DNA from: Gemmatimonadaceae bacterium
GTDB taxonomy: Bacteria; Gemmatimonadota; Gemmatimonadetes; Gemmatimonadales; Gemmatimonadaceae
NCBI GenBank assembly: GCA_035544855.1
Contig: DASZZU010000060.1
Location: forward strand, 1-60,702
DNA length: 60,702 nucleotides
Reading direction: 5' to 3'
Shown one piece after another: positions 1 through 60,702 of this stretch. Position numbers and translations under genes: made by a program. The notes under the pieces were generated by a model. That model was not told where the DNA came from. It did not search any database and worked only from the letters and a program-made list of their open reading frames with translations. Position 1 is the first letter of the stretch. Each line of letters begins with the position of its first letter.

Positions 1-350
1 TTGACCGCGTACGAGCGCCACACGCGAAACTGCCGGTCGTTGACAATCGGATGTGTTATCTCGTAGCGAAGCGATGCCTCGCGAATCCGGGGCGTCTCGC
101 GCTCGGCGATATATTTGCCGCTGTGCACTCCGATAACGGCTACGCCGTCAGGATACTGCTTTTCGATCTCCCGCAACTGCGGAAGAATGTGCACGCAGTT
201 GATTCATCCGTAGGTCCAGAAATCCAGAAGGACTACCTGGCCCCGAAGTCCTTCCAGCGTGACAGATTCTCCACCGGTATGAATCCAGTCGAGGCCCGGC
301 GGAAATTCCAGTGCGCGAACGCGGGGTAACTCAGAGATTGGTCGCGACAT
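1..350 (-). CDS. TlpA/DipZ-like thioredoxin-fold redoxin (N-terminal part, possibly NHL-repeat type), probable selenoprotein; runs off the window edge
   Basis: ATG at 350. Reading through TGA 204-206 gives ...VVLLDFWTYG-U-INCVHILPQLREIEKQYPDGVAVIGVHSGKYIAERETPRIREASLRYEITHPIVNDRQFRVWRSYAV, open to position 1. This matches the family motifs DFWTYxCINC, VIGVHS and YxITHPxVND. Confidence 0.88.
165..188 (-). promoter_or_regulatory. Candidate bacterial SECIS hairpin
   Basis: Minus strand TCTTCCGC-AGTT-GCGGGAGA (186-167): 8-bp stem with one G-U pair and an AGUU loop starting 26 nt after the UGA. Confidence 0.55.
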
Positions 351-356
351 AATCGT

Positions 357-1367
357 ATGGCTCAACAAAGAATGCGCCTTCCCGCCCATCATCGGCCAGG
401 AGGTGGTTTTCGGAATCCGTGGCCGTCCGCGCAGATGCACGGATTTCTTGATTTTCTTAAATGGTCATTGATCGAGCGACGGCGAAATCCGCGCCGTCCC
501 GACCCCGACCCAAGTGTGTTCACGCAGGTGGCTCCTGCGTACATCGTTCCACGATCGGCTCCCGATCTGTTCACTATTACCTGGATCGGACACACCAGCT
601 TCCTTATCCAGATCGCCGGACTCAACGTCCTGACAGACCCTATCTGGAGCGAACGCGCTTCACCGGTACAGTTCGCCGGACCGAGACGATGGGTGCCAGC
701 CGCGGTGGACTTTGATCGCCTGCCGCCGATCGATGCCGTAATTCTTTCACACGACCACTACGACCATCTCGACTCGTCGACGGTATCACGCCTCGCGGAG
801 CGTTATCCAGCGACGAGGTGGTACGCGCCGCTCGGGGTGGGAGACTTTCTCCACCGCCGCGGGGCACGTGACGTCATGGAGCGTGACTGGTGGGACGAGA
901 GTGCGCTCGGAGAGCTGCACTTGACCTGCCTACCCGCTCAACACTTCTCGGGACGAACCCTCGGGAAGCGAAACACCACCCTCTGGTGTGGTTGGTCGCT
1001 CCGCACCGCCGGTCGCTCGCTCTTCTTTGCCGGGGATACCGCCCTTCACCCGGATTTTGGCTCTATCGCCACGAGATGCGGTCCCTTCGATGTGGCGATT
1101 CTGCCCATTGGTGCTTATGAGCCTCGCTGGTTCATGGGTTCCGTGCACATGAACCCGGAAGATTGCATCAACGCCGTCGACCAACTGGAGGCCGGCCAGT
1201 ATGGAACACGGCTTGTGATGGCTGCGGCTCATTGGGGGACTTTCAAGCTCACGGATGAACCGATGGAGGAACCGCCGACACGGATGCGCGAGCGGTGGCA
1301 GGCGGCCGGGCGTGACGGCAAAGACCTCTGGATTATGCGACACGGTGAGACTCGCGTCATGCCGTGA
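357..1367 (+). CDS. MBL-fold metallo-hydrolase (NAPE-PLD-like)
   Basis: Motifs TWIGHTSFLIQ, LTDPIWSER, SHDHYDHLD, PAQHFSGR, FAGDT, LPIGAYEP, HWGTF. Confidence 0.9.
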   Translation: MAQQRMRLPAHHRPGGGFRNPWPSAQMHGFLDFLKWSLIERRRNPRRPDPDPSVFTQVAPAYIVPRSAPDLFTITWIGHTSFLIQIAGLNVLTDPIWSERASPVQFAGPRRWVPAAVDFDRLPPIDAVILSHDHYDHLDSSTVSRLAERYPATRWYAPLGVGDFLHRRGARDVMERDWWDESALGELHLTCLPAQHFSGRTLGKRNTTLWCGWSLRTAGRSLFFAGDTALHPDFGSIATRCGPFDVAILPIGAYEPRWFMGSVHMNPEDCINAVDQLEAGQYGTRLVMAAAHWGTFKLTDEPMEEPPTRMRERWQAAGRDGKDLWIMRHGETRVMP

Positions 1368-1480
1368 TCCGAATGCGTTGTTTCGGCGAGTTGTTGCATC
1401 GCCATACTGTGGCTCTTCACCTTGTCTTGTGCGCGAATCTTGCTATCGGTTCTACAGACCCTCCTACACGGAGCTTTCCA

Positions 1481-1858
1481 ATGGCTGCAGCCAAGAAGTC
1501 CAGTAGTCGAAGTGGTGGTAGAAAGAGGTCGCGGTCCGGAGCCTCCGGACGCAAGAGCGGACGCCGCAAAGCCGCCGGTCGGAAGCGGTCAGGCAAGAGC
1601 CGCTCGGCCAGCGCCCGCAAGTCTTCAGGCGCGAGAAAAAAATCGTCGCGGCGGAAGGGCGGAAGAAAATCTTCCTCGGGTCGCAAAAGCGGGGGGCGCA
1701 AATCCTCTTCGAGGAAGAAGAGCAGTCGCCCTCGTCGTAGATCACAGTCTCCCGTGGCTCGCGTGAAACGTGTTGCAACGGGTGTAGTCCAACAGGCCGC
1801 TGGCTTCGGCGAGCGCGCCGTCGATACCGTTACGGAATTCGTCCAGGATCGCTTTTAG
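1481..1858 (+). CDS. Highly basic K/R/S/G-rich protamine/histone-like protein, 125 aa
   Basis: GGAG at 1470-1473 before ATG 1481. 38 of the first 87 residues are K/R with no acidic residue. Ends in a helical-looking tail. Confidence 0.75.
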   Translation: MAAAKKSSSRSGGRKRSRSGASGRKSGRRKAAGRKRSGKSRSASARKSSGARKKSSRRKGGRKSSSGRKSGGRKSSSRKKSSRPRRRSQSPVARVKRVATGVVQQAAGFGERAVDTVTEFVQDRF

Positions 1859-2703
1859 TTTTCAGGGCGTTCGGCAGCCGCTCTCCCCTCGATAGCGGTT
1901 GCCGCGCCACGGTCGGTGTGCGCTTTCAGCCACTTCTCGACCTCGCTGAATACCCGCTCGCGGCCGTAGTCGACCGTGATGATGTGTCCTGCGCCTTCGG
2001 TCCAGACTAGTTTCTTTTCGTGCGCGCCCAGCGCCTTCAACGCAAGCTCGGCGACCTCCGGAGCGCAACGCGGATCTTCGCGGGATTGGATTATGAGAGT
2101 TGGCGCTTTGACGCCGGGAAGTGATTTTCTCGCGAGCCTCACGACCTTCGACAACTCGAATAGCGCGCGGCCGGTGATGGCGGCGTAGGCAAGGTTTTTT
2201 TCCCGCTCGATTGGATCGCGGATCGAGCGCGGATTTCTCGCGTTCACCTCTCCCGCCAATCTTCCCCATGCCCAGTGCGTCGACGCCGCCAGTCTCAACA
2301 CTCGCGGCATGCCGAGATATGGTGCAATCAAGACCAATGCGGGGATATCATCGAGCTCAGCGGCAAGCAGCACCGCCAGCGCGCCACCCATTGAGAGCCC
2401 AACGATAGAGACCGAATCGTGTCGACGGCGCATTTCCGCGAGCGCACTCCTTGCCGCCGTGATCCAATCTGTCGCCCGGGATCTTCCGAAGGCATCCATG
2501 TTACGCCCATGCCCCGGCAGTAGTGGTGCGTATAGACTGTAGCCGGACTTGTGCAGCTTTCGAGCGAGCAAGGAGAGCGTCTGGGGAGTGTCTCCAAAAC
2601 CATGCAGGAGGAGGACTCCCGGTGAGCCCTCCTCCTGCAGATCGATCGTTTGCGCGCCACGTATTACCGGCGCTGTGTCAGCGCTCTGTTGCCGATCGTC
2701 CAT
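1855..2703 (-). CDS. Alpha/beta hydrolase (carboxylesterase/monoacylglycerol lipase type)
   Basis: LLLHGF, GLSMGG nucleophile elbow, QSREDP, GH catalytic His. Confidence 0.9.
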   Translation of the reverse strand: MDDRQQSADTAPVIRGAQTIDLQEEGSPGVLLLHGFGDTPQTLSLLARKLHKSGYSLYAPLLPGHGRNMDAFGRSRATDWITAARSALAEMRRRHDSVSIVGLSMGGALAVLLAAELDDIPALVLIAPYLGMPRVLRLAASTHWAWGRLAGEVNARNPRSIRDPIEREKNLAYAAITGRALFELSKVVRLARKSLPGVKAPTLIIQSREDPRCAPEVAELALKALGAHEKKLVWTEGAGHIITVDYGRERVFSEVEKWLKAHTDRGAATAIEGRAAAERPEN

Positions 2704-2709
2704 TCAGTC

Positions 2710-3504
2710 TCACTGATGCGACAGCTCTCTCGTCATCGACAGCGCTGAATCATTGTCGTGTCCGTTGCCGAGCCCGGTAGCGAGGGAGTTGGGCTCGATC
2801 AGGAACGTCATCCCTTTTCTCTCCGCGATTCCAGCCGACACGAGTCGGCTAAGCGCCAGCGCAATCGACTCGCGGGTCGCGCCGACCATCTCGCAGAGAA
2901 GGCGCTGATGGTTGTTCTCGAGCTTGAGCCGCCCGTCATCTGTCGTGAAGCTGCGATCAGTGCTGAGGTGTGAAAGCGTGGAGATCAGCCGCTGGTCGAC
3001 GTTCAGCGCCGCTAGCTCGTGCAGCTTCTCCAGTAGATACGCGCGCTCGGACATTATCTGCGATAGCAATGGAAGCGTTTGGCCGGGCTCCTCTCTCACG
3101 AACGCGCGAAACTGCGCTCCGCTAAGAAACAGAGTCTTCGTCTCCTCCGATGCGCTGGCGTCGGTTACATAATCACTGTTCGGCGACAGACCTTCGCTTC
3201 CGAATGTCTGTCCCGCGGTAGCGATTACGGGAACGAATCCGCGTCCGACTTTGATCTTGTTGCGCAGAACAATGTGCCCATTCAGAACAACGAAGACTCC
3301 GTCTGCCGCTGCACCGCGTTGATAGAGCTGGAATCCGGCTGGCCACGTTGTCTTCGCGCCGTACGCGGCAATCGGTACTACTTCTTCCGGAGTGAGACAT
3401 GACTGTCTCACTTCTGCTCGCGCAGTTCTCGTCAACTTTCGTCCATTCTTGCTCTCATCAATCACGATCATCGCAATGTCTGGGCCTGAGACAGCACGCG
3501 TCAT
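2710..3504 (-). CDS. Crp/Fnr family transcriptional regulator
   Basis: cNMP-binding-like region (LYQRG...GQTFGSEGL) and C-terminal HTH (EMVGATRESIALALSRL). Confidence 0.85.
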   Translation of the reverse strand: MTRAVSGPDIAMIVIDESKNGRKLTRTARAEVRQSCLTPEEVVPIAAYGAKTTWPAGFQLYQRGAAADGVFVVLNGHIVLRNKIKVGRGFVPVIATAGQTFGSEGLSPNSDYVTDASASEETKTLFLSGAQFRAFVREEPGQTLPLLSQIMSERAYLLEKLHELAALNVDQRLISTLSHLSTDRSFTTDDGRLKLENNHQRLLCEMVGATRESIALALSRLVSAGIAERKGMTFLIEPNSLATGLGNGHDNDSALSMTRELSHQ

Positions 3505-3516
3505 GCGAGCTGCATT

Positions 3517-5613
3517 TCAGTTTTTCTGTAGCAATCCTGTTGCCATCTGCAACGCTCGCGTTGCCGCATCGAAGCGTTGAGCGATGTCGGTCAGCTCCCG
3601 AGCGGTTGCTGTTTCGTCGCCAAGTCGAATTGCTTCGTTTACCGATGGCAGCACCATCGTCGAGTAGCCGTTGTTCTCGTCAGCGGCGTAAATGAGGTTT
3701 CTGAACCACGGCCGTGACACCAGTCCCTGCGCTCTTGTAAGCTGTCGTTCAACTCCGAGAAGCGTAGAGTTCACCTGCTTCGCGGTCACGGGCGACAGTT
3801 GAGCCGCAAGCGCGCGATCGCGCGCAGCTGCAAAAGTCACGGCTGCGCTTTCCATTCTTCCGACGGCTCCGGATAGTTCGGCAGTGGACAATTTCCAATG
3901 CTTATCGGAGATTGTCTGAGCTACCTGCGAAGCGAAACGCTTCATCGTGCGCGCGTATTCCACGTAGTCGTACGGCAGAATCTCGGAGTTGGCGAGCCTC
4001 AGTAGCGTGGCCGCGCCAATGCGCGCATTCGTCGCATGAAACTCGAAATTCGGGTCGCCGAATTTCGACATCCAATGATAGGAGTCGTACGCGGAGTGGT
4101 AGACACCCTGCGGTCCGCCAAATCCCCAGTCAGCGATCGGAATTCCGAGATGATTGTAGAAACCCGCGAAGTCGGAGCCGCCACCGGGGTCGCCCATTTG
4201 TGGCTCGAGTGTGTCAGCTGCGAGATTCGCGCGTTTTCTCCAGACATCGTACACGCTGCCCTGATGACTCGGGTCAGGCACTTCCTTGGCGACATCACGC
4301 AGCAGCCCGCGTAACGATGGTGATCCGCCTCCGCTGAAGTTCGGCCCCTGAGCAACATCATCCTGATTGAGGTAGGCGATCGCGCTCCTGCTCAGGCGCA
4401 GCGAATCTTCCTCGACGAATTCAGTCGAGCCGAGCAGCCCCCACTCTTCGGCGTCCCACGTCGCGAATATGATCGTGCGCTTCGGTCTCTTCCCTGCCTT
4501 GACCTGCTCGGCGATGGTTCGCGCCGCTTCGAGCACACTGACGGTGCCGCTGACGTTGTCGGCCGCTCCAGGTCCCCACGCATCGCGATGGCCGCCTACT
4601 AGCACGATCTCATCCGGAAATTCCGCTCCGCGAATTGTTCCGAATGTGTCCCAGATCTGTTTGTATGGATTCGTGCTCGCATCGGTCGTCACCGCAATTC
4701 GGGCCTGTACCGGTCCGGGCCCGACGTGGTACCTGAAGGGAAGACCGCCCTGCCACGGCTGAGGAATCGATTTTCCGGCCAAGCCGCGAAGCAGCTCGGC
4801 CGCATTCCCATACGAGACGGGCAGCACCGGAATGTGCGGAATGTCCATTTCGCCGACCGGGATCCGCCGCGCGTTCGCTGTGCTCGGATAACCGGGGGTA
4901 CTCGGATCACCATTCGGATTCATGACGCTCCCACGCTGAATTCCGTGCGATGGTCGCATCGGGCCGACGGGATAAACGTCGCCGCGTACGTATCCATCGT
5001 CGGCGGGATCGCTGTAGATGATCAGACCGACTGCTCCGTGTTTCTCCGCCTCTCTTGCCTTGATGCCCCGATATGATCGCCCGTACCGTGCTACCGCGAT
5101 TTTGCCCTTGACTGACACACCCATCGAATCGAGCTGCGCGTAATCCTCGATCAGCCCGTAGTTCACGTAGACGACATCTCCACGAACATCGCCCGCCGCA
5201 CCATAGCCATTGAATGGCGTTACTTGTGGATACGCAGAAGAGGTTGTGTCCTCGGGAACAACTCCCTCTTTCAGATCGAGCTCGATCGGACCGGGCGCGA
5301 TCCGCCAGATTCGGGTGCTCACAGGGTGCGGCATCCAGACCCTGTAAGAGCGCACCTCCGTCTCGAGCCCCCACGATTTCATCTGGTTGATCACATAGTC
5401 GCGAGTTCGCGCCTGCGCTGGTGTTCCAGCCATGTGTGGCTGGAGCGAAAGAAATCTCGAGTGCGCTGAAGCGCTCGACGGCGAGGGCCGTGTGATTGCG
5501 TCTGCTTCCGTCGCCCGCTCGGCAACTGCTGCTTGCTGAGAGTAGCCCGGAGTCGTCTGCGCCCGAACCGGCAGAGCCAATGTGAGGATTGCAATCAGAA
5601 CAAGCTTATTCAT
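3517..5613 (-). CDS. Secreted M28 peptidase, glutamate carboxypeptidase II-like (PA and TfR dimerisation domains)
   Basis: Signal peptide; PHMAGT, YVNYG, GGHRDAW, DNVSG, WDAEEWGLLGSTE, GSDF, YHSAYD. Confidence 0.92.
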   Translation of the reverse strand: MNKLVLIAILTLALPVRAQTTPGYSQQAAVAERATEADAITRPSPSSASAHSRFLSLQPHMAGTPAQARTRDYVINQMKSWGLETEVRSYRVWMPHPVSTRIWRIAPGPIELDLKEGVVPEDTTSSAYPQVTPFNGYGAAGDVRGDVVYVNYGLIEDYAQLDSMGVSVKGKIAVARYGRSYRGIKAREAEKHGAVGLIIYSDPADDGYVRGDVYPVGPMRPSHGIQRGSVMNPNGDPSTPGYPSTANARRIPVGEMDIPHIPVLPVSYGNAAELLRGLAGKSIPQPWQGGLPFRYHVGPGPVQARIAVTTDASTNPYKQIWDTFGTIRGAEFPDEIVLVGGHRDAWGPGAADNVSGTVSVLEAARTIAEQVKAGKRPKRTIIFATWDAEEWGLLGSTEFVEEDSLRLSRSAIAYLNQDDVAQGPNFSGGGSPSLRGLLRDVAKEVPDPSHQGSVYDVWRKRANLAADTLEPQMGDPGGGSDFAGFYNHLGIPIADWGFGGPQGVYHSAYDSYHWMSKFGDPNFEFHATNARIGAATLLRLANSEILPYDYVEYARTMKRFASQVAQTISDKHWKLSTAELSGAVGRMESAAVTFAAARDRALAAQLSPVTAKQVNSTLLGVERQLTRAQGLVSRPWFRNLIYAADENNGYSTMVLPSVNEAIRLGDETATARELTDIAQRFDAATRALQMATGLLQKN

Positions 5614-5664
5614 TCGCTGGGATGTCCTGTGTGTGATGGTGTCTCTTGCAACTAGCGTCCGCGC

Positions 5665-6276
5665 TCACTCGTCGAGTTGGTCGAGCGCGGCCCTGATGGC
5701 CTCGCGTAATCTGGCCTCGCCCTCAACGCCAGGACTGATACCCCCGGCCAACGAATGAAACTTGGAGAGCATCTCCGCTTCCACAAACTTGTCCGGCTCG
5801 CGCATGCCCAGGGATTCGAGAGTTCGGATCGCCAGTCGTCGGAGCAGCTCGAGCGTTGATCGATCGAGATCCTTCAGAGATTCCGGATTTGCTGCGGATG
5901 CGCTCGGCGTGCGATCGCCCCTCCTTCTAGGCGCTTCAAGAAGAGAGGAGATCGATCCCAGTTTGACGACAAACGATCCGGGAGAATGCTCTCTCCACTC
6001 ACTCACCACTCCACGCCTGCGAAGGGACGGCAGTAGCGAAAGAATCGCCTCCCGTACCACGGAGACTCCGTTTGGACTCTGATTACCCCGCCCTGTTATT
6101 ACCAGAACTTGGGCCACCCGACTGATCTGCCGCTCGCGCAGCCATGCTTCGGTTCGAAAGCGGGCATCGGCCGCAGAAGGGAGTGACTCCCTGAGGTTGA
6201 GCGTGTTCTTCGATCCGAACTCGGCTTCGTCGAAAGCTCTCAGGACCGAGCGGAGGGAATCTCTACCTGATCGCAT
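5665..6276 (-). CDS. Stand-alone Smr-domain protein
   Basis: TLNLR...VLVITGRGNQS...PGSFVVKL Smr pattern. ATG 6276 overlaps the upstream gene end. Confidence 0.75.
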   Translation of the reverse strand: MRSGRDSLRSVLRAFDEAEFGSKNTLNLRESLPSAADARFRTEAWLRERQISRVAQVLVITGRGNQSPNGVSVVREAILSLLPSLRRRGVVSEWREHSPGSFVVKLGSISSLLEAPRRRGDRTPSASAANPESLKDLDRSTLELLRRLAIRTLESLGMREPDKFVEAEMLSKFHSLAGGISPGVEGEARLREAIRAALDQLDE

Positions 6277-7879
6277 TCTGGAGGACGTGGCCGTCGAGTT
6301 TTTCCTGTGGTGTAACATGGACGATCGCCGCGAGCGTTGGAGCCATATCCACCACCCTCGCGAACTCGTCGTACCGTCCCGGTTTGATGCCACTGCCGTA
6401 GAAAATGATTGGCACGCGCGCATCCGAATCGTTCGGACTTCCATGCTGCGCCTGGTAACTCGAAAGCCAATAGTTGTACGGGGCGAGGGTCACCACAAGC
6501 GCGGCCTTGTCTTCATCGGAGAACATGTGCAGCCACCGCCGCCCAATTCTGTCGTTTACAGTATCGCGCTGGGCAAGCTCCAAAATTCTGTCTGCACGAC
6601 CAACACCTGGCACTTTCAGAAAAGACGCACGAATTGCCCGCACCAGAGAGTCACGGTTGATGTGCGCTTTGCTCAAGGCTGATCTATCGAGCTCGAGCAC
6701 TCCCCCGTCAAAGGAAAATCCGTTGCCGGTGTAAACCCCTCCGGTGTAGTTCAGCCCGTATCCCTCCACTCCCGCCGCGGCCAGCGAGTTACTGAGGTCC
6801 TGCAGCAACGGGCGCGGGTTGACGCGAACAGCGCCCGCGTTTGGATCGTGTGCGTGGACTTCCGGATAGGGAGTAAGTCCATGATCGGCGGTGAGCGCAA
6901 CAACGACGTCGCGAGGATTCCGGATTCGGAACAGAGAGTCGAGAAAGGAGCCAAGCGCACGGTCGAGCCGAAGTATTTGATCGTGAACTTCGCGCGAGTC
7001 GGGTCCGTAACGGTGACCGACCGCATCGGTCGTCGAGAGCGAGATGGCCAGTACGTCCGTCTGCGGCCTAGCACCAAGATTCAGCGCGTTCACTCCTGTC
7101 ATCGCGAAATCGAGAGTCAGCTCGTCCATCCACGGAAATTCGGGAAACAGTCGCGCAGCTGAATCGGGCGAGCTCGATTCGAGGTGGGGGAAGACGAAGT
7201 TGTTGCCTCCGCTTTCTATCGGTACGCTGTCACGCTCACTATAAGCACTGTCAGGCAGCAACAGCTCCCACGCTTTTCCCGCATAGCTCGCCGGGAGCTT
7301 TCGTGCGTTGAAAGCGCGAACCCACTCTGGCAGGCTCGAGCCGTAGTACGTGCTCGTAGTGAAAATCCCGTTCGGTGCGTACCAGAAAACGGGCTGCTTG
7401 GATCTGCCGATGGGAAGGATCGCCGCGCGGTCCTTCCTGGAAACGGAAAGAACGCGCGTGCGTGGATCCTTTGCGATAAGCCAATCCGTTAGCGTGGTTC
7501 CGCGAAAGCGAAACGGTGATGCGCCGAGACCCGACGCATCTATGAGAGTGACAGTTGTGTCGTTTACTCCGGCGATGTTCGCAGATATTCCGGTGTGAAC
7601 CGGGAATCGACCCGACATTGTCACGGAATGCCCTGGCGCCGTCTCGGTTATCGCGTGATCCTGGAATCCGTTGGTGAATACCGCGCCGCCTTTGTACAGC
7701 CTTCCCAAACCGCCGGTGAGCTGCTGGCCAAATCGCGGTAGATAGTCCGGGCGCATCGCATCGACGGTAATGAAGACCACCAGCTTGGGTGTCTGCGTGT
7801 TGTTCGCTTGCCCGGCTGCAGGATATGCAACAAGCCCCGCAAGTAAAATCGGCAGCGAAAGCGCGAATCGACGGATCAT
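6263..7879 (-). CDS. Alkaline phosphatase superfamily enzyme (PafA type), secreted
   Basis: Signal peptide from ATG 7879; ITVDAMR, TETAPGH, SRKDRAAI, DAVGHRYG, TADHG, QHGS. Confidence 0.9.
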   Translation of the reverse strand: MIRRFALSLPILLAGLVAYPAAGQANNTQTPKLVVFITVDAMRPDYLPRFGQQLTGGLGRLYKGGAVFTNGFQDHAITETAPGHSVTMSGRFPVHTGISANIAGVNDTTVTLIDASGLGASPFRFRGTTLTDWLIAKDPRTRVLSVSRKDRAAILPIGRSKQPVFWYAPNGIFTTSTYYGSSLPEWVRAFNARKLPASYAGKAWELLLPDSAYSERDSVPIESGGNNFVFPHLESSSPDSAARLFPEFPWMDELTLDFAMTGVNALNLGARPQTDVLAISLSTTDAVGHRYGPDSREVHDQILRLDRALGSFLDSLFRIRNPRDVVVALTADHGLTPYPEVHAHDPNAGAVRVNPRPLLQDLSNSLAAAGVEGYGLNYTGGVYTGNGFSFDGGVLELDRSALSKAHINRDSLVRAIRASFLKVPGVGRADRILELAQRDTVNDRIGRRWLHMFSDEDKAALVVTLAPYNYWLSSYQAQHGSPNDSDARVPIIFYGSGIKPGRYDEFARVVDMAPTLAAIVHVTPQEKLDGHVLQNAIR

Positions 7880-7910
7880 TATCACTGTATTGGAATTGGA
7901 ATCGATGTGG

Positions 7911-8402
7911 TTATTTGCACTGCGGAGGCGCACCGACGGGTAGTCCGAACGCCGTGGTCACCGCGATCCTCCATCCCTCGGGCGTCTTCACGAACACCCG
8001 CTCGGATACCCCGCTGGAGGTCGTATCCTTCTGAGTCACTGTGTAGCAGTAGCTGCCATAGACGACACCGGGCGCAACTGGTATCACACGCAGATTTCTG
8101 GCGATCAGAGTGTCCGGCCAGGTAGAATCGCGTCGAGCGCTCCAGTTTTCGTACCCGAGCTCGAGTCCAGCAGGACCGTTACGCGCCAGGGAGCTCGTGT
8201 GCAGATACGTCGCGAGATAGCGAGCTCGATCACGCTTGTGGATCGCGTCAATGTTTTCTTCGAAGAGTCGGCGCGCTTCAACAGTATCGGACGCGGTTGT
8301 CGCTACAGCCGATGCCCCATTGTTCACCTGCACGGGACTACAGGCAGTTGCTGCGATAAGAAGTGCGAGGAGTCGACCGGACGAGAGTCTCGTCGCTGAC
8401 AT
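7911..8402 (-). CDS. NTF2-like (DUF4440-type) lipoprotein
   Basis: Lipobox-like ATAC; C-terminal ERVFVKTPEGWRIA. Confidence 0.7.
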   Translation of the reverse strand: MSATRLSSGRLLALLIAATACSPVQVNNGASAVATTASDTVEARRLFEENIDAIHKRDRARYLATYLHTSSLARNGPAGLELGYENWSARRDSTWPDTLIARNLRVIPVAPGVVYGSYCYTVTQKDTTSSGVSERVFVKTPEGWRIAVTTAFGLPVGAPPQCK

Positions 8403-8411
8403 AGGTCTCTT

Positions 8412-8442
8412 CGAAGAAGTCTCCGGTATGTTAACCGGAGAC
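8412..8442 (-). terminator. Hairpin after argD
   Basis: GTCTCCGGT-N6-ACCGGAGAC (8419-8442), followed by TTCTTC on the minus strand. Confidence 0.5.
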
Positions 8443-8468
8443 GCCGGAATTGGCGACTCCGATCCGCG

Positions 8469-9686
8469 CTACTGCACGATGGTCTTCTCGATAATGGAAA
8501 GGCCACGCACGAGATCGTCCCGATCCATGATCAGCGGAGGGAGGATGCGAAGCGTGTGCTCACCCGCCGTCAGCATGAGAATACCTTCGTCCCACCCGCG
8601 CTTGACGATCTCACCGGCTGGCTCCAGGACGTCGAGCCCCCAGATGAAGCCGATTCCGCGTATCGCGCGAACTTTCCCTGAGCGACGCGCAATTGCATCG
8701 AGCTGTTCTCCGAGCCACGCGCCGTTCTCTCGAACAGATTCGAGCAGCGCCGGGTCGGAGAGGCGCTCGAACACGTACGCGGCGACCGCGGATACGAGAG
8801 GACCACCGCCAAAGGTGGTTCCGTGATCCCCCGGTTGGATTGCCGTAGCGATCTCCTCCGATACCAGTACGGCGCCCATCGGTAGTCCGCCAGCCAAAGG
8901 CTTGGCGAGCGTAAGCATGTCGGGAACAACGCCGCTTCTCTCGTACGCGAACAGATGACCCGTTCGGCCGAGTCCGCACTGGATCTCATCGAATATGAGC
9001 GCGATTTCCCGCTTGGCAGTCAGCGTTCTCAGCTGTTCCAGGAAAGCGTTATCGAGGACTCGCACTCCTCCCTCCCCCTGCACTGGCTCGACGATCACCG
9101 CTGCAACGGTTTCTTCGTCGAGCGCAGTCTCGAGGTCGGCCAGGTCACGCTCGCAAATCGACACAGCTCCCGCGAGAGGGCGAAATGGCGCGCGATACGA
9201 CGGCCGATCTGTCGCTGCCAGCGACGCGAATAGCCTCCCGTGAAAGCTCCCGCGCAACGCGACGATCTCGACCTTGGCATCGGTCCCGATCTGTCGCGCC
9301 CACCGTCTCGCGAACTTGAATGCGCCTTCGTTCGCTTCCGCGCCGGAGTTGCAGAAAAAGACCTTTGACGCGAATGAGCACTCGACCAGTTTGTCTGCGA
9401 GGTGCTCCCCAGCAGACGTCCGATAAAGATTCGAGGTGTGGATCAGTCCGCTGCTCAAAGCCTCGCTCACCACTCGCGCAATCCCGGCGTCCCCATAACC
9501 GAGTGCGTTTACGGCGATTCCACTGGCGAAATCCAGATACCGTTTGCCATCGGCATCGATGAGATCAACTCCTTCACCTCGCACGAGCTCCATTGGAGCG
9601 CGCTTGTAGGTGCCGAGGAGCGAGGTGTTTGTCGGAGCAGTAGTCTCGATGACTTCTTCTTCAATGGGCAGTGTGACGGCGGTCAT
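8469..9686 (-). CDS. argD: Acetylornithine aminotransferase
   Basis: FCNSGAEANE, FHGR, EPVQGEGG, DEIQCGLGRTG, AKPLAGG, HGTTFGG; lies in the arg cluster. Confidence 0.93.
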   Translation of the reverse strand: MTAVTLPIEEEVIETTAPTNTSLLGTYKRAPMELVRGEGVDLIDADGKRYLDFASGIAVNALGYGDAGIARVVSEALSSGLIHTSNLYRTSAGEHLADKLVECSFASKVFFCNSGAEANEGAFKFARRWARQIGTDAKVEIVALRGSFHGRLFASLAATDRPSYRAPFRPLAGAVSICERDLADLETALDEETVAAVIVEPVQGEGGVRVLDNAFLEQLRTLTAKREIALIFDEIQCGLGRTGHLFAYERSGVVPDMLTLAKPLAGGLPMGAVLVSEEIATAIQPGDHGTTFGGGPLVSAVAAYVFERLSDPALLESVRENGAWLGEQLDAIARRSGKVRAIRGIGFIWGLDVLEPAGEIVKRGWDEGILMLTAGEHTLRILPPLIMDRDDLVRGLSIIEKTIVQ

Positions 9687-10453
9687 ATGACAACGCTCTG
9701 GGATTGTGTGATGAAAGTGCCCCGCTCGTCATCTACGAGACCGACGAGATCACAGATTCGTACACGATCGACTCCTGCGAGGAGAGCCGCGTGGGCTGAT
9801 TCGAGCTTCGCCGCCATTCCTCCCGCGGCTGTTCCGTTTTCGATCAGTTCCCGTGCGGACTCCAGGCTGATGACGGGAACCACCCCACCCTGCTCGTCGC
9901 GAACTCCTTCGACATCAGCAATCAAGAGTAGCTCGTCGGCCTTGAGAGCCGCGGCGATGGCGGCGGCAGCATCGTCGCCGTTCACATTGAGCGCGCCACC
10001 TTGTGCGCTTTCGCCGTTATAGGCAACCGGTGAGATGACCGGAAGATTGCCCGCATCCATAAGAGCATGAAGAAGTTGCGAGTTGACGCTTGTTGGCCGC
10101 CCGGCAAAACCGAGAGACTCGGCATCGATGATCTCCGCCCTGATCAGTGCGCCATCCTCCCCGGATAAGCCGACTGCGGAGACTCCCGCGGCAACCAGGC
10201 CATTCACCAACCTCTTGTTCACCACGCCCGATAGCACCATCCGCAGTAGATCGAGATCGCTTTTCGACGTAACCCGACGACCGCCGATGAATACTGCTTC
10301 TCGGCCAAGAGCTCGTTGCATCGCAGAAACTTCGTCTCCACCGCCGTGCACAACGCACAGCGATTTTGGCGAGTCGCTCCACGCTTCACCCAGGAACGTG
10401 AATAAGCGAGGATCAGCCTGGGCACGCCCTCCTATCTTCACCACACGCATCAC
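9683..10453 (-). CDS. argB: Acetylglutamate kinase
   Basis: VVKIGG, VVHGGG, GRRVT, LNVNGD, GGMAAK. Confidence 0.93.
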   Translation of the reverse strand: MMRVVKIGGRAQADPRLFTFLGEAWSDSPKSLCVVHGGGDEVSAMQRALGREAVFIGGRRVTSKSDLDLLRMVLSGVVNKRLVNGLVAAGVSAVGLSGEDGALIRAEIIDAESLGFAGRPTSVNSQLLHALMDAGNLPVISPVAYNGESAQGGALNVNGDDAAAAIAAALKADELLLIADVEGVRDEQGGVVPVISLESARELIENGTAAGGMAAKLESAHAALLAGVDRVRICDLVGLVDDERGTFITQSQSVVI

Positions 10454-11418
10454 GCGGGTAGTCCTGCCTGCTCGCTGAGTCCAAGGAGGATATTCGCGTT
10501 CTGCAGCGCCTGCCCCGCAGCTCCTTTCATCAAGTTGTCGATCGCTGAAATGATGATGAGTGTGGGCTGCCGCACGTTCGCGGCTTTGGTAACGCTCAGG
10601 CGAACGACGTTCCGCCGGACGACGTCGCGGAGTGACGGCGGCTCATCTGCAATCTCGATGAACGGCTCTCCGTTGTAGCAATCCTTCCATAGGAGAGATG
10701 GGTCTTCGGTGTGCTCTTCGATCGGCACAGTGATGGTCGCCAGAATTCCGCGGGAAACGGGAAGAAGGTGCGGCGTGAACAGGATATCGTTATCTCGGCC
10801 ACCGAGCTCGTTCGTGACGGCCTGCATCTCAGCGAGATGTCTGTGCTCGTTCCCAACTGCGTAGGCGCGAAAATCTTCCGCGACCTCCGCATAGAGCAGA
10901 TCCGGACGCGCGGAGTACCCTGCTCCAGTCACACCGCTCGCTGCCGATACATTGATGGTCGCTCCCGGCGTTACCCATCCTTCTTTCAGTAGGGGTGCGA
11001 TTGCCAGGAGTACGGCCGTTGGGTAGCAGCCGGGATTGGCCACGATTTCAGCTCCCGGAATGTTTTCGCGCATCAGCTCGGTGAGGCCATATTGAGCGTT
11101 GGTCGCGCTTTCCCTCGCTCCTGGGCGAAAGTCCGAGGATAGGTCGACGACTCGCGCACCCGTCGAGCGCGCGTTCCCGACCCACTTGGCGGATGCACCG
11201 TGCGGCAATGCCGTGAATACGATCTCTGCATTGCCCAAAGGCGCGTCCTCGGTCGCGACATATGTCACCTCCAATTGGCCTATCCGGGAGCGTTGTCCGC
11301 GTTGCTCGTTCGCTGACGCAAAGGCGAGCTCGAGCTTGGGGTGCCGCGCGATCAATCCGCACAGCTCCCGCCCAGCGTAGCCGCTGGCGCCAAGAACCCC
11401 CACCGGAACTTTATGCAT
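10450..11418 (-). CDS. argC: N-acetyl-gamma-glutamyl-phosphate reductase
   Basis: GASGYAG, ALPHG, DLSSDFR, ANPGCYPT, DNLMKGAAGQALQN. Confidence 0.96.
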   Translation of the reverse strand: MHKVPVGVLGASGYAGRELCGLIARHPKLELAFASANEQRGQRSRIGQLEVTYVATEDAPLGNAEIVFTALPHGASAKWVGNARSTGARVVDLSSDFRPGARESATNAQYGLTELMRENIPGAEIVANPGCYPTAVLLAIAPLLKEGWVTPGATINVSAASGVTGAGYSARPDLLYAEVAEDFRAYAVGNEHRHLAEMQAVTNELGGRDNDILFTPHLLPVSRGILATITVPIEEHTEDPSLLWKDCYNGEPFIEIADEPPSLRDVVRRNVVRLSVTKAANVRQPTLIIISAIDNLMKGAAGQALQNANILLGLSEQAGLPA

Positions 11419-11431
11419 AAATAATGCATAA
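11411..11431. promoter_or_regulatory. ARG-box-like operator over the argC start
   Basis: Perfect inverted repeat TTATGCAT-AAATA-ATGCATAA, AT-rich, between divergent argC and argR. Confidence 0.7.
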
Positions 11432-11507
11432 CATTACACGACTCGCCAGTCAATGATCCGCAGGGCCGCCTCGCGCGCCGGCCAACGGAGTGCTAAACTC
11501 ATCCTCG

Positions 11508-11966
11508 ATGGCCAACAAGCGCGAACGGCACGACACGATTCTCGAGATAATCGGGGCCCGGGTGGTTAGCAGCCAGGAAGATCTCCGCAAGCTTCTTCTC
11601 CAGAGGGGGTGGGACGTAACCCAGGCAACCCTCTCCCGCGATTTGCGCGAGCTCAGGCTCGCCCGCGTCCCGACACCGGAAGGCGCCCGATACGCCATTA
11701 CCGACGGGAGCATAGAGGAGAGCCGCGCCGCGCTCGACACCCTCCTGCCTCAGTTGTTTCTTCGACTCGATGGCGTCAGTGAAATGCTTGTCTTGCGGAC
11801 CGTTCCTGGGGGCGCTCAGCCAATCGCTGCCGCACTCGACGGCGAAGGCTGGTCCGACATATTGGGGACTGTTGGGGGCGACGATACCATATTGATAATC
11901 TGCCGCTCGGTCGCCGCCCGCGACCGCGTGATGCGGCGCCTCCGGGCCCTGGCTGGGCAGCCCTGA
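11508..11966 (+). CDS. argR: Arginine repressor
   Basis: SQEDL, VTQATLSRDLREL, GTVGGDDTILII. Confidence 0.95.
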   Translation: MANKRERHDTILEIIGARVVSSQEDLRKLLLQRGWDVTQATLSRDLRELRLARVPTPEGARYAITDGSIEESRAALDTLLPQLFLRLDGVSEMLVLRTVPGGAQPIAAALDGEGWSDILGTVGGDDTILIICRSVAARDRVMRRLRALAGQP

Positions 11967-11990
11967 TCGAGTGTTGACGTAGGCTGCCCA

Positions 11991-12029
11991 AACGATTAAA
12001 TATTCAGACATTCTGAATACTTATTGAGG
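11991..12029 (+). promoter_or_regulatory. Tandem ARG boxes upstream of argG
   Basis: Cores CGATTAAATATTCA (11993-12006) and TGAATACTTATTGA (12014-12027) form two 18-bp boxes 3 bp apart. TTGACG at 11974-11979 lies upstream. Confidence 0.8.
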
Positions 12030-12034
12030 CGCCC

Positions 12035-13300
12035 GTGATTCGCACAATTGCCCTCGCCTACTCCGGTGGGCTCGACACATCGATCATCGTCCCCTGGCTC
12101 AAGGAGCGTTATGGCGCGCGGGTGATCTGTGTCGCCGCGGATATCGGCCAGGGAGAAGAACTGGAGGGCGTCCGCGCCAAAGCGATTGCTTCCGGCGCGG
12201 ACGAGTGCTACGTCGAGGACCTCCGGCAGGAGTTTGTCGAAGACTTCGTCTGGCCCACGCTCCGAGCCGGAGCGATTTACGGTCGAAAATATCTCCTCGG
12301 CACGTCTATGGGCCGTCCCCTCATTGCGCGCCGACAGGTTGAGATCGCTCGGCAGGTGGGGGCGGATGCGCTCGCCCACGGTTGCACCGGCAAGGGTAAC
12401 GATCAGGTCCGCTTCGAGCTCACTTACGCTGCGTTTGCTCCTGATCTGCCCGTCATAGCACCGTGGCGCGAATGGAACATCCGGAGCCGCGAAGACGCGA
12501 TCGCCTACGCGGAAGCTCACAAGGTTCCCGTTGCGGCGACACGCGACAAGATTTACTCGCGCGATCGGAACATCTGGCATATCTCCCATGAGGGTGGCGT
12601 GCTCGAGCAACCCGCTGTCGCCCCGCCAGCAGATCTGTTCATGTTGACGACGGCACCTGAGAATGCGCCCGATCAACCCGAGGAAGTCACGATTGGGTTC
12701 CACTCAGGGACGCCGGTCTCGGTCAACGGAACAGAACTGGACCCCGTCGATCTCGTCGTCGCGCTCAACAAGATCGGGGGGCGCCACGGGATTGGGCGCA
12801 TCGACCTCGTGGAAGATCGCCTCGTCGGAATGAAGTCCCGTGGAGTTTACGAAACTCCTGGGGGCACTCTCCTGTACTCCGCCCATAGTGAGTTGGAGCA
12901 GCTCGTGCTCGACCGACGCACGCTGGCCGCAAAAGATCTCATTGCTCCCCGCTACGCTGATCTGGTCTACGAGGGACGTTGGTGGACGACCGAGCGCGAA
13001 GGCTACGACGCCTTCGTGAACGTCACCCAAGAGCGCGTCACTGGATCGGTGACTCTCCGACTGTTCAAGGGATCAGCCTCCGTGGTCGGTCGCGAGAGCG
13101 AGTACGCGCTGTACGACGAGCGCTTCGTCACCTTTGGTGAAGACGACGTCTACCAGCAGAGCGATGCCGCGGGATTCATCCGGCTCTATGGCCTGTCAGC
13201 CCGCGTCCGCGCTATCCGTGACCAGGAAATGGCCGCCACAAAGGCCGAGAATGATAGCAAAAGCGAATCGCGAGAGCCTGCGACTCTCGCGATAGCTTGA
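12035..13300 (+). CDS. argG: Argininosuccinate synthase
   Basis: [37 protein letters not shown]. Confidence 0.97.
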
Positions 13301-14745
13301 GCCTGCCCTTCCCCATGTCCGATCACATGTCCCACAAGCTTTGGGGAGGACGGTTCGCGGTGCCGACCGCCGCCGCTCTGGACGCCCTCAACCGCTCCAT
13401 TGGTACCGACTACCGGCTGTGGCCGTTCGATATCAATCTATCTCGTGCCTGGGTCGTTGCTCTTTGGGGGGCAGGTGTTCTCACTCTCGAGGAAAGCAAG
13501 AAGATCGAGAAAGGCCTCGCGGCGGTTGCTGAGAAGCTCGCGGGCGGTGCGACACCGGTTCCATCCGATGAAGACGTGCACACGATGATCGACAGGATGC
13601 TTCACGAAGAGGTGGGAGAGGTCGCGTCGAAGCTGCATACCGGTCGAAGCCGAAACGATCAGGTCGCGACCGCGACACGTCTCTGGTCAATGGATGCGTG
13701 CGCCAAGTTGGATTCTGCCGCGCGGATGCTGCAGCAGGTGATGCTGGACCACGCGGAAACGCTCCAGGATGCGTTGATGCCGTCGTACACCCATCTTCAA
13801 CGCGCGCAGCCGGTTGCCGCCGCGCATTGGATGTTGTCCCACTTCTGGCCGCTCGAGCGCGACCGCGCCAGAATCGCATCTGCCTCGCGGGCCGCCGCCA
13901 TTCTCCCTCTTGGATCTGGCGCGATCGCCGGGTGTGCATTCCCCATTTCACGCGTGCTTCTCCAGGGCAGCCTAGGGTTTAGCGCTGTTTCCCAAAACAG
14001 CATCGACGCGGTTGGCGACAGGGATTTCGTCGCCGAGTTGTTGTTCGCCGTCGCGATGATGGCGACGCACCTCTCACGTCTTGCCGAAGACTTGATCATC
14101 TATGGGTCAAGCGAGTTCGGATTCGTCCAGTTTGGAGATGCCTTCACAACCGGCTCCAGCATGATGCCACAAAAGCGCAATCCGGATGCGCTCGAGCTGG
14201 CACGCGGATCAGGTGCGCGCGCAATCGGCGACCTCTCGACGTTGCTCTCGACCCTCAAGGGTTTGCCCAGCGGGTACAACAAGGACCTCCAGGACGACAA
14301 GCGTGTGCTATTCGATGCCGTCGACACGGCCCTTCTCGTGCTTCCCGCAGTCGCTGGGGCGCTCCAGGAAACGCGCTTCAATGCCAAGCGCATGCGAGCC
14401 GCGCTCTCGAGCAGCATGATGGCAACCGATCTCGCTGATTATCTGGTAGGGAAGGGAGCTACCTTCCGCGATGCCCACGGCGCCATTGGCGCGTTGATTC
14501 GCGAGAGCGAGAGCGATGGCTGCGATCTGGACGGATTACCGCTCAAATCCTTCAAAGCTGCGCATCCCCTGTTCGGCGACGACGCGCTTGATTGGCTCGA
14601 GCCCTCTCGATCGGTCGCGCGTCGGGACGTGCCAGGAGGTACGGGTGCGAGCGCGGTAAGGGCACAGCTTCGTTCGGCGCATGAGGCGCTGCGGCCGATA
14701 GGCGAAGCAGCACGTGGTAATGAGCTGGTGCTTCGCGCGATCTAG
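13297..14745 (+). CDS. argH: Argininosuccinate lyase (start could be ATG 13315 or 13327)
   Basis: [38 protein letters not shown]. Confidence 0.97.
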
Positions 14746-14761
14746 GAAGAGAAAAGATCCA

Positions 14762-14799
14762 CAACAAGAAAGGCGCACGATCGTACGCCTTTCTTGTTG
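14762..14799. terminator. Bidirectional intrinsic terminator
   Basis: CAACAAGAAAGGCG-N10-CGCCTTTCTTGTTG between convergent genes. Confidence 0.85.
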
Positions 14800-14805
14800 C
14801 AAGCT

Positions 14806-15357
14806 TTAGAACATTACTCCGAGCGTGATTGGGACGAAGTGTATTACTCCGCCTTTCGCTGGCTCCCGGGATATGAAGTGATATCTCGACTCCAGGAAGC
14901 TTGCGATCGGCCCCAACCCGAAGGTCACTCCAACTCCGGCATTCAATCCGAAATGATTTTCCGATTTGGATCCGGCGACATCAAGCCTCGTGTTGTACAG
15001 CCCTCCTCCCGCCACGATATAGCTCTTCGCGCTCGTTCCCGGGAACGCGTAGATAAGATTGCCAAGTATTCCGGCGATTCGAAAACTGTAGGTGTTCGTC
15101 GGCGGCGAAGTAAGGTTCTTGTGGGAGAAATTGTTGTAGATCCCGTCAAATCGAACCCCGATCGGTAGCTCGGCGACACCGATCGCGAGAGCGACGATTC
15201 CGTTGAAGCCGGTAGTCTGAGTGTCGCTCAGCTTCCCGACCGGTATGGCCGCACCTCCTCCGATTCCAAGCGCGTAGGTCTTCTGACCATTCGCTTGAGC
15301 GGAAAGCACGATCGAAGCGAGAGCCGAGACCGCTATGATGTGAGGAAAACGCTTCAT
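14806..15357 (-). CDS. Small outer-membrane beta-barrel protein
   Basis: Signal peptide (…AQANG), alternating aromatic/Gly strands, terminal LGVMF beta-signal. Confidence 0.8.
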   Translation of the reverse strand: MKRFPHIIAVSALASIVLSAQANGQKTYALGIGGGAAIPVGKLSDTQTTGFNGIVALAIGVAELPIGVRFDGIYNNFSHKNLTSPPTNTYSFRIAGILGNLIYAFPGTSAKSYIVAGGGLYNTRLDVAGSKSENHFGLNAGVGVTFGLGPIASFLESRYHFISREPAKGGVIHFVPITLGVMF

Positions 15358-15482
15358 TTTATCCGCCGGGAATTCATAGTGAGCGAGGCGCGAACTGGCA
15401 CAATATAACGAGGAGAAGAGCTTGTAACGGGAGAGAAAGAGTGGTACCATTAAATATCCTTTTTTCTTAGGATAATTTAATC

Positions 15483-15872
15483 GTTCGGGCCTATACTATT
15501 GCCACAGCTGCACTTGCCCTCGGGACATCTGTAAAGTGGCTCGACAATGTCCTATCGCATAATCGCGTCTCTGGGGTGGCCCAGGAGCGCCAGGGCATCT
15601 CTCGTCGACTAACGGTTGAGGGTTTGTTGGTCTTGGCAATAGCGGTTTTGCTCATTCAGGAGCTTGGATTACCGACGCCAAAGGCGATCGTGCTGGCCGA
15701 GGATCTCGCGAAGAACGAAGGTAGATACATGGCGCAGCAAGGGCTGAACCTCGCACTCGACCTGCCGTCTTTTCGAATAAGGTTACTCGAAAGGCTGGAA
15801 AACGCCGTCGAGATCGCGCCAGTTCCGAAGAGAGGCCGTCCTCCCCGAAACAAAACGGGGCGCCTCGATTGA
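15483..15872 (+). CDS. Small putative HTH protein with AT-hook-like tail; start uncertain (GTT 15483 or GTG 15576)
   Basis: Frame is open from 15471. VRAYTIATAALALGTSVKWLDNVL resembles a MerR/excisionase HTH start; C-terminal PKRGRPP. Confidence 0.6.
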   Translation, partial: VRAYTIATAALALGTSVKWLDNVLSHNRVSGVAQERQGISRRLTVEGLLVLAIAVLLIQELGLPTPKAIVLAEDLAKNEGRYMAQQGLNLALDLPSFRIRLLERLENAVEIAPVPKRGRPPRNKTGRLD

Positions 15873-15881
15873 GACGCCCCG
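15851..15881 (-). terminator. Intrinsic terminator of the csp gene
   Basis: CGGGGCG-N12-CGCCCCG followed by TTTTG on the minus strand. Confidence 0.7.
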
Positions 15882-15910
15882 CCAGATTGTGCCAGTGAAG
15901 CCGACGTGGC

Positions 15911-16120
15911 TTAAGAAGCCTTCGTCACGTTCTCGGCAGCCGGACCCTTCTGACCTTCGACAATGTCGAACTCTACCGCGTCACCTTCGGCAAGGGACTT
16001 GAACCCCGAGCCGGAAATAGCGCTGTAGTGAACGAAGCAATCCTTCTGCCCGTTGTCAGGTGTGATAAAGCCAAAGCCCTTCGCATCGTTGAACCACTTC
16101 ACTTTGCCGGTCGTACGCAT
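15911..16120 (-). CDS. csp: Cold-shock protein, 69 aa
   Basis: [30 protein letters not shown]; AGGAG Shine-Dalgarno. Confidence 0.97.
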
Positions 16121-16265
16121 TCCCTGCTCCTGAAAAATTTGTGTCTTGGGGAGCGGAGAACGCCCGACCCTCGACAATCTGATATACGGGTCTCGCTAAC
16201 CCCGCATTGGACTTGAGAGGGAAGCACGGACCTTCGCCCGCCCTTCCCAGCTCGACTTGGCTGAA

Positions 16266-16294
16266 AAAATAGCAAGGACCGGCTGAGCAGACAA
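16266..16294 (-). promoter_or_regulatory. Sigma70-type promoter of csp
   Basis: TTGTCT-17 nt-TATTTT with extended TG; implies a 5' UTR of about 140 nt. Confidence 0.55.
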
Positions 16295-16303
16295 TAGACA
16301 GAT

Positions 16304-16729
16304 TCAAGGGCCGGTTCTGTGGACCCCCGTAACGAAATACTCCGTCTCGCCAAAGCAGGAGGTTGGCACTCCTCTGTGCTGATCATAGGCCAATGAAACC
16401 TGCTTACCGGCATTCTGCTCGATCACCTTGGCAATCGAGTCGTTCCGAACCGTAAATGCGAAGATTTGCGGCATTGTCCCGGGCAGATTTGCCATCGCCA
16501 GCTCACCCTCCCAGGTCTTACAGATCCATCCCTTCTTGGAAATCTTCTGGACATACCCCGCCCGCTCCTCTGAAGAGTACGTGTAGCCCAGGGAGACCCA
16601 GATCCAGAGCGCGACGATTACTGCGGGAATAAGGAGAAGAACGAGGAGCACAATGAACACCTTACGATGCTTCTTCTTGACGGGAACGGGCGCGGCGGGT
16701 GTGGCGGAAGTATCGGGGATATCAGCCAT
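16304..16729 (-). CDS. Conserved hypothetical single-pass membrane protein
   Basis: N-terminal TM helix; [27 protein letters not shown] and CFGETEYFV look like conserved motifs. Confidence 0.75.
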
Positions 16730-16828
16730 CTGAGCTCCAGAAGTGCCGGGAAGGGAAGACGTTCAGGGTCCAACATGCACCGCTTGGACCAGGGAATTAG
16801 CTTTCAAAATCATCACACGCAAGCAGAC

Positions 16829-18064
16829 GTGCCGATCGTAACGCGAAGACCAACCGTATCCTCGATGGTAGGCGACGTACCCATTGGGTCCGCCTATCCG
16901 ATCGCGGTGCAGTCGATGACCAACACCGACACTGCCGACGCTTCCGCCACCGCGCTTCAAGTGGCGGAGCTCTCGCGCGCTGGTAGCAGGCTCGTCCGGG
17001 TAACGGTCAACAACGACGAAGCTGCACGAGCGGTGCCCGAGATCGCCAGCAGACTCACCGACATGGGTGTTTCGGTCCCGCTGATCGGAGATTTCCACTA
17101 TAACGGCCATTTGCTCCTCGCCCGATATCCCGAGGCCGCGCGAATTCTGGCCAAGTACCGCATCAATCCCGGAAACGTCGGTGGGAAACGGCGCGACGAG
17201 AATTTCCGGACGATCATCCAGATCGCGCTCGACACCGACAAGCCCGTCAGAATCGGAGTCAACTGGGGATCGCTCGATCAGGATCTTCTGACGTCGCTGA
17301 TGGACGCGAACGCGCAGAGTGCCGCACAGCGCACCGCGAAAGAGGTCTACATCGAGGCGATGCTTCAGAGTGCTCTACGCTCCGCGGCGATCGCGGAGGA
17401 GGTCGGGCTCGGACACAACCGTATCATAATTTCGGCAAAGGTTTCGGGAGTGCAGGATTTGATCGACGTGTATCGACAGCTGGCCGCTCGCTGCGACTAC
17501 CCGTTGCATCTCGGACTCACCGAAGCCGGGCTTGGCTCAAAGGGAATTGTTGCCAGCACGGCGGCGCTTTCAATTCTCCTGTCAGAGGGAATCGGCGACA
17601 CGATCCGGGTTTCGCTGACACCGCGTCCTGGTGGAGATCGCACCGAAGAGGTCCACGTCGCTCAACAGATTCTCCAGTCACTCGAGCTCCAGAACTTCAA
17701 TCCTCAGGTAACTGCATGTCCGGGCTGCGGCCGCACTACATCGACATTCTTCCAGCACATGGCTGAGGACATACAGACTTACCTGCGGGAGCAAATGCCG
17801 GCATGGCGGAAGCGGTATCCCGGCGTGATCGACATGAAAGTCGCGGTGATGGGCTGCGTCGTGAACGGCCCTGGTGAGTCGAAGCACGCCAACATTGGCA
17901 TCTCGCTGCCGGGGACTTTCGAGGAGCCCAAGGCTCCGGTCTACGTCGACGGAAAGTTGATGGTCACCCTCAAGGGCGAGACGATTGTTCCAGAATTTCT
18001 GAAGATACTCGACGACTATGTCGAGAGGACTTACGGGAAAGCAGCAGCCGCTATTACGGTCTAG
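16829..18064 (+). CDS. ispG: (E)-4-hydroxy-3-methylbut-2-enyl-diphosphate synthase
   Basis: [56 protein letters not shown]. Start placed at GTG 16829. Confidence 0.96.
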
Positions 18065-18681
18065 CTGCTGGATGAGCCGCCGAGCTTGAGAAGCTCACCA
18101 GAAATCTGGTCGAGCTCCGTCATGATCGGAGCGGCAAAGCCTACTTCGCGAAGCTTCTCGTAAACCTGCCGATACCAGCGCGCGGTCCCCGATTTTCCGC
18201 CGCCAAACCGGTTCCAGACCGTCTCCGGATCGACCGTTCTCCGCAAATCCGCGACGATCGACGACGCGTTGTGAATCTTGTCCGCTGCGCAGACCCAGCG
18301 CGCCTCTTCGTTAGCCGTGGCTAATCGCTCGAGGTAGTCAGTCTTGCGCTCGTCCCCGGAGAGCTCCACTCCGTCGTCGTCATGTCTTCGATACGTGATG
18401 GCGAGAACTGCTTCCAGCACCTTCGCACCGAATTTGTCGCCGATGCGTTGTTCCAGCATCTCTCGCGTATAGCCATCTCGAACACAATCTTCGACAACGT
18501 CGTGGAGAATCCCCGCTACCACGGTGTCGTTGTCGCGTCCGTAGCGCGCAAGGATTATCGCTACATTCGCCGGATGGGTCAGGTAGGGAAGCTTTGTTCC
18601 CTTTCGCACCTGCCGATCGTGATGTTTGGCCGCGAACGCAAGCGCATGGTTGATGACGTCCGAATAACCGGCGGCTGTCAT
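18061..18681 (-). CDS. HD-domain protein, RelA/SpoT hydrolase-like (Mesh1/SAH type)
   Basis: [31 protein letters not shown]. Confidence 0.85.
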
Positions 18682-19172
18682 TGCTTCACGGTCGCGAACC
18701 AGGACACGAGCTGCTCGAGTCCGCCTTGATCTTCTTCATTGAACGCATCGAGCTGGCCGGAATCTACGTCGAGAACAGCAAGTAGATCACCCCGTGCCCC
18801 AAGAACCGGGACGACGATTTCGGATCGTGAGCGGGCATCGCACGTTATGTGGCCGGGGTATTTGTCGACGTCGGGCACAATGACGGTTCTCCTTTCGGCG
18901 GCGGCGGTCCCGCATACTCCGCGACCGAAGGCAATGTCGAGACAGCCCAGGGATCCCTGATAGGGTCCGACGCGCAGCAGCACCCCGGGCTCTACGACCC
19001 GATAAAAGCCAGTCCACAGGTGTCCGAACGCATGATGGACCAGCGCGGCAATTGTTGCCATTGCAGCAATCGGGTCGGAGACCCCGTCAAGGATCGCCTC
19101 ACAATGTCCCTGCAGCTCCCTGTATGCTCGAGCCTTTGGAACCCCTCTTAGATCGGGAATTGTTTCTGCCAT
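18678..19172 (-). CDS. GAF-domain protein, free methionine-R-sulfoxide reductase (MsrC/fRMsr)-like
   Basis: WTGFY, GPYQG..GC, GRGVCG, HITCD, SEIVVP, VLDVDS. Confidence 0.88.
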   Translation of the reverse strand: MAETIPDLRGVPKARAYRELQGHCEAILDGVSDPIAAMATIAALVHHAFGHLWTGFYRVVEPGVLLRVGPYQGSLGCLDIAFGRGVCGTAAAERRTVIVPDVDKYPGHITCDARSRSEIVVPVLGARGDLLAVLDVDSGQLDAFNEEDQGGLEQLVSWFATVKQ

Positions 19173-19178
19173 TACCGT

Positions 19179-20903
19179 CTAGGGCGCCGTAGCTAGCTCT
19201 GGCTGAAATGCTTCTGATTGTCGTGTTGACCCAAGCATTTCCTCACGGGTTTCGAGTTGCGGCATCTCTGCATCCCAAAGTACGAGGCCGTGAATGCGCA
19301 TGTCGGCGCCGCGCAGACTGTCCACGGCTGTTTTCAATCCTCCAAGCGTTGTATGCGCGATTCTCGCACAGAGTATCACGTCGGGTGCGGGTATGATGCT
19401 GCTTACACTCCTTTGAACGTAGCTCGTCGGGGCGGCGATGATGATGAAATCATACCGGCGCTGCATTCGAGCGAGCTCTTTCTTGACTTCTTCGACCACA
19501 TTTGGCTCCGGTAAGCCCGAGCGCCGAGTTCCGCTCGGAAGCACGTCGAGTGGTCTGTCGCGGCCAATCGTGGTCGGCACAATGGCCTCAGGCCAGGTTG
19601 CGCTGCCGGTGATGATTCCAGAGAGGCCAGGATCTGGCCTGATCCGCAACACGCTCGCGACACTGCAAGTGGTCGGATCGACGTCGACGAGCAGTGTGCT
19701 CCTCGCCTCGTAAGCAGCGGAGGCAGCCAGGTTGGCCGCAACAGTCGCGACGATGCCTGGGTCGTCGCCCGTTATCGTGACGATAGGTACACTTGCCTCC
19801 ACCGATGCAATGTGGAGGTATAAAGTTCGGTAGCTCTCGGACACGACATCGATCAACGGCGGTGCTTCGACATCTGCCTGGCGGCGGCTTCGCTCCACTA
19901 CGACCTCCGGCGGCTTGATCACCGTGAGCACGCGTGCTCCACTGACCTGCTCCGCTTCACGCGGGTCAGCAATGTGCGGTCGCTTGAGCTCCGTTCCAAA
20001 TGACGCAGCGAATCCAACCGCCAGCGCGAGCACGACCGCTGCGGCGAGCATCGCCCAGGGCGGAGCGCCGACGTTGGAGAGCTCACGCGCCCGCGCAGAT
20101 TCACGATCGATGCGCGAGTTCTTGCTGCTGATCTGATCCACCTGCCGCGCGGCTACGGAGTAGCTCTGCTGAGCAGTCGCGCGCTGGGCAAGAAGTCTTG
20201 TAGTGTCCACCGTAATAGTGGGTTTCACTACCGGTGCCGGAGCCGGCCGGATCAATGCCAGCTTCCCTCTGATCTCTCCCCTCTTTGCATCCGCAACCGC
20301 CTGTATCGAACGACCGATTGCGTTAGCCCTCGACGTAAGGGCCAGATACACCGGATCGACCGTGCCTACAGCTCCAAACGCATTTCGATCGCGCTCGATG
20401 TCCGCGAGCGAGTCGAGGAGAACTCTTACCTTGGGATCTGCAGCAACCTCAGGCGATGCCGCCAGAGCCCGGTACGAGGTGGGAAGGGGAGCGTTCTCCG
20501 CACGATCGATCAATCGGTTAAGTGTCGCCAACTCGGCGCCGAGAGAATCGCGTTGTGCGCGCACAGCCGGAGGGAAGGTGTCGATGACTGGTGCCGGAAC
20601 GGGATTGGCTGCGCGACGTGCTGCATCCAATGCTGAATCGACAGCTGTGACCTCTGCCAGGTATCGATCTCTCGTTGCAACGGCGGGTGATGAATCGTTC
20701 TTGGCCTCAATCTGCGCCGCCACCGCTAATGCCTTTCGCGATGCGTTCCTCGGAACGAGCACGAAGGCAATCAAGGCGGCGATGAATACGACGCCTCCCA
20801 CGATCCCGAAGACGACGACCCGGCGCAGCGCATTTCTGGCACGCGCCGCCATCCAGAGATAGGCTGAGCCTCCGCTCATCCGTGCAATGCTATGAACGTT
20901 CAT
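19179..20903 (-). CDS. Wzc/CpsD-like membrane protein with degenerate tyrosine-kinase domain
   Basis: Two TM helices flanking a coiled region; SESYRTL, TLLVDVD, YDFIIIAAP. Walker A motif is missing. Confidence 0.7.
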   Translation of the reverse strand: MNVHSIARMSGGSAYLWMAARARNALRRVVVFGIVGGVVFIAALIAFVLVPRNASRKALAVAAQIEAKNDSSPAVATRDRYLAEVTAVDSALDAARRAANPVPAPVIDTFPPAVRAQRDSLGAELATLNRLIDRAENAPLPTSYRALAASPEVAADPKVRVLLDSLADIERDRNAFGAVGTVDPVYLALTSRANAIGRSIQAVADAKRGEIRGKLALIRPAPAPVVKPTITVDTTRLLAQRATAQQSYSVAARQVDQISSKNSRIDRESARARELSNVGAPPWAMLAAAVVLALAVGFAASFGTELKRPHIADPREAEQVSGARVLTVIKPPEVVVERSRRQADVEAPPLIDVVSESYRTLYLHIASVEASVPIVTITGDDPGIVATVAANLAASAAYEARSTLLVDVDPTTCSVASVLRIRPDPGLSGIITGSATWPEAIVPTTIGRDRPLDVLPSGTRRSGLPEPNVVEEVKKELARMQRRYDFIIIAAPTSYVQRSVSSIIPAPDVILCARIAHTTLGGLKTAVDSLRGADMRIHGLVLWDAEMPQLETREEMLGSTRQSEAFQPELATAP

Positions 20904-21038
20904 GATTCAAAGATTCACGGAGTAAGGTGCAACGCGACAGTCCGGTCTGGCTTGACGCCTGGACGGTGCTAAGGAACCCACACTTGTGTTCGTATCAACA
21001 ATACAATCTAAGCGCCGTCCGAGAAGCGGAGAATGACA

Positions 21039-21071
21039 CAAGAAAACGGCGAGAGCTCTCGCCCCCGCCGT
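21039..21071 (-). terminator. Intrinsic terminator of the blue copper gene
   Basis: ACGGCGGGGGC-GAGA-GCTCTCGCCGT followed by TTTCTTG. Confidence 0.75.
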
Positions 21072-21094
21072 CGCTTCTCTCCGCATCGAAAAAA

Positions 21095-21625
21095 CTACTG
21101 AACCGTGATTACGCCCTTCATGTTGAGCGCGAGGTGCGGAACACAGTGATAGGGGTATTGGCCGGGCTTGATCTTCCCGAAGGAAACCGTGATGGCCTCC
21201 CCCGGATTCATCTTCATGTTGCTCGAGAGCTCCCCCATCTTGTCGGTGCCCATGTTCGCATCGAGCTGAGCCCTGACATCAGCCGGGATCGTCGCCGGGT
21301 CGAAGGCAACGTTGTGCGGGGGGCCGCTCACAATTTCGAACTTGACGCCATCTCCCTGCTTGACCGTGAAATTCGCGGGCTCGAAGCGGTAGCCTTTCGC
21401 GTCGCCGATCATCTTCACTTCGTGAATCGTGCCCGTTATCGGGGCCATCGCCACCGTCCCTGTGGTCGTACTCCCAGGTGTTGTGGTTGTAGTAGTGGTA
21501 GTCGAAGCGGAGGAAGTCGACGTATCAACCGCAACGTGTGTCGTGTCAGCAGGCTTCTTCTCTCCACCTGCACAAGCGCCAAGCGCAATTACTCCAACAG
21601 CAACCGCGAATCCGTAAAACCGCAT
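21095..21625 (-). CDS. Plastocyanin/azurin-family blue copper lipoprotein
   Basis: Lipobox LGAC, Thr-rich linker, PHNV, YHCVPHLALNM (His-Cys-His-Met ligands). Confidence 0.9.
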   Translation of the reverse strand: MRFYGFAVAVGVIALGACAGGEKKPADTTHVAVDTSTSSASTTTTTTTTPGSTTTGTVAMAPITGTIHEVKMIGDAKGYRFEPANFTVKQGDGVKFEIVSGPPHNVAFDPATIPADVRAQLDANMGTDKMGELSSNMKMNPGEAITVSFGKIKPGQYPYHCVPHLALNMKGVITVQ

Positions 21626-21778
21626 CTTATGAGGCCTCCCAGAGCCGTACAGTAGTGCATAAATAACAGTAGACTTCCTTACAACAGAGATTGTGAATTT
21701 ATTCACAAGCTCCGCAACACGCAATCTTGCTACGCCTTCCCTTCTCATGATTCATGCCCTGAACGTCAGGTACGCCGG

Positions 21779-22492
21779 ATGATCGCAATTCCCGCACTCG
21801 ACCTGAGAGAGGCAGCTTGCGTCCAGCTCGCCGCCGACTCGTACGACAAGGAGTTGTTGCGCATCCCGGACCCGGTTGGCGTCGCCCGCGCCTGGCGACA
21901 GTACGGATTCCATCACCTTCACGTCGTTGACCTCGATGGAGTCGCCGGACGAGGACAAAACACCGCGGAAATTCAGGCAATTCTCGCCGCCACGGATGCG
22001 GAAGTTCAGGTCGGGGGAGGAATCAGAAGTCAGGGAGCCATTGATCGGATGTTGAACGACGGCGCTCAGCGCGTGGTGATCGGAACACGAGCGCTCGAAG
22101 ACCCTGACTGGCTCATCGATATGAGCACGGCCTTCCCTGGATGCATTGTCGTCGCTGCCGATGTTCGCGATCGACGAATCCTCTCCCACGGCTGGACTCG
22201 CACGCACTCGAAGCTGGTGCTCGACCTGGTCGAGGAGCTCAATGGCCTGCCGCTCGCGGGTGTCCTGGTGACGGCAGTACATCGCGAGGCAGCCATGCGC
22301 GGAACGGATCTACCGCTAATGGAAGACGTCGCGGAAGCAGCAGAATTTCCAGTTTTCGCTTCCGGCGGGCTGGGAAGTCTCAACGATCTTCGCGCTCTTG
22401 CGGATCGCGGGGTCGCCGCCGCGATAGTCGGTATGGCTCTCTACAGCGGTGCGATGGATCCTCGCGTCGTCGCCGAGGAGTTCGCGGAGTAG
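21779..22492 (+). CDS. hisA: ProFAR isomerase (HisA/PriA-like)
   Basis: IPALDL, LHVVDLDG, QVGGGIRS, ASGG. Confidence 0.85.
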   Translation: MIAIPALDLREAACVQLAADSYDKELLRIPDPVGVARAWRQYGFHHLHVVDLDGVAGRGQNTAEIQAILAATDAEVQVGGGIRSQGAIDRMLNDGAQRVVIGTRALEDPDWLIDMSTAFPGCIVVAADVRDRRILSHGWTRTHSKLVLDLVEELNGLPLAGVLVTAVHREAAMRGTDLPLMEDVAEAAEFPVFASGGLGSLNDLRALADRGVAAAIVGMALYSGAMDPRVVAEEFAE

Positions 22493-22531
22493 CCGAACGG
22501 CTCGCTGGCCCCCCGAGCTACGCCACCTCCG

Positions 22532-23794
22532 CTAGAACAAGCTGATCGTCTGCGGGTTTAGTTTGGATGGATCGCCCACGTACGCGAAACGAAATCCCTT
22601 CATGTACTTCCTCGCTACACGCTGGACAGCTTCGGGTGTGATGCTCTTCAGCTCGTCGACGAACCGATCCGCTTCGCGATAATCTCCCCCGTACAACTGA
22701 GATCGGGCAAGAAAATCAGCCTGAGCCGCATTTGTTTCGTTGTCCAGGAAGTACTCGGTGATGAATTGCTCTTCGAGCTGTTTTAGTCCGATCGGGTCGA
22801 GCATGCCCTGTTGAAGATCGACAATGGCGGCTCGCATCAGTTTAAGCGTCGTGTCGGGCGAAACTGTGGAGACGTAGAGTCCCCCAACTGTTGCCGCGCG
22901 GTCCACAAAAGGCGCGTGAACATCGTAGGTGAGGTTCTGGCGTGTTCGAATCTCAGCGAACATGCGCCCGGTTAAGACCGAAGTCGCTACTCTAAGGGCC
23001 TGATAGTCCTCTCCTTTTGCCAGCGGCCCACTGTAATAGCCAAGTATGTAGTTGGTGGGCAGCTGTCGGCGCGCGATCACAATCGCCGTTGGAGACTCGG
23101 GAACCCGGGGTGGAGCAGTCCAGGTATAGCTGCCCCGTGGAAGTTGTCCTATTGACTGGCTCACTAAACGCTCGATGTGAGCGCGGTCGATGTTGCCCAC
23201 GACGACGAGCAGCATTCGCGATGTGGCAAACTGTGTACGCTGATAATCGCGCAGCGTCGCCGAGTCGATTGCTTGAATTGACTTTTCGTTTCCGCCTACC
23301 GATACCGCATACGGATGTCCTACGAACGTGATGCTGTCGGCGAGAAGGTCGGCGAGCGCATCGGGGTCATCTCGCCGCTGTCTGATTCCAGAGAGGTATT
23401 GGGCTTTGACGACGCTTATCTCCGGCTTCGCCAGCGTCGGATGCATCACTCTGTCGGCAAAAATTGCCCACGTAGAATCGAAAACCTCGGCACTCGACCG
23501 AATCCCGAACATCGTCCAGTCCGCGCTCGGAGCGACCACGATCTCACTTCCAAGCCTCGACATCGCGCGGCGCAGTACGTTTTTCGGGTACCGCCGCGTA
23601 CCGCGCTCCGAAACATCGAGGAGGATTGGCTCAATCCCGGCGTTGGCCTCGGTAACCTGTCGCGCACCGCCGAGGAGGTAGAGGTTCACCGCGACGACGT
23701 TGTTCGCGTTGTTCTGGCGCAGAATTACATGCACGCCGGATACATCGAAGCTGGTGGTCAGCGCAGTCATTGCGAGAGCAATTGAAAGCAGCAT
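22532..23794 (-). CDS. M16 peptidase, non-catalytic subunit
   Basis: M16 fold without HxxEH; EIRTRQNLTY R/Y pair. Confidence 0.85.
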   Translation of the reverse strand: MLLSIALAMTALTTSFDVSGVHVILRQNNANNVVAVNLYLLGGARQVTEANAGIEPILLDVSERGTRRYPKNVLRRAMSRLGSEIVVAPSADWTMFGIRSSAEVFDSTWAIFADRVMHPTLAKPEISVVKAQYLSGIRQRRDDPDALADLLADSITFVGHPYAVSVGGNEKSIQAIDSATLRDYQRTQFATSRMLLVVVGNIDRAHIERLVSQSIGQLPRGSYTWTAPPRVPESPTAIVIARRQLPTNYILGYYSGPLAKGEDYQALRVATSVLTGRMFAEIRTRQNLTYDVHAPFVDRAATVGGLYVSTVSPDTTLKLMRAAIVDLQQGMLDPIGLKQLEEQFITEYFLDNETNAAQADFLARSQLYGGDYREADRFVDELKSITPEAVQRVARKYMKGFRFAYVGDPSKLNPQTISLF

Positions 23795-25194
23795 CAGCGT
23801 GCCCCCGCCATCACGAGATCTCCAGGAACGAGTTTCAAGGATTGCCGGGCGTCCGGCGGGATCAGAACCCCCGCAATATGCGGCTTACCCACGATGTATT
23901 TACGCGCATATGCTCGCAGATCCTCCAACGACTGTTGTGCCATGTAATCAACGTATCCCATGTAATACTCGAGGCTCGCCACGCTCCACCAGAAGCCGAG
24001 TGTGTGAGCGAATCCCGAAGCGCGTTCCCGGTCGAATGCCGACGTCACGGCTCGATGCGCCTTCACCGCCTCCAGCTCGTCTGAAGTGAAATAGCCGGGC
24101 GTGTCGAACTTGGCGATCTCCCCATAAAGCGCCGATAACGCTTGGCGGAGTTGCTCGGCTGAGGTCTGGCCACTGATAGTTATCGGGCCGGTATGGTTCA
24201 GCGTGTAATAGTTGACTCCGACAGCTTGCCACAACCCGCTGTCGACTAGCCTCTGCTGAAATTGTGACTGCGCATCGTTGAGCACATCAGAGAACACATC
24301 CGCGGCGTAGGTCGATTTCGGATCCTGTCCGACACTCGGACCCTGCCATTGAATCTGAACGGTCACCGCTCCCACCGGAGCTTCGACGACGACGCCCTCG
24401 CTTTTCTGAAGCGGTGGAATCGCGGGGATCGGGTCGGTCGTGAAAGGATCGGCGCCGCGATTCCATTGGCCCAGCTCTCGTTCGGCCAGAGCAAAAACCG
24501 TTGCGGGATTGACGTCGCCGGCAACGATTAGGGCGGAATTGTTCGGAACGTAGTACTTGTTCTGAATGGTGTGCATCTTTGCCGGCGTAGTAGTCAGAAC
24601 GATCTGCCGGTCACCGATGACGTCCTTTCTGCTGAAGCTGCCCGGATAGAGCTTTGCATCCATCTCACGGGATAGCGCGAAGAACGGACTCGACTCGTTT
24701 CTGTCGTATTCCCCGATTACCACCTGCCGCTCCCGTTCGAGCTCGTCCTGTCGGAAGAGTGGAGCACGCAGAGCTGTCGCCAGGAGATGTATTCCATCTC
24801 CCAGCTTTTCCGCCGGCACCGTCATGTAGTAGTTGACGCGTTCCTCGGCCGTAGTTCCATTGAAGACTGCACCCAGATCCGAGGCACGGTCCCAAAATTG
24901 ATTTGGGTCGGGATATGTCGAGTTTGCGCGGAAGAACATGTGCTCGTACATGTGAGCCAGCCCTTCGTATTCAGGCGACTGAGTGAACGATCCGTTCTTT
25001 ACATCGATCTCGATCGTCGCTAACGGAACGCCGTGGTTCTCGACAACGATTATCTCGAGGCCGTTCCCGAGAACTTTACGCTGAATGATCTTCTCCAGCT
25101 CCGCTCTCTGGGCCCTGGCTCCCATCGGCAGGAGCACGGATAGGAGAAACACGAGAGTAGCGCAGTAACGCAGGACACCTTTTCTTTCGGACAT
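23794..25194 (-). CDS. M16 zinc peptidase, catalytic subunit (start uncertain)
   Basis: GLAHMYEHMFF (HxxEH), YYVPNN. Confidence 0.9.
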   Translation of the reverse strand: MSERKGVLRYCATLVFLLSVLLPMGARAQRAELEKIIQRKVLGNGLEIIVVENHGVPLATIEIDVKNGSFTQSPEYEGLAHMYEHMFFRANSTYPDPNQFWDRASDLGAVFNGTTAEERVNYYMTVPAEKLGDGIHLLATALRAPLFRQDELERERQVVIGEYDRNESSPFFALSREMDAKLYPGSFSRKDVIGDRQIVLTTTPAKMHTIQNKYYVPNNSALIVAGDVNPATVFALAERELGQWNRGADPFTTDPIPAIPPLQKSEGVVVEAPVGAVTVQIQWQGPSVGQDPKSTYAADVFSDVLNDAQSQFQQRLVDSGLWQAVGVNYYTLNHTGPITISGQTSAEQLRQALSALYGEIAKFDTPGYFTSDELEAVKAHRAVTSAFDRERASGFAHTLGFWWSVASLEYYMGYVDYMAQQSLEDLRAYARKYIVGKPHIAGVLIPPDARQSLKLVPGDLVMAGAR

Positions 25195-26149
25195 GTCAGA
25201 TTCTGGGAAAGCCCGCTCGAACTCCTACGGGCAATTGATCGCTCGGCTCGACAGCACGAGACTCAAGCGCGATGAGCCACTTGCTCAATACACCACATTC
25301 AAGATCGGCGGTCCGGCCGATCTCTACTACGATGCAACATCGACCGAAGATCTGGCAGGGGCTGTCACTGCCGCCCGTGAACTCGGAATCGAATACTTCG
25401 TACTTGGGCTCGGTGCCAACATCCTCATCGGCGACAGAGGATTCCGGGGACTCATCATCCGGAATACTTCAAGCCATTTGAAGTTTTTCGACGATGGTAG
25501 ACTCTGGGTAGAGAGCGGGGCAGTGATGGCAAGGCTGATACCTCAGGCCGTCGAGCGCGAATGGTCGGGTCTGGAGCACTACGTCGGAATTCCCAGCACA
25601 GTCGGCGGAGCGGTCTGGCAAAACCTGCATTTCCTTTCGCCTGCCCCGGCGAGAGAGAGAACCATGTTCATCGCGGAAGTTTTCGAGTCGGCGGAGTTGC
25701 TGACACATGATGGCAGACGACAAACCGTCGACCGGGACTACATGCAGTTCGGTTACGATACCAGTACACTCCACAAACAGCGGGACATCGCGCTGGCAGT
25801 GACCTTCCAGCTCCAGCGGAGTGAGAAAGCGGTCATGCACCGCATCATGCAGGAAAATCTCAGCTGGCGCGGTGGCAAGCACCCATGGCTCGAGTATCAC
25901 CCAAGTGCCGGGTCGATCTTCAAGAAAATCGAAGGAGTCGGCGCCGGGCGGCTGATCGATGAAGTCGGACTGAAGGGTTTCCGCCACGGTGACGCGCAGA
26001 TCTCGCACATTCACGCGAACATCATGGTCAATCTGGGAAAGGCCACCGCAAAAAACGTTCGCGAGCTGATCGCCATCGCCCAGGAGAAAGTGCAACAGCG
26101 ATTTGGCCACCACTTGGAGGTTGAGATAGGGTTTATTGGCGAATTCTGA
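25193..26149 (+). CDS. murB: UDP-N-acetylmuramate dehydrogenase
   Basis: YTTFKIGGPAD, GIPSTVGGAV, SAGSIFK, HANIMVN, LEVE. Confidence 0.93.
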   Translation: MSDSGKARSNSYGQLIARLDSTRLKRDEPLAQYTTFKIGGPADLYYDATSTEDLAGAVTAARELGIEYFVLGLGANILIGDRGFRGLIIRNTSSHLKFFDDGRLWVESGAVMARLIPQAVEREWSGLEHYVGIPSTVGGAVWQNLHFLSPAPARERTMFIAEVFESAELLTHDGRRQTVDRDYMQFGYDTSTLHKQRDIALAVTFQLQRSEKAVMHRIMQENLSWRGGKHPWLEYHPSAGSIFKKIEGVGAGRLIDEVGLKGFRHGDAQISHIHANIMVNLGKATAKNVRELIAIAQEKVQQRFGHHLEVEIGFIGEF

Positions 26150-26155
26150 CCAGAA

Positions 26156-28108
26156 TCAGATCGCTGACAGCTGCTCAGCTCGCTCGGTTGCGTCGGTCCA
26201 TCTGTCGATAGCGTCATCCAGCTGCCGACGCGCTACATCGAGCTCCTTTCCTGCGAGCGCCGACTTCTCCATTCCCTCGCGATTCGTGTAGAGCTCCGGA
26301 TCTTCGAGAAGAGCGGTCAGCTCAGCTACTCGTCGCTCGAGCACAGCGACCTCTTTCTCGCACTTCTCGACTTTCTGCCTCACTTCGCGCAGCGCTGTCC
26401 GGCTCTCATCCCCTTTAACTTCGCGTCTTCGGGTTGTCTTGCGCTCCCTCACCCTCCGGAGCGCTTCCTGCTCCGCTGCGGCGACACTCGCGGCGTGCTC
26501 ACGCTCCCGACTTTGCTCCTCCCACTCTCCAAAGGATCCCGGGAAATCCGTCACATGGTGCTCATGAAGAACCCACACGCGCGAAGTCAGGGCTTCGAGC
26601 ATCGCGCGATCGTGACTCACCAGGAGAATTGTGCCTTCGTATCCCTCGAGCGCATCCTCGAGAGCCTCGACTGACTCGATGTCGAGATGGTTCGTCGGCT
26701 CATCGAGAAGGAGGAAGTTTGCCCGGCTGAGAACCATCATCGCGAGCGCTACGCGAGCCCTTTCTCCACCGGAAAGTGTGTCCGCGCGGCGTTGGGCCTC
26801 GTCTCCCGAAAAACCGAAACGAGCAAGATGACCCTGCACCTGACGCCGCTCCCAGTTTGGGCGCAGCTCGCTGATGACCTCGTAGAGCGTGCGGTCCACG
26901 GGGACCTGCGCCATGTCCTGCCGGTAGTAGCTGGGACGAACAGATCCTCCGAGACGCAGCTCTCCCGTCGAAATCTCGCGTTCCCCGATCAGGGCGCGCA
27001 GGAACGTGGATTTTCCACTTCCGTTTGGTCCCACAAAGCCAACAACTTCGCCACGCTGAATTGTGGCAGTCAGGTTTCGGATGAGGGTGCGCCCCTCCAC
27101 CCCCAGTGTGACGTCTCGCGCGACGACAACCTGGTCGCCGCCCCTCTCGGATACATCGAGCCTGAGACCCATCGCACTGGCTTCCTCTGCGGTCGGACCG
27201 CTGAGCCTGGGCATTCGAGTCAGACGCTTGCGCCGTCCCTTCGCTTGTTTCGAATTCTGGCCGGCGATATTGCGTCTGATATAGTCTTCTTCTTCAGCGA
27301 TGACCTTGCGCTGCTTGTCGGCGGCCCGTTGCTGACTCAGCCGCCGCTCCTCTCGCTGAGCGACGAATGACGGGTAGCTCCCCGTGTACGCCGTGGCTGT
27401 CCCGCCTTCGAGGTGAAGCACGTGATCCACGACGTTCGCGAGAAATGTCCGATCGTGGCTGATTAGCAGAATTGTCCTGTCCGTGTTGTTCAGATAATCT
27501 TCGAGCCACTTCGTCGTCTCGAGATCGAGGTGATTGGTCGGTTCATCGAGTAACAGAACGTCAGCCGCACTTACGAGCTGACGCGCTAAGCCGAGTCGGC
27601 CCTGTTCACCACCGCTCAATTGCGCCAGTGGTTGTGTCCGCGCTTTTTCCGCGTCGAACCCAAGGCCTTGAAGCACCGCGTCCACCCTCGGCGCGAACGT
27701 ATAGCCTCCCTCGCGATCGAATCGCTCAAGATCCCGATCGTACCTCGCCAGGAGCTGCGGCGGCGCGGCCTCGCCCGCTTGTGCAAGTGCGTTGGCTTGC
27801 TCCGCCAGCGAGTGTTCGAGCGCGAGAAGGTCGGCGAATTCTCCCGCTCCTGCTTCCCAGACGGTTTGCGCATCACCGAAATCGCGATGCTGCTCCAGGA
27901 GCGCCAGCCGCAGACCGGGCTGCTGCGTCACAACGCCCTCAGTCAGTTTCTGCGCTCCAGTAATCACGCGGAAAAGCGTTGTCTTCCCGCTTCCATTGCG
28001 GCCGAGGATTGCCCAACGGTCGCCCTTGCCGACCGTGAATGTCACACCTTTGAATATTCTCGTAGCGCCAAACTCGACCCCGGCGTTCGAAATCGAGATC
28101 TGTGTCAA
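26156..28108 (-). CDS. ABC-F family ATPase
   Basis: Two ABC cassettes (GRNGSGKT and GPNGSGKST; LSGGE twice; LDEPTNHLD twice), no TM helices, C-terminal coiled coil. TTG 28108 overlaps the upstream TGA. Confidence 0.93.
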   Translation of the reverse strand: MTQISISNAGVEFGATRIFKGVTFTVGKGDRWAILGRNGSGKTTLFRVITGAQKLTEGVVTQQPGLRLALLEQHRDFGDAQTVWEAGAGEFADLLALEHSLAEQANALAQAGEAAPPQLLARYDRDLERFDREGGYTFAPRVDAVLQGLGFDAEKARTQPLAQLSGGEQGRLGLARQLVSAADVLLLDEPTNHLDLETTKWLEDYLNNTDRTILLISHDRTFLANVVDHVLHLEGGTATAYTGSYPSFVAQREERRLSQQRAADKQRKVIAEEEDYIRRNIAGQNSKQAKGRRKRLTRMPRLSGPTAEEASAMGLRLDVSERGGDQVVVARDVTLGVEGRTLIRNLTATIQRGEVVGFVGPNGSGKSTFLRALIGEREISTGELRLGGSVRPSYYRQDMAQVPVDRTLYEVISELRPNWERRQVQGHLARFGFSGDEAQRRADTLSGGERARVALAMMVLSRANFLLLDEPTNHLDIESVEALEDALEGYEGTILLVSHDRAMLEALTSRVWVLHEHHVTDFPGSFGEWEEQSREREHAASVAAAEQEALRRVRERKTTRRREVKGDESRTALREVRQKVEKCEKEVAVLERRVAELTALLEDPELYTNREGMEKSALAGKELDVARRQLDDAIDRWTDATERAEQLSAI

Positions 28109-29202
28109 GAGCGGAGTACGCTCGAACACGCCGAGAGACAACGCTCCAGAGTTTCGAGAGTGTGATCACCCATGTGTCCGATCCGAAAGGTAGAGCTCTT
28201 GAGCTTCCCGTATCCGTTGCCGACAACAATCCCTCGTTTGGCGACCGCCGCAGTGAATGTCTCCGAGGGAAGATCGGTTGGGAGCCTGATGGTCGACACG
28301 GTCGGCGACTGGAATCCAAGGGGTGCGATGTTGACGAGCCGCTTCCCGGATTCATCGGAAATCTTCGCCAGCCATTCCTGTGTCCTGGCAGCCATTGCTT
28401 TGTGCCGGGCCCATCGAGCTTCGATGCCCTCGGTGGCGATGGACTTTAGCTGGAGCTCGAGCGCGTAGAAAAGCGACAGGGCCGGAGTGCTTGGAGTTTG
28501 ATTCCTCCGCGCGTAAGCATCGAGCTCCACCAGATCGAAATAAACTCCGCGCGCGGATACTGCATTCGCTTGATCGACGAACGACGGCGAAGCGGCGGCA
28601 AACGAGAGACCCGGCGGGAGCGCCAGAGCCTTCTGAGAGCCCGCCAGCACATAGTCAAGCTTCCATTCGTCAAACCGAAGATCCGCTCCAGCGAACCCGC
28701 TCACACTATCGACCAGGCAGACCGCACCGTGGCGATGAGCACAGTCAGAGATCGCCCGCACATCGTTCAACGCGCCCGTCGAGGTTTCTGAATGTACGAC
28801 CGTGATAGCGGTGTACTTTCGCATCGACAGTCTCTCGTCCAGCTGTGGTATGGTGTGTATCTGGCCCCAGGCGACCTCATACCGGTCGACATCGCGCGCA
28901 CACATCGAAGCTATGTGGGCGAACCGTTCCGAGAATGCGCCATTTACCAGGCTGAGAATGCGGCCCGCGGGCGCGCAACGGATCGCCGATTCCATCATTC
29001 CCGTTGCGGACGACGAGCTGATATAGACAGGACGCTCAGTCATAAACAGCGGTCGCAGTCCGTGTTGAAGACGCCCGAACAGCTGCTCGAACGCTGACCC
29101 ACGGTGCGGGATCATTGGTTGTGTCATGGCGGTCAGGATTTCCTGCCGAACTTCGGTTGGACCAGGAAGAAAGAAGGTGCCGAATGTCTTGTTCGTGCTC
29201 AT
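28105..29202 (-). CDS. Class V PLP aminotransferase (alanine-glyoxylate/serine-pyruvate type)
   Basis: LPGPT, HSETSTG, VDSVS, GSQKALALPPG, FRIGHMG. Confidence 0.92.
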   Translation of the reverse strand: MSTNKTFGTFFLPGPTEVRQEILTAMTQPMIPHRGSAFEQLFGRLQHGLRPLFMTERPVYISSSSATGMMESAIRCAPAGRILSLVNGAFSERFAHIASMCARDVDRYEVAWGQIHTIPQLDERLSMRKYTAITVVHSETSTGALNDVRAISDCAHRHGAVCLVDSVSGFAGADLRFDEWKLDYVLAGSQKALALPPGLSFAAASPSFVDQANAVSARGVYFDLVELDAYARRNQTPSTPALSLFYALELQLKSIATEGIEARWARHKAMAARTQEWLAKISDESGKRLVNIAPLGFQSPTVSTIRLPTDLPSETFTAAVAKRGIVVGNGYGKLKSSTFRIGHMGDHTLETLERCLSACSSVLRS

Positions 29203-29843
29203 TCAAGTACAAGGGCTCGGAGTTGGTCAAAATTCTCGATTACGTAATCCGCGCGCTCAACGACAGCATCGCGTTTCATGAAGCCGGTGAACGCGGCGAA
29301 GCTGTCTACGACCGGCCTGATCTCGCAGTCCGTCATTCCATCTCCAACTGCTAATACCGGACCCTCCAAGGCCATTTTCTTTACCGTCGCTCGCTTTCCG
29401 TTCTGGCGTGTCAGTAGAGAGCGCTCGTCGAATCCAGTGTATTCGCCGTCGCTGCCGAAGAACACAGAAACAGCGTGAACACGTTCTTCACGGACTCCAA
29501 GCTCTTTGGCAAGAGGTAGAATGGCCTCACGCAATCCGCCGCTGACCATTACAAGCTCGACTTCGTGCTCACGAAGCTCCGCGAGCGCTTCTCGCGCGCG
29601 TGCTGCCACGCGATCGATGTAGACAGCGCCCAGTTCCTGGATCTCGGACAGAGTCGGCTTCACTACGCCCATCCTCTCTCCGTAAACTGCTTCGATCGGA
29701 ATGATTCCCTCCATGGCCCGCGCGGTCAGAGCGGCGCTCCATGCTTCGATTTCAGCGCCGCGTAGCGATGCGAGCCAATCAATTCCTTCCACACCGCTCA
29801 AGGTTGAATCCACATCCAGGACAACTGATTTGAATCGGGTCAC
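29199..29843 (-). CDS. serB: HAD-family phosphoserine phosphatase-like protein
   Basis: DVDSTL, AMEG, VSGG, VGDGMTD; shares an operon with serA. Confidence 0.8.
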   Translation of the reverse strand: MTRFKSVVLDVDSTLSGVEGIDWLASLRGAEIEAWSAALTARAMEGIIPIEAVYGERMGVVKPTLSEIQELGAVYIDRVAARAREALAELREHEVELVMVSGGLREAILPLAKELGVREERVHAVSVFFGSDGEYTGFDERSLLTRQNGKRATVKKMALEGPVLAVGDGMTDCEIRPVVDSFAAFTGFMKRDAVVERADYVIENFDQLRALVLE

Positions 29844-31207
29844 AGGATGTTGCCAGGCGCCAGAATGCCCAGTGGGTCGAGATCACGCTTTACCGCTGTC
29901 ATCATCGATATCTGGAGTGGATTCATCTGCAGCGGGAGCCATCGACGCTTGATCTTGCCTATGCCGTGCTCCGCCGCGACCGTACCGCCGAGTGACAGAA
30001 TGTGCCTCAGGGTTTGCTCAACCACCTCTTCTATAGTAGTAAGCTCCCGCGCGTCACGGGCGATGAAATTTTGGTGAGGGTGACCATTACCTGCGTGTCC
30101 GTAAATGACTGGCGCTTCGAGTCCCCGATCTGTTGCAAGTGACCGAGCGGTCTGAATTGCCTGTTCCAGCTTTCGGTAAGGAACCGCCCAATCAGTGCCG
30201 ACCTTTCTGCCTCCTGCATCCCGATGTCTTCCTCCTTTCTCGTTCATCGTGGCAGGAATGCTGTGACGAATCCTTCGCGCTTCTCTCAGCCTTGCCTCGC
30301 CATCGAATACAAGTGGCTCAAAGTCCAGAGCGATCGACTCTATCAGCTCGAGCCATCGAGCGAGACTCGCGTCGAGATCATCATTGATCTCCTCCTCGAC
30401 GTACACCATTGCTCCCGCGTCTTGCGCTATGGCCGCCTTCGGAGCACTGTGTCGGGCAATCTTCAGCGCCTGTTCGTCAAAGTATTCGATGCATCGCGGG
30501 GCGACCGATGCTGCTTCCCGAGCGGCAATCACGAACTTCAGCGCTTCGCTCTCCTCCTTGAACAGCGTTGCGAGTCCGACTACACGCTGGGGTAGAGGAA
30601 GCAGGCCGAGCTCCGCCTCCACGATGATTCCAAGTGTCCCTTCACTCCCGACGAACCAGTCGATCGGATCGTGTGCAAACGCGTAGCCGACGGTGTTTTT
30701 CTCGAGGTCCGATCTGCGGAATTCGACCAGTTCACCGCTCGCCATAACTACCTTGAGCGCGCGTACATGCCTTCGAGTCGCGCCGTATTTGAAAGTGCGC
30801 GCTCCCGAAGCGTTGCACGCGATCGCACCACCGATTGTCGACTCTTCTTCACTCGTGGGGTCCGGCGCAAAAAGCAACCCGGCTGCTGCCACGGTTTTCT
30901 TTATGTCAGCGATGATTGCGCCGGGACCAACTCTGACCGTTCTGGACTTGACGTCAAGATCGCTGATCTGATTCAAGGATCGAAGGGAGAGCAGCATTCC
31001 CTTGTCAGTGATCGACGCGCCGGTGGTGCTGGTCTGTGCGCCGGCGGAAGTCACAGGAGTTCGCTCGGCGGCGGCACTTTTTACGAGTTCGAGTACGTCG
31101 TCGATCGTCTCAGGCCGCGCCACCAGGTCGGGGATCAGATGAAGGCCGGACGAATCAGCTTCGTATGCCTGCCGTACGCCTCGGTCGCTGCTTACGTCCG
31201 TGCTCAC
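29840..31207 (-). CDS. FAD-binding oxidoreductase (GlcD/D-2-hydroxyglutarate dehydrogenase family)
   Basis: FAPDPTS, IGGAIACNASG, GSEGTLG, GHAGNGHPH, AEHGIG, DPLGILAPG. Confidence 0.9.
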   Translation of the reverse strand: MSTDVSSDRGVRQAYEADSSGLHLIPDLVARPETIDDVLELVKSAAAERTPVTSAGAQTSTTGASITDKGMLLSLRSLNQISDLDVKSRTVRVGPGAIIADIKKTVAAAGLLFAPDPTSEEESTIGGAIACNASGARTFKYGATRRHVRALKVVMASGELVEFRRSDLEKNTVGYAFAHDPIDWFVGSEGTLGIIVEAELGLLPLPQRVVGLATLFKEESEALKFVIAAREAASVAPRCIEYFDEQALKIARHSAPKAAIAQDAGAMVYVEEEINDDLDASLARWLELIESIALDFEPLVFDGEARLREARRIRHSIPATMNEKGGRHRDAGGRKVGTDWAVPYRKLEQAIQTARSLATDRGLEAPVIYGHAGNGHPHQNFIARDARELTTIEEVVEQTLRHILSLGGTVAAEHGIGKIKRRWLPLQMNPLQISMMTAVKRDLDPLGILAPGNIL

Positions 31208-32811
31208 CCTGAATAAAAGCAGACAACGGCAGCAGACAGAACGTCAGGTAGCCGCAGCAGTGACTCCCGGATGGTTTCACTCACGTCTCCGTCGACCGAG
31301 ACGGCAGCCAGCGCCTGACCTCCTTGAGCAAGCCGTGCCTGATGATATTCGGCGATGTTCACGCCCGCTTCACCAAGGAGCGTCCCGACTCGCCCGATCA
31401 CGCCGGGTACGTCGTTATTCGTAAGAATCAACAACGTATCCCTCGGTTGGATGTCTACGTGGAACGCGCCAATCCGGGTCAGTCTCGGAGCGGCACCAGG
31501 CTGTGCGGTGCCCGCGACTGCGATTTCCTGCATTCCCCCACTTAGCCGCACTTCAATTCCATGAGGATTATCCTGAGCGGGGGTCTCCGTGGTCGATAGT
31601 TCGATACCGCGTGTTTCTGCCACAGCGCGGGCGTTGATAAGATTGAGACGCTCCTGTTCTACGGTTCCCTCGAGAACACCGCGCGCAGCCGCCGCTACTA
31701 GCGCACTTCTCGCTGCGACCAACGCGGATCCGGCGCGGACATCTACGCGTTGAACCGCCCGCATTCCCTGGGTTGCGAGAATTGCTCTGCCGACGGCCGC
31801 AGCCCTCCGAGCGAGCGTAAGCGCCGGCTCGACCTCAGCCCACTGTCCGCCCACATCAGCGACGTTGATGGAGCGGGAAAGCTCTCCGCTCAGCAATGCA
31901 TCACGCACAGCTACGCACACATCCACTGCGACATTGCGCTGCGCCTCTGAAGTCGACGCGCCAATGTGCGGAGTGAGCACAACGTCTGGCCGCTTCCGGA
32001 GCGGATGATCTACTGCCAAAGGCTCCTTCTCGTAGGCATCGATTACCGCTCCAAGGAGATGTTTGCTTTCGAGCGCCTCCACGAGCGCCTCTTCGTCAAT
32101 AATCCCTCCTCGAGCCATGTTGACCACTATTGATCTCTGCGGAAGCCTTCCGAGCTCGCGGCGTCCGATCATGCCGGTGGTCTCGTCGGTAAGAGGCGTG
32201 TGCAGGGTGAGCACGTTTGATTGCTCGAGCAGGGAGTCAAGTGAGGTCGCTTCCTGAACTCGCAGTGCCTCAAAGCGTGTCCGAGCGATGTACGGATCGT
32301 ACGCGAAAACATTCATTCCGAACGCCCTCGCTCTGGTTGCGATCTCCCCACCTATCCGCCCCAAGCCGACAATTCCGAGCGCTTTGCCCTTGAGCTCGGA
32401 GCCTAGCAGGGCCGATCTCTCCCATCTTCCCGCGTGCATCGAGCTGTCAGCGCGCGGTATGTGCCGGAGAAGCGAGATCACTGTGCCGAAGAACAGCTCT
32501 GCAACCGCGATGGTGTTTCCCGCCGGGGCGTTGATCACTGCCACTCCGAGCGATGTCGCCGTATCGAGCGCAATGTTGTCCACGCCGACACCAGCGCGAC
32601 CAACCACCTTCAGGCGGCGGCCTTTCTCGAGTAGGTCCGCCGAGATACGCGTAGCGCTCCGACCCACGATCGCGTCGTAGTCAGCAATCCGGGCGAGAAG
32701 CTCGTCTTTGGAGAGTGTCGGCACCTCGTCGACGACGAGCTCAGGCTCGGCCGAAAGAAGTGCGACACCTTCGGCATCGATCTCATCGGTGACGAGAACG
32801 CGGTAGGTCAC
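31204..32811 (-). CDS. serA: D-3-phosphoglycerate dehydrogenase (with ASB and ACT domains)
   Basis: GRAGVGVDNI, GLGRIG, NMARG, TPHIGAST, C-terminal NNDVPGVIG ACT domain. Confidence 0.95.
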   Translation of the reverse strand: MTYRVLVTDEIDAEGVALLSAEPELVVDEVPTLSKDELLARIADYDAIVGRSATRISADLLEKGRRLKVVGRAGVGVDNIALDTATSLGVAVINAPAGNTIAVAELFFGTVISLLRHIPRADSSMHAGRWERSALLGSELKGKALGIVGLGRIGGEIATRARAFGMNVFAYDPYIARTRFEALRVQEATSLDSLLEQSNVLTLHTPLTDETTGMIGRRELGRLPQRSIVVNMARGGIIDEEALVEALESKHLLGAVIDAYEKEPLAVDHPLRKRPDVVLTPHIGASTSEAQRNVAVDVCVAVRDALLSGELSRSINVADVGGQWAEVEPALTLARRAAAVGRAILATQGMRAVQRVDVRAGSALVAARSALVAAAARGVLEGTVEQERLNLINARAVAETRGIELSTTETPAQDNPHGIEVRLSGGMQEIAVAGTAQPGAAPRLTRIGAFHVDIQPRDTLLILTNNDVPGVIGRVGTLLGEAGVNIAEYHQARLAQGGQALAAVSVDGDVSETIRESLLRLPDVLSAAVVCFYSG

Positions 32812-32895
32812 TGTTCCTGAGCCGGTTTTGAGCGGGAAGGGAGGAAGCTCAATATCGCTTGACCGAGCTTAGCGCCACAAGCGAGCAGGAAACCT

Positions 32896-33243
32896 CTATC
32901 GGTCCATCCAGCTCTTCCAGGTACCTTCGTCCGCTCCGACCGCGAGCTGGTTGGCATTTCGTACCAGGGGAATTCTCAACAGCAGCGGCTCCTCGGAGAG
33001 CTTCTGGAGCCAACGATCGTCCGAAAGTTGCGCATAGCGAAGTCCGAGCTCGGCAAATCGTTTGGAATTCTTGTCAACAAGCGACATTACGCCAAATTTC
33101 TGCGCGAATCTCCGCAACTCCCCGAGAGAGGCGGGTTTCTCCATTAGATCGACGAAATAAGTCTTGATTCTCCGTTCCGAGAAAAAGCGAAGAGCTTTAC
33201 GGGTGTCTGCGCTTTTTCTGATACCAAAGATCTGTACTTCCAA
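32896..33243 (-). CDS. ArsC/Spx-family protein, Cys-free
   Basis: QIFG...TRKALRFF, PLLLRIPLVR, VG; TTG start with GAGGGG upstream. Confidence 0.8.
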   Translation of the reverse strand: MEVQIFGIRKSADTRKALRFFSERRIKTYFVDLMEKPASLGELRRFAQKFGVMSLVDKNSKRFAELGLRYAQLSDDRWLQKLSEEPLLLRIPLVRNANQLAVGADEGTWKSWMDR

Positions 33244-33311
33244 GACTGTCCCCTCGGTGCCTTCCCAGGAATGAGCTCGCCGGCACCCTCAAATTCCCAC
33301 GCTCTCAATTA

Positions 33312-34328
33312 ATGGCGCGTGACATAATCTATTCGCCTGCCTGGTGGATTCCGGGCGGTCATCTGCAAACTCTGTGGGGAAAGATTTTCCGGCGACAAAC
33401 GCCGGCGTCGACAATCCTGGAGCGTTGGGATACGCCCGACGGTGATTTTCTGGAGATTCATCGACTGGCCGCGGAGCGCGATGCTCCGCGAGCGTTGTTG
33501 CTCCACGGACTCGAAGGCACTGTGCGTTCTCACTACGCACAAGGTCTGCTCAACGAGGCGGCCAAAAGAGGATGGGGAGCTGACCTTCTCATCTTCCGCT
33601 CCTGCGGCTCAGAGCTGAATCGCACTCGACGGTTCTATCACTCCGGTGAGACCAGTGATCTTGCGTTCGTCCTCGACAAAGTGTTGGAAGAGTTTCCAGC
33701 ATCCCCGCTCGCGCTCGCAGGCGTGTCGCTGGGTGGAAATGTCTTGCTGAAATTTCTCGGGGAGCGGGGTGAGAACCTTCCTCCCCAGATCAAAGGTGCT
33801 GCCGCGATTTCAGTCCCTTTTGATCTTGCGCGTTCGTCCAGGCGGATCAATCGCGGATTCTCGAAGTTTTATCAGCGATTCTTCCTGAATTCGCTTCGGA
33901 AAAAGGCCCAGGAAAAAGCACGACGCTTTCCCGACCTTGCTTCTGAGGACGGGATAGCTGCTCTCCGGACTCTGGAGGATTTTGACAATCTGATCACGGG
34001 TCCCTTGCATGGATTTCGGGATGCCCAGGATTACTACGCTCGTTCCAGCTCATTACCCTATCTGAAAAATATTAAGCTCAAAACGCTATTATTTAGTGCG
34101 CTGGACGACCCTATGCTGCCCGCTGAAGTCCTCGATGAAGTTCGCGAAGCGGCCAGCCACAACCCCGCTCTCGAGGTCGACTTCGTTGAAAAAGGTGGTC
34201 ACGCCGGGTTTATCACTGGCTCGGTGCCATGGCGGCCGTTTTATTATGCGGAGCACCGGATTGGGGAATTCTTCGCTCAGCAGTTTGATCTGAGTCCGGC
34301 GCTCGAGACTTTGACCAAGCAATGGTGA
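33312..34328 (+). CDS. YheT-like alpha/beta hydrolase
   Basis: GHLQT, LHGLEG, FYHSG, GVSLGGN, DDP, GGHAGF. Confidence 0.9.
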   Translation: MARDIIYSPAWWIPGGHLQTLWGKIFRRQTPASTILERWDTPDGDFLEIHRLAAERDAPRALLLHGLEGTVRSHYAQGLLNEAAKRGWGADLLIFRSCGSELNRTRRFYHSGETSDLAFVLDKVLEEFPASPLALAGVSLGGNVLLKFLGERGENLPPQIKGAAAISVPFDLARSSRRINRGFSKFYQRFFLNSLRKKAQEKARRFPDLASEDGIAALRTLEDFDNLITGPLHGFRDAQDYYARSSSLPYLKNIKLKTLLFSALDDPMLPAEVLDEVREAASHNPALEVDFVEKGGHAGFITGSVPWRPFYYAEHRIGEFFAQQFDLSPALETLTKQW

Positions 34329-34335
34329 GGAAGAC

Positions 34336-35250
34336 ATGAGCATTCGAAATCACGGGGTGAGAAGTTGGGTGACGTTTTCACTCGCAAGCCTGGCGTGTAC
34401 CAGCAACAAGATCGTACCGACAGCTGATTCACATTCGGGTGCCGGCCACGCCGCGCCAGCTACGTTTACGGCAATCGCGGCCGCTACTCAAACGCAGGGG
34501 CTGCCACCTGATGCTGCAGGAGCGCTCGCTCGCCTCGGCAGCTCACCACGACATGGGGAATGGGTGACTATTCGCACCGGGGGCGGAGACAGCCTGCGAG
34601 CATGGGTTGTTTACCCGGAGAGAGGCACGAAAGCACCCGTGATCCTGGTCGTGCACGAGGTGTACGGAATGTCTGCCTGGGTCCGGAGCGTGACGGACCA
34701 GCTGGCCGCCGATGGCTTTATCGCGATCGCACCGGATCTCCTTACGATGAAGAATCTTCCGGACGCGCCGGACAGTGTTCTCGCTCCTCTCGCGATCGCG
34801 GCTGTGAGGACGCTCGATCCGGCCTGGGTCCAGCGACAACTCGACGCTGTCGCGCAATATGGGTTGTCATTACCCGCTGCCCAGAAAAAGTACGGCATCG
34901 TCGGCTTCTGCTGGGGTGGAGGGGTCTCATTCGCGCATGCCGTCCATGCTCCATCTCTTGGTGCCTCCGTGGTTTACTACGGAACATCCCCGACGACAGC
35001 CAGCCTTGAATCGGTTCGTGCTCCGGTCCTTGGATTGTATGGCGGAAGTGATGCCCGCGTAGATGCCACTATCCCGCCTGCAGACTCGGCTCTTCGAGCT
35101 CTCGGTAGGACGTACGAGCACACCATCTACCCGGGCGCCGGACACGGATTTCTGAGACAACAGACGGGGATGGATGGGGCCAACCTTGCGGCCGCACAAG
35201 CGGCCTGGCCAGCAACTGTAGCGTGGTTCAGAAAATACTTGGAATCGTAA
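34336..35250 (+). CDS. Dienelactone hydrolase family protein (probable lipoprotein)
   Basis: HEVYG, APDL, GFCWGG, YYG, AGHGF; SLAC lipobox-like. Confidence 0.9.
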   Translation: MSIRNHGVRSWVTFSLASLACTSNKIVPTADSHSGAGHAAPATFTAIAAATQTQGLPPDAAGALARLGSSPRHGEWVTIRTGGGDSLRAWVVYPERGTKAPVILVVHEVYGMSAWVRSVTDQLAADGFIAIAPDLLTMKNLPDAPDSVLAPLAIAAVRTLDPAWVQRQLDAVAQYGLSLPAAQKKYGIVGFCWGGGVSFAHAVHAPSLGASVVYYGTSPTTASLESVRAPVLGLYGGSDARVDATIPPADSALRALGRTYEHTIYPGAGHGFLRQQTGMDGANLAAAQAAWPATVAWFRKYLES

Positions 35251-35292
35251 CGTCACTAACGTGAGATCGAATTCGCATATGTCCTCGAGCTA

Positions 35293-35829
35293 GTGACGAT
35301 CCTCCGTATTGGTTTTCTCGCGGCGCTAATAGGTGGGTTGTTGCTGGCGGTGTTCGCTATGCTGCACGGCGTGGAATACGCGCGCAGAAATCGCTCGCGA
35401 GCACCTTCTCCGTTCATCAATCTGCCGGCGATCGCTGCGTTCGCTGTAGGTTTTGGAGCGGTTGGCTACCCCCTCGTGTCCCGCACCCGACTGCCCCCGT
35501 GGGCAATCCTTCTGATCGCCATGGGGGGCGGCGCACTCGCGATCAGCGGAATGATCACACTCCTCGCGCGATGGGCATTACGCGATGTAGCCGGTCCTTC
35601 CTCCGCGGAGGGTGGTGAGATCCAGGGCCAGCCCGCGATGGTCACGCAGGAGATTGCGCTCGCTGGTGCCGGTGAAATCTCCTACGAGCACCTGGGCAGA
35701 CAACTCCGAATTCCCGCCCGCGCGTTGAGCGAGAAAGCGTTGTCCGTCGGTGCGGAGGTCGTGATCGACAGAATCGAGGACGGCATTGCCTTTGTCGAGG
35801 AGTGGGCCGTCGTCGAACAACGCCTCTAG
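35293..35829 (+). CDS. NfeD-like membrane protein
   Basis: Three TM helices plus C-terminal OB-type segment (IQG...GEI...GAEVVIDRIEDGIAFV). Confidence 0.75.
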   Translation: MTILRIGFLAALIGGLLLAVFAMLHGVEYARRNRSRAPSPFINLPAIAAFAVGFGAVGYPLVSRTRLPPWAILLIAMGGGALAISGMITLLARWALRDVAGPSSAEGGEIQGQPAMVTQEIALAGAGEISYEHLGRQLRIPARALSEKALSVGAEVVIDRIEDGIAFVEEWAVVEQRL

Positions 35830-36125
35830 CTTCGCCCGGTCTTTGCGCCCCGCGCATAGAGCGTCAGCCACTCAGGCCAGTTTCCGCTCAGCTCGAAAAA
35901 GTCGTCGAAATAAACGAGCCCACTTTGCTCGAGATCGTCGATCAACGAGGGCAGGATATCGTCCGACGGCAGCGGGCCCAATACGACCAGACCATCCTCA
36001 ACCCGAAATTCATCGGCGGTAAGATTGTACCGCTCATCAATTGCACTGCGCGTTATTCTGGTATCCTCGAACGCGCTCTGACGGATTAGGACGACCGCAT
36101 GACCATGAGCAAGCTCCAGCGCCAT
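35826..36125 (-). CDS. Hypothetical acidic protein, 99 aa
   Basis: Fills the gap before mnmG; GLVYFDDFFELSGNWPEWL looks conserved. Confidence 0.7.
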   Translation of the reverse strand: MALELAHGHAVVLIRQSAFEDTRITRSAIDERYNLTADEFRVEDGLVVLGPLPSDDILPSLIDDLEQSGLVYFDDFFELSGNWPEWLTLYARGAKTGRS

Positions 36126-36187
36126 GATTTATGTTCGATTAGAGACTAACTACGTCGGGCGTTTGTCGCGATGCTTATCTTTAATGT

Positions 36188-38119
36188 ATGCCCCAGTCGA
36201 AGGATTTCGAGGCTGAATTCGATGTAGTTGTCATCGGGGCTGGTCACGCCGGAACTGAAGCCGCGGTCGCAGCCGCTCGCCTGGGTTCTCGAGTAGGGCT
36301 CATCACGAGCGCGCTCGAGACGATCGGCCAGATGTCGTGCAACCCGGCGATCGGCGGGATTGCAAAGGGAACCGTTGTGCGCGAGGTGGATGCGCTTGGC
36401 GGAATAATGGGAAGAGCTACCGATCTCGCTATGATCCAGTTCCGCATGCTTAATCGGAGCAAGGGTCCGGCGGTATGGGCACCGCGCGCGCAGTGTGATC
36501 GCGGCCTTTACAGGCGCGCGGTAAGATCCCTCCTCGAAGAGCATGGAACCCTGCACACCGTGCAAGGTACCGTCGCGCGGCTTCTGCTTGCCCATGACGA
36601 GGTACATGTACTCGGTGTTGAGACCCTCGAAGGAAGACGCTTTGGTGCACGAGCGGTCGTCATCACTACCGGCACTTTCCTTCACGGACGAATCCACATT
36701 GGCACTGAAACTCGTCTCTCCGGCGGCCGCGCTGGTGAAAGTGCAACTACACATCTCGCCGAACAACTGGAACAGGCGGGACTCACTGTTGCCCGGTTCA
36801 AGACCGGAACTCCGCCCCGTATTGACGGACGCTCTGTTGATTTCTCCCGGTTGGAGCGGCAGGAAAGCGAGATCGCCCAGTTCGACTACTCCTGGTCTCA
36901 TTTCTGGCGCTCGAAGCGTGACAATGGGTCGCGCACAAGGCATCCGCCACAAATGCCGTGCTGGATCACTTACCTCGAGGCAGAGGGTAAGCAAATCATC
37001 AAGGAAAACATCACCACATCCGCGATGTACGGTGGTGCGATCTCTTCGCGCGGCCCGCGATACTGCCCATCCGTAGAAGACAAGATCGTAAAGTTTCCTG
37101 ACGCGGAACGACATCAGATTTTTCTGGAGCCCGAGGGACACGATACTTCCGAGCTCTACGTGAACGGCTTGTCGACTTCTCTCCCCGCTCCTGTGCAGCT
37201 CGAGATTCTGCGGTCTATCCGCGGACTGTCAAATGCCGCAATGAGCCGCGCGGGCTATGCGATCGAATACGATTACTATCCGCCGACCCAGCTCGATCCT
37301 TCACTTCAGGTAAAGGCCATACGCGGGCTTTATTTCGCCGGACAGATCAATGGCACCACCGGCTACGAGGAGGCCGCCGGCCAGGGACTTGTTGCCGGAT
37401 TGAACGCGGCACTTTCGACACAGAGCAGGAAGCCACTCGTTCTTGGCAGAGAGACCTCCTACATAGGAGTTCTTGTTGACGATCTGGTCACGCGCGGGGT
37501 CGACGAGCCGTACAGGCTGTTCACTTCGCGCTCCGAGTTCAGGCTCACAGTGCGTCAGGACAATGCGTTGAGACGCCTAGGCACTATCGGGCACGAGCTT
37601 GATCTCTATTCCGCACCCGAGCAAGACACTATCAGCACGAGGCTGCGCCACGAGGATTCAGCGGTTCGACTCGCGGAAACGACGAGCATACAACCGAACG
37701 AGGCCGCACCGATTCTATCAGCAGTTGGTAGCCCTGATCTCCTGCAGCCCGTCAGAATCGTGGACGTGGCGCGCCGTCAGGATGTTTCGCTTCGGGCTTT
37801 GCTCCATGCAGTTGGAAAGGGTGCCGATCTCGATGATGAGGCGCTCGTCACCGCGGATCTGGAAATCAAGTACGCGGGCTACTTCGAGCGCGAAAGAGCG
37901 CAAGCCGATCGAATGCGTCGCATGGGCGATTTCTCTCTCGATGATGATCTCGAATACGGTGAGATGCGGTCGCTCTCGTTGGAGGCGAGGCAAAAGCTCT
38001 CGAATCTGAGACCGCGGTCGCTCGCTCAGGCTTCGCGAATTCCTGGTGTCAGCCCCAGTGATCTGCAAAACCTCGTTATCGAGATCGAGCGCCGTCGGCG
38101 GCTCGCCACTACGCAATAA
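36188..38119 (+). CDS. mnmG: tRNA U34 5-carboxymethylaminomethyl modification enzyme
   Basis: GAGHAG, MSCNPAIGG, GPRYCPS, AGQINGTTGYEEA, EPYRLFTSR. Confidence 0.98.
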   Translation: MPQSKDFEAEFDVVVIGAGHAGTEAAVAAARLGSRVGLITSALETIGQMSCNPAIGGIAKGTVVREVDALGGIMGRATDLAMIQFRMLNRSKGPAVWAPRAQCDRGLYRRAVRSLLEEHGTLHTVQGTVARLLLAHDEVHVLGVETLEGRRFGARAVVITTGTFLHGRIHIGTETRLSGGRAGESATTHLAEQLEQAGLTVARFKTGTPPRIDGRSVDFSRLERQESEIAQFDYSWSHFWRSKRDNGSRTRHPPQMPCWITYLEAEGKQIIKENITTSAMYGGAISSRGPRYCPSVEDKIVKFPDAERHQIFLEPEGHDTSELYVNGLSTSLPAPVQLEILRSIRGLSNAAMSRAGYAIEYDYYPPTQLDPSLQVKAIRGLYFAGQINGTTGYEEAAGQGLVAGLNAALSTQSRKPLVLGRETSYIGVLVDDLVTRGVDEPYRLFTSRSEFRLTVRQDNALRRLGTIGHELDLYSAPEQDTISTRLRHEDSAVRLAETTSIQPNEAAPILSAVGSPDLLQPVRIVDVARRQDVSLRALLHAVGKGADLDDEALVTADLEIKYAGYFERERAQADRMRRMGDFSLDDDLEYGEMRSLSLEARQKLSNLRPRSLAQASRIPGVSPSDLQNLVIEIERRRRLATTQ

Positions 38120-39005
38120 CTTCCAGCCGAGCTGAGCTCCACTGTATCAGCAGTACAGCGGCAGCAATGAGGATGCCGCCCACAAGCGTGGTGATGGTTA
38201 GCCGATTTCCGAGCACCACCACACCGAGGATTGCGGTAAAGAAGGGCTCGATGGTTGCGATTATTGCAGTCCTCACCGGTCCGAGAACTGACAGACCTTT
38301 TATCAGAGTGGAAAACGCAATCACGGTCGATACCAGTGCAAGCACGAAGATGTTCGACCACACCGGCACGCTTGTAGGCAGATCGAGCTCGCGCGCAAGG
38401 AGCGCGGCAATCACGAAGGTAACCGCTGCTCCCACGACTAGTAGAAACGTGGAGACCAAAGCCGGCATACCTTGCTGAAGGTGCTCGAGTGATGGCAGGT
38501 ATGCCGAGTAGAGCAGCGCGGAGGCGAGAGCCAGTATGACTCCGATAGGGTTCAGCTTGTCGGTAGAGGGCGCCCCTACCATTACCGTGACACCGACCAG
38601 GGCCAGAGTCAGCGCGATTGCGCGCATTGACGTCAATTTTTCGGTTCGTCGCATCGCAGCAAGCAATGCGACCCACGCGGGATAGGTATAAAATAGGAAA
38701 GCGAGCGGACCAACAGGTATGTATTCGAGTGCGTGCAGGCTGAGATATGTGATTAGCGCCTGGCCGAACCCGCCGATTAACAGAAGCTGCACGAGACGTT
38801 GCTTCGGTACCGATCCGAGTTGCTTGATGCCAACGATCCCAAGAAGCAGAGCCGCACCTAGCACGTAACGCCACGCCATTGCCGTGAGGAGTGGAACTCC
38901 GGCCCTTGTAACGAGAACAGTGAGCACGGAGATCGACCCAAAGCTCAGCGCGGACACCACGATCAACAGTGTCGCGCGACCTATTGAGGTGCCCGAGGAT
39001 TCCAT
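38109..39005 (-). CDS. DMT (EamA) family transporter
   Basis: About 10 TM helices, YTYP, IEPFF. ATG 39005 is preceded by TACATT-6 nt. Confidence 0.9.
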   Translation of the reverse strand: MESSGTSIGRATLLIVVSALSFGSISVLTVLVTRAGVPLLTAMAWRYVLGAALLLGIVGIKQLGSVPKQRLVQLLLIGGFGQALITYLSLHALEYIPVGPLAFLFYTYPAWVALLAAMRRTEKLTSMRAIALTLALVGVTVMVGAPSTDKLNPIGVILALASALLYSAYLPSLEHLQQGMPALVSTFLLVVGAAVTFVIAALLARELDLPTSVPVWSNIFVLALVSTVIAFSTLIKGLSVLGPVRTAIIATIEPFFTAILGVVVLGNRLTITTLVGGILIAAAVLLIQWSSARLEVIA

Positions 39006-39091
39006 CGCAGCAATGTAGCGTTGGCTAACAATCGTGGCCATTTTTCCGAGGCAATGCCCTCAACGCAAGCATTCTTCAGGACAGATCTCGC

Positions 39092-40072
39092 GTGACATCA
39101 CCGACATTCACCGACCAGCCCGTCCCCGTTCCAAAAAGTTCGGAAGAAGAATTCAAGGATCTTGGTTTCGGAACCGAGGTCGCGAGGGGGGCGCGGCAGC
39201 GATTACTGAATCGCAATGGGAGCTTCAATGTAATTCGCGAGGGGCTCAATCCATTTTCCTCGCTCAGCCTTTACCACTGGCTGCTCACTATCTCGTGGTC
39301 AAAGTTTCTCGGCTTTGTCACAGGAGCCTACGTAGGAGTCAACGCACTATTTGCGGTTGCGTTCCTGCTCTGTGGGCCGGACGCGCTTCAGTCGAGCTCC
39401 GGAAGTTTCGCGGGACATCCCTTCTATAGGGCGTTCTTTTTCAGCGTCGACACTTTTGCGACGATCGGATACGGGAACATCATCCCGGTAGGAGTCGCCG
39501 CTAATGCTCTCGTCACGATTGAGGCGCTGGTCAACATTCTCGGGATCGCACTCGCCACAGGCGTCATCTTCAGCAGATTTTCGCGGCCCTCTGCAAGAAT
39601 TGTTTATAGCCGCAATGCGATTGTCGCTCCTTATCGCGATGGGTCTGCTCTCGAGTTCAGAATTGCCAATGGAAGGAGCAGTCAACTTATCGAAGTCCAG
39701 ATCCAGGTTATTCTCACCAAGCTCGAGCGAACCGACGGGTCCCTCGTGCGCAAGTTTTACGACTTGAGTCTCGAGCGTCACCGCGTCGTCTTCTTCGCGC
39801 TCAGTTGGACCGTAGTCCATCCAATCGATCCGAGTAGCCCCATGTGGGGGCTTACTCAGAAGGACCTTCTCGACGCCGATGCGGAGATCCTGATTCTCCT
39901 CACGGGAACGGATGAGACTCTTTCGCAGACCGTGCACTCGCGATCCTCATACAAGGCGGACGAAATCGTATGGGGCGCGAAATTCGCGAACATGTTCATG
40001 CGGACCGAAGCAGATGGAATCATCGGTATGAACCTGAGCAGGATTCACGACATCGAAGTTATCTATACTTGA
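39092..40072 (+). CDS. Inward-rectifier potassium channel (KirBac)
   Basis: FFSVDTFATIGYG filter, RFSRP, WTVVHPIDPSSP, HSRSSY. Confidence 0.92.
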   Translation: MTSPTFTDQPVPVPKSSEEEFKDLGFGTEVARGARQRLLNRNGSFNVIREGLNPFSSLSLYHWLLTISWSKFLGFVTGAYVGVNALFAVAFLLCGPDALQSSSGSFAGHPFYRAFFFSVDTFATIGYGNIIPVGVAANALVTIEALVNILGIALATGVIFSRFSRPSARIVYSRNAIVAPYRDGSALEFRIANGRSSQLIEVQIQVILTKLERTDGSLVRKFYDLSLERHRVVFFALSWTVVHPIDPSSPMWGLTQKDLLDADAEILILLTGTDETLSQTVHSRSSYKADEIVWGAKFANMFMRTEADGIIGMNLSRIHDIEVIYT

Positions 40073-40139
40073 AAAGCTTGGTGTATGACCTGGCAAACTT
40101 TGACGTCTTACCAGTATCCACTTCACATTGAGAGAGCAA

Positions 40140-40865
40140 ATGAAACAGGCGACAAAGTTGTTGGCTACACTCGGACTTATAGCGCCATTAACGCTGCAGG
40201 CACAAGACAGTCGCACGCCACTTGAGCAAATTCCGCAGATTTCAGTCGCGGGAAGAGGAGAAGTCAAAGTCTCGCCGGACCGTGCCACGATACAGGTCAG
40301 TGTGCAGACCCGGGCGCCCAGCGCGGCAGCGGCCGCAGCCGAGAACGCGAATAAGCAGCAATCAGTGATGACGGCATTACGAGCTCTGGGTCTTGGAAAC
40401 GATCAGCTTTCGACGATCAATTACAACGTCTTCCCGGAACAGCGCTACGAGCAAGGCAAGGAACCGATGATCGTTGCCTACAATGTCACTAACACAATTC
40501 TCGTCGATGTTCGCAAACTGAGTCAGGTCGGTCCGGTGATCGACGCCGCGCTTTCACACGGGGCGAACATGATCACTTCCCTCCAGTTCTATGCTTCCAA
40601 CACCGAAACAGCTCGGCGAACAGCGATCTCGGCGGCGATAGAAAAAGCCCGGGCTGACGCGGAGGCTGCTGCACACGCTGCACACGGATCTCTCGGGACA
40701 CTTCTCGGGATTGATATCGGGTCTTATTCCCCTCCTCCACCTCGGCCCATGATGATGACTCGAGTGCTTGCCGGCGCAGCACAGGCAGACACTCCAATCA
40801 ATCCCGGGGAGGAAACACTCTCTGTCGAGGTGAACACCCGGTGGCGCTTTATCCCAGGCCAATAG
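40140..40865 (+). CDS. SIMPL (DUF541) domain periplasmic protein
   Basis: Signal peptide; ISVAGRGEVKVSPD, GAN, PINPGE. Confidence 0.88.
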   Translation: MKQATKLLATLGLIAPLTLQAQDSRTPLEQIPQISVAGRGEVKVSPDRATIQVSVQTRAPSAAAAAAENANKQQSVMTALRALGLGNDQLSTINYNVFPEQRYEQGKEPMIVAYNVTNTILVDVRKLSQVGPVIDAALSHGANMITSLQFYASNTETARRTAISAAIEKARADAEAAAHAAHGSLGTLLGIDIGSYSPPPPRPMMMTRVLAGAAQADTPINPGEETLSVEVNTRWRFIPGQ

Positions 40866-40868
40866 TCC

Positions 40869-40910
40869 ATCTCCACGTGGAACCCAATAGTAGTTGTTCC
40901 ACGTGGAAAC
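40869..40910. promoter_or_regulatory. parS: Two parS sites
   Basis: ATCTCCACGTGGAACC (40869-40884) and TGTTCCACGTGGAAAC (40895-40910) versus consensus TGTTNCACGTGAAACA, immediately upstream of parA. Confidence 0.9.
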
Positions 40911-40958
40911 CCCCCTCACAGCCTGATAGATTAGGCGCCATACCTTTACCGTGATTTC

Positions 40959-41747
40959 GTGGCGCGAATAATTGCAATTGCAAATCAGAAGGGTGGAGTC
41001 GGAAAAACGACGACCGCGGTAAACTTGGCAGCAAGCCTTGCTGCTGCCGAGCAACGAACTTTGCTCGTCGACGCTGATCCTCAAGGGAATGCTACCAGTG
41101 GCGTCGGGCTCCAGAAGGAAAATGTACCGCTTACCCTGTACGACGTCCTCGTCGGGAACTCGGATCTTGGGTCCGCCCGTCAAACAGGCATCCAGTTCGA
41201 GAAGCTGGATGTAATAGGCGCGACTCCGGACCTGGCCGCAGCAGAGGTGGAGCTCATAGATAAGTCTGACCGTGAGCACGTCATGCGACAGTCGGTCGAG
41301 TCCCTTCGCCCTGAGTACGAGTACATAATCATCGACTGCCCGCCGTCGCTGGGCCTGATCACGATCAACATGCTGGCCGCCGCAGACGCACTGCTAATCC
41401 CCGTCCAGTGCGAGTACTACGCGTTAGAGGGTTTGTCTCAGCTCTTGAACACTGTCCACCGGGTTCAGCACGGCGCGAATGAGAAGCTCGCTATAGACGG
41501 GGTGTTATTGACGATGTACGACTCCCGGCTGAATCTCTCGAGACAGGTTGCTGAAGACGCTCGCGAATACTTCGGACCGAAGGTGTTCAACAGCGTCGTA
41601 CCTAGAAATGTCCGACTGGCAGAAGCACCGAGCTTTGGCAAGCCGATCATTCTGTACGATGCGGCTTCAGTCGGTGCACAGGCCTACATGAACGTCGCCA
41701 AAGAGTTGATTGAGCGAACCGAGCAGGGAGAGAACGGTGGCTACTGA
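40959..41747 (+). CDS. parA: ParA/Soj ATPase
   Basis: [43 protein letters not shown]. Confidence 0.97.
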
Positions 41748-42627
41748 GAAAACGCCGAGACGGCTTGGCAGAGGACTCGAGGCTCTTCTCGGCACAGGCG
41801 GCGGCCTGGCTTCGAGCGACGAGGGTGCATTAAAATCGATTCCCATCGCACAAGTCGCTCGAAACCCCTTCCAACCGAGAACTGAATTCAACGCCGAAGA
41901 GCTCCTCGAGCTCCAGGAGAGTCTCAAGGCAAGCGGACTCCTTCAGCCGATAACGGTTCGCCGCAGGCCTGGTAAGGACGGATTTGAGCTCATAGCCGGG
42001 GAACGTCGTCTACGGGCCGCCACAAAGCTCGGATGGAAAGAAATCCCCGCAATCATAAAGGAAACCGATGATAGGACGCTTCTGACTCTGGCACTTGTCG
42101 AGAATCTTCAGCGAACTGATCTCAACCCAATCGAAGAAGGAGAGGGCTATCACAGGCTTTCGCACGACTTTGGCCTGACTCAGCAACAGATTGCGGAGAC
42201 CGTCGGAAAGGATAGAACGACGATCGCCAACATGCTTCGCGTGCTTCAACTTCCGGAATCCGTGAGAAGGCTGCTCCAAGCCGGTAAGTTGTCGATGGGC
42301 CACGCAAAGGTGCTGCTGGGCCTCGATGATTCCGACAAGATTGTGACTCTGGCGAACGAAATTGTGAGAGAAGGCCTCACCGTCAGGGAGCTGGAGGGTA
42401 GGCTCCGGCAGGTTGTGGGTACGCGAAAGGGAGGGAAAGCAGGACGGCCAAGAAGCGCTGATCGCCAATCCCCAGAGACTCGGCAAATTCAAGACAGGCT
42501 GCGGCGGTTCCTTCAGACGGACGCAACACTGACTGTCGGGCCGAATAACCGAGGCACACTTACCCTCCATTTTTACTCGGCCGACGATCTCGAACGTCTG
42601 CTCGACGTCATGCGCGTTCCAGACTAA
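41737..42627 (+). CDS. parB: ParB/Spo0J
   Basis: [39 protein letters not shown]; GGAG before GTG 41737. Confidence 0.97.
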
Positions 42628-42730
42628 TCAACAAGGTTGTCAACCTGAGCTATAACACATTGTGGCGTAATGGGTTAGCTTCCAAATTCCGAGTTGGGCA
42701 GGGCATTTGTCCACACAAATCTGCCACTGT

Positions 42731-43507
42731 ATGACGATATCCCTGGAGGATCTCGCACACTACACCGATAGCCTTCTCGCGACCCCAGCCACGCCCGATT
42801 ATCCGAACGCGCTCAATGGGGTTCAGCTGTACAACCAGTCACCCATCCAGAAGATCATAGCTGCGGTCGATTTTTCCACACGGGCCATCCAGGGAGCAAT
42901 CACGACCGGCGCAAATCTCCTTGTTGTCCACCATGGCATGTTCTGGGGCGGGCTGGAGCGTATGACTGGCTCTCACTATAAACGTGTCCGAATGCTCATT
43001 GAAGCAGATATTGCGGTTTACGCCTCGCACCTGCCGCTCGACCGGCATCCAACACTCGGAAACAACGCACTCTTCGCCAAGGAGTTGGGTCTCAAGCCAA
43101 ATGCCCTCTTCGCTCGCTTTGAAGACATTTTCATCGGGTTGAGCGGAGAGAGCGACATCGAAACCGCAGCAATCGTCACATCCGCTCGGGCGTTTGCGCG
43201 AACACACGGCGGAGATCTCCGCACATCCATGATACGGGATGGCCGACGAACACAGAAATGGGCAATCTGCACGGGTGCGGGAGCATCGGGCGATACACTA
43301 AGAGAGGCAAGCACGATGGGAGTGGACACACTCATCGTGGGCGAAGGACCCCACTGGACAGCAGTCCACGCTGAGGAAAACGATCTCGTGATCATATACG
43401 CGGGACACTACGCGACGGAAACTCTCGGCGTCTGTGCCTTGGCGCAACATCTCGGCGAGAAATACAATCTGCCTTGGAATTTTGTGAGTGCACCAACCGG
43501 TCTTTGA
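42731..43507 (+). CDS. Nif3-like dinuclear metal centre protein
   Basis: NGVQL, VHHG, HLPLDRHP..GNN, AGHYATE. Confidence 0.92.
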   Translation: MTISLEDLAHYTDSLLATPATPDYPNALNGVQLYNQSPIQKIIAAVDFSTRAIQGAITTGANLLVVHHGMFWGGLERMTGSHYKRVRMLIEADIAVYASHLPLDRHPTLGNNALFAKELGLKPNALFARFEDIFIGLSGESDIETAAIVTSARAFARTHGGDLRTSMIRDGRRTQKWAICTGAGASGDTLREASTMGVDTLIVGEGPHWTAVHAEENDLVIIYAGHYATETLGVCALAQHLGEKYNLPWNFVSAPTGL

Positions 43508-43529
43508 TAAGATCAAAGCTGCCCGAGCT

Positions 43530-44453
43530 TCAGCAGGTGGTGTAAGCACTCTTCCAGGTGGAACGCCATTGACCAGGTCCAGTCCGTTCGATTAGTCCAA
43601 GCTTGGCACCTTCTTCGGACTCGACGTTAACAACGATCGCTGGGCGCTTCGATGCTCCTATCTTCGCAGCAGCGAGTACTTCCGTCGCTTGCATCGTTTC
43701 TTCAGCACCAGCTATCCGGCTGAAGTAACCCACAGTGTATCTCCCTTTCGTTCCAGTCGGGTGCTCACCTATGAGTAGAAGATGCTCGATTCGTGGATTG
43801 GCTTCCTCGTTCAACGTGCGAACAATATCGGCAATTACTACTTCGACCAAATCCAGTCGAAAGGTGTAGGCTGACTGCACTCTGAACGGGAGCCTTCTAA
43901 AAGTCGGGTCCGATGAAACCGGCAGAGTCGCCGCACTTTGGGCGAGTGATGCGGCAAGCACGGCTGAATCGGCGCTCGGCAACGACTCGATCGAATCGAG
44001 CGGAATTGCGCTCACATTTCCACGTACAAATCCGACACGCCAACCCGGATGGGCAGATTTCGTTCTGCCGACAGGCCAAGCGCTGCACTCTTGCTTCGAG
44101 TCGGCTCCCGCTGTTAACGATGAGACCGTTGTAGAATCAACTCTTCCGCCCCGACTGAAAAGCTCGAAGACGAAACCAGAGACAGGTGGGGTAACATCCT
44201 GGATTGATTCGATCGTACTGTCCGTTGCCTCTGGCAATACAATCGAAACACTGTCAGAGCTGTTCCCGGCAGACAGCAGCATTACTGGACCGGCGTTCAC
44301 ATTCCAGTTGGTATTGCTGACCGGGCCCAGAGAAAGCACGGGCGGGAGAGATCTGCCAGCGGCGTCGGTGCTGTCTCGCGCCTTATCTCGGCAGGCGAGT
44401 ACAATAAGCAGCGGAACGAAGATCCTGCTGAGAACGACCAAGCGACCTGCCAT
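43530..44453 (-). CDS. Hypothetical lipoprotein
   Basis: Hydrophobic stretch followed by VLAC lipobox; 307-aa ORF. Confidence 0.7.
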   Translation of the reverse strand: MAGRLVVLSRIFVPLLIVLACRDKARDSTDAAGRSLPPVLSLGPVSNTNWNVNAGPVMLLSAGNSSDSVSIVLPEATDSTIESIQDVTPPVSGFVFELFSRGGRVDSTTVSSLTAGADSKQECSAWPVGRTKSAHPGWRVGFVRGNVSAIPLDSIESLPSADSAVLAASLAQSAATLPVSSDPTFRRLPFRVQSAYTFRLDLVEVVIADIVRTLNEEANPRIEHLLLIGEHPTGTKGRYTVGYFSRIAGAEETMQATEVLAAAKIGASKRPAIVVNVESEEGAKLGLIERTGPGQWRSTWKSAYTTC

Positions 44454-44585
44454 AGGGTTAAATCTGCCTGTCACATCTTCCAGCGTCGAGAGTACGTATG
44501 CCGTGCTACGTCACGATACGTATTTGAGTGGCAGATTCAGCGGTGTAGAGTTTCTCATGTGCGACTTTAACGCGCGGAGTAACCG

Positions 44586-46046
44586 ATGCAGTCAACAGCC
44601 GTAATTAGTACCGGCTCCATGGTAGACGGTTCAAATATCACGGCCAGAGGGGATCTGAATCCGCCCTTGGCTCCCGCACGGGAGCGATTCAGCTGGGCGC
44701 TTTACGATTTTGCCAATACCGTTTTTTCGATGAATATCGCTACGCTCTACTTCTCGGCGTGGCTGGTAAAAGATCTGGGTCATTCCAATACTCTCTACGC
44801 TACGGTAAATGGAATAGCATCCGCGCTTGTAGTGGTTTCGATCCCCCTTTTTGGTGCTATTTCCGACGCAACACAAAGGCGGAAGCCCTGGGTTGTCGGC
44901 TTTACTCTCATTGCATGCATCTCCACGATATTGATTGCCATTCTCGGCCAGATCGGACTGCCTCTCATTGGCGAGGGTGTCACAGCGTTTGCGCCGTCGT
45001 CCTCCTTGATGCCGCCCGGTGTTGCGTTGTTCGCAGTGCTCGCAGCGTTCACCATCGCGAACTACGCGTATCAGGGCGCGCAGCCGTTCTACAACGCAAT
45101 GCTGCCGGAGCTCGTTCCCGTGGATCACCGAGGCCGTCTTTCGGGAATGGGCGCCGCGTTTGGCTATGCCGGCTCAATTACCGGTGTTCTGCTGACATTT
45201 CCATTCTTCACCGGATCACTGCCGATACTCGGAGCGATTCCCAGGTACGTTATTCGTTTCTTGCGAAATGCAGTCCCATTCACGGCCCACGGTGGACGTG
45301 TTTCCACATTCGTCCCGACAGCGATTCTTTTCCTTCTGTTCTCACTACCACTGTTTTTTTTCTGCCACGATCACAATGCAGTACGTGGAAAGGGGCGCAT
45401 TCCGTGGCGTGAAGCATTCGGCGATGTGCGTCACACCTTGAAAGAGGCAAAAAAATATCCGGGAACGCTGAGATTCATCCTCACGTCCTTCCTGTATCAG
45501 GATGCAATGGGGACAATCATCGCGAACATGGCACTCTACGCGATCTTCGCGATGGGATTCAAGGACGGTTCTGAGGCAACTCTATTCGTGATACTTACGA
45601 TTCCAGCGGTCATCGGGAGTTATGGCATCGGTCGCTTGGTAGATCGGTTCGGACCAAAGCGTACGCTATCCTGGGTCCTCATGGGATGGGTCGTGCTTCT
45701 GGTGGCAATGATCGTGGTGCCGACGAGTGGCGCTTTCTGGATCGTAGGCGCAGGCATAGGACTGATTTACGGAGGTGTGTCGACCGCTGAGCGTCCGCTG
45801 CTATTGAGCCTTGTTCCCGACGTCGAGGCTGGGCGTTTCTTCAGCTTGATGGTGCTTTCGTCGAGGGCCGCAGCTGTTGTCGGTCCATTCATATGGGCAT
45901 TCGCCGTCGATGGACTGAAGTCTTCGATGGGAACCGGGTTCGCGTATCGGGCTGGAGTCGCAACAGTTGCAATCGGGATGATTCTAGCGCTCCTGATGTT
46001 ACGCGGGGTTCCCAACAACTTCACCAGGTCCGACCGCTCGAGATGA
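44586..46046 (+). CDS. MFS transporter (UMF1/Atg22-like)
   Basis: SWALYDFAN, FYNAMLP, GRLSG, DRFGPK; about 12 TM helices. Confidence 0.9.
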   Translation: MQSTAVISTGSMVDGSNITARGDLNPPLAPARERFSWALYDFANTVFSMNIATLYFSAWLVKDLGHSNTLYATVNGIASALVVVSIPLFGAISDATQRRKPWVVGFTLIACISTILIAILGQIGLPLIGEGVTAFAPSSSLMPPGVALFAVLAAFTIANYAYQGAQPFYNAMLPELVPVDHRGRLSGMGAAFGYAGSITGVLLTFPFFTGSLPILGAIPRYVIRFLRNAVPFTAHGGRVSTFVPTAILFLLFSLPLFFFCHDHNAVRGKGRIPWREAFGDVRHTLKEAKKYPGTLRFILTSFLYQDAMGTIIANMALYAIFAMGFKDGSEATLFVILTIPAVIGSYGIGRLVDRFGPKRTLSWVLMGWVVLLVAMIVVPTSGAFWIVGAGIGLIYGGVSTAERPLLLSLVPDVEAGRFFSLMVLSSRAAAVVGPFIWAFAVDGLKSSMGTGFAYRAGVATVAIGMILALLMLRGVPNNFTRSDRSR

Positions 46047-47017
46047 TTTACAGCTTATTGCGGTGGATCACCGGAATAGCGCTACACTGGTTCTATAGCG
46101 ATATCCGCATAGTGGGAGCGGAAAAGATTCCAGCGAGCGGCCCCTTGTTGATCGCGGTCAATCACCAAAATGCGCTGGTTGATTCCCTGATAGTCGGGTG
46201 GCTCGTTCCTCGTCACATTGCGATGACCGCGAAGGCAACACTTACCGACAATCCATTCATTGCAATTCTCTTCAGATTATTGCATATCGTGCCGCTTCGT
46301 CGAGTAAGTGACGAGGCCAGGAAGCAAAACGGATTGCCGGTCGATAGATCGCGCAATGCGCGAGCGTTCAAGGAGATATTGAATCTCCTCGGAAGAAACG
46401 GGGCGCTGTTGATCTTTCCCGAAGGCAAGAGCCACAACGAGACCGGACTCGAGCCGCTCAAGACGGGATTGGCGCGACTCGCGCTCCAGGCGCGAGACGA
46501 GAGCGCAATCACTGGACTCAGGATTCTCCCTCTTGGTCTCGTCTTCGAAGACAAGGGTACGCCAGGCACGGTTGTCGGCGCGCACGTAGGGACGGCCATC
46601 GAGATGGATTCCTGGCGAGGCAAAGATCACACAAAGCTCACGCAGGAAATTGCCGATCGTTTACGGGCCGTCTCCGAGGAAGCCGGATTGCCGCCACAAG
46701 ATTTCAGTCGTGCGAGGGAGAGCGACAACGTTGTGAACGAAAGAGCCATTGCCCTTGCAGCGTGGTGGGGCCGTCTCACGCACGAGTTACCGGTGAGAAT
46801 AGCGAGAAACATGGCAGTCAAGCGCAGCACGGACGCGGATGAGCCGGCAATGTTCACGATCATATTTGGCGTCGGGCTGGTGCTTCTTACCTACATCATA
46901 CACCTCACAATCGTAGGTATAATCGTTCATTCTTTCTTGTTCGACTGTTTGTATCTGGCCGGGTTGCTGAGCGGGGCATACTGGGCAGCATTTCAACAAC
47001 ACCCGCGGCGTTACTAG
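46043..47017 (+). CDS. Lysophospholipid/glycerol acyltransferase (PlsC-like)
   Basis: NHQNALVD (HxxxxD), IFPEGKSH, LKTG; ATGA overlap with the MFS gene. Confidence 0.88.
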   Translation: MIYSLLRWITGIALHWFYSDIRIVGAEKIPASGPLLIAVNHQNALVDSLIVGWLVPRHIAMTAKATLTDNPFIAILFRLLHIVPLRRVSDEARKQNGLPVDRSRNARAFKEILNLLGRNGALLIFPEGKSHNETGLEPLKTGLARLALQARDESAITGLRILPLGLVFEDKGTPGTVVGAHVGTAIEMDSWRGKDHTKLTQEIADRLRAVSEEAGLPPQDFSRARESDNVVNERAIALAAWWGRLTHELPVRIARNMAVKRSTDADEPAMFTIIFGVGLVLLTYIIHLTIVGIIVHSFLFDCLYLAGLLSGAYWAAFQQHPRRY

Positions 47018-47021
47018 CGCG

Positions 47022-49967
47022 TTAGAGCTTCGTTTCCAACCAGTTTTTCCCAACCCCCAGATCTACCATCAAAGGCACGGATAGCTCCGCCGCATGCTCC
47101 ATCTCGTACTTCACGAGATCCTGCACCTGATCGAGCTCGCTCGGGATTACCTCGAAGACCAGCTCGTCATGGACTTGGAGCAGCATTTTGCTTCGCAGCT
47201 TCCGGCTCTTTAGCGCATCATCGATCCTGATCATCGCGATCTTGATTAGGTCAGCTGCGGAGCCCTGGATTGGGGAGTTGGCTGCCGTTCTCTCGCCGAA
47301 TGCGCGAATGTTGAAATTCCGCTCTCGCAGTTCCGGTATGTACCGTCGCCTGCCAAAAATTGTTTGCACATATCCGTGCTCACGGGCAAAAGCCACCATC
47401 GAGTCGAGGTAATTTCTCACACCCTGGAAACGTTCGAAGTAGCGAGCGATAAACTCCTTCGCTTCGGCGTGCTCGATCCCCAACTGACGAGACAACGCGT
47501 GAGGCCCCTGTCCGTAGATCGTGGCGAAATTGATTGTCTTCGCGCGGGCGCGCATTGTACTTGTCACTTCCGACAGCGGTACTTCAAAAATCAAGGCTGC
47601 TGTCTGACTATGGATGTCTCCGCCCGCCTGGAAAGCCTCTACGAAAGCCGGGTCTTGCGACAGGTGTGCAAGAAGTCGTAGCTCGATCTGCGAATAGTCC
47701 GCCGCGAGCAGCAGCCATCCCTCACGCGGAATGAAGCCGCGCCTGATGTCACGGCCCAATTCCCTGCGAATCGGAATATTCTGCAGATTCGGATCACTTG
47801 AAGAGAGTCGCCCGGTGCTTGCCACCGTTTGGTTGAACGACGTATGCAGCCTGCCCGTCTGTGGGTTTACCAGCCGCGGTAGGGCATCCAGGTAAGTGCT
47901 CTCGAGCTTGGCCAGCTCCCTGTACTCCATCAGAAGTACCGGTAGCTCGTGACCCTCTTCCGCGAGCTCCTTGAGTACGCTGGCGTCGGTGGACGGCCCT
48001 GTGCTTGTTTTCTTGATAACTGGAAGATTCAACTTCCCGAATAGTATCTCTCGGAGCTGCAGATTCGAATTGATGTTGAATTCCGTTCCAGCAGCTTCGT
48101 AAATCTGCTTTTCAACCGCTTCGCGTTCTGACTGAAAGCGCTGCTTCAGGGATGAAAACCATGGCAGATCGATCGTTATTCCGGTCCATTCCATCTCCGC
48201 CAGCACATCCACCAGAGGTATTTCCACACCATCGAAAAGCCGTGTGAGCTCGTGCGATTCAAGCTGCGGCTCAAAGACTCTCCGCATCTGGAGAGTCATG
48301 TCGGCATCTTCGCATGAATAATCGCGCGCTGCTTCGATGGGACACTCATCAAAGGGGATAGCCGAGCGGCCTTTTCCGCAAAGATCCGTGTACGATGTCA
48401 TGCTGTGATCGAGGAACTCGAGCGCCAACACGTCGAGCCCGTGAGACCGCCGACCAGGATCCAGAACGTAGCTCGCCAGCATCGTATCAAAATCGAGGCC
48501 CGCCAGATTCACACCTGCGCAGCGCAACGTGAGCTTATCGTACTTGGAATTCTGGGCTGTTTTCCTGATAGAGGGATCTTCGAGAAGGTTTCGAAGAGGC
48601 TCCATTTCCGCTGAGTCGAGCGGAGGAAGATTGCGCACATTCGCAGGCTTACTGGTGCGTAGCATCCTCGCTGCTATTCCTTCCGATTCGCTACCGCCTT
48701 TCTTTTTCTTGGGCGTCTCATCCGGGGTCGCTTCGTCACCTCCACGAATGAGCCCGCGTTCCTCGGGCGCGTCGGTCGCGGACCGATCTCCCGGCGCATC
48801 AACCAGGAGCTCACCCTGGCCTGCCTGGGGCAATCTGTGCCTGAGAGGGAAGTAGTACGCCTCACCCTCACGTACTGCGATCGAGATGGAAACCAGCGAA
48901 GAGCGCAAAGGATCGACAATCTGCGGACTATCCGGATCGATCAGTGTCTCGGTGCCGATCGAGATTACTTTCGCTTCTCTTGCGCGAGCTATGGGACGAT
49001 CCAGGGCTTGAATAGAGTCAATCGTTACGTAATTGGCCTGCTTTGGCTTCTGCTGTTCGACAGGCGCCTGTACAGCGATGTCCTTCGCGAGGGAGTGAAA
49101 CTCGAGTTCGAGAAAGAGATCCCTCAGCCTATGGTAGTCGGGGTCTTTTACTCTGAGAGAGTCGAGGTCGAATGCGACCGACAAATCATCGCGGATTGTA
49201 ACTAATTCCTTGGAAAGGCGAGCGTTTTCAGCATGCTCGAGAAGTGCCTCACGGGGTCGCTTCTTGGTGATCTCACTGGCGTGAGCCAGAATCGATTCAA
49301 GGTGCCCGTACTGCTTGACGAGCTCGGACGCAGTCTTGTCCCCTATACCCCGCACTCCCGGCACATTGTCGGATGAATCACCGACCAGCGCCAGGTAATC
49401 AGTGACGAATTCCGGAGCGACTCCAAGGCGTTCCTCCGCATTCTCAACGCCGACCCAATGCTCTTCGACGTTAGCCGGGCCGCCGCGACCTGGGTTGAGA
49501 AGCCAGACTCCAGGCTTCACCAGCTGCTGAAAGTCTTTGTCTCCGGACACCACCACCACATTTATGCCGGCGTCGACGCTCTTCGCCACCAGTGTTCCTA
49601 TGACATCGTCGGCCTCATATCCAGGAAGCGACATAATCGGAATACGATAGGCGTCCAGCATTTCGCATATGCGATCCATTCCGCGATCGAAATCCGACTG
49701 GAGCTCTTCGCTAAGCTTCTCGCGAGTTGCTTTGTACGCTGGATACCGCTCATGGCGAAAGGAAAGGCCTGAGTCGTGGACCCAGCCGAGATATTCCGGC
49801 TTATGCTTGGTGATGAGTCGCTGGAGAAAGTTGGCTATGCCCCAGCTCGCTGAAGTGTTCTCCCCTTTGCCCGTGGTAAGAGGTCGCGAGATCAGTGCAA
49901 AAAAAGCGCGATAGATGAGGGCGTATCCATCTACAAGAAACAGTCGTGGACTTTCCGGAGCTTTCAT
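47022..49967 (-). CDS. polA: DNA polymerase I
   Basis: LVDG, EADD, GRLSSSDPNLQNIP, DYSQIELR, KTINF, QVHDEL. Confidence 0.98.
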   Translation of the reverse strand: MKAPESPRLFLVDGYALIYRAFFALISRPLTTGKGENTSASWGIANFLQRLITKHKPEYLGWVHDSGLSFRHERYPAYKATREKLSEELQSDFDRGMDRICEMLDAYRIPIMSLPGYEADDVIGTLVAKSVDAGINVVVVSGDKDFQQLVKPGVWLLNPGRGGPANVEEHWVGVENAEERLGVAPEFVTDYLALVGDSSDNVPGVRGIGDKTASELVKQYGHLESILAHASEITKKRPREALLEHAENARLSKELVTIRDDLSVAFDLDSLRVKDPDYHRLRDLFLELEFHSLAKDIAVQAPVEQQKPKQANYVTIDSIQALDRPIARAREAKVISIGTETLIDPDSPQIVDPLRSSLVSISIAVREGEAYYFPLRHRLPQAGQGELLVDAPGDRSATDAPEERGLIRGGDEATPDETPKKKKGGSESEGIAARMLRTSKPANVRNLPPLDSAEMEPLRNLLEDPSIRKTAQNSKYDKLTLRCAGVNLAGLDFDTMLASYVLDPGRRSHGLDVLALEFLDHSMTSYTDLCGKGRSAIPFDECPIEAARDYSCEDADMTLQMRRVFEPQLESHELTRLFDGVEIPLVDVLAEMEWTGITIDLPWFSSLKQRFQSEREAVEKQIYEAAGTEFNINSNLQLREILFGKLNLPVIKKTSTGPSTDASVLKELAEEGHELPVLLMEYRELAKLESTYLDALPRLVNPQTGRLHTSFNQTVASTGRLSSSDPNLQNIPIRRELGRDIRRGFIPREGWLLLAADYSQIELRLLAHLSQDPAFVEAFQAGGDIHSQTAALIFEVPLSEVTSTMRARAKTINFATIYGQGPHALSRQLGIEHAEAKEFIARYFERFQGVRNYLDSMVAFAREHGYVQTIFGRRRYIPELRERNFNIRAFGERTAANSPIQGSAADLIKIAMIRIDDALKSRKLRSKMLLQVHDELVFEVIPSELDQVQDLVKYEMEHAAELSVPLMVDLGVGKNWLETKL

Positions 49968-49978
49968 GAAGTCAATAT

Positions 49979-50015
49979 AAAACGCCCTCGCTCAGGAAGA
50001 ACGTGAGGGCGTTTT
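49979..50015. terminator. Intrinsic terminator between the GWxTD gene and polA
   Basis: AAAACGCCCTCGC...GTGAGGGCGTTTT. Confidence 0.75.
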
Positions 50016-50047
50016 GAATTCATTTTCGCTGCTGCTCGACTACAGAC

Positions 50048-51433
50048 CTAGTGTTGGCGACGAGCGCTGACCGAGAGAAATTCCGTTTCGCTCGGTCGAG
50101 TCAACCTCCATCGCCCCGCATCCTCATAAAAGACGAGCTGCGAGTTGTATTGACGATACTGCCAGATCTGAAGGCGGGCAGCGGAGGCAACCTGTGTCGG
50201 TGAGAGCGTTTGATTGACACTCCGATCGAATATCTCGTCAGGCTCTCCCAGCGCAACGAAAACCATCCCGCGATCAGATAGCCATCCAGGATTCCGATCC
50301 ATTCTGAATTGGGCGTTGGCTTGCTGAATCCTCCCAAAGTAGGCCTGCAGGTCTTCGTTCGTAGGGGTTTCCGGAATTGGGTCGGTTGCACGCAGAAACT
50401 CTGCCCACATTGTTGCGCGTTTTTCCAAAGGAGCGTTTCGAAGCGCGCTGAGGCGGGAGGGATTTGCAAAGAATCGCAGGTAGCCGACCATGTCTTCGAA
50501 CGACATGAGGGGAATGTCTTCGCCAAAGCTCACGAACAGCGGTGCGTCTACGCTGTCTGCACCTCCCGCATCACGACGAGTAAAGAAGACCCGGGCAATT
50601 CCCACCCCAACAGTTGAAATCGGAACATTCACGACGCCGCTGAAGAGCGCTCCGTTCCGTCCCAGCGCGGCGGAGTCACGCCATATCTGGGCACCCTTGT
50701 CATTCCGCACGACGAAGTTGACAGGAAGCCGAACGCCCTGCCCATAACCTTCGACATAGATCGCTACGGTGCTGTCGCGACCAAACACCGCGCTCGAACG
50801 GGGACTGGCCAGCAATCGCGGAGCGGAGTCCAGAACCGAGCGGCCAGTTGCTTCATAAACAAGGGTCGGAGTGGACAGACGTCCTGCGACTAGGGATGGT
50901 ACCGTGACCGTAGCTTGCTGAGACGCAGCACGGGATCCGCCAACATCGCGAACCGTCGCTGAGAGAGTGTACACGCCGGGCGGGATATGAAAATAGTGTT
51001 GGAAGATCACGCTCTCATCTGTACGGTTGGTTTCTCTAAATGAGCCAACGCGCACTATCTCCATCACATTTACATTCGCCGCCTCAATTCCACCCCGAGC
51101 AAGTATAAGCTTCACTTCGTAAGGAGCGCGATATCTGTCGCCTTCCCTCGTGAAGGTGAGGGCGCGGTTGGGAATCGAGAGACTGGCCAGAACGAGTGTT
51201 GTATCAGGAGAGGCGCTGGCAAAGAAAGAGAGCCTTCCCACGAATGCAAGCGGGTTTGGGGCGGCCAGTAAGCCAATCTGCCGATAGATGTCGCTCATAT
51301 CGGGGGCTGGACTCCCCTCTGGCGGTAGGGCCCGCGGGTTGGGTTGGGAGTTTCCACCCGATGTTGCAGAGCTGCACGCGAGAGCTGAGGCCAGAACCAG
51401 CAGCCCCGAAAAACATTTCTTGAAAATCAGCAT
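50048..51433 (-). CDS. GWxTD-domain lipoprotein
   Basis: ALAC lipobox; DPIPETPTNE..YFGRIQQAN, GWLSDRGMVFVALGEPD, WQY. Confidence 0.85.
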   Translation of the reverse strand: MLIFKKCFSGLLVLASALACSSATSGGNSQPNPRALPPEGSPAPDMSDIYRQIGLLAAPNPLAFVGRLSFFASASPDTTLVLASLSIPNRALTFTREGDRYRAPYEVKLILARGGIEAANVNVMEIVRVGSFRETNRTDESVIFQHYFHIPPGVYTLSATVRDVGGSRAASQQATVTVPSLVAGRLSTPTLVYEATGRSVLDSAPRLLASPRSSAVFGRDSTVAIYVEGYGQGVRLPVNFVVRNDKGAQIWRDSAALGRNGALFSGVVNVPISTVGVGIARVFFTRRDAGGADSVDAPLFVSFGEDIPLMSFEDMVGYLRFFANPSRLSALRNAPLEKRATMWAEFLRATDPIPETPTNEDLQAYFGRIQQANAQFRMDRNPGWLSDRGMVFVALGEPDEIFDRSVNQTLSPTQVASAARLQIWQYRQYNSQLVFYEDAGRWRLTRPSETEFLSVSARRQH

Positions 51434-51483
51434 GAGTGGTTAATACCCTATCCGGTTTCGCCAGTTTCTATTAGCTTCGCGGC

Positions 51484-52395
51484 GTGTCTCGAGAACAGAT
51501 GGTCGGCGCTTCCGTAGCTGGCTATAGCGTCAGAAAAGAAGTAGGCGAGGGCGGAACTTCAGCCGTATACCTGGCCGAACACCCGAATCATGGCACCGTC
51601 GCCCTCAAAGTGCTACGGGAAAAACTGCGCCAGGATGCGACGGCTGTAACCCGTTTTGTCCGAGAAGCGAAATACGGCGCCCGCGTAAAGCATCCCAATG
51701 TCGTCGAGACCATTGAAATAGGACAGTCCGAGAATGGTCTTCATTTTCTCGCCATCGAGTGGGCCGAGGGCGAGATTCTCGATCGTTACGCCAAGCAGTA
51801 CGCGCCGCTGCCGAGAGATGAAGTGTCGACTATCGTCTCGCAGATAGCCGCAGGTGTCCAGGCAGCTCATGATGCAGGGATCGTGCATCGTGATTTGAAG
51901 CCCGAAAACGTGATATACGACGCAAAAACGCGCCGCGTTAAACTGCTCGATTTCGGCATTGCGACAGACACATCACAGACTTCAGGCGACGAGCGACTCA
52001 CGCGTGCGGGGTTCTTCGTCGGGACTCTCATGTACATCGCCCCAGAAGCGCTATCCGGCGAAATTGTGACCGCCGCCGCTGACCAGTACAGTCTCGCGAC
52101 CATAGCCTATTACCTCCTTACGCGTTGTCTGCCGTATACCGCAAAGGCGCCAAGAGAGATGTTTACCCAGCTTCTCACGATGCCGCCGATTCCTCTCAAG
52201 GATGCCGGAGAAGGTAATTTCGATTTTGCGCCTGAACTTGATGCTGTTGTGATGCGCGCTTTGTCACGATCTCCCGCTGACCGATACCCAAGCGTGATCG
52301 CCTTCGCCAATGCATTCGCGGAGGCCGCTCTTATCCCGCCGGAGCAGTTGAAGATTCTCGACAAGTTCAAAGGACTACTTAGACGTAGCCGTTAG
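51484..52395 (+). CDS. Hanks-type Ser/Thr protein kinase (kinase domain only)
   Basis: GEGGTSAVY, ALK, HRDLKPEN, DFG, GTLMYIAPE. Confidence 0.93.
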   Translation: MSREQMVGASVAGYSVRKEVGEGGTSAVYLAEHPNHGTVALKVLREKLRQDATAVTRFVREAKYGARVKHPNVVETIEIGQSENGLHFLAIEWAEGEILDRYAKQYAPLPRDEVSTIVSQIAAGVQAAHDAGIVHRDLKPENVIYDAKTRRVKLLDFGIATDTSQTSGDERLTRAGFFVGTLMYIAPEALSGEIVTAAADQYSLATIAYYLLTRCLPYTAKAPREMFTQLLTMPPIPLKDAGEGNFDFAPELDAVVMRALSRSPADRYPSVIAFANAFAEAALIPPEQLKILDKFKGLLRRSR

Positions 52396-53322
52396 GTCGT
52401 CAGGATCAACGGGGACCCAAAGAGTAAAGGTCGATCCTTTTCCCGGCTCACTCTCGAGCTCAACCATCCCTCCGATGAGGCCAGCAAGTCGCCGAGAGAT
52501 CGCCAGCCCCAGCCCAGTGCCACGCTCCGCGGAGTTACCCCGTGGCCCCGCATCAACCTGCTCAAATTCCTCGAAGATCCGGCTTTGATCCGCCGGATGA
52601 ATTCCGATTCCCGTGTCGATGACCTGTATTCCAATCCATGGATTGGCCGGGTACGGAACCCGATCTCGCAATGGAGGACCACTATCGGAAAGTGAGTCGA
52701 CGAGACGAGTACGAATGACGATTCCTCCTTCATTCGTATATTTCACAGCGTTTCCGAGAAGATTCACGAGAATCTGGCGCAGGTGAGTAGGGTCGGTTCT
52801 AATTCGTGGCAAGGCTGCGCCCATGACGAGAGACAGGCTGAGCCCTTTTTCGCTGACCAGTGATTCTATCTCGCTCCCGACATCCAGAACGAAAGGACGC
52901 AGGTCTATTGTCTCCGTATGAATCTCGAGCCGGCCCGCCGCCATCTTCGCCAGATCGAGAACCTGGTCGACCAGGTGGCGAAGGTGATTGGCGGATGCTT
53001 CAATGCGCTCGACAGGCTTCACCTGACGCGGAGCAAGCTCTCCGTATACGCCTTCGCGAAGAAGGTCGACAAAACCGACAATAGCATTGAGAGGAGTACG
53101 AAGCTCGTGAGACACGTTCGCGAGGAACTCGCTTTTCATCCGGTTCACGCGCAACAATTCCGAGGAAAGCCGCTCCAGCTCTTTGGATCGTTCCACAAGA
53201 CTCCGAGCCTGTCGGCGCTCGTGGCGCAACACCAGGGCAAGGCCCAGAACGGTCGCGAGCGGCACAATCCATCCAATGAGACCTGTCCAGGAATCAAATC
53301 CAATCGGTGAAAACGAATGCAT
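52375..53322 (-). CDS. Sensor histidine kinase with one TM helix
   Basis: SHELRTPLNAI, NLLGNAVKY, DTGIGI, GTGLGLAI. Confidence 0.92.
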   Translation of the reverse strand: MHSFSPIGFDSWTGLIGWIVPLATVLGLALVLRHERRQARSLVERSKELERLSSELLRVNRMKSEFLANVSHELRTPLNAIVGFVDLLREGVYGELAPRQVKPVERIEASANHLRHLVDQVLDLAKMAAGRLEIHTETIDLRPFVLDVGSEIESLVSEKGLSLSLVMGAALPRIRTDPTHLRQILVNLLGNAVKYTNEGGIVIRTRLVDSLSDSGPPLRDRVPYPANPWIGIQVIDTGIGIHPADQSRIFEEFEQVDAGPRGNSAERGTGLGLAISRRLAGLIGGMVELESEPGKGSTFTLWVPVDPDDLTATSK

Positions 53323-53358
53323 TGACTCCAATCATAAGAATCCATAACCTCTCGCACC

Positions 53359-53916
53359 ATGACCGACTACTCCGCACTAGTCACACTGCTTGCTGAACGT
53401 TCCGCGAGGCGCGGTCGCTTCACGCTTGCTTCAGGGAAGCAGTCGGACTTTTACATTGATGCCCGTTTGACGACAATGAGTCCTGAGGGATTGTCGATCA
53501 TTGGTTCTCTCGCACTCTCGACACTCCGGGAATCCGGCTGGAAAGTCGACGCCGTTGGAGGCCTCACACTCGGCGCTGATCCGATCTCTTATGCGATCAG
53601 TTATGCCAGTGCTGCTTCAGACCATCCACTGCGTGCATTCACTGTGCGGAAAGAGCCAAAGGCTCACGGCACGGGAAAGCTTCTCGAAGGACCTATCAGG
53701 GAAGGAGACCGCGTCGCAGTGATAGAGGACGTAATAACCACGGGCGGTTCCGCGCTGCGCGCGATCGAAGCTGTGCGTAGCGCAAAAGCGTCCGTAGCTG
53801 GTGTTCTAGCGCTGGTAGACCGTGAGGAGGGTGGGCGACAGGCGATCGAAAAGGCTGGCGTTAGTGTTATAAGCCTCGTGACCGCGAATCAGATCATCGC
53901 TGCCCTCACTGGCTAG
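53359..53916 (+). CDS. pyrE: Orotate phosphoribosyltransferase
   Basis: FTLASGKQSDFYID, VRKEPKAHG, IEDVITTGGS. Confidence 0.95.
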   Translation: MTDYSALVTLLAERSARRGRFTLASGKQSDFYIDARLTTMSPEGLSIIGSLALSTLRESGWKVDAVGGLTLGADPISYAISYASAASDHPLRAFTVRKEPKAHGTGKLLEGPIREGDRVAVIEDVITTGGSALRAIEAVRSAKASVAGVLALVDREEGGRQAIEKAGVSVISLVTANQIIAALTG

Positions 53917-54811
53917 CACTGTCCCCACGTATAGGTTTATGTGATTTCGGAATCCAGCCCGGGTAGGCTGCCGATGGGCGAAATGTGCAAAGCACCTCTA
54001 CGTAAGGGAGGACGAGGTCCGTTCTAAAGAACTGAAGCATGCCCTGTCCATCGTAGGTGCTTCTGAACCTGACTGGAGACATTTTCATCACGGTGCGTAC
54101 ATGCCGGCCGAAGCTCTGTGGTGACGAGTAATCCAAGTGATTTGCTACCCGAGCTACCGATAGTCCTGGGTTCTCGAAAAGCCGAGCGGCTCGTATCAAT
54201 CTCGCGAGGGACAGATAGCGCTTGGGAGCCGGCAGCTTTGCCCTGAAGAAGCGACTCATCAAAGTACTCGGAAGAATATTCAGGTGACGCGCAAGTTGGC
54301 GCACCGTCGAGATCCGCGGAGATGTATCAAAAAGGAGCTCGAAGAATCTCCAGCAATCCTTGGACACTCCCGGTAAGTCCAGACCGATCTGGGTAAGAGC
54401 CGACCGCTGTAAGTCAGTTGACCCCTGAGATGCCAGCAGGTTTCTGAGAGTTTGCCAACCTGCCGGCATTCTCGCATCAACGAGCGTTCGAATTCCAAGC
54501 TGTCCAAGAGCCAGAGTACTATGCGGGGTCGAGCTCTGGGTTTCAGTCAACAGCGCTACAGCCGGAATTCTCGGGAACTCCCGAACCATTGCAGCCACTT
54601 GTGCGGAGCTTTGGGAGCCATACCGCGTGACGGATATCAGGACCAGACCTGCTTTTTGTTCCCTGAGATCAGAAAGAACTTCCTCCAGTGATTCCCGATG
54701 CAACGCGTCACACAACCCATGTGCTGCTGCGTCCACCCTCGATCGCTCGAGTGGAGTGAGAATGGTCGAGACAGGAATACGCGGCGAGCTGCGCTTTGGA
54801 TCTGAGGGCAT
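53906..54811 (-). CDS. AraC-family HTH regulator
   Basis: C-terminal LARHL..LPSTL.SRF and VANHLDYSSPQSFGR double HTH; GAGG before ATG 54811. Confidence 0.8.
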   Translation of the reverse strand: MPSDPKRSSPRIPVSTILTPLERSRVDAAAHGLCDALHRESLEEVLSDLREQKAGLVLISVTRYGSQSSAQVAAMVREFPRIPAVALLTETQSSTPHSTLALGQLGIRTLVDARMPAGWQTLRNLLASQGSTDLQRSALTQIGLDLPGVSKDCWRFFELLFDTSPRISTVRQLARHLNILPSTLMSRFFRAKLPAPKRYLSLARLIRAARLFENPGLSVARVANHLDYSSPQSFGRHVRTVMKMSPVRFRSTYDGQGMLQFFRTDLVLPYVEVLCTFRPSAAYPGWIPKSHKPIRGDSASQ

Positions 54812-54944
54812 ATGATCCTCATGGTTGAGGGTGGGAAAACCGGACCGCTGAGGAAGGATACGAGGGCACGTCAGATGATCGTCACAGGTTGACATGCTCA
54901 GAACACAGAAATCGTCTCATTCGTCATTTTAGTTATATTTTGAA

Positions 54945-55335
54945 GAGAGCAATCGGTCGGACGATCGCGAATAGGTATCGCATTGATACCTATTCGAGGA
55001 AAGTCCGGGCTCCAGTGGACAGGCTGCCAGGTAACACCTGGGCACGGGTGGCGAGAGTCACCCGTGACGGAAAGTGCCACAGAGAAGAGACCGCCATCCT
55101 TCGGGACGGCAAGGGTGAAACGGTGGAGTAAGAGCCCACCGCGCTCGTGGCAACACGAGCGGCACGGCAAACCCCGGCTGGAGCAAGGCCAAATATGCGG
55201 CGAGAGGCGTCCACCTCGATCAAGACACCGCGGGTAGGCTGCTAGAGGGCATGGGTGACCATGCTCGTAGAGAAATGATCGTCCGGACTATTTGCGTAGT
55301 CCGACAGGACCCGGCTTATAGACCGGTTGCTCCGC
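54945..55335 (+). ncRNA. rnpB: RNase P RNA (type A)
   Basis: GAGGAAAGTCCGGGCTC, AGTGCCACAGA, GGGTGAAACGGTGG, GGCAAACCCC..GAGCAAGGCC, ACAGGACCCGGCTTA. P1 pairs GAGCAATCGGTC with GACCGGTTGCTC; TATATT upstream. Confidence 0.96.
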
Positions 55336-55340
55336 TAATA

Positions 55341-55382
55341 TGAACAACCTCCGGCGATGTATCGCCGGAGGTTGTTCATTTT
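55341..55382 (+). terminator. rnpB terminator
   Basis: TGAACAACCTCCGGCGAT-GT-ATCGCCGGAGGTTGTTCA-TTTT. Confidence 0.85.
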
Positions 55383-55408
55383 CTCCGAAGAATATCAGGC
55401 GAGAATAA

Positions 55409-56290
55409 ATGAATATTCCAGATCGAAGAAGGTGTTGGTGTCTCCTCTTCGGGTTCGCATTTGCCTGTAGCGGAGCTGGAAGCTCGCGGCCAGCAGCTCC
55501 TTCACCGATGCCGACCTCCCCAGTCTCCCAACCGACGGTACTTGTCGCGCCTACTACAGAGTCATTGTCCTTCAAGTACGCACCCGGCACAGTCACATAC
55601 AGAATCTCGAGAAGTGCAGCTATCGAGAGCAGCAGTCCGGATTCCGTTGGCCATCGGGAAATTTCCACCAACATCACCCACGAGCTGCTGACCCTGGAGC
55701 CGGTAGACCAAGCAACGAATTTCACCGTTGTGGTGGACACTTTCGCGATAACGACACAAGGGTTGATTGGCTCGGTCCAATCTGTCCAGCTACCTGTCCA
55801 GATCTCTGGATCACTTACGGATAAGACCCTAACGATCGACGCTGAGACCACCGGTGAGAAGTGCAACGCAATCAGCTCGATGCTGGTAACGGACCTCCAC
55901 AATCTGCTGATTGCATTTCCGGGACAGCTGTCGTCAGGAGTGAGCTGGAAAGACTCGGCAGACGTAAAAGGTTGTCAAGCCGGAGTACCGACATCCGCAC
56001 ATATTACCAGATCGTACGTCGTTTCAGGAGAAGCTTCGTACGAAGGTAGTCCAGTACTGGTGATTCTGAGAGCTGATACTACCCGGGCTAAGGGGGAGGG
56101 GGGGCTTCAGCAGCATCGCGTGTCGATCGACGCAACCGGAACTGGAACCGCACTCTATTACCTCGACACGACAGCTGGGCGAATTGTACACCTGGCAGTC
56201 GACCAGCTCCTGAATCTCGGCGTAACAACCTCGGCCAGACAGTTTCAGTTCAAGCAGAATTCCAAGCAGGATTTCCGGATCGTTCCCTAG
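55409..56290 (+). CDS. Hypothetical beta-rich lipoprotein
   Basis: AFAC lipobox, Pro-rich linker, beta-strand pattern (YYLDTTAGRI). Confidence 0.7.
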   Translation: MNIPDRRRCWCLLFGFAFACSGAGSSRPAAPSPMPTSPVSQPTVLVAPTTESLSFKYAPGTVTYRISRSAAIESSSPDSVGHREISTNITHELLTLEPVDQATNFTVVVDTFAITTQGLIGSVQSVQLPVQISGSLTDKTLTIDAETTGEKCNAISSMLVTDLHNLLIAFPGQLSSGVSWKDSADVKGCQAGVPTSAHITRSYVVSGEASYEGSPVLVILRADTTRAKGEGGLQQHRVSIDATGTGTALYYLDTTAGRIVHLAVDQLLNLGVTTSARQFQFKQNSKQDFRIVP

Positions 56291-57399
56291 TCGACGAGGC
56301 GCAGTGGCATCACCAGACACATGTACGATGCTGGGTCTTTCCAGCCCTCTGGCTCTAGCGTCGCAGCTCTTTCTGGCGCCTTGAACGTCATCCGTACTTC
56401 ATCAGTCGGGATGTAGCGCAAAATCTCAAGCAGGTAGCTTGCGTTGAAGCCGATATCGAGTTGATCTCCTGTATAACGGATTGGGAGCTCGTCCTGGGCT
56501 TCGCCAAGATCTGGAGTCTGCACGCTGAATTTCAACATTCCAGAATTGAAAGACAGCCGGATTCTATGCGTCTGGTCCGAGGCAATTACCGACATCCGCT
56601 TCAGTGCGCTTGCCAAAGCTACCTTATCAGCGACGGCCACCTTGTCATTGTCCTTCGGAATGACCTGTTCATAATTCGGGTATGGACCCTCGATAAGGCG
56701 CGTGAAAACCGCCGTGAAGGGTGACCGAAAACCAATATGGTTATCCCCACGTGCGATCTCGAGCTCCTCTTCGGCAGGAAATAACCGCCTTACCTGTTCC
56801 AGCGCTTTCGGCGGAACGATCAAATCACTGGCGGGCGCATTAACGGAGTCAATCGGAACATCCATCTTTGCCAAGCGATGCCCATTGGTGGCTACCATGC
56901 GCATCTTATCTGGCCTTAACTCCCATAATACGCCGTTCAGAATCGGCCGACTTTCCTCCGCCGATACAGCGAACGAAGTATGAGAAATTAATTGTTGCAG
57001 GTCTCCCGAGCGGATCCGCCAGCTCTCGTTAAAACGAACGGACGGAAATGTTGGAAACTCATCCCGTGGAAGGCCTAAAAGCTTAAACCGCGAGCGGCCA
57101 CACTCGATTGTCACTCTTTGTTCTCCAGCTGCACCGATCTTCACTGGAGCGGGCGGCAACTCCCGCGCAATCTCACTCAGTTTTTTTGCAGGAATTGTAA
57201 CAGCACCAGGAACATCTACATCCGCCATCACCTCTGTACTCACTGCAATATCGAGATCCGTCCCAGACAGCTTAATCCCTTTTTCTGTGGTCTCGAGCAG
57301 AATATTTGCCAATACAGGGAGTGTCGTCTTCGCTGGGATGCTAGCAGCTACAGCTGCAAGTCCCTCCTGAAGCTTTTCGCGAGAGATCGTGAAGCGCAT
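56287..57399 (-). CDS. dnaN: DNA polymerase III beta clamp
   Basis: LPVLANIL, GTDLDI, SRPILNG, ATNGHRLA, LVMPLR. Confidence 0.98.
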   Translation of the reverse strand: MRFTISREKLQEGLAAVAASIPAKTTLPVLANILLETTEKGIKLSGTDLDIAVSTEVMADVDVPGAVTIPAKKLSEIARELPPAPVKIGAAGEQRVTIECGRSRFKLLGLPRDEFPTFPSVRFNESWRIRSGDLQQLISHTSFAVSAEESRPILNGVLWELRPDKMRMVATNGHRLAKMDVPIDSVNAPASDLIVPPKALEQVRRLFPAEEELEIARGDNHIGFRSPFTAVFTRLIEGPYPNYEQVIPKDNDKVAVADKVALASALKRMSVIASDQTHRIRLSFNSGMLKFSVQTPDLGEAQDELPIRYTGDQLDIGFNASYLLEILRYIPTDEVRMTFKAPERAATLEPEGWKDPASYMCLVMPLRLVD

Positions 57400-57594
57400 T
57401 CCCTTCCCTCTGTGGAATTCCGGTGAGGTACTAATAGTCTCTTTTAAAGAGATTGAAACTAGTAGTTGTAGTAGGTAGTGTGGAGCTGTGTTGAATCGGG
57501 TCTAAGTTATGAGAGGAGATTGATTTCCGCTACGTCGGCTAATGTGTGGTAGGATGTTGGTAACGCGAGTAGATGAGTGTTGTCGACATCGGCT
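57400..57594. other. oriC: oriC (dnaA-dnaN intergenic) with DnaA-trios and an AT-rich DUE
   Basis: TAG TAG TTG TAG TAG at 57460-57474 next to tandem degenerate boxes at 57479-57495; AT-rich stretch 57431-57459. Confidence 0.85.
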
Positions 57595-59022
57595 TTATGA
57601 AGTGGTAGTCCTTCCCACACGAATTGGCTGTGATATGAAGGTTTCCAACATGGTACGAAGTCGATTGATGCGGGTTTTGAGGTCAGGATCTTCGGTGATG
57701 GATTCCTGAACCTTATCGATACTGTGAATTACGGTGGAGTGATCGCGTCCACCAAACGCATTTCCGATCTCTACCAGTTGGGTGGCGAGAAGCTCCCTGG
57801 CGAGATACATCGCGATTTGACGGGGAATAGTGAGCGTTTTTGTTCTCGTCTTGGAGCGAAGACCATCAACGGTCACTCCCCACTCTTTTGCGACCGCCTG
57901 CTGGATGGTGAGAATCGTGAGCTTTCCATTGGCTTCAGGCTCAAGTCCTTCGATTGCCCGAAGCTTGTCTCTGAGCGCCTCACGAGCCACTTCGACAGTA
58001 ATATCCTTGTGCTTCAAAGAAGCGTAGGCGAGAAGCTTGATTATGGATCCTTCGAGCTCTCTGACACTGGAGCGAATATGTTCAGCGATGAAATGAATTA
58101 CATCGTCAGGAATCGTAAGTTCGAGCCGGTCCACCTGTGCTTTCTGTTTTAGAATAGCGACACGATGCTCGAAATCCGGTAAGCTGATGTCTGCAACCAT
58201 GCCCCATTGGAAGCGGCTAATGAGTCTTGACTCGAGACCTGTAATCTCCGAAGGAGGACGATCGCTGGTTAGAACGATCTGACGACCTGCCTCATAAAGG
58301 GCGTTGAAGGTATGAAAGAACTCTTCCTGGGTTGCTTCCTTTCTTCCCTTGAGGAAATGAACATCATCGATGAGCAAGAGGTCGGTTTCGCGATACCGCC
58401 TGCGAAACTCGGCTGCACTACGTTCGAGAATCGAGCTTATGAGCTCGTTCATGAACTGTTCGGCGCCTACATACATGATGCGGGTATTGGGACTACGCTG
58501 TAGTGTCTCGTGCGCAACTGCCTGCATGAGGTGGGTCTTGCCAAGTCCCGTATCACCGTAGATGAACAGTGGGTTGTAAACCTTTCCTGGAGCCTGACTT
58601 ACAGTAAGTGCGGCAGCCGCAGCCAACTCGTTGGATTTGCCGATGACGAAGAGGTCAAAGGTGTAGCGCTGGCTAAGCGGTGGGGAGCTACTACCGTTTT
58701 GTATCGATGCTGATTTGGTGGGAACTGCGGGTGGAGCGACGAAAAAATCCATCTGAGAACGCTTCTTCCGCTCCTCGTGGACACGAAAGACCACATTCAT
58801 TGGGTGTCCCAAAACAATCGGAGAGAAGCTTGACAGTAAGCCAGCGTGTTTGGAATCATTCCAGTCTGCGGTGAACTGATCCGGAGCGCCGACAAAAAGA
58901 GTGTTGCCTTCAATGGAAAGAGCCTCTGTGGGCTCGAGCCACGCCTGGAAAGTCTGATCCGGGAGTTCTTGGCGGGCACGATCGAGTAGGCGGTTCCAGA
59001 CTTCGGCGGGACTCAGGGACAT
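57595..59022 (-). CDS. dnaA: Chromosomal replication initiator
   Basis: YNPLFIYGDTGLGKTHL, TQEEFFHTFN, SDRPP, VRELEG, GGRDHSTV. Confidence 0.99.
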   Translation of the reverse strand: MSLSPAEVWNRLLDRARQELPDQTFQAWLEPTEALSIEGNTLFVGAPDQFTADWNDSKHAGLLSSFSPIVLGHPMNVVFRVHEERKKRSQMDFFVAPPAVPTKSASIQNGSSSPPLSQRYTFDLFVIGKSNELAAAAALTVSQAPGKVYNPLFIYGDTGLGKTHLMQAVAHETLQRSPNTRIMYVGAEQFMNELISSILERSAAEFRRRYRETDLLLIDDVHFLKGRKEATQEEFFHTFNALYEAGRQIVLTSDRPPSEITGLESRLISRFQWGMVADISLPDFEHRVAILKQKAQVDRLELTIPDDVIHFIAEHIRSSVRELEGSIIKLLAYASLKHKDITVEVAREALRDKLRAIEGLEPEANGKLTILTIQQAVAKEWGVTVDGLRSKTRTKTLTIPRQIAMYLARELLATQLVEIGNAFGGRDHSTVIHSIDKVQESITEDPDLKTRINRLRTMLETFISQPIRVGRTTTS

Positions 59023-59030
59023 GACGCGCT

Positions 59031-59059
59031 ACCCTAGCCGTTTTATGTGGAAAAGTCAA
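59031..59059 (-). promoter_or_regulatory. dnaA promoter with a DnaA box (probable autoregulation)
   Basis: TTGACT-17 nt-TAGGGT; TTTTCCACA (59046-59054) abuts the -35 element. Confidence 0.75.
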
Positions 59060-59169
59060 ACCAGCGAGAAGCGAACTCCTTTATGTGACTTGATCTATCT
59101 TCAATGCTGGAATAGTTTTACCGGCTCTCGACAGCATCTTTATTGGTTTTTGGTTTCTGGAGTATTGTA

Positions 59170-59334
59170 ATGGGCAAGCCCACATATCGTCCCCGTAACA
59201 AGCGCCGTATCCGCACACATGGCTTTAGGTTGCGAATGGCTACTAAATGGGGACGCGAAGTTCTAAGCCGCCGCCGCAAGAAAGGACGTAAACGGCTTAC
59301 CGTTCAGTTGCCCTCCAAGTACGCCGGCGCATAA
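59170..59334 (+). CDS. rpmH: 50S ribosomal protein L34
   Basis: [36 protein letters not shown]; GGAG before ATG 59170. Confidence 0.97.
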
Positions 59335-59686
59335 GAGCCTCGGTTTTCCTCGCAGCCAGCGGCTGACGAGAGAAGCCGACCTGGAGCTGGTACGACGTGC
59401 AGGGAAGCGGATGCAAACCGAGTGTCTCGAAGCCCGGATATCTGCTTCCCTGTTGCTTCATCCGCGAGTAGGGGTGGTTGTTCCGAAGCATGGGCGGAAC
59501 ATCGTCGATCGGAACCGTACTAAACGACGTCTACGAGAATTAGTCCGGCTTCGGCTGTTGCCTGTAATCGGGCGAGTAGACCTTCTTGTGCGCGCCAAGC
59601 CTGAAGCGTACCGCTCGACTTTCGATGAACTTGCCGTCCAAGTGGATACCATTGCCAGCTGGGCAGCTGGAATCGCGGCACCCTAA
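59333..59686 (+). CDS. rnpA: RNase P protein; true start unresolved (first in-frame ATG is 59411)
   Basis: [20 protein letters not shown] (RNR motif); in-frame [13 protein letters not shown] lies upstream of the first ATG. Confidence 0.9.
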
Positions 59687-59688
59687 TC

Positions 59689-59898
59689 ATGCGGTCGGTT
59701 TTCGTTCTTTTGATTCGCGGTTACCAGCTGGCAATCTCACCACTCTTTCCAGCCAGTTGCCGTTACTATCCAACGTGCTCGGCCTATGCGCTTGAAGCCT
59801 TCGAGCGACATGGGGTGATCAAAGGAATCCGACTTACAGTTGGTCGAATTCTTCGGTGTCATCCCTTTCGGCCGGGCGGCTACGATCCGGTTCCCTGA
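59689..59898 (+). CDS. yidD: Membrane protein insertion efficiency factor
   Basis: [32 protein letters not shown]. Confidence 0.96.
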
Positions 59899-60702
59899 AT
59901 GGATAAGCGCTTCTTCCTCGCTCTGTTTCTTTCGCTCATTGTAATCGCGGTTTCGCAGCTGCTATTTCCGGCGCCAAAGCCAACTCCAGATTCTCGCGTG
60001 CCACCCGCTGGAGATTCGAGCTCTCGACTGAAGAACACCGGGGTGCCAGCGGCCGCATCATCCTCGTTGCCGAGTGCGAATCCGGCAACTGCTCCACTGG
60101 TGAGTCGAGTAAATCCCACGGCAACGCGGACAGCGGGTCAAGCAGTTGTGGAGACGACGACTGTCAACACACCGAAGGCGATTTACAAGTTCACCAACAT
60201 CGGTGCCGCGCCGGTTTCGATCGCGATGCGCGACTATCTGAACCGAACTGCCTCGGGAGGTCCGGTAGATCTGGCGGCCGAAGGCTCTCCGCTGCTCTGG
60301 TACAGGGTTGTAACGCCCAGCGACACCATCGATCTATCGAAGGTTCCATTCGTTCTTTCGCGCGCGAGAAACGCGGGAGGAGAAGAGGCGCTTACCTACG
60401 ATGCCTTGGTGAAGAACGACACAGTCTCTATCACCTATGCGATTTCACAAGACACTGCAGCGAGCTATTCCATCGGCGTCAACGGACGGGTAAAAGGGCC
60501 ATCCGGACAGGCCTACCTGCTTATTGATCTACCCAAGACACTCAGGCCTGCTGAAGCAGACACGACCGGAGATTATCGAACTCTCGCCTATAGCTTCAAA
60601 CCTGAGAAGGACCACGCGCGGAGCGTACTGTTTGGAAATCTGGAGCCTGGGGAAAAGACCTTAGAGCCAGGTCCGCTCAGCTGGGCCGCCGTCAAGAGCA
60701 AA
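59899..60702 (+). CDS. yidC: Membrane protein insertase YidC (5' part, truncated by the window edge)
   Basis: ATG 59899, MDKRFFLALFLSLIVIAVSQLLFP TM1; open to the window end (…WAAVKS); follows yidD. Confidence 0.9.
   Translation, partial: MDKRFFLALFLSLIVIAVSQLLFPAPKPTPDSRVPPAGDSSSRLKNTGVPAAASSSLPSANPATAPLVSRVNPTATRTAGQAVVETTTVNTPKAIYKFTNIGAAPVSIAMRDYLNRTASGGPVDLAAEGSPLLWYRVVTPSDTIDLSKVPFVLSRARNAGGEEALTYDALVKNDTVSITYAISQDTAASYSIGVNGRVKGPSGQAYLLIDLPKTLRPAEADTTGDYRTLAYSFKPEKDHARSVLFGNLEPGEKTLEPGPLSWAAVKSK

Follow-up and report, generated by a model that had tools for sequence, protein, structure and literature searches.

The recoding of UGA to selenocysteine (Sec) is textbook knowledge, and Sec, where it occurs, is nearly always the catalytic redox residue. 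NHLRC2, a human protein linked to FINCA disease, carries a CCINC motif whose second cysteine is Cys90. The structures of human NHLRC2 (6GC1, 6G7W) and of the lumenal region of Arabidopsis SOQ1 (7DJJ, 7DJK) display a thioredoxin (Trx)-like domain with an xCINC motif and a six-bladed NHL propeller, an architecture shared by the bacterial orthologues described below. The available part of a report on NHLRC2 (PMC6107167) describes a conserved cleft, an absence of insulin-reduction activity and the existence of bacterial homologues devoid of the C-terminal domain, and the available part of a study on SOQ1 (bioRxiv 2024.11.01.621559) describes a redox-active C431–C434 pair and its relay to a C-terminal domain that has Msr activity.

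The window, that is, the whole 60,702-nt stretch of DNA that was analysed, lies at the start of contig C60, in a genome of 2.88 Mb (342 contigs, 93% complete), and begins with the 5' part of a gene of this type with a TGA codon in frame. This TGA is very probably a genuine ancestral Sec codon, accompanied by a predicted SECIS, in a gene of the NHLRC2/SOQ1 type, of which the strain keeps an allele that carries three downstream lesions and is likely a decaying pseudogene.

The in-frame TGA and the 5' region of the gene

On the minus strand, the ATG at position 350 (start codon, 348–350) opens a frame that reads DFWTYG, TGA (206–204, codon 49) and INCVHILPQL, and that stays free of stops after the TGA up to the contig end on the side of position 1, as the initial annotation had reported. 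This 5' part of a Trx-like plus NHL gene (3–350, minus strand, codons 1–116) runs off the end of the contig, and the remainder falls in a 500-nt gap and on contig C293, at whose right end the allele is broken. The TGA (204–206, minus strand), predicted to be Sec49 of a UxxC motif (G-U-I-N-C), aligns with the second cysteine of the CCINC of NHLRC2 and SOQ1, in agreement with its earlier placement at the first Cys of a CxxC pair. The TGC codon at 195–197 (minus strand) encodes Cys52, the likely resolving cysteine, and is identical in all nine same-genus copies.

A methionine is found at the same distance from the TGA (U = residue 49) in 8/8 orthologues, and a GTG in frame further upstream, at 440, was discarded as a start codon, since the orthologues begin at the Met equivalent to that at 350. 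No clear Shine-Dalgarno sequence was seen upstream of 350, and the first ATG of a divergent ORF with a metallo-beta-lactamase fold is placed only 6 nt from the ATG of the gene (window 350–357). Codon 14 (309–311, minus strand) encodes Leu in place of the Pro present in the 7/7 orthologues that cover the region and in strain X8, which is a sign of relaxed selection.

The base call at the TGA, for which a check against reads had been proposed, was compared with contigs X1, X4, X6 and X8, which come from four studies and cover 204–206. These contigs differ from the window at 1, 2, 5 and 8 positions, respectively, none of them at 204–206, although X1 is possibly the window's own source and hence not independent of it. 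Therefore, the TGA is not an assembly error.

The neighbouring genes are not co-oriented with this one (the metallo-beta-lactamase-fold gene is divergent and an aldo/keto reductase gene convergent), and the two give no functional clue. The aldo/keto reductase gene (L052:143–1252, equal to C293:24642–25751, plus strand) abuts the 3' end; it adjoins the orthologue in genomes G006 and G020 too, and was not found at the G030 locus. Further along the window (1364–1858, plus strand) lies a histone-like ORF, very rich in Lys, Arg and Ser, a 37-aa stretch of which is 92–95% identical in G030, G027 and L058.

Protein family and structural model

The profile PF13905 scores over its cut-off for the Trx-like part encoded in the window, which holds the GUINC motif, and the WPT sequence of the cis-Pro loop is present in P0139, a predicted protein that is described below; the orthologue of G030 shows PF13905 together with NHL repeats. 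A phmmer search with the orthologue P0133 gave SOQ1 (E 8e-81) and NHLRC2 (E 8e-67) as the best matches of solved structure, with U49 placed on the second Cys of CCINC. The model of the orthologue (pLDDT 90) gave TM values of 0.85 to 6GC1 and 0.87 to 7DJK, and the six-bladed NHL propeller, incomplete in the window's allele, is complete in the model of P0133. The same-genus orthologues, of 477–484 aa, end with the propeller and lack the C-terminal Cys-pair domain of the SOQ1-type Msr relay. A search of the own genome with the PF01436 profile gave no match, the NHL part being placed mostly inside the assembly gap.

Two affiliations had been put forward initially. The NHLRC2/SOQ1 type is the one that the phmmer and TM values sustain, whereas membership of DipZ/TlpA was rejected. 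Mycobacterium DipZ (2HYX, 5CYY) has a related Trx-like domain (E 8e-23) whose match covers residues 13–166 only, TlpA likewise matches nothing beyond the Trx domain, and DipZ, like TlpA/ResA, has no NHL propeller, unlike the Trx+NHL orthologues. The NCBIfam models for TlpA and ResA give 21–55 bits against cut-offs of 170–230, and no NCBIfam model reaches its cut-off for the Trx+NHL protein.

Conservation of the TGA codon among relatives

A close orthologue (63–81% identity) was found in 8 of 36 same-genus genomes, many of which are incomplete, and the TGA is placed at residue 49 in all eight. Seven of them are full-length (477–484 aa) and one is cut by its contig; selA is present in the eight genomes that bear the orthologue and in 32/36 congeners overall. 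At the family level (150 genomes) an orthologue was found in 38, with one in-frame TGA in 31 and no stop in seven, a proportion that includes three unpublished genomes and becomes 28/35 without them. For the seven orthologues free of stops, selA was detected in three genomes and none was found in four; it was not found either in the TGA holder G190 (92% complete). Among 79 metagenome loci scored out of 80, the codon is TGA in 29 and Cys (TGC/TGT) in 50; L077, a TGA form missed by the motif, stands outside these counts. The TGA/TGC pairs among relatives, for which a tblastn search had been suggested, do exist.

A DNA pattern encoding FWTY-x-TGA-(I/V/M)-N-C occurs at no fewer than 119 places in the genome collection. 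Among the 119 matches listed, 63 are of the Trx+NHL type, 39 run to the limit of the retrieved flank or of the contig, and 17 are shorter. The TGA forms of Trx+NHL belong to Gemmatimonadota, Chloroflexota, Actinomycetota, Methylomirabilota, Armatimonadota and Planctomycetota (taxa as given in the genome records). For 35 loci picked across lineages from the 119 listed, selA is over its cut-off in 32 of the 35 genomes and below it or not found in the other three. The sequence CU(I/V/M)NC appears in 44/116 full-length TGA rows, for instance in the Chloroflexota loci L139, L140, L150 and L154.

Fourteen of the 17 shorter matches (14/80 loci with long flanks) are stand-alone FWTY-x-UINC redoxins. 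All of them (L143, L147, L148, L153, L157, L159, L163, L173, L175, L176, L190, L196, L205 and L217) end 107–115 aa past the TGA. They are distributed over Methylomirabilota, Binatia, Chloroflexota and Proteobacteria, several of them with the same hairpin core (see below), and may form a second subfamily that is not listed.

On a FastTree built from 155 full-length rows after masking of the trait columns (unrooted, and with the three unpublished genomes left out), five changes between U and C are needed, and the Cys forms G138 and G241 nest within the TGA clade that holds the genomes of the family. On this topology, the TGA appears to be ancestral within the clade. The nearest orthologues in the tree carry Gemmatimonadaceae labels, and the analysed genome probably comes from that family.

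A predicted SECIS hairpin that tracks the TGA

A closer inspection of the sequence past the UGA revealed a feature that the initial annotation did not mention, a predicted bacterial SECIS at 167–186 (minus strand) with an 8-bp stem and an AGUU loop (178–175), placed 25 nt after the UGA. At −12.6 kcal/mol, this hairpin falls within the four criteria published for bSECIS, which, as given in the Fig. 2 legend of PMC13188914, comprise a loop of 3–9 nt with a G in its first two positions, a stem of 4–16 bp, a distance of 16–37 nt from the UGA and an MFE ≤ −7.5. The folding z-score is −3.3 for window 150–206 and varies with the stretch folded, the four stretches giving −3.3, −1.4 (140–206), −3.2 and −2.6.

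The nine same-genus copies all have the same codons at +8 to +11, whereas only 12 of their 168 amino-acid-invariant columns are also codon-invariant, and the core of the hairpin is kept in 8/8 same-genus orthologues. In the metagenome loci, the 12-nt core is present in 28/29 TGA forms and in 0/50 Cys forms; likewise, 6–7 of the 7 stem pairs can form in 29/29 TGA loci, and at most 4 in the 50 Cys loci. The core was also seen in 86 of the 119 genome loci listed. Outside Gemmatimonadota the register of the hairpin is looser, with 7/7 pairs in 81 of the 119 loci listed. The Cys revertants G138 and G241 do not carry the core.

Over 34 diverse rows, 78.6% of the cells are paired and 22 cells show both-side changes vs 9.6 in shuffled alignments (0/500 shuffles), although the relatedness of the rows inflates tests of this kind and, in the same 34 rows, the number of stem pairs that show double changes does not exceed that of the shuffles (202 of 500). 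The register of the stem beats every slid register on both the cells paired and the covariation score.

A sequencing error at the TGA, or a Cys codon recently turned into a stop by mutation, is extremely improbable. Cys forms exist, and a nonsense change would be plausible in a gene in decay; against this, the identical TGA is found in four studies, in 8/8 congeners with the gene and at 119 or more genome loci, the hairpin tracks the TGA, and the tree has the TGA ancestral in the clade. The conservation data already contradict an origin by error or nonsense mutation, and argue for a genuine Sec codon.

Sec machinery in the genome

The genome carries selA (576 bits in a profile search) and selB, which scores over its cut-off and is stop-free across two overlapping contigs. 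The overlap (C28:1–849 and C4:1–849) is only 96% identical, which shows that the bin mixes close strains. The selD gene (C342:20549–21664) contains an in-frame TGA of its own (SCAGUASK) and is directly followed by the tRNA-Sec gene, found by both ARAGORN and Rfam RF01852 (69 bits vs a gathering value of 47). Thus selA, selB, selC and selD are all present in the genome, as had been supposed from the window alone.

Two extra "tRNA-SeC" calls (one on C31, the other at window 50599–50675, minus strand) came from relaxed ARAGORN only and were rejected, being absent from the RF01852 list; the call in the window is likely false. A peroxiredoxin/BCP-like gene (C157, ~3220–3815, minus strand, TGA at 3574) with an RTKGUT motif (TxxU), a downstream hairpin and a signal-peptide-like N-terminus probably encodes another selenoprotein of this genome, one that belongs to a known family. 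An ad hoc scan of the whole genome for UGA plus hairpin motifs produced mostly noise and was set aside.

Lesions in the allele of this strain

A tblastn search placed the 3' part of the gene at the right end of C293, where a Trp codon is replaced by TAG and the sequence TIVG jumps to HRIMV in another frame. The join between C293 and C60 is established by bridging contigs and by synteny. A single contig of X1 (3421 nt, depth 19.6) spans the C293 end, with 0 differences, and window 1–600, the gap between them being 500 nt; an X8 contig likewise bridges the two pieces, and genes of both C293 and C60 flank the orthologue in five relatives (G030, G006, G020, L058 and L081). P0139, which clusters with the window's fragment and comes from a 3421-nt contig, matches exactly at both ends, has 37 codons missing and ends at the TAG. 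Its link to X1 consists of the equal size of the source contigs (3421 nt) and these exact end matches, and the 37-codon deletion is derived from this one predicted protein and the arithmetic of the 500-nt gap.

When compared with P0003, an intact allele of 481 aa once the 5' part is included, the own allele lacks 111 nt, in frame, and 236 nt, the loss of which shifts the frame. The orthologues keep an open frame to the normal C-terminus of the family; the own allele stops at the TAG after 330 codons, so that its read-through would give 330 aa. When mapped on the model, the losses take away blades 5–6, half of blade 4 and two of the strands of blade 1, and leave the Trx domain whole. Besides this domain, the read-through product would retain two blades in full and two others by half, and judging from the model it is not likely to form a closed propeller of six blades.

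Several other alleles of this lineage are also damaged. A 41-codon deletion is present in P0136 and P0138 and a frameshift in P0002. Strain X8 shows a 115-nt frameshift deletion within the Trx domain (a single contig, by arithmetic from contig comparisons), and X6 an insertion of 1 nt plus a deletion of 234 nt that spans the UGA (a single contig). The loose contig ends in X1, X2 and X8 (single contigs each) suggest near-whole-gene deletions. The TAG codon and the deletion junction recur in X4; X2 has the TAG, and X8 has TGG.

The bin mixes strains, intact alleles exist at 91–94% identity (P0003, P0134 and P0135), and X2 pieces hold undeleted sequence at the junction, all of which would fit a gene that is intact in the living strain, with lesions produced by strain mixing or mis-assembly and with the full 481-aa selenoprotein made, as the initial annotation held. 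Nevertheless, a single contig at depth 19.6 spans from the window to C293 with both the TAG and the junction, a contig of depth 3.9 from another study (X4) shows these same features, and the intact alleles differ from the own allele at 17–26 of 278 residues, which makes an intact gene very unlikely.

The own allele still has an undamaged UGA, SECIS, CINC motif and WPT loop. Together with the in-frame nature of the first deletion and with the stand-alone forms at 14/80 genome loci with long flanks, this would be consistent with an allele that still works as a shortened selenoprotein, whose 330 aa with a complete UxxC Trx domain would resemble the stand-alone xUINC redoxins. We consider this unlikely, given that the substitutions P14L and D126N fall at Trx-domain sites that are near-invariant (conserved in 7/7 and 48/49 rows, respectively), that the sister strains X8 and X6 carry lesions inside the Trx domain, and that loose ends are seen in X1, X2 and X8.

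The simplest reading of these sequences is that the gene is undergoing loss in this lineage, with the UGA and the SECIS left as ancestral features, and that the own copy is likely a decaying pseudogene that has lost its function. The initial annotation would then be right for the family and probably wrong for this allele. A working Sec49 protein is not supported here in view of the 37-codon deletion, the TAG and the 236-nt frameshifting deletion. The prediction that automated annotation would split the gene or call it a pseudogene holds for the split; the label "pseudogene" is probably correct in this strain, for reasons other than the TGA.

Proposed mechanism in the intact orthologues

Decoding in the intact orthologues would follow the standard bacterial scheme, in which SelB, loaded with Sec-tRNA, would bind to the hairpin located 25 nt past the UGA and insert Sec49. 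The selenolate of Sec49 may attack an oxidised sulfur, in the form of a disulfide, a sulfenic acid or a sulfoxide, on a protein placed in the Trx/propeller cleft, the role of the propeller cleft being perhaps to select this protein substrate. Cys52 would then resolve the intermediate and a cellular reductant would reset the pair, by analogy with C431–C434 of SOQ1. As the SOQ1-type C-terminal domain is absent, the acceptor would have to be another protein.

Comparison with known systems

Literature searches of open-access papers returned no Sec form of the NHLRC2/SOQ1-type family. The term "NHL" is absent from the available main-text portions of PMC13188914, PMC9312934, PMC2398784, PMC13326102 and PMC12013277, which include 2026 and 2022 reviews and the GOS paper, and UINC is absent from four deep-Sep supplements. 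Members may be filed under generic Trx labels in BSepDB.

On balance, we favour the view that the NHLRC2/SOQ1 type constitutes an unlisted selenoprotein family of at least six phyla with one SECIS core, which appears as CUINC in many Chloroflexota members and is being lost in this lineage, and that Cys90 of NHLRC2 is the nucleophile of a substrate-specific oxidoreductase. Since Sec nearly always marks the catalytic residue, a Sec form would be evidence on the unsettled biochemical function of NHLRC2. If this view is correct, CUINC is the exact Sec counterpart of the human CCINC in many Chloroflexota members, and the locus shows several independent deletions in one soil lineage that keeps the Sec machinery. 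The chemistry can be tested on the bacterial Sec/Cys pairs, which are small, soluble and devoid of the C-terminal domain. The FWTY motif is missing in 119/120 database homologues among the matches listed, as expected if the entries start after the TGA, and the databases would in this way lose the active site of these proteins. The locus adds a copy caught in decay, a wider range of phyla, and the CUINC and stand-alone forms.

The listed bacterial UxxC selenoproteins ("thiol-disulfide isomerase-like", cd02966/PF13905; "Redoxin family protein", PF08534; and "Prx-like", PF00578) share with this gene a TlpA/redoxin-type fold, decoding by SelA/B/C/D and a stem-loop just past the UGA. In contrast, the representatives in the deep-Sep table differ in their motifs and lack an NHL domain, with 0 occurrences of FWT and of UINC in that table, and the "Redoxin family protein" (PF08534) was rejected as the same family on its representative sequence. 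The closest likeness is to NHLRC2 and SOQ1, from which the orthologues differ in being devoid of the C-terminal Cys-pair domain and of any HAD or transmembrane part, and from which the window's own allele differs further in being short of about half the propeller. At the active site, the second Cys of CCINC in NHLRC2 and SOQ1 is replaced here by a predicted Sec, and in the window's gene this Sec is preceded by Gly.
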